Shown one piece after another: positions 1-19,723 of a stretch of DNA of 19,723 nt. The stretch is from the NCBI GenBank assembly GCA_041497675.1, contig JBGQGY010000066.1, forward strand, positions 1 to 19,723, given 5' to 3'. The notes below the pieces were generated by a model. It was not told the DNA's origin. It searched no databases and saw only the letters and a program-made list of their open reading frames with translations. Each line of letters starts with the position of its first letter. The stretch's first letter is position 1. Source of the DNA: a bacterium (GTDB lineage Bacteria; Sysuimicrobiota; Sysuimicrobiia; Sysuimicrobiales; Humicultoraceae). Both the position numbers and the translations under genes were made by a program.

Positions 1-651
1 CATCACGCCCGCCAGGGCGCCGATGTGGTGCGCCCAGATACCCGCGCAGTTGACGACCACGTCGGTGCGAATCGTGCCCCGATTCGTCACGACCGCCGCC
101 ACCTGCCCGTCGCGCACGGTGATGCCCGTGACTTCGGTCTCTGTGTGGATCTCGGCGCCGCGGGTCCTGGCGCCCTTGGCCAGCGCAAAGGTCAGCCCGC
201 TGGGATCGACGCTGCCGTCGGTGGGGAGATATGCCGCGCCGAGCAGCCCGCGCTCGCTCATGACCGGGAAGAGATCCACCGCCTGTTTTGGCGTCAGGAT
301 CTCCATCGGGAGTCCAAAGGTCTTGGCCGTCGCGGCATGACGACGCAATTCGAGCATCCGCTCGGGGGTGGAGCCCAGGCGCAGACTCCCGGTCTCTCGC
401 CAGTCCGGATCGTGCTCCGTTTCGGCCAGCAAGGTGCGGTAGAGTTCCACGCTGTACATGATCATGCGGGTGAGACTGACCGACCCCCGAAGCTGTCCCA
501 CGAGGCCCGCCGCATGGAACGTCGCGCCGCCGGTCAGACCGCCCTTCTCGACGAGGACCACATCGCGCCAGCCCATCTTCGTGAGGTGATAGGCGATGCT
601 GCATCCGTAGACGCCGCCCCCGATGATGACGGCCTGCGCGTCCGACTTCAC
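1..651 (-). CDS. FAD-dependent oxidoreductase, dimethylglycine/sarcosine dehydrogenase (GcvT-fused) family; 3' end lies outside the window
   Basis: Not in the ORF track (no stop in the window). Manual translation from GTG at 651, with AGGAGG at 659-664: MKSDAQAVIIGGGVYGCSIAYHLTKMGWRDVVLVEKGGLTGGATFHAAGLVGQLR...DGSVDP...VVNCAGIWA. Shows the Rossmann GxGxxG-like motif and the T(W/F)HAAG motif with the flavinylation His of DMGDH/SarDH. Confidence 0.92.
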   Translation of the reverse strand, partial: MKSDAQAVIIGGGVYGCSIAYHLTKMGWRDVVLVEKGGLTGGATFHAAGLVGQLRGSVSLTRMIMYSVELYRTLLAETEHDPDWRETGSLRLGSTPERMLELRRHAATAKTFGLPMEILTPKQAVDLFPVMSERGLLGAAYLPTDGSVDPSGLTFALAKGARTRGAEIHTETEVTGITVRDGQVAAVVTNRGTIRTDVVVNCAGIWAHHIGALAGVM

Positions 652-678
652 GAATGATCCTCCTGGCGTGCTCTCGTG

Positions 679-1479
679 CTACCGATCCAGAGGTGCGCGG
701 TCGGTCACGAACCGGAATCGATCTCCCCGATAGAGATCTTTACCGTATTCGATGGGCCGGCCCCGTGCGTCGAGCGACAGCCGTTCCTCCAGCATCAGCG
801 CTGCGCCGGGCGCGACGCCCAGCAGTCTGGCTTCAAACTCCGTGGCGATTGTCGGCTCGAGACTCTGCCGCGCGCGGTTCACCTTCACGCCGTACTCGGT
901 CTCCATGATCTCGTAGACGGAGCGCCGGGTCGTGTCGAACCGCTCAAATTTGGGGAAACGCCGCACCGGCATCCAAAACGTCTCGAGCATCACAGGCTCG
1001 CGATTCACTAGGCGCACGCGGCGGACGAGGTAGAGGGCCGAGGACACGGGCACGCGGAGTTGTCTGGCCACGGCCGCGCCGGCCGGTTGCTTTTCCAGCG
1101 TCACGACCTTCGCGCCGGGGCGGTAGCCGTACCTCGTCATCGTCCGGCTGAACGGGACGAGTCGCCCAGCCTGCCGCTCGATCTTGGGCCGCGCGACGAA
1201 CGTGCCCGAGCCCTGCCGCCGATCCAGATAGCCTTCGGTCTCGAGCTTGCTCAGGGCCGCCCGGAGGGTCATGCGGTTCACGCCGAGGGTCTCACTCAAC
1301 AGACGCTCGGCCGGCAGCCGTGCACCGGGACGCAGACCGCCCGATTCGATCTCGCTCAAGAGACTTTCCGCGATTTGCAGGTAGAGCGGCACACCTTCCG
1401 TAAAGCGGCTCGCCAGCCGCGAAGCGGCACCGGCGTTGGGCGTGGCGCGGGCGTTGCGCACGTGGTCTACCAATGACAT
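679..1479 (-). CDS. GntR-family transcriptional regulator, HutC subfamily (wHTH + UTRA domain)
   Basis: PLYLQIAE...LRPGARLPAERLLSETLGVNRMTLRAAL...GYLDRRQGSGTFV wHTH; UTRA C-terminus ending PIEYGKDLYRGDRFRF. Start uncertain (ATG 1479 or GTG 1461). Confidence 0.95.
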   Translation of the reverse strand: MSLVDHVRNARATPNAGAASRLASRFTEGVPLYLQIAESLLSEIESGGLRPGARLPAERLLSETLGVNRMTLRAALSKLETEGYLDRRQGSGTFVARPKIERQAGRLVPFSRTMTRYGYRPGAKVVTLEKQPAGAAVARQLRVPVSSALYLVRRVRLVNREPVMLETFWMPVRRFPKFERFDTTRRSVYEIMETEYGVKVNRARQSLEPTIATEFEARLLGVAPGAALMLEERLSLDARGRPIEYGKDLYRGDRFRFVTDRAPLDR

Positions 1480-1482
1480 AAT
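1454..1482 (+). promoter_or_regulatory. Putative sigma70-type promoter of the corrinoid methyltransferase operon
   Basis: TTGCGC (1454-1459), 17-nt spacer, CATAAT (1477-1482) preceded by extended -10 TG at 1474-1475. Confidence 0.6.
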
Positions 1483-1496
1483 GGTCTATACCATTA
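1479..1496. promoter_or_regulatory. Palindromic operator for the adjacent HutC-type GntR regulator (dre-like)
   Basis: TAATGGTCTATACCATTA, near-perfect 18-bp inverted repeat with a TGGTCTATACCA core like DasR/NagR/PhnF sites; shortened copy TGGTCTACCA at 1463-1472. Confidence 0.8.
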
Positions 1497-1522
1497 GACG
1501 CCGACGCCGTCGTGCATGTCAA
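1493..1522 (-). promoter_or_regulatory. Putative sigma70-type promoter of gntR-dehydrogenase unit
   Basis: On the minus strand TTGACA (1522-1517), 18-nt spacer, TCTAAT (1498-1493). The -10 lacks the conserved -11A, so support is moderate. Confidence 0.4.
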
Positions 1523-1557
1523 GAGAAGCCGACGCTGCGTGCCGTCGCACGCGCGCC

Positions 1558-2184
1558 ATGGTAGATCGGCTCACCTTCGATCCGGTCCATGTGGATCCGG
1601 ACCTGATCCTGCGGCTGCAGAAGTACCGGCAGCTCGACACTGTGCCGCAGGTCGTTAAGGATGTGGCGCGCCGAATGGCCGCATCGGCCGAAGGTCTCGT
1701 TGAGCCGCAGGGATGGGTGTGGCGCGGACCGGTCAATCGGGTCGATGCGACCGGGCACGTCCAGATCGGGGACGCGGTGCGCTTCGAGAGCCCCACCCTG
1801 GTGCGCGTACTCGAGGGTGCGACCGAAGTCGCCGTCGTGGTGCTCACGATCGGCCCACGGCTGGAGCGGCGGGCGCACGAGCTGATCGGCGAGGAACAGC
1901 TGGTGGAGGGGTTGTTGTTGGACACGGCTGGTTGGGTCGCCATCGATGCGCTGCTCAAAGACACGCGCCGGCGGCTGGCCGCGGACGCCAAACCGCAGGG
2001 TCGCCGGCTCACGGGGCGCATGGCTCCCGGGTTTGCGGGATGGGGGCTCGAGCAGCAGCGCGAGCTGTTCTCGGCCTTCGACGGCGCCGCGCTCTCGGTG
2101 CACCTGACTGACTCCTGTGTGATGATTCCTCGCAAATCCGTCTCAGGGATCTATGGTCTTGTCCCGGTGACCTATGCCGGGTGA
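1558..2184 (+). CDS. Stand-alone vitamin B12-dependent methionine synthase activation-domain-like protein
   Basis: VVLTIGPRLE...LLLDTAG...RMAPGFAGWGLEQQRELF...VHLTDSCVMIPRKSVSGIYG matches the short MetH reactivation-domain family (RxxPG(Y), MxPxKSVSG). Start ATG 1558 preferred; the ORF can extend to 1516. Confidence 0.85.
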   Translation: MVDRLTFDPVHVDPDLILRLQKYRQLDTVPQVVKDVARRMAASAEGLVEPQGWVWRGPVNRVDATGHVQIGDAVRFESPTLVRVLEGATEVAVVVLTIGPRLERRAHELIGEEQLVEGLLLDTAGWVAIDALLKDTRRRLAADAKPQGRRLTGRMAPGFAGWGLEQQRELFSAFDGAALSVHLTDSCVMIPRKSVSGIYGLVPVTYAG

Positions 2185-4024
2185 CACCGTCACGGTGCAG
2201 TTTGCGCCGGGCGAGCGCCGGGTCGCGGTGCCCACAGGCACGACGCTGCTGCGCGCCGCCCAACAGTCGGGCCAGGAGATCGTAGCGACGTGCGGTGCAC
2301 GCGGCCGTTGCCGCAGCTGCCGCGTACAAATCGTCGCGGGGCCGACCCCACCGGCGACGCTGGCCGACCGCGTCCATCTGGGCGATGACGAGGTCAGAGA
2401 ACGCTACCGTCTCGCCTGCCAGACCGAAGCCTGGGACGATCTCTCGGTCGTCGTTGCGCCGATCTTCGAAGAGACATCGTTCCAGATCCTCGCCGACACG
2501 AGCGCGCTGCGCTCGGCCGCGGGGTTCACGCTCGATTCCGGCGTCCGCAAGGAGTTCGTCACCCCGACCCCGCCGTCCAGCGAAGAGCACCCGGACTCGG
2601 ATCTCGAGGCGCTCCTCCGCACTCTCGACGGCGCGATCACCGACGTGTCCGTGGACGCCCTGCGGCGGCTGCCGGCGCTGCTGCGATCGGCGCCGGGGGT
2701 GACGGTGGCGGTGTTCGACGGCACGCTGCTCGGGATCGAATCCGGCGACACTCGCCGTGACGCGTACGGCGTGGGGTTCGACGTTGGTACGACGACGGTG
2801 GTCGGGTACCTAATCGATCTGTCGAGCGGCACGGTAGCCGCGACCGCCTCCGGTCTCAATCCGCAGGCGGCGTTTGGCGGTGACCTGATGTCGCGCATTG
2901 CGTTCGCGCAGGAAGGGCCGGCCAACGTCCGCCAGCTGCACACCCGAATCATCCAGTCGATGAACAGCCTGATCGACGAAGCGTGCGAGCGCGCGGGCGT
3001 CACGCGCGATCGCATCTACAAGGCCGCAGTGGTCGGCAACACGGTGATGCACCATCTGGTGCTGGGGATCGACCCGACGTTTGTTGGGCAGGCCCCCTAC
3101 GCCCCCAGCATCCGCCGCAGCGTCCGCGTCGCCGCATCAGACGTGGGGCTGCGGCTGAACCCGCCGACACCCGTCTTCTTGTTGCCGATCGTCGCGGGAT
3201 TCGTCGGCGCCGACGCGCTGGCCATGATCCTGTCTACGCGGATCTACGAGAGCCGAGAACCGCGGATCGCGGTGGACATCGGGACCAACGGCGAGATCGT
3301 CCTCGGTTCGCATGACGGTCTGATCGCCTGCTCGGCCCCCGCGGGGCCGGCGCTGGAGGGCGCGCAGTTGCAGTGCGGCATGCGCGCCGCCCGGGGCGCG
3401 ATCGATCAGGTTCGCATCGATGGAGCGGTGCACTACCACGTCATCGGGTCGGATGCGCCGTTGGGGATCTGTGGGTCGGGCATCCTGGATACGATCGCCG
3501 GTCTGCTCGACACCGACATCCTCGATGCCTCCGGGCGGCTGCATCCCGAGGCGCCGCAGGCGCTTCCGGACGATCTCCGCAGGCGTGTGATCACGCTCCC
3601 AGATGGTCTGACGGCTTTCGTGCTGGCGCGGGCGGCCGAGACCGCGACAGGTGCCGATATCCTCTTGACCCAGGCGGATATCCGGCAGGTGCAGCTGGCG
3701 AAAGGCGCGATCCGCAGCGGGATCGACATGCTGCAGCGGCTGACCGGCACACCAAACGATCGGCTCGCCGAGTTGATGCTGGCGGGCGGGTTTGGCAACT
3801 ACCTGAACATCCCCAATGCCATCCGGATCGGGCTCATTCCCCACCTCCCGGTGGAGCGCGTGTCGTACGTGGGCAACGCAGCCGGGCTGGGCGCACAGAT
3901 GGCCGTGATCTCCGAGAGCGAACGCCGGCGCGCCGACGAGATCGCGCTCACCGTGCGCCACGTGTCGCTGGCGACACATCCAGATTTCCAAGATGTCTTT
4001 TTGAACGCGTTGCAGTTTCGATAA
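2174..4024 (+). CDS. ATP-dependent reductive activator of corrinoid proteins (RACo/RamA-like; 2Fe-2S ferredoxin + ASKHA/DUF4445)
   Basis: N-terminal CGARGRCRSC...RLACQ 2Fe-2S motif; DVGTTT, NPQ..FGGDLMSRI, GNTVMHHL, DIGTNGE, AGPALEG, GICGSG, QLAKGAI, LAGGFG, GNAAG. Overlaps the upstream stop by 11 nt. Confidence 0.95.
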   Translation: MPGDTVTVQFAPGERRVAVPTGTTLLRAAQQSGQEIVATCGARGRCRSCRVQIVAGPTPPATLADRVHLGDDEVRERYRLACQTEAWDDLSVVVAPIFEETSFQILADTSALRSAAGFTLDSGVRKEFVTPTPPSSEEHPDSDLEALLRTLDGAITDVSVDALRRLPALLRSAPGVTVAVFDGTLLGIESGDTRRDAYGVGFDVGTTTVVGYLIDLSSGTVAATASGLNPQAAFGGDLMSRIAFAQEGPANVRQLHTRIIQSMNSLIDEACERAGVTRDRIYKAAVVGNTVMHHLVLGIDPTFVGQAPYAPSIRRSVRVAASDVGLRLNPPTPVFLLPIVAGFVGADALAMILSTRIYESREPRIAVDIGTNGEIVLGSHDGLIACSAPAGPALEGAQLQCGMRAARGAIDQVRIDGAVHYHVIGSDAPLGICGSGILDTIAGLLDTDILDASGRLHPEAPQALPDDLRRRVITLPDGLTAFVLARAAETATGADILLTQADIRQVQLAKGAIRSGIDMLQRLTGTPNDRLAELMLAGGFGNYLNIPNAIRIGLIPHLPVERVSYVGNAAGLGAQMAVISESERRRADEIALTVRHVSLATHPDFQDVFLNALQFR

Positions 4025-4037
4025 GGAGCGTGCGCCG

Positions 4038-4970
4038 ATGGCTGCGAGGGGCAAAGAACTGTTGGACCGGCTGAAGTCCGAAGTACTCGTCCTGGACGGC
4101 GCGATGGGCACGATGTTGTTTGACGCCGGGCTGGTCGACGGCGGGTGCCCAGAGTTGTGGAACGAGACGCGGGGCGATGTGGTCGCCGGCATCCATCGCG
4201 CGTACTACGAGGCCGGAGCGGACATCGTCGAAACCAATACTTTCGGCGGCACGCGGCTCAAACTGGCGCCTTACGAATTGCAGGACCGCGTCCGCGACCT
4301 CAACTATGCGGGGGCCCGTCTGGCGAGGTCGGTGTGTCCTCCGGGCAAGTACGTCGCCGGGTCGGTTGGGCCCACCGGGCATCTCCCGGACACGCTCGCG
4401 GCCATGGGGGACATCTCACTGGATCAGATGCGCGCGAGCTTCACCGAGCAGGTCATCGCGCTGGCCGAGGGCGGCGTCGACCTCTTCGCGATCGAGACTA
4501 TGATGATTCCCGACGAGGTCACCACCGCCATCAAGGCCGCCAAGGACGCCACCGATTTGCCGGTCATGGCGACCATGTTCTTTCAGTACAACAAGCACAA
4601 GAGCCTGGATCGCACGCTGTGGGGTTCATCCCCGGCGGACGTCGCCCGGCTGTTGTTCGACGCCGGGGCGGATATCGTGGGGTGCAACTGCGGCGAGGGC
4701 GGGCCCGGCCGCGCCGCCGTGATCATCCGCGAGATGCGGCAGGTGGCATCGGGGTTTCTTGCCGTCTATCCGAACGCGGGCATGCCAAAGCTCGTGGACG
4801 ATCGGACGGTCTACGAGCTACCGCCCGACGAGATGGCGGCAGGCTATCCTGCGATTCTCGACGCTGGAGCGAACGTTGTCGGTGCGTGCTGCGGCAGCAC
4901 GCCGGAGCATATCCGCCGCATCGCCGCCGTTGTGCACCGGGGCACCCTTGTGAAGGAGGGTCGGTCGTAG
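4038..4970 (+). CDS. Stand-alone homocysteine S-methyltransferase (MetH N-terminal Zn domain; methylcorrinoid:homocysteine methyltransferase)
   Basis: LDGAMGTML, PELWN, HRAYYEAGADIVETNTFG, GSVGPTG, IETM, GCNC, PNAGMP, GACCGSTPEHI (three Zn-ligand Cys present); AAGGAG RBS upstream. Confidence 0.95.
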   Translation: MAARGKELLDRLKSEVLVLDGAMGTMLFDAGLVDGGCPELWNETRGDVVAGIHRAYYEAGADIVETNTFGGTRLKLAPYELQDRVRDLNYAGARLARSVCPPGKYVAGSVGPTGHLPDTLAAMGDISLDQMRASFTEQVIALAEGGVDLFAIETMMIPDEVTTAIKAAKDATDLPVMATMFFQYNKHKSLDRTLWGSSPADVARLLFDAGADIVGCNCGEGGPGRAAVIIREMRQVASGFLAVYPNAGMPKLVDDRTVYELPPDEMAAGYPAILDAGANVVGACCGSTPEHIRRIAAVVHRGTLVKEGRS

Positions 4971-4972
4971 CC

Positions 4973-6352
4973 ATGGTGAGCTTCCTCGAGATCTGCAGAC
5001 GCGCCGCGACGGGCCCGATCGTGGCGCCCGACGACTTCGACATGGAGCGGTTCGTGCCGAGCCTGCGGAACGCGATCAAGAAACATGGGCTGCAGGCGCC
5101 ACCCAAGGACGTGATCATCCCCTGGGATGATGACCTGGCAGATCGTATCTATCTGGCCGCCAAGGATTTCCTGGTCGACACCGGGTGCTACTGCCCGGAC
5201 ACGAACCGGGTCATCATGTTCACGCGCGAAGAGCTGGAAGAATCGATCCACCATGCGCCCACGCAGTGCCCGCTCGGCGAGGGCAAGGAAGCCGGCTTCA
5301 TGCGCCCCCGCCGCCCGGAGGATCCACAGATCCCCTGGTGCCACGTGGGCGGCGGGATCCCCGTATCCTCCGATGAGATCGCGTCGGCCGTCGTCGAAGG
5401 CTACGCGCGAATCCCGCACGCCGACTCGATGAGCATTCCGGCGCTCACGCAGCTCCGCGGCATGCCGGTGCAGGCCGGCGCGCCGTCTGAAATCTATGCG
5501 GCGATCCAGTCGGTGCGGATGGGGCGCGATTCGATGCGGCGCGCGGGGCGGCCGGGTCTACCGATCATCAACCTGCTCTCATCGTCGGCATCGCCCATGG
5601 GCGTGCTGGCCGTGACCAACCGCGAGTACGGGTTGCGGCCGTCCGACGGATGGCTGATTGTCTCGCTCTCCGAGCTGAAGCTCGACTACAACGTATTGAA
5701 CAAGACCGCCGCGATCCTGTCCTTCGGGGGCAACGTGGGGTTTGCCGCAGGGGCCATCTATGGCGGGTTTGCCGGCGGGGTGATCGGCTGCGCGGTGCTG
5801 AACGCCGCGTATATCATGGTCGGGCCGCTGCTGGTCAACGCCACGTATCATCTGCTCTACTCGCTGCATATTGCGCAGTCGAACTCGACCGCGCGCGAAG
5901 TGCTGACCAGCGTCGCGCTCGGCTGTCAAGCCGTGAGCCGCAACATGCCCTTCCCCTATTTCGATCTCGGATACACGGCGGCCGGGACCGCCACCCCACA
6001 ACTCTACTGGGAGAGCGCCGCGCGGATCATTACCGATGTGGTCTCGGGGGCCAACATCGAAACCGTGCACCCGGCCAAAGGCATCCTGCTGGACAACTAT
6101 AGCCCGATGGAGATGCTGTTTGACTGCGAGGTGGCGCACGCGGCCGCCGGGATGACACGGCGGGATGCGAACGAGATCGTCAAGGCGCTGCTGGCGAAAT
6201 ATGAGCCGCATTTGAAGAATCCACCGGAGGGCCAGCGGTTCCAGGACTGTTTCAATATCGATACCCTTGAACCGACGCCACAACACTACGAGGTCTACAC
6301 GAACGCCAAAGCGGAGCTGCGCCAACTCGGGCTCCCGCTGCGGGGAGGGTAA
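4973..6352 (+). CDS. MtmB-family (monomethylamine:corrinoid methyltransferase fold) protein lacking pyrrolysine, 459 aa
   Basis: ATG 4973 with AAGGAGG at 4953-4959. Colinear with recalled Methanosarcina MtmB: RAATG, GCYCPDTNRVIMFTREE, LGEGKE, AGRPG, ELKLD, IYGGFAGG, ITDVVSG, AKG, PEGQRFQDCF, LRQLGL. No in-frame TAG. Confidence 0.9.
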   Translation: MVSFLEICRRAATGPIVAPDDFDMERFVPSLRNAIKKHGLQAPPKDVIIPWDDDLADRIYLAAKDFLVDTGCYCPDTNRVIMFTREELEESIHHAPTQCPLGEGKEAGFMRPRRPEDPQIPWCHVGGGIPVSSDEIASAVVEGYARIPHADSMSIPALTQLRGMPVQAGAPSEIYAAIQSVRMGRDSMRRAGRPGLPIINLLSSSASPMGVLAVTNREYGLRPSDGWLIVSLSELKLDYNVLNKTAAILSFGGNVGFAAGAIYGGFAGGVIGCAVLNAAYIMVGPLLVNATYHLLYSLHIAQSNSTAREVLTSVALGCQAVSRNMPFPYFDLGYTAAGTATPQLYWESAARIITDVVSGANIETVHPAKGILLDNYSPMEMLFDCEVAHAAAGMTRRDANEIVKALLAKYEPHLKNPPEGQRFQDCFNIDTLEPTPQHYEVYTNAKAELRQLGLPLRGG

Positions 6353-6356
6353 CCGG

Positions 6357-7034
6357 TTGGACGAGGCAGAGATTCTAGACGGGTTACGACAAGCCGTTCT
6401 GGATTACGACCACGAGGCCGGGACGCGCCTGGTCCGCCAGGGGCTGGACCAGGGGATTCCCCCGCTCCGTCTCATCGAGGAGGGGCTGTCGCGCGGCATC
6501 GCCGTCATCGGCGCGAAGTTTCAGGCGATGGAGATCTTCCTGCCCGAATTGATGATGGCGGCCAAGGTCTTCCTCGAAGCCATGAAGATCCTCGAACCCG
6601 TGATCCTGGCCTCCGGTGAGGGCAAGCACAAGCGCGGCGTAGCCGTGATCGGCACGGTGAAGGGTGACGTCCATTCGATCGGCAAGGATCTCTTTGGCAC
6701 CCTGCTGAAAGTCGCGGGCTTCGAGGTGCACAACCTGGGCGTCAACGTGCACCCGGGCAAGTTCATCGAAAAGGTCGAGGAAACCGGCGCGCAGATCGTC
6801 GGCCTGTCGGCGCTGATGACCACGACGATGCCATCGATGCGCGAGGTCATCGAGTTCTTCGAGGCCCGGGGGCTGCGGGAGAAACACACGATCATGATCG
6901 GCGGCGGCCCGGTGACCGAATCCTATTGCCGGAAGATCACGGCCGACGCCTATGGAGAGACGGCGCAGGACGGGGTGGATCTGGCGATCAAGTTCGTGGA
7001 GCAGATGCGGGCGGCAGGGTTAGGACGGCATTGA
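6357..7034 (+). CDS. Corrinoid (cobalamin-binding) protein, MtmC/MttC-like
   Basis: TTG start at 6357 with GGGGAGG at 6342-6348; cap domain EIFLPELMMAA; base-off/His-on motif GTVKGDVHSIGK, then GLSALMTTT and IGGG. Confidence 0.95.
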   Translation: MDEAEILDGLRQAVLDYDHEAGTRLVRQGLDQGIPPLRLIEEGLSRGIAVIGAKFQAMEIFLPELMMAAKVFLEAMKILEPVILASGEGKHKRGVAVIGTVKGDVHSIGKDLFGTLLKVAGFEVHNLGVNVHPGKFIEKVEETGAQIVGLSALMTTTMPSMREVIEFFEARGLREKHTIMIGGGPVTESYCRKITADAYGETAQDGVDLAIKFVEQMRAAGLGRH

Positions 7035-7092
7035 CGCGTGCATAGTATGATTGAGGCACCCAACCATCCCGCTGACGACGAGAGGAGAAACG

Positions 7093-7536
7093 ATGTCTGT
7101 CGCAGAGAACACCAAGCTTGATGAGGACTTCATGGCCGCCTGGAACGCGCACGACGCGGACCGCGCGATCGCGCTGCTGGCCGATGACGTAGTCTGGCAG
7201 GATGTCACCATCCCGGAGGCCATGCGTGGCAAGACCGCGGTCCGACAGTACATTCAAGGCTGGTTCAAGGCATTTCCGGACATGAAAGCCGTCGTGAAGA
7301 ACCGCGTCGTGACCGAAGAGCAGGTTGCAGCCGAGCTCGAATTCACGGGGACGAACACCGGCCCCTTGCAGATGGCGCCCGGCATGCCGGCGATTCCCGC
7401 GACCGGAAAGAAAGTCACGGGTAAGGGAACGTACTTCGTGCGCATTCGGAACGGCAAAGCAGCTACCGTCCACACATATCCCGACGCCGCCGGAATGATG
7501 ATGCAGCTTGGACTGGTCCCGCGGCCCGGCGCATAG
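7093..7536 (+). CDS. SnoaL-like ester cyclase / NTF2-fold protein
   Basis: ATG 7093 with AGGAG RBS; AWNAHD, FKAFPDM, FTGTNTGPL, IPATGKKV motifs. Confidence 0.9.
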   Translation: MSVAENTKLDEDFMAAWNAHDADRAIALLADDVVWQDVTIPEAMRGKTAVRQYIQGWFKAFPDMKAVVKNRVVTEEQVAAELEFTGTNTGPLQMAPGMPAIPATGKKVTGKGTYFVRIRNGKAATVHTYPDAAGMMMQLGLVPRPGA

Positions 7537-7551
7537 ATTGCGGACGCGCGA

Positions 7552-7836
7552 GTGGCCGAGTATCGCATCACGTACTGGAGAGATATCCCGTCACAGGTCG
7601 AGGCGTTCGCCGGTGCTGAGCGGGTGCGGCGCCTGCTGAGCAGCCGGTTCCAGGAGTTGATCGACGCCGCGGCGATGCGGCAAGGTCTGATTGGCACCGA
7701 TGCCTACCTGGAGGCGTGGCGGATGAGCCCTGTCCTCTCGATGCCCGGCACACCGAGCGAGGTCGCCGAGGCGCTTGCGGCAGGGCTCGAAGAGCAGTTC
7801 GCGGAAATACGGGACGGTGCCCTGAGCGGGCTCTGA
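7552..7836 (+). CDS. Small 'virulence factor' domain protein (Pfam Virulence_fact-like), function unknown
   Basis: YWRDIPSQV...RFQELIDAAAMRQG...DAYLEAWR signature; GTG start. Confidence 0.8.
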   Translation: MAEYRITYWRDIPSQVEAFAGAERVRRLLSSRFQELIDAAAMRQGLIGTDAYLEAWRMSPVLSMPGTPSEVAEALAAGLEEQFAEIRDGALSGL

Positions 7837-7860
7837 CAGCCAGGTGCACACTGTGGAGGG

Positions 7861-8682
7861 GTGGCCACGGTGGAGGTACACACCCGGTCCTCGGGTACGA
7901 TGCCCGAGATCTACGACCACCATCTCGGTCCCGTCCTCTTCGGGCCGTACGCCGCTGACCTGACGCGCCGTGTGACCATCCTTCCAGACGGTCCGGTCTT
8001 GGAGACCGCCTGCGGGACCGGCATCCTCACGCAGCGACTGCGCGCTCACCTCCCCGCGCGCACGCCCCTCGTCGCCAGCGACCTGAGCGACTCGATGCTC
8101 GAGTACGCTCGCGCAAAGCACGGCGAGATCGGTCACGTCGAGTGGGAGCAGGCGGACGCCGGCGCCCTGCCGTTTCCCACAGCCTCGTTTGCGGCCGTGG
8201 CCTGTCAGTTCGGTTTGATGTTCGTCCCAGACAAGAAGGCCGCGATTCATGAATGCCGTCGGGTTCTCGTTGACGGTGGATTGGTCGCCCTCAGTGTCTG
8301 GGACAGTTTCGCGCACAACCCTTTTGCCCGCGTGGCGGACGAAACCATCGCCGGTTTCTTCCCGACGGATCCTCCGCGCTTTTACGAGGAAGGCCCCTTT
8401 GGGTTCCATAATCCCAAGGTTCTGCGCGATCTACTTGACGCCAGCGGCTTTGGTCATGTGTGGATCGAGCGCGTCACCCTCGAGGCCCTCAGCCCCTCGG
8501 CGGAATCGTTTGCGGTAGGGCTCGTCCATTGCAATCCTGCAATCAAAGCACTAGAGGACCGTGGGGGCTCGCCCAACCCAATCGTCGCGGCTGTCGCTGA
8601 GGCGCTCGCGCGCCTGGGCGGTGAGCGTCCGTTTCGGTCGACGATGCAGGCTATCGTCGCGACGGGTCGCGCCGGCGCCTAG
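7861..8682 (+). CDS. Class I SAM-dependent methyltransferase (UbiE/Methyltransf_11-like)
   Basis: VLETACGTG motif I, SDLS..ML, ADAGALPF, CQFGLMFVPD, RVLVDGG. Alternative start GTG 7870 has better RBS spacing. Confidence 0.9.
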   Translation: MATVEVHTRSSGTMPEIYDHHLGPVLFGPYAADLTRRVTILPDGPVLETACGTGILTQRLRAHLPARTPLVASDLSDSMLEYARAKHGEIGHVEWEQADAGALPFPTASFAAVACQFGLMFVPDKKAAIHECRRVLVDGGLVALSVWDSFAHNPFARVADETIAGFFPTDPPRFYEEGPFGFHNPKVLRDLLDASGFGHVWIERVTLEALSPSAESFAVGLVHCNPAIKALEDRGGSPNPIVAAVAEALARLGGERPFRSTMQAIVATGRAGA

Positions 8683-9107
8683 AAATCCACCTCATCGAAC
8701 CACTCGCCGGCCAGCAGGTGCCGCTCGATCGCCCGGCGCACGAACGGAATTGTGCCGCTGGGGAGTGCGTCGACCGCACACCACCGGACGTCATCGCATT
8801 CACCGCGAGGGTACGCTTCGCCGGTCCACCGTCTCGTTCTCAAGAAGAAGTCCACGCCCTCACCACTCGCTGATCTGAAGTGCGCCACGCCGATCACATC
8901 CAGATCCCCGAAATCGATCTCCACCCCAATTTCCTCTCGACACTCGCGCGCGGCCGTCTGTGTGACCGACTCACCACCTTCGAGCCGGCCGCCGGCGAGA
9001 CCATAGTGTCCGTCCTCAAACCCGGTGCCGTGGCGTCTCACCAGGAGGACCTCGTTGGACCGCAGCAGGACGGTATGAACCGCGACGATCTGCCCGGACC
9101 CAGTCAT
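8679..9107 (-). CDS. NUDIX hydrolase
   Basis: Nudix box GGRLEGGESVTQTAARECREEIG; ATG 9107 overlaps the kinase stop (ATGA). Confidence 0.92.
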   Translation of the reverse strand: MTGSGQIVAVHTVLLRSNEVLLVRRHGTGFEDGHYGLAGGRLEGGESVTQTAARECREEIGVEIDFGDLDVIGVAHFRSASGEGVDFFLRTRRWTGEAYPRGECDDVRWCAVDALPSGTIPFVRRAIERHLLAGEWFDEVDF

Positions 9108-9994
9108 CTCGACTCCGCCAGCCACGCTGGGACGCGGGGGTCCCGCACCTGCGCCTCATACCGATCAAAATGCTTCCGCCCGTATCCCACAAAATCGTAG
9201 TCCAGATGCGAGACCGTCACCTGCACCATCGCCCACATCGCCTCGCGCAGGTCTGAGATGATCTTCATGAGCTTGAGACGCGCGACCGCCGTGGGCGTCA
9301 CGTGTCCAAAGTACGCGTGCAGCAGCACGGCCTCTTCCTCATCCGTGAGCAGATGATGCACGGCGAAGTTGCCGAGATCGAAGAACAGATCCCCCATCGC
9401 CGCGTACTCCCAATCGATGATCCACACGCGGTCTCCGTCGGCGATGAAGTTCGCGCGCAGCAGGTCATTGTGACAGGGCCGCGGCGGATCCGGTGGACCC
9501 AGCGCGGCGTCCAGACGGTTCGCCTGCGCCAGCATCCAGTCAAACCGTTCCGGCAGGGGCGCGCCGCGCGGCGCGGACCAGGCCAGGTAGTCGCGGACCG
9601 TCTGAAACGGGGAGAAGGTTCCGGGAAACGCCGGGCCCGTATGGTAGCGGCGCACCGCCTCCGCCACGCGGCGCAACATCGACGGCTGGTGCATCTCATC
9701 GGCGGGGACCGCTGTGCCGGGGATGAACCGCGTCACAAGAATGCCGGTGTCCTTGAAAAACGCCACAGCCTCGGGTGCCACGCCCGCCTGATGGGCGGCC
9801 GCATGACAGGCATGCTCGCGCGGTCGGTCGATGCCGAGGCGCCCGCTGTCATCCCCCGGGATGCGGACGACGTAGATCTGATCGCCAACACTCACTCTAT
9901 AGTTGACGTTGGTGATACCGCCGGGCAACGCCTCGACGACAAGGTCCTGACGGGATGCCCATCCCATGCGGGTGATGACATCGTCAAGCATCAT
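9104..9994 (-). CDS. Choline/ethanolamine kinase-family phosphotransferase (LicA/APH-like)
   Basis: LPGGITNVNYRV, LGIDRPRE, Brenner motif CHNDLLRANF, choline-kinase motif IIDWEYAAMGD..FDL. Confidence 0.9.
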   Translation of the reverse strand: MMLDDVITRMGWASRQDLVVEALPGGITNVNYRVSVGDQIYVVRIPGDDSGRLGIDRPREHACHAAAHQAGVAPEAVAFFKDTGILVTRFIPGTAVPADEMHQPSMLRRVAEAVRRYHTGPAFPGTFSPFQTVRDYLAWSAPRGAPLPERFDWMLAQANRLDAALGPPDPPRPCHNDLLRANFIADGDRVWIIDWEYAAMGDLFFDLGNFAVHHLLTDEEEAVLLHAYFGHVTPTAVARLKLMKIISDLREAMWAMVQVTVSHLDYDFVGYGRKHFDRYEAQVRDPRVPAWLAESR

Positions 9995-11060
9995 CTAGCT
10001 TCAGGACCCGCGGACTCTCGGCCGCGAAGCGGCACGCGACCCGCGCACCGATCGGAAACGCACCCGCGCGCGTGCTCTGGACATCCGCTGCCAGGTCGGC
10101 GCCGGAGTCCGCCGCGATCTTTATCCGCGTAATGGCGCCCAGGAAGGAATGGGAGGTGACCTGGCCCGCGAGCGTGCCCCCAGGCGCCTCACCAGGTAGC
10201 AGGGCCGTCACCTCGACCGACTCGGGCCGCACCAGCACCAGCACCTTCTGCCCCCGGGGCAACCCGTGTACCGCGGTCACCTTGAGCTGCAGGCCGCGGC
10301 AGTCCACGACGGACTCGCCACCGTCCACGACCTCTCCGCTCAGGCGGTTCATCGTACCAACGAACTCTGCCACGAAGGGCGTCGCCGGCGAGCCATAAAT
10401 CTCGGGGGCCGTCCCGAGTTGCTCGATCCGACCGGCGGACATCACGGCGATCCGATCGGAGATTGAGAGCGCTTCCTCCTGATCGTGCGTGACGTAAAGG
10501 GCCGTGATGCCCAGGTTCGTTTGAATGCGACGGATCTCTTCGCGCAACTGCACGCGGACGCGGGCGTCGAGCGCCGAGAGTGGCTCGTCCAGGAGCAGCA
10601 CTCGTGGCTCGATGGCGAGGGCCCGGGCGAGGGCGACGCGCTGCTGCTGCCCGCCCGACAGTTGATGCGGATACCGAGTGCGCGCCCGAGCCAGCCCGAT
10701 GAGGTCGAAGAGTCGCCCGACGCGCCGCTTCTGCTCATCCTGAGGGACCTTGCGCAACCGCAATCCGAACGTCACATTCTCTTCGGCGGTCATGTTGGGA
10801 AACAGGCTATACGCCTGGAACACCATGCCCATGTTGCGCCGGCTGGCCGAGAGATGGGTGATGTCTCGGTCCTGGAGCAACACGGTGCCGGCGTCGGGAT
10901 GCTCAAACCCGGCCACGATTCGCAACGCCGTCGTCTTCCCACACCCGCTCGGACCGAGTAGCGTGAGGAACTCGCCGGCGCCGACTGCCAGATCGAACTG
11001 CTCCAGCGCCACAACATCGCTGAAGTTCTTCCGCAGTCCGCGCAGTTCCAGGTAGGCCAT
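9984..11060 (-). CDS. ABC transporter ATP-binding protein (PotA/AfuC-like, TOBE C-terminus)
   Basis: Walker A GPSGCGKTT, Q-loop VFQAYSLFP, LSGGQQQR, LLLDEP, VTHDQEEA; ATG at 11060. Confidence 0.96.
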   Translation of the reverse strand: MAYLELRGLRKNFSDVVALEQFDLAVGAGEFLTLLGPSGCGKTTALRIVAGFEHPDAGTVLLQDRDITHLSASRRNMGMVFQAYSLFPNMTAEENVTFGLRLRKVPQDEQKRRVGRLFDLIGLARARTRYPHQLSGGQQQRVALARALAIEPRVLLLDEPLSALDARVRVQLREEIRRIQTNLGITALYVTHDQEEALSISDRIAVMSAGRIEQLGTAPEIYGSPATPFVAEFVGTMNRLSGEVVDGGESVVDCRGLQLKVTAVHGLPRGQKVLVLVRPESVEVTALLPGEAPGGTLAGQVTSHSFLGAITRIKIAADSGADLAADVQSTRAGAFPIGARVACRFAAESPRVLKLDDA

Positions 11061-11062
11061 CT

Positions 11063-11854
11063 CTATCTCGCCCCGGCCGCGTGCCCGGCTGCGCCCCGTC
11101 CGAAGACCTGAATGAGACCCATACACGCCCACGTCAGCGCAAAACTGATGATGGCAAGCGCCGACGGCTCATAGGCGCGATTTGCGCCGATGAGCTGCAG
11201 ATAGGGCCCGAACGCCGGTCGATCCAAGAGGCTCGCCATCGTGAACTCGCCGATGACGATGGCGAAGGTCAGAAACGCGCCGCTCAACACTCCCACGCGC
11301 ACGTTGGGAAGGATCACGCGGAACAAGATCGTCGACCACCCGGCGCCCAGGCTCTGCGCGGCCTGCGTGAGCGTGCGGACGTCAATGGCGCGCAAGGCCG
11401 TGTCGACCGAACGGTACACGTACGGCAAGGCCAACGTGACATAGCTGAACATCAGCAGCACGTCCGTGGCCCGCTCGCTGCCCGTCAACGGCAAGATCGA
11501 GGAACTGTTGTAGATCCGCAGGTATCCGAACACCAGCACGATGGCGGGGATCACCAACGGCAGCAGCGTGATGAATTCCACGACCGGCCGCAACCGAGGC
11601 AGGCGCAACTGGATCCAGTAGGCGGTCGGCACCACCAGGACGATACCCATGACAATCGTGGCGAGCGCCAGCACGATGGAATAGGTGATCGTCGCGCCGA
11701 ATTGCGGATCCGCGAGAACGATCCGATACGCTTCCAGGCTGTACCTCCCGCGAACGTACCGGAGCGAAAACTCAAACGTCGCCGCCAGCGGGACGAGGAA
11801 ATACAGCGCGCCGAGCAGCATTGCGAGCCACGATCCGAGGCGACTGCCTTTCAT
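11063..11854 (-). CDS. ABC transporter permease (PotC-like)
   Basis: Hydrophobic segments, EAA-like loop LTQAAQSLGA, GEF motif; ATG 11854 overlaps the upstream stop (ATGA). Confidence 0.94.
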   Translation of the reverse strand: MKGSRLGSWLAMLLGALYFLVPLAATFEFSLRYVRGRYSLEAYRIVLADPQFGATITYSIVLALATIVMGIVLVVPTAYWIQLRLPRLRPVVEFITLLPLVIPAIVLVFGYLRIYNSSSILPLTGSERATDVLLMFSYVTLALPYVYRSVDTALRAIDVRTLTQAAQSLGAGWSTILFRVILPNVRVGVLSGAFLTFAIVIGEFTMASLLDRPAFGPYLQLIGANRAYEPSALAIISFALTWACMGLIQVFGRGAAGHAAGAR

Positions 11855-12753
11855 CGCAACCACCTCTCGCTACGTCCGCGCAGCCAAATGTACGCTGCGT
11901 TCGATAGACCGGTGGTGACAATCATCCCTAACGCCAGCGCGTAACCGAGGTTCGGATTGTGTAGCACGTCCCCGCGAATCTGCGCATACAGGACGAGGGT
12001 GACGATGTTCAGCGAACTGCCGGTGAGCGCGTAGGCGGTCGCCACGGCGCCGAAGGCATTCGCGAACAGGAGCAATGTCGATCCAAGCAGGGGCGGCCAC
12101 AGGATAGGCATGGCGATGTACCGCCAGTACTCCCAGGTGCTTGCGCCGAGATTGGTCGCCGCTTCGCGCCATTCTCGTTTGAGCCCATCGATCGCCGGCG
12201 CGAGAATCAGCACCATCAATGGGATCTGAAAATACATGTACGTGAGCGTCAGGCCCGCGAAACTCAAGAGATTGAACCCTGCGTCGTAGATGTTGAATCC
12301 GAAGACGTTGATGAGCAGAGCCGTCACGAGCCCGGTTCGTCCGAGCGTCGCGAGGAAGGCAAAAGCCAGGGGTACGCCCGCGAAGTTGGAGGCGACGCCC
12401 GAAAAGGTCATGAGCGTCGGCCGCACCCAGGCGGGCAGGCCACCCGTCATCGCGGCATAGGCCAGGGCGAAGCCGACGAGTGCGCCGCCGAGCGCCGATG
12501 CCGCGCTGACTTTGATGCTGATCAGATAGGAGCTCAGGATGGTGGGGCTAAACAGGTCCCGGATGTTGGCCAGGGTGAGATGGCCTTGGGCGTCTTGCAG
12601 GCCGCCAACGACGAGCAGACCGGTAGGCAAGATCAAGAACATCAGGGCAAAGACAAAAAAGGGCATAACGCCCACCCACGCCCATGACACCCGACTGACT
12701 GGTGCCGACGGGGCAGGAGGGGGGGCGATTGTCAGGGGTCTTGCCTGTGCCAC
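11851..12753 (-). CDS. ABC transporter permease (PotB-like)
   Basis: Hydrophobic segments, YFQIPLM and EAA motif WREAATNLGA; GTG 12753 with GAAGG upstream (ORF can extend to 12774). Confidence 0.94.
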   Translation of the reverse strand: MAQARPLTIAPPPAPSAPVSRVSWAWVGVMPFFVFALMFLILPTGLLVVGGLQDAQGHLTLANIRDLFSPTILSSYLISIKVSAASALGGALVGFALAYAAMTGGLPAWVRPTLMTFSGVASNFAGVPLAFAFLATLGRTGLVTALLINVFGFNIYDAGFNLLSFAGLTLTYMYFQIPLMVLILAPAIDGLKREWREAATNLGASTWEYWRYIAMPILWPPLLGSTLLLFANAFGAVATAYALTGSSLNIVTLVLYAQIRGDVLHNPNLGYALALGMIVTTGLSNAAYIWLRGRSERWLR

Positions 12754-12771
12754 ATAGACCTTCTGCGCCCC

Positions 12772-12804
12772 CACCCCTCCCCCGGATTCACCGGGAGAGG
12801 GGTG
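12772..12804 (-). repeat. Intercistronic GC-rich stem-loop (REP-like / mRNA-stabilising hairpin) downstream of the solute-binding protein gene
   Basis: mRNA strand CACCCCUCUCCCGG-UGAAU-CCGGGGGAGGGGUG: 14-bp stem with one G:U pair; no U-tract. Confidence 0.75.
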
Positions 12805-12820
12805 CGCGGCACGTTGGGGG

Positions 12821-13927
12821 TTACTTCACATTCGCCCCGACAACGGTGTCCCACTGCTTCGTGATGGTTTGCTTCACTGGGCCCTGCTGCGCGAGCGTCG
12901 GGAAGAGCGCCTTGGCATAGGCATCCGCAGGCGGGAGCTTTGCCAGCATGTCGGCCGACACCTTGTTGTTCTTCACCATGTTCTGGAAGCGAATCGGGTG
13001 GCAGTACGCCTTGAGCAAGCCCAGCTGCCCGGCGTCCGAGTAGAGGTGCTCCATCCACAGCTTCGCCGCGTTCGGGTGAGGGGCGTACGCGCTGATCGCC
13101 TGGACGTACACGCCCGCCACGACGCCGGTCTTGGGCACGACGACGGCGACCTTGGGGTTACCCTTCAGCGTGTCGCGATCGGCCAGCGCGTTGTAGTCCC
13201 AGCGAATGATGATCGGCGTAGCGCCTTGGGCGAGCGACGCCACTTTGCCGATGACGGGTACGAAATTTCCGCGCTTGTTCAGATCCGCAAAGAACTTCAG
13301 ACCCGCATCCGCCGCTCCGGCCACATTCCCCTTCGAGACCGATAGACCCGCCGCGAACACGCCCTGAATCGCCTGATTCGACGTGCGGGGATCGCCGGCT
13401 AGGGCCACCGAATTCTTGTAGTCCGGCTTGAGCAAGTCTGCCCAGTCGGCCGGTTGGGTCTTGACGGTGTCGGCGTTGATCTCAAAGGTCAGGACGCCAT
13501 AGTAATCGCCGTACCAATACCCGTCCGCGTCCTTCGCGTCGTTTGGCATCGTGCTCCAGGTGGCAACCTTGTAAGGCTGGAGCAACCCGTCCTTCCTCGC
13601 CGATGGGCCAAAGGACAGACCGACGTCGATGACGTCCGGCGCCTGAGGCCCCTTGTTGCCCTTGTTGGCCTTGATGGCCTCGATCTCATCACCCGAGCCG
13701 GCGTCCGGATTCAACTCGTTCACTTTCAAGCCGTACTTCTGCTTGAAACTGTCGATGATTGCGCCATAACCGCACCAGTCGCGCGCCAGCGCGATCACGG
13801 AGAGCTGGCCTTCCGCCTTCGCGGCGGCCACGAGTTTGTCCATGGCCATTTGCCCGGTCGCGACCGGGACAATCGCCAGGATGACCATCGTGGCGATCGC
13901 CAACACGCGTGTCGATGTGAGCTTCAT
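12821..13927 (-). CDS. ABC transporter solute-binding protein (PotD/AfuA/ThiB-like class II SBP)
   Basis: ATG 13927 with GGGAGG RBS; Sec signal MKLTSTRVLAIATMVILAIVPVATG with no lipobox Cys; PDVIDVG, WADLLKPDYK, APHPNAAKLW motifs. Confidence 0.93.
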   Translation of the reverse strand: MKLTSTRVLAIATMVILAIVPVATGQMAMDKLVAAAKAEGQLSVIALARDWCGYGAIIDSFKQKYGLKVNELNPDAGSGDEIEAIKANKGNKGPQAPDVIDVGLSFGPSARKDGLLQPYKVATWSTMPNDAKDADGYWYGDYYGVLTFEINADTVKTQPADWADLLKPDYKNSVALAGDPRTSNQAIQGVFAAGLSVSKGNVAGAADAGLKFFADLNKRGNFVPVIGKVASLAQGATPIIIRWDYNALADRDTLKGNPKVAVVVPKTGVVAGVYVQAISAYAPHPNAAKLWMEHLYSDAGQLGLLKAYCHPIRFQNMVKNNKVSADMLAKLPPADAYAKALFPTLAQQGPVKQTITKQWDTVVGANVK

Positions 13928-14040
13928 GCCTCGCCTCCCTTGAAAATGAGGATGCCCAAAGAGTACCGTATCGGGGCTGCCAATTCCTTGTGCCACGCGC
14001 TCAAGGACTACGGCGGTGCCGTCACCAACTCCCCTACACG

Positions 14041-14949
14041 ATGCGGACCACCGTCGAAGAGGCCATCAGGCACATCCCATCCTGGGGAAATGCATCTTCG
14101 GTTGTCATCTCCCCACTGCCCGGAGGCCTGACAAATTTCAACTACCGTGTGGATGTAGGCGGCGAGGCATTCCACCTGCGGATCTGGGCCGAACGAACCA
14201 GCCTGCTCGGCATCGACCGGATGCGGGAGCACCGGTGCGCTGTGACGGCCAGCCGGTGCGGTGTCGCTCCGGAAGTGGTCCACTTCTTGCCGGATGCCGG
14301 CATTATGGTGACCAGATTCGTCTCGGGCCGATCGCTGCCGCCGGGCACCGCGGTGTCCCCCGATACGCTGGCGCGGGTCGTGCGATCGATGCGACGATAT
14401 CATGATGGCGCCGCCTTCGAAGGGACATTCTCACCGTTTGACACCCTCGAAGGGTATCTGCGAACGGCGCGCCGCCGCCGCGCGCCGCTCCCGCACAACA
14501 TCGACGAGCTCTACGCGCAGGTGCGCGATATCGAGGCGGCCGTCCAGACCGGGCGCGCGAGCCTACGCCCGTGTCACAACGACCTTTGGGGCCCCAACGT
14601 GATCGACGACGGGACAGAGGTGCGTTTTGTCGACTGGGAGTACGCGGGCATGGGCGACGTGTGTTTCGATCTCGCCAATTTTGCGATGAACCACTCGACG
14701 GCGGACGCTCATGACCACGCGCTGCTCGAAGCCTACTTTGGCGGGGTTCCGCCCCACATGGCGGCGAGGCTGAAGCTGCTCAAGATCGTCGCCGAGCTTC
14801 GAGACGCGATGTGGTACCTGGTGGCGCTCAGTGTGCCGATCGATACGGCGGGGTTCGTCCAGCGCGCGGGGATCCACTTCGAGCGCTGCCGGCACGCGCT
14901 GGCCGACCCACGCGTGCCGGGCTGGCTGGACCAGGCCGCCCGCGGATAG
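14041..14949 (+). CDS. Second choline/ethanolamine kinase-family phosphotransferase
   Basis: LPGGLTNFNYRV, LGIDRMRE, CHNDLWGPNV, VDWEYAGMGD..FDL; ATG 14041 chosen by alignment with the paralogue. Confidence 0.9.
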   Translation: MRTTVEEAIRHIPSWGNASSVVISPLPGGLTNFNYRVDVGGEAFHLRIWAERTSLLGIDRMREHRCAVTASRCGVAPEVVHFLPDAGIMVTRFVSGRSLPPGTAVSPDTLARVVRSMRRYHDGAAFEGTFSPFDTLEGYLRTARRRRAPLPHNIDELYAQVRDIEAAVQTGRASLRPCHNDLWGPNVIDDGTEVRFVDWEYAGMGDVCFDLANFAMNHSTADAHDHALLEAYFGGVPPHMAARLKLLKIVAELRDAMWYLVALSVPIDTAGFVQRAGIHFERCRHALADPRVPGWLDQAARG

Positions 14950-15781
14950 ACGGAACGACCTGGCACTCGAGCCAGTTCCGCAGTTCGCGGCACCGGACGC
15001 TCTCATCCAGCACGTCGTCGTCCATGCCCAGGGCCCACCGCAGGTCCTTGCGACCCGGGGCGCGCGCGAGTGAGTCGATCTGATCGATGGACGCGAGCGC
15101 CGCGGTACCGTCCGCAAAGAACCCCTCACGGACCAACGCGTCGACGCGCGACGCCATCAGCCGCGCCACGTGATAGAGATCGAACTCGGGATGGTACTGC
15201 GTCCCCCAGAACACTCCATTCTTGTGTGTGATCTCCAACGCCTGGACCTCTGAGTGCTCGTTTGCGGCGAGCACGGCCGCGCCCGCCGGAAGCCGTGTCA
15301 CCTCATCGAGGTGCGAGGCGAATACGTCAAAAACATCGGGCTTCCCGTCATACATCGGATGCCGGCGGCCGGCCGGGGTCAGACGCACCTTGCGACCGAT
15401 GCCGATCTCGCGCCCGCGGCCGCTCTTGCCCACCTCGCCCCCGGCCGCCATGACCGCGATTTGGGCGCCCCAGCAGCTGCCAAACGTCGGCCGGCCGGTT
15501 TCAAACAGGTGGCGGGCGAACTCGATCTGACGTGTCACGCGCGGATCGTCTTCATAGGCGGTCAGATTGGAGCCGGTCCACACAAACCCGTCGAACCCGT
15601 CAATCCACCGCCGGTCGGGCACGGGTGCGTCCAGATCGGCCAGATACAAGGTCTCGAAGACCATGTGAGGCGCCAGTCGGCCGAACACCCTGACAAACAA
15701 CTCATCGGCCCCACAAGCTCCGGCCTGCGCGAGAACGTCGCGCGTCGCACGTGGATATCCGTTGATAATGCACAGCCGCAT
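14828..15781 (-). CDS. Class I glutamine amidotransferase-like hydrolase
   Basis: ATG 15781 (MRLCIING); WTGS, nucleophile elbow GSCWGAQ, SHLDEV, QYHPE (Cys-His-Glu triad). The last ~38 codons run antisense into the kinase gene. Confidence 0.9.
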
Positions 15782-15845
15782 AGGCAGAGGGGGTTCGGGA
15801 GGATGCAGGGAAATCCTGTGCATCAGCCTTGCTGGAGGACGCTTC

Positions 15846-17285
15846 ATGCATTTCCGCATGAGCATCGACGGTGAAGACGTGCCCGCCGCGAGTGGGCAGA
15901 CCTTTGACGTCACGAACCCCGCGACCGGCGAGGTCGTCGCCGACGTGGCCAAGGGCGGCCTGGAGGACGTCGACCGAGCGGCCCGCGCGGCGCAGACCGC
16001 GTTCAAGGACGGCCGCTGGGCGGGTATGAGCGCCACCGATCGGGGCCGGGTGCTGCTGCGGCTGGCGAACCTGATCCGCGAGCATGTCGAAGAACTCGCA
16101 ACACTGGAGACGGTGCAGGGCGGCAAGACGATCGCGGATTCGCGCGGCGAGGTCGAGGGCGCGGCCGGCTGCTTTGAGTACTACGGAGGCGCCGCGAACA
16201 AAGTCTTTGGCGAGACAATCCCGGTCGCGGATCGCGGTCTCGACTTCACGCTGCGCGAGCCCATCGGTGTGGTCGGTCTGATCGTCCCGTGGAACTTCCC
16301 GTTCATGATTGCGTCCTGGAAGGTCGCCCCGGCCCTGGCGACGGGCAACTCGGTCATCCTCAAACCGGCATCGTATACACCGCTGACCGCGGTGCGGCTC
16401 GCCGCGCTGGCGCTCCAGGCGGGCGTCCCGCCGGGCGTCATGAACGTCATCACCGGTCCCGGCGCCACGGTCGGTGCCGCCTTGGTCACCCACCCCGCCG
16501 TCGGCAAGATCGCGCTGACCGGCGAGACGACCACCGGCATCCAAATCATGAAACTGGCCGCCGACAACATGACGCGCCTCTCGCTCGAACTGGGCGGCAA
16601 ATCGCCGAACATCATCTTTGCCGACGCCGATCTGGAGCGGGCCGCGCAGGCCGGGACCGCGGCGGTCTACGGTAACGCGGGCCAGGACTGCTGCGCGCGA
16701 AGCCGGGTTTTCATCCAGCGTCCCGTCTACGAGCGTGTGGCCGCGTTGTTCGCCGACGCCGCCCGGCGGACGCGCGTGGGCGATCCGCTCGATCCGTCGA
16801 CGGAGATGGGGCCGGTGATCTCGACCGGGCAACGCGACCACGTCTTGCGCTACATCGGCATCGGCCGAGACGAAGGGGCACGTGTGGCGTTTGGCGGCGC
16901 GCCACCGGCCGATCCCGCGCTGGCGCGGGGGGCCTATCTACTGCCCACGGTCCTGACGGACGCCGGCAACCAGATGCGCGTGGCACAGGAGGAGATCTTC
17001 GGACCGGTTGCGTGTTTGATCCCGTTCGACGACGAAGCCGACGTGATCGAGATGGCGAACGACTCACCCTATGGACTCTCGAGCTCGGTCTGGACCCGAG
17101 ACATCGGCCGGGCGCTGCGCATGGCCAGGGCCATCCGCACGGGCGTGTTGAGCATCAACACGAATCACAGCGTGCATCAGGAAGCGCCGTTTGGCGGGGC
17201 CAAGATGAGCGGGTTTGGTCGCGAGCTCGGTATGAACGCGCTCGACCTGTATACGGAGGTCAAGAACGTCTTCATCGCCACGTAG
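15846..17285 (+). CDS. NAD(P)-dependent aldehyde dehydrogenase (amino-aldehyde/betaine-aldehyde-like)
   Basis: ATG 15846 with [33 protein letters not shown] catalytic Cys, EEIFGP, PFGG.K.SGFGRE. Confidence 0.96.
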
Positions 17286-17286
17286 T

Positions 17287-18186
17287 ATGCCTCGCCGCGC
17301 CTTCGGCCTCGGCGACGCCATGGTGCTGGCGACGGTGCTATTGTGGGGCGCCTCGTTCACGGTGATCAAGTCCGCGTACGACGAGTTCACCCCGCTTGCC
17401 TTCGCCGGCATCCGCTTCGTCATCGCGTCACTCGGTCTGCTCGCCATCCTCGCGGTCTTGCGACACCCGCTGTCGGTCCAGCGCCGCGATCTGGTGCGCG
17501 TCGCCGCTGTTGGGCTTTTTCACGTGGCCTTCTATCAGATCTTCTTCGGGGTGGGGCTGAAGTACACGACGGCGAGCAACTCGGTGCTGATCATCAACAC
17601 GGCGCCGGTCATCACGGCGTTGTTGGTCTGGCTGACCCGAGCCGAACCGATCACGTGGCGGCAGGCGGTGGGGATCGCGCTCGCCTCCGCCGGCGTGATC
17701 CTGCTCGTCGAAGCCGGCGGGAGTCTCTCCGCAGGCCACCTCAAAGGCGATCTGATCACCATGCTGGCAGCCCTCTCGTACGCGGTGACCCCGGTGATCG
17801 TGCTGCCGCTCTACCAACGGTACAGTTCGCTCACGATCATGACGTTTGGGATGGTCGCCGGGACCGTGGTCCTGCTGATCGTGGGCCTGCCGGAACTCGC
17901 TCGGCAGTCCTGGACGGTCTCGTCGATCGCGTGGGCGCAGCTCGCCTACGCGGCGTTGGGCGCGGGCACGTTGGGGTATCTCTTCTGGTACGAGGGCATC
18001 CGCCGTATCGGTCCCACGCGGGCGGCCGCCTATTTCTATCTGATTCCACCGGTCGGGGTGATTATCGCGGTCAAAGTGCTCCACGAGCCCTTCGGGATGC
18101 TGCATCTCGCCGGGGCGTTCGTGATCATCGCCGGCGTCGCGCTGACCCGCTGGCCCGCGCAGCGTCCGGCGCAGGATCGGTCCTAG
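17287..18186 (+). CDS. DMT/EamA family transporter
   Basis: About 10 hydrophobic segments, LWGASF..IK, RF, two EamA repeats; starts 1 nt after the ALDH stop. Confidence 0.92.
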   Translation: MPRRAFGLGDAMVLATVLLWGASFTVIKSAYDEFTPLAFAGIRFVIASLGLLAILAVLRHPLSVQRRDLVRVAAVGLFHVAFYQIFFGVGLKYTTASNSVLIINTAPVITALLVWLTRAEPITWRQAVGIALASAGVILLVEAGGSLSAGHLKGDLITMLAALSYAVTPVIVLPLYQRYSSLTIMTFGMVAGTVVLLIVGLPELARQSWTVSSIAWAQLAYAALGAGTLGYLFWYEGIRRIGPTRAAAYFYLIPPVGVIIAVKVLHEPFGMLHLAGAFVIIAGVALTRWPAQRPAQDRS

Positions 18187-18881
18187 TCGGTCTCCTGACG
18201 CACAAACCAGGGCACCGCCGCCAGGCTCACCAGGCGCTCTGACCCGTCGAAGAGATCCGACAACTCCGGGATCGTCACGCGGAGCTCGTACTCGTCGACG
18301 CGATCGACGCCCGCCGGTACACTTCGTACGACGTCGATCAACGCCTCGGACTGGTACTGTCTGTGGATCGACGGGTCGGTCGCCGACCGCATCACCGTCG
18401 GCCAGGAGCGCCGGATGGGGACGCCGCGCTCGTATCGCAGATGCAGATCGAGATGGCCTCCGCCATCGGGTCTGATGACAAACCGCTCGGTGCACACGGT
18501 GCGCAGCCCGGTCCCCGCCGCGCGGCTGTCCCTCCACGCCGTGGCGGCGACCGTGTTGCGAAACCGGCCCGGCACCGACGCCGGGTGCGCCGCATACATA
18601 CGGAGCATGAACACCGCCATCTCCCCGGTGTCCGCGCGGGCCGCCGGGACCAGCAGCGCCGCGTGACGGTTGACCGCGTCGGGAGCCGGGGATCCGTCGG
18701 GCTGCTGCCGGAACAACACCTCGCTGAGGATGACCAGAAGGTTCGTGCCACGGTGCAGGTCGTCAGACGCGGGCGCGACCTGCCAGGGCGCGGGCAGACG
18801 GCGCTGCAGGGCCGCCTGATTCACGTCGAGACGGATATGGATCTTGGTGTCGATCGTCGAGTTACGGAGCGCCGCCACCAA
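18183..18881 (-). CDS. Hypothetical protein (possible acetoacetate-decarboxylase-like beta fold)
   Basis: Fills the gap between EamA and Rid, overlapping the Rid stop; protein-like composition; start TTG 18881 or GTG 18878. Confidence 0.7.
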
Positions 18882-19266
18882 TGATCGCCTCTGCCTCGAT
18901 CTCGACGAGCATCTCCGGAGAAATCAGACGGCGGATTTCGATCATGCTGGTGGCCGGGCGGATGCTGCCGAAGGCTTCGCCGTGTGCGCGACCGACCTGC
19001 TCCCAGTCGCTCATGTTGATGACATAGATCCGAGTGCGCACGACGTCCCGCAGCGACGCGCCGGCCGCCCGGAGCGCCCGCTCGATGTTCTTGATCGTCT
19101 GGACGGTTTGCGCGTACGCGTCGCCGGCTCCCACGACCACACCACCCTCACCGGTGGCCGTGGTCCCGGAGACGTGCACCGTTGACCCCACCCGCACGGC
19201 GCGCGAGTACCCGACGATCGGTTCCCACGGTGTCCCGCTGGAAATGTTCTGTCTGCCTGCCATCAT
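18862..19266 (-). CDS. Rid (YjgF/YER057c/UK114) family protein, non-RidA subfamily
   Basis: [43 protein letters not shown]; start coupled to the LysE stop (19269/19266/19263). Confidence 0.93.
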
Positions 19267-19723
19267 CACGCCCCCACCAGCGCCAGCACGCCAAACCCCG
19301 TCATGATGATCCCCGACACCCGATTCACCGACCGCAACCGCTGCAGGTTGAACCGCTGGCGCATCGTGCCCACGACACCGCTCAACGTCAGCCACCAGAG
19401 CGCCGAGCCGCCGAAGACGCCGACCACCAGCAGCGTCGCCGACGCGTAGTTTGTGGCGGGCCCAGCCAGACCCAGCCCGGCAAATACTGCTCCGAAAAAC
19501 AAAATGGTCATCGGATTTGTGAGCGTCAACAGGAATGTCGACGCGTACGCGCCCGCCATCCCCCTCCCTTTCACCGGCGCCGCCAGATCCGCCGGCTGCG
19601 CCACAAACGTCGCGACGCCAAGGTAACAGAGAAACAATCCTCCGATCACACCCAGCCACAGTTGCAGGCCGATGAGCGCCGCCGACACGACGGTCAGACT
19701 AAACCCGGCCACCGTGCCGTACA
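19266..19723 (-). CDS. LysE/RhtB family amino-acid exporter; 5' end lies outside the window
   Basis: Frame open to the window edge (YGTVAGF...); [41 protein letters not shown] motifs. Confidence 0.9.

Follow-up and report, generated by a model that had tools for sequence, protein, structure and literature searches.

The window, which is the whole 19.7-kb stretch of DNA analysed here, contains on its + strand (positions 1558 to 7034, as read from the list of open reading frames and from the sequence) a series of five genes. These encode a stand-alone reactivation protein of the methionine synthase MetH (ActD), a reductive activase (RACo), a homocysteine methyltransferase (HcyMT), a homologue of the methylamine methyltransferase MtmB and a corrinoid protein (CorP). 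The genes of ActD and RACo overlap by 11 nt and are followed by gaps of 13 nt (RACo–HcyMT), 2 nt (HcyMT–MtmB homologue) and 4 nt (MtmB homologue–CorP), which shows that the series is translationally coupled. Alignments of the orthologues bear out the starts at 1558 and 6357. Strand, overlap, gaps and gene families are all as given in the original prediction of five tightly coupled genes.

The MtmB homologue (4973–6352, +) is the candidate for the first methyltransferase (MT1) of a three-component corrinoid system. It matches the MtmB family, a known MT1 family, over its full length (PF05369, residues 5–454, 287.9 bits) and the structure 1l2q with E 6.6e-55. Its reading frame is continuous, with no in-frame stop or UAG codon, and in the alignment Ile199 of the window protein stands opposite Pyl202 of the M. 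barkeri MtmB (X in 1l2q), in a column that is variable (I/M/L/G/V/F) across 30 homologues. MtmB proper, the pyrrolysine-dependent enzyme, is thereby ruled out, and the protein is indeed pyrrolysine-free, as had been claimed. The adjoining CorP (6357–7034, +, TTG start) is a corrinoid protein with a B12 cap and a Rossmann domain (Pfam B12-binding 85.6 bits, B12-binding_2 61.2 bits), in which the DxHxxG, SxL and GG motifs are invariant across 12 orthologues. The B12 cap and binding module of MetH is present in this protein, though the methylamine-type models MtgC (198.6 bits) and TIGR02370 (197.4 bits) score higher than the MetH B12 domain (118.6 bits).

HcyMT (4038–4970, +, 310 residues) consists of a single S-methyl_trans domain (PF02574, 236.6 bits) and provides the homocysteine-binding zinc module of MetH, with the cysteine of GCNC and both cysteines of GACCG invariant. 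It is the candidate MT2, which would transfer the methyl group from methyl-Co(III) to homocysteine, and it is the only MT2 candidate in the window, where neither a URO-D-type nor a pterin-type MT2 is present. The structural matches are best for MetH of Thermus (8g3h, E 7e-50) and T. maritima (1q7m, 7e-47) and weaker for the S-methylmethionine-type enzyme 5dml (7e-12). A betaine-homocysteine methyltransferase (BHMT) identity is rejected when the match to the BHMT structures (about 1e-12) is compared with that to MetH; the model of betaine-homocysteine methyltransferase NF005718 gives 209 bits, under its cut-off of 338.

ActD (1558–2184, +) corresponds to the AdoMet-binding reactivation domain of MetH. 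The Pfam match to Met_synt_B12 is weak (24.9 bits, cut-off 25), but PF02965 is matched by all 11 orthologues, and their profile matches TM0269 (1j6r) with E 6e-6. The AlphaFold model of ActD (pLDDT 90.3) superimposes on 1j6r with TM scores of 0.80/0.84, and among the matches listed, all those from the PDB with E ≤ 1e-5 are MetH activation domains. TM0269 is the best match by sequence as well as by fold, at about 15% identity, and R154, A156, P157 and G158 are invariant across the 11 orthologues. TM0269 is reportedly required for the reactivation of T. maritima MetH, which is said to have been found by Huang in 2007. The domain content of RACo (2174–4024, +), with an N-terminal 2Fe-2S ferredoxin domain (Fer2 42.1 bits; RACo_linker 35.3, Raco_middle 189, RACo_C_ter 264), is that of a RACo/RamA-type ATP-dependent reductive activase of corrinoid proteins; the AcsV (429 bits) and RamA (140 bits) models both stay under their cut-offs. 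This is in agreement with the reactivation of a split MetH by RamA-like proteins (PMC5764234).

Divergent from the operon lies the gene of a GntR/HutC-type regulator with a UTRA effector domain (679–1479, −; GntR 76.5, UTRA 135.9 bits), and the 78-nt intergenic region contains, as read from the sequence, an operator-like near-palindrome (1482–1493), which presumably resembles the operators of the HutC family. Orthologues of the regulator (55–63% identity) are found beside MtmB paralogues in Chloroflexota loci. A search for SAM or B12 riboswitches found none, and because of this, together with the adjoining GntR/UTRA regulator, expression that is induced by a substrate fits better than expression repressed by methionine. 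Beyond the regulator, the window edge cuts a gene (1–651, −) of which the N-terminal 217 residues remain (DAO, 176 bits), resembling dimethylglycine oxidase/dehydrogenase (DMGO). Full-length orthologues comprise DAO, FAO_M, GCV_T and GCV_T_C domains; that of locus L004 (842 residues, with all four) matches the Arthrobacter DMGO 1pj5 with E 1.9e-166 over residues 31–841. The DMGO-like protein is predicted to bind folate. Its gene adjoins the system here as well as in 11 of the 14 closely related loci, and its presence fits a demethylation series from quaternary to tertiary to secondary amines.

Conservation of the gene set and of the pterin module

The survey of gene neighbourhoods, with one genome per species, covers 68 MtmB loci, 14 close and 54 more distant. 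The close MtmB homologues (81–98% identity), which are the HcyMT-linked ones, form a single clade (14 rows, SH-aLRT 100, stem 0.97) from Ca. Sysuimicrobiota/"Armatimonadota" and Methylomirabilota, to which the window protein belongs. HcyMT is retained in 12 of the 14, and the two loci in which it is missing (L009 and L012) are both cut by contig starts. The order is ActD-RACo-HcyMT-MtmB-CorP in the Sysuimicrobiota type and HcyMT-(transporter)-DMGO-MtmB-CorP-ActD-RACo in Methylomirabilota. Since 12 of the 14 related loci, in two phyla, repeat the arrangement in a rearranged order, it is not due to chance, and the expected conservation of the gene set is borne out. Within the flanks of the 54 more distant loci, HcyMT, ActD and RACo are never found (0/54).

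Pfam scans of the window ORFs find no pterin-binding, MTHFR, URO-D-type or MtrH gene, and the CoM methyltransferases MtqA/MtbA, of the URO-D family, are likewise absent among the scanned ORFs. Searches for a pterin gene by tblastn with the pterin proteins of sister loci, and by a pterin profile against all six-frame ORFs of at least 60 residues, also find none in the window. The pterin (methyl-THF) module of MetH is thus missing within the window, and the earlier statement that the operon lacks this module and a CoM methyltransferase is upheld. The same statement was extended to a folate-independent synthase in which the MtmB-fold protein stands in for the pterin domain, and here the sister loci speak against it. 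In 5 of the 14 (L002–L005 and L013, with MtmB identities of 85–92%) a methyl-THF:corrinoid methyltransferase is encoded in cis, directly upstream of the ActD gene, overlapping it by 4 nt in L002; on NF005719 the sister protein scores 310.6 bits (cut-off 259). MTHFR is found in L004, L005 and L013. In these loci the MT1 comes on top of a complete split MetH, whose pterin module it does not replace. No pterin-binding gene is present within the flanks of L007, L014 and the five Methylomirabilota loci.

Because five of the 14 sister operons include the pterin methyltransferase, and because the folate-binding DMGO-like neighbour is nearly constant, folate independence is not established. In some sister genomes the corrinoid-bound methyl group can exchange with the folate pool, since the operon also encodes the methyl-THF:corrinoid methyltransferase and MTHFR. 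HcyMT is the only methyl-acceptor enzyme common to all 12 informative loci, and gene content predicts homocysteine as the conserved acceptor of the family; it is homocysteine rather than THF that is constant, because the pterin module occurs in only five of the 14 close loci.

Comparison with known methyl transfer systems

Among the nearest relatives in concept are MtgBCDE of Ruegeria pomeroyi, in which genetic evidence links MttB-type demethylation to a split MetH by a shared corrinoid protein (PMC12478193, 2025), and the split MetH of Phaeobacter inhibens (PMC5764234, 2018). They share with the window an MT1 of the methylamine family, a corrinoid protein and a PF02574 homocysteine module that are each separate proteins, a RamA/DUF4445-type activase and the route from amine demethylation to methionine in non-methanogenic bacteria; the pterin module of the five sister loci is comparable to MtgD, and MTHFR of three to MetF2. 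The systems differ in the fold of the MT1 (MtmB-fold PF05369 in the window, MttB-fold PF06253 in MtgBCDE), in the reactivation protein (PF02965/TM0269 type against DUF1638) and in the pterin module, which the window lacks in cis. HcyMT also scores too low for the alphaproteobacterial Bmt/MtgE model (209 bits, cut-off 338). DUF1638 is not seen among the scanned window ORFs and occurs once in a distant locus (L017). In the window all parts are in one operon, with the MT1 and homocysteine modules adjoining, whereas the Rhodobacterales genes are scattered.

The MtqB/MtqC/MtqA system of Methanococcoides methylutens (PMC13044021, 2026) shares a pyrrolysine-free MtmB homologue and an adjacent corrinoid protein. 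MtqB is one characterised pyrrolysine-free MtmB, which uses quaternary amines and methylates its corrinoid partner from tetramethylammonium and choline. As acceptor enzyme this methanogen has a CoM methyltransferase, and the bacterium of the window a MetH-type homocysteine module. In Thermotoga maritima, as in the window, the AdoMet reactivation domain of methionine synthase is encoded apart, as the small protein TM0269, but the MetH TM0268 unites the homocysteine, pterin and B12 modules in a single chain, and an MT1 is lacking. The anaerobic systems in which an MT1 and a corrinoid protein are combined with a pterin-type MT2, such as MtgBCA of Desulfitobacterium and, in the survey, L017, L018, L023 and L052 (L017 also with MTHFR, DUF1638 and a PotD-like transporter), include MtmB loci whose flanks, in contrast to the window, hold neither a homocysteine module nor ActD nor RACo. 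The core methionine synthases MesA–MesD (PMC7857596) share the concept of methionine formation from a methyl-corrinoid without methyl-THF (MesA, MesB and MesC). MesA–MesC are MetE-like and fed by MtrA or CoFeSP, whereas the homocysteine module of the window is MetH-like (PF02574) and the corrinoid would be loaded by a methylamine-family MT1.

No description of a hybrid of an MtmB-fold MT1 with a split MetH was found in the literature. The novelty that had been proposed is narrowed by MtqB and MtgBCDE: a non-Pyl MtmB has already been characterised, and the coupling of an MT1 of the methylamine family to a split MetH is likewise known.

Proposed methyl relay and its alternatives

The operon probably demethylates an amine donor and uses the methyl group for making methionine; this relay is predicted because a pyrrolysine-free MtmB relative is joined with the B12 and homocysteine parts of methionine synthase. 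The best explanation, towards which the balance of the evidence tips slightly, is that two B12 machineries are combined in this operon as a hybrid. The MtmB-type MT1, the MtgC/MtbC-like corrinoid protein and the RACo/RamA activase would come from methylamine systems, and the homocysteine-binding module and the TM0269-type reactivation protein from methionine synthase. The GntR regulator would sense the methylated amine, which the neighbouring PotD-like ABC transporter would import. One N-methyl group would be transferred by the MT1 to Co(I) of the corrinoid protein, and from methyl-Co(III) the MetH-type module would hand it on to homocysteine, whose thiolate is activated by zinc, so that methionine is formed. 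The rescue of corrinoid oxidised to the Co(II) state may fall to RACo (with ATP and electrons), to ActD (with SAM, in a reductive methylation) or to the two together, and the tertiary amine left after demethylation could be oxidised by the DMGO-like enzyme. Against this hybrid it can be said that a catabolic flux onto homocysteine needs its regeneration, for which nothing in the window provides.

It is possible, though doubtful, that the stricter version holds, in which the MtmB homologue replaced the pterin module and the operon is a folate-independent, donor-driven methionine synthase, analogous to BHMT but B12-dependent. The lack of a pterin gene in the window and in the seven loci named above agrees with this, as do the 2 nt between the genes of MT1 and HcyMT; in the Rhodobacterales, by contrast, mtgE, the homocysteine module, is down-regulated when mtgB is induced, according to a preprint (bioRxiv 10.64898/2025.12.19.695462). 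Among the best 120 clusters of pterin homologues, none has the length of the contig of L007 (405,785 bp), which speaks weakly for the stricter version. The five sister operons with a pterin protein argue against it, a pterin module could be encoded elsewhere in the genome, and the DMGO-like neighbour itself binds folate. With equal reserve it may be proposed that in the loci of the window and Methylomirabilota types the homocysteine module is the sole acceptor, so that an MtmB-fold relay leads from a quaternary amine to homocysteine without methyl-THF, its product going to the DMGO-like oxidase. If true, a pyrrolysine-free MtmB would here have its first physiological role outside methanogens, and methionine would be made by a folate-independent route derived from MetH.

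Somewhat less probable again is a division of labour as in MtgBCDE, in which HcyMT, CorP, ActD and RACo form, with a pterin protein encoded elsewhere, a housekeeping MetH from which the MtmB homologue borrows CorP, with the methyl groups going mainly to THF. The Ruegeria/Phaeobacter precedent supports this (PMC12478193; PMC5764234), and because pterin and MTHFR genes are found in five and three of the 14 operons, the main flux could go to THF, with HcyMT being only biosynthetic, as proposed for MtgBCDE. Stand-alone relatives of HcyMT (at least 65% identity) make up at least 120 clusters and outnumber the MtmB clade (19 clusters at ≥76% identity), which weakly suggests that this type of HcyMT also works without an MtmB-type MT1. 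Against such a division, no member of the set is conserved less than the pterin gene (5 of 14), whereas HcyMT stays with the MT1 through rearrangements in two phyla; moreover, the close loci have a GntR or LuxR regulator, transporters and catabolic enzymes alongside the operon and the window has no SAM/B12 riboswitch, unlike a housekeeping methionine gene.

The relatives of the MtmB homologue are annotated in their sources as 'monomethylamine:corrinoid methyltransferase' or 'methylamine--corrinoid protein Co-methyltransferase', and PF05369 matches well, but a methanogen-like monomethylamine system is very improbable, given the missing UAG codon, the isoleucine in a variable column at the Pyl202 position, a window with no tRNA genes and no pyl genes seen, and the only residual monomethylamine activity of MtqB (PMC13044021). 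Equally hard to credit is that HcyMT, a PF02574-only protein with some similarity to NF005718, works by itself as an enzyme of the BHMT or S-methylmethionine type whose place in the operon is incidental, when its scores favour MetH and its gene is conserved beside those of CorP, ActD and RACo.

Downstream genes and the methyl donor

Downstream of CorP a SnoaL-like small protein (7093–7536, +; SnoaL_2 85 bits) is possibly encoded in the same operon, and in L006 its orthologue also follows the corrinoid gene. The small PF13769 ('Virulence_fact') protein (7552–7836, +; 57.8 bits), whose model has no fold match in the PDB, is encoded by a conserved sixth gene after CorP, also found in L002, L003, L005, L006 and L007. 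The last + strand gene of this series encodes a class I SAM-dependent methyltransferase (7861–8682, +; Methyltransf_25 72.8 bits), which is limited to the window, with no match in any of the 68 loci.

The region 9104–14949 probably holds uptake and follow-up genes. It comprises a PotD/PhnS-like ABC transporter on the − strand (ATPase 9984–11132, permeases 11063–12774, binding protein 12821–13996), flanked by two choline/ethanolamine-kinase-like kinases (9104–9994, −, and 13990–14949, +). Glycine betaine is the leading guess for the donor, although held with less than even confidence; a compound of another kind comes close behind, and choline or another N-methylated amino alcohol is the least favoured guess. 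Two further points count against the hybrid explanation: the binding protein is PotD/PhnS-like, whereas the OpuAC type is usual for glycine betaine or choline, and a glycine betaine pathway has no use for the kinases. Orthologues of the kinases lie downstream of the operon in L002, L004, L005 and L007, and orthologues of the transporter (49–57% identity) lie beside MtmB paralogues in the Chloroflexota locus L022.

Composition of the operon

The operon consists of five close-packed genes on the forward strand, and the ORF list and the sequence agree with the original prediction in the span and in all junctions. The gene of a TM0269-type MetH reactivation protein (ActD, 1558–2184) overlaps by 11 nt with the gene of the ATP-dependent reductive activase RACo (2174–4024), which is followed, after 13 nt, by the gene of a MetH-type homocysteine methyltransferase (HcyMT, 4038–4970), after another 2 nt by the MtmB homologue (MT1, 4973–6352) and after 4 nt by the gene of a corrinoid protein (6357–7034, TTG start). 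The G+C content of the window is 62–69%.

The MtmB homologue matches the Pfam MtmB family over its full length (287.9 bits), HcyMT matches S-methyl_trans (236.6 bits), the RACo protein has a Fer2 and three RACo domains, and the corrinoid protein has the B12-binding_2 and B12-binding domains. HcyMT is far closer to the homocysteine modules of MetH (Thermus, 8g3h, E 7e-50; T. maritima, 1q7m, E 7e-47) than to BHMT (E 1e-12) or the SMM-type enzyme 5dml (E 7e-12), and its cysteine motifs are invariant. The DxHxxG, SxL and GG signatures are invariant in the corrinoid protein, which scores 198.6 bits with MtgC, 197.4 bits with TIGR02370 and 178.3 bits with MtbC (all below the cut-offs), as against 118.6 bits with the MetH B12 domain. 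The Met_synt_B12 match of ActD is marginally below the Pfam cut-off (24.9 bits versus 25). PF02965 is matched by 11 of 11 ActD orthologues, and the profile of these orthologues finds the stand-alone protein TM0269 of T. maritima (1j6r, E 6e-6), reportedly needed for the reactivation of the MetH of this organism. The AlphaFold model of ActD (pLDDT 90.3) superimposes on 1j6r with TM scores of 0.80/0.84, and the PDB matches listed at E ≤ 1e-5 are all MetH activation domains. The residues Arg154, Ala156, Pro157 and Gly158, invariant in the orthologue alignment, presumably correspond to the AdoMet-binding RxxxGY motif. The orthologues, the profile and the model thus make the marginal Pfam call firmer, and ActD is predicted to be a MetH-type activation domain. 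Given the family matches of the five proteins, the operon is read as a chimera, in which MT1, the corrinoid protein and the activase would come from methylamine systems and the homocysteine module and the reactivation protein from MetH.

The MtmB homologue is encoded by an uninterrupted ORF of 459 residues. Aligned with this protein, M. barkeri MtmB (1l2q, E 6.6e-55) has its pyrrolysine (X) opposite Ile199; among 30 homologues this column holds I, M, L, G, V or F, and the flanking AGRPGLPI-N residues hardly vary. It follows that the protein is a pyrrolysine (Pyl)-free member of the family, as originally predicted. To our knowledge, such homologues are widespread and a single one, reported in 2026, has an established function. 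No tRNA gene is found in the window. In-frame stops in three distant MtmB matches were considered as Pyl codons and rejected, being natural stop codons at residue 458.

Conservation of the gene set

When 5.8 billion proteins are searched, 19 clusters are 76–98% identical to the MtmB homologue, and the clusters that follow are at most 46% identical. Scanning one genome per species with 30 aligned MtmB homologues as query gives 68 loci. The 14 close loci (L001–L014, 81–98% identity) are from Ca. Fervidifonticultor (Ca. Sysuimicrobiota), MAGs labelled Armatimonadota and Methylomirabilota/NC10, and the DNA of L001 is 92% identical to the window. The 54 distant loci (L015–L068, 39–49% identity) are from Chloroflexota, Thermodesulfobacteriota, Planctomycetota, Spirochaetota, Bathyarchaeia and others.

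The set of genes proves to be real and conserved. As judged by tblastn and profile HMMs on all six-frame ORFs, HcyMT is present in 12 of the 14 close loci (L009 and L012 start too late on their contigs) and ActD also in 12 (L001 and L006 start inside RACo). RACo is present in 13 (there is none beside L010, and it is in pieces in L009), as is the corrinoid protein (cut by the contig end in L013); a gene for a dimethylglycine-oxidase-like (DMGO-like) enzyme occurs in 11, and in the window. None of the 54 distant loci has HcyMT, ActD, RACo or the DMGO-like gene. The neighbourhood survey proposed earlier, for homocysteine methyltransferase, B12-binding, RACo and activation-domain genes, thus finds the set conserved. 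The gene order is ActD-RACo-HcyMT-MtmB-corrinoid protein in the Sysuimicrobiota-type loci and HcyMT-(transporter)-DMGO-MtmB-corrinoid protein-ActD-RACo in Methylomirabilota; the linkage has therefore outlived rearrangement.

The tree of the MtmB family has 95 rows, leaving out matches aligned over <400 residues (including the truncated L013) and also three rows that were aligned beyond the stop codon. All 14 rows linked to HcyMT form a single branch (SH-aLRT 100) with a stem of 0.97 changes per site. This clade is a second, bacterial context for Pyl-free MtmB, with a clear, testable acceptor. The Methylomirabilota rows are nested within it, which suggests a transfer of the cluster between phyla. 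When considering the loci of Methylomirabilota and Ca. Sysuimicrobiota (L008–L012 versus L002–L007), MtmB is 81–88% identical to the window protein, and the divergence is greater for RACo (66–80%), HcyMT (70–88%) and ActD (57–71%).

Several loci carry local disruptions. A toxin–antitoxin-like pair with a PemK/MazF toxin lies between HcyMT and MtmB in L006 (1455–2076, with a weak CopG-like upstream ORF) and L013 (9303–9957), interrupting the 2-nt junction found in the window. A group II intron reverse transcriptase/maturase (12217–13635) lies near the L010 cluster, where RACo is missing beside ActD, and the RACo gene of L009 (5586–7779) runs in several frames, by a frameshift or an assembly error.

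Probable homocysteine relay and the pterin module

It is likely that the operon encodes a homocysteine-directed corrinoid relay fed by the MtmB homologue. In the reading that we consider the most probable, although by no means assured, a methyl group would pass from the donor via MT1 to Co(I), giving methyl-Co(III) on the corrinoid protein, and from there directly via the MetH-type module to homocysteine; repair of Co(II) would fall to RACo and ActD, and removal of the next methyl group to the DMGO-like enzyme. This direct relay is favoured because no acceptor enzyme other than the homocysteine methyltransferase is conserved throughout the clade. The catabolic-style setting favours it too: the regulator is of the GntR or LuxR type, transporters lie nearby and there is no riboswitch (with Rfam at E ≤ 0.1, neither a riboswitch nor any other RNA family is found in the window).

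The coupling of MT1 and HcyMT is a further argument, when compared with the known system of Rhodobacterales. In Ruegeria pomeroyi (PMC12478193, PNAS 2025), MtgC, the corrinoid protein, and MtgD, the pterin protein, are required both for making methionine and for the demethylation of glycine betaine, the demethylase MtgB is of the MttB family, MtgE is the PF02574 homocysteine module, and RamA and DUF1638 are induced. In Phaeobacter, mtgE is down when mtgB is induced, which is read there as competition of MtgB and MtgE for MtgCD (bioRxiv 10.64898/2025.12.19.695462). MT1 and the homocysteine module are thus inversely regulated in Rhodobacterales, whereas their genes are 2 nt apart in the window, which argues for the direct relay.

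The direct relay is opposed by pterin (methyl-THF:corrinoid methyltransferase) and methylene-THF reductase (MTHFR) genes in sister operons. Genes for pterin-binding proteins, MTHFR, URO-D and MtrH are all absent from the window, where the predicted lack of a pterin-binding module holds. In five of the 14 close loci, however, a pterin-binding gene lies directly upstream of ActD: L002 (5681–6547, ending 4 nt inside ActD), L003, L004 (5377–6537), L005 (3809–4603) and L013 (4543–5826). The sister-operon protein scores 310.6 bits on NF005719 (methyl-THF:corrinoid methyltransferase; cut-off 259). An MTHFR gene precedes the pterin gene in L004 (4106–5692), L005 and L013, in the last in two pieces, and these pterin-bearing operons have a LuxR-type regulator where the window has GntR. 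By their gene content, they are complete split methionine synthases (homocysteine, pterin, B12 and activation parts) plus MT1. This comparison does not support the proposal that the MtmB homologue takes the place of the pterin domain, MT1 being added to a complete split MetH in these five. The predicted independence of folate is unproven, and part of the family contradicts it in cis; the predicted relay itself stands as likely. The MTHFR of L004, L005 and L013 carries a DUF5981 C-terminal domain.

The MtmB proteins of L013, where the pterin gene is present, and L014, where it is absent, are each 92% identical to that of the window; the pterin module is thus acquired, lost or relocated over short times. 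Within the available flanks, no pterin gene is found in the window, in L007, in L014 or in any of the five Methylomirabilota loci; as a weak negative, none of the 120 best pterin homologues listed belongs to a cluster whose longest contig has the length of the L007 contig (405,785 bp). Two further points count against the direct relay: the relatives of HcyMT (at least 120 clusters at ≥65% identity) exceed the MtmB clade (19 clusters), and the relay would need homocysteine to be regenerated, for which the window has no provision. If the pterin module is encoded elsewhere, the operon would instead be a further instance of the principle behind MtgBCDE, its MT1 having another fold. If the direct relay is true, environmental methylated amines and B12 could directly drive the methionine supply in Ca. 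Sysuimicrobiota and Methylomirabilota, affecting genome predictions of methionine auxotrophy, B12 demand and osmolyte turnover. MetH and methylamine methyltransferase modules would then be mixable around one corrinoid protein, of relevance for enzyme evolution and biocatalytic methylation.

The literature searched has no description of an MtmB-family MT1 with a MetH-type homocysteine module, as originally predicted, although the supplementary phylogeny of PMC13044021 (Front Microbiol 2026) may hold clade members. The predicted novelty is narrowed by the same paper: the Pyl-free MtmB homologue MtqB transfers methyl groups to its corrinoid partner from tetramethylammonium and, more effectively, from choline, and this is termed the first function shown for a non-Pyl MtmB. 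Related systems are a three-part MetH with RamA-like reactivation (PMC5764234) and MetE-like core synthases fed by corrinoid proteins (PMC7857596). The literature on Ca. Fervidifonticultor that was searched has no such arrangement, and PMC11604079 has no methyltransferase or corrinoid passage; PMC11264602 lists mtmB in MAGs without this gene context and PMC10418091 concerns another cluster type.

Methyl donor and neighbouring genes

Upstream of the operon and divergent from it are a GntR/UTRA regulator (679–1479) and the start of a truncated DAO-family enzyme (1–651). Full-length orthologues of the latter have the domains DAO, FAO_M, GCV_T and GCV_T_C and match Arthrobacter dimethylglycine oxidase over their whole length (1pj5, E 1.9e-166); mammalian DMGDH is also matched. 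This DMGO-like neighbour suggests that the product of MT1 is a tertiary N-methyl amine, the classical pair being glycine betaine and dimethylglycine. Choline/ethanolamine-kinase-like genes follow the operon in L002, L004, L005 and L007 (tblastn); these genes and the activity of MtqB with choline suggest N-methylated amino alcohols as donor. Farther downstream in the window are two such kinases, a PotD/PhnS-like ABC transporter, a GATase/C26 protein, an aldehyde dehydrogenase, an EamA transporter and a RidA-like protein. The transporter and GntR have orthologues adjoining MtmB paralogues in Chloroflexota (L022, 49–57% identity), and similar transporters flank the MtmB genes of L017 and L033; a cationic amine would suit this better than a classical OpuAC substrate. 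The binding protein of the transporter has a weak likeness to PhnS, and the aldehyde dehydrogenase resembles BADH/HpaE, below the cut-off. The kinases are paralogous and lie on either side of the transporter (9104–9994, reverse strand; 13990–14949, forward strand); the NCBIfam model that they match best is that of the guanitoxin N-oxide kinase GntI (268 and 231 bits, under the cut-off of 357), and they are also similar to choline kinases, below the cut-off. In L003, the class III aminotransferase beside DMGO matches GntE, below the cut-off.

The distant Pyl-free MtmB genes (L015–L068, for example L016, L021, L022, L025, L039 and L044) often form two to four tandem paralogues with one shared corrinoid protein, often with class III aminotransferase pairs and sometimes near MTTB-family genes (L022, L025). 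L033 also has a HAD hydrolase and a PotD-like transporter, a possible sign that the substrates are N-methylated aminoalkyl compounds, phosphonates perhaps. The Syntrophaceae locus L017 (10001–19783) has the order MtmB-corrinoid protein-pterin methyltransferase-MTHFR-DUF1638-PotD-like ABC transporter and is an anaerobic, THF-directed counterpart; in Phaeobacter, DUF1638 is linked with the reactivation of B12.

Downstream of the corrinoid gene, on the forward strand, are genes of a SnoaL-like protein (7093–7536), a PF13769 ("Virulence_fact") protein (7552–7836) and, last in the row, a class I SAM methyltransferase (7861–8682). The PF13769 protein may be a sixth component of the system. In the window, as in five of the 14 close loci (L002, 12095–12427; L003, 12100–12432; L005, 12212–12490; L006, 4808–5110; L007, 12111–12389), its gene lies just after that of the corrinoid protein, with 60–70% identity. 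The Atlas yields its own family alone, its AlphaFold model (pLDDT 77.3) has no PDB match at E ≤ 0.001, and among the papers listed for PF13769, Virulence_fact and IPR025989 (10 of 44) none is relevant. The SAM methyltransferase occurs in the window only, with a counterpart in none of the 68 loci; since SAM derives from methionine, a tie to methyl disposal is conceivable, as a speculation.

A promoter and terminator scan of the window is at chance level. The GntR gene and the operon diverge from a 78-nt intergenic region, which contains a 12-nt near-palindrome (1482–1493) that we take to resemble a HutC-family operator; a half-site related to it extends over the first codons of GntR (about 1462–1471).
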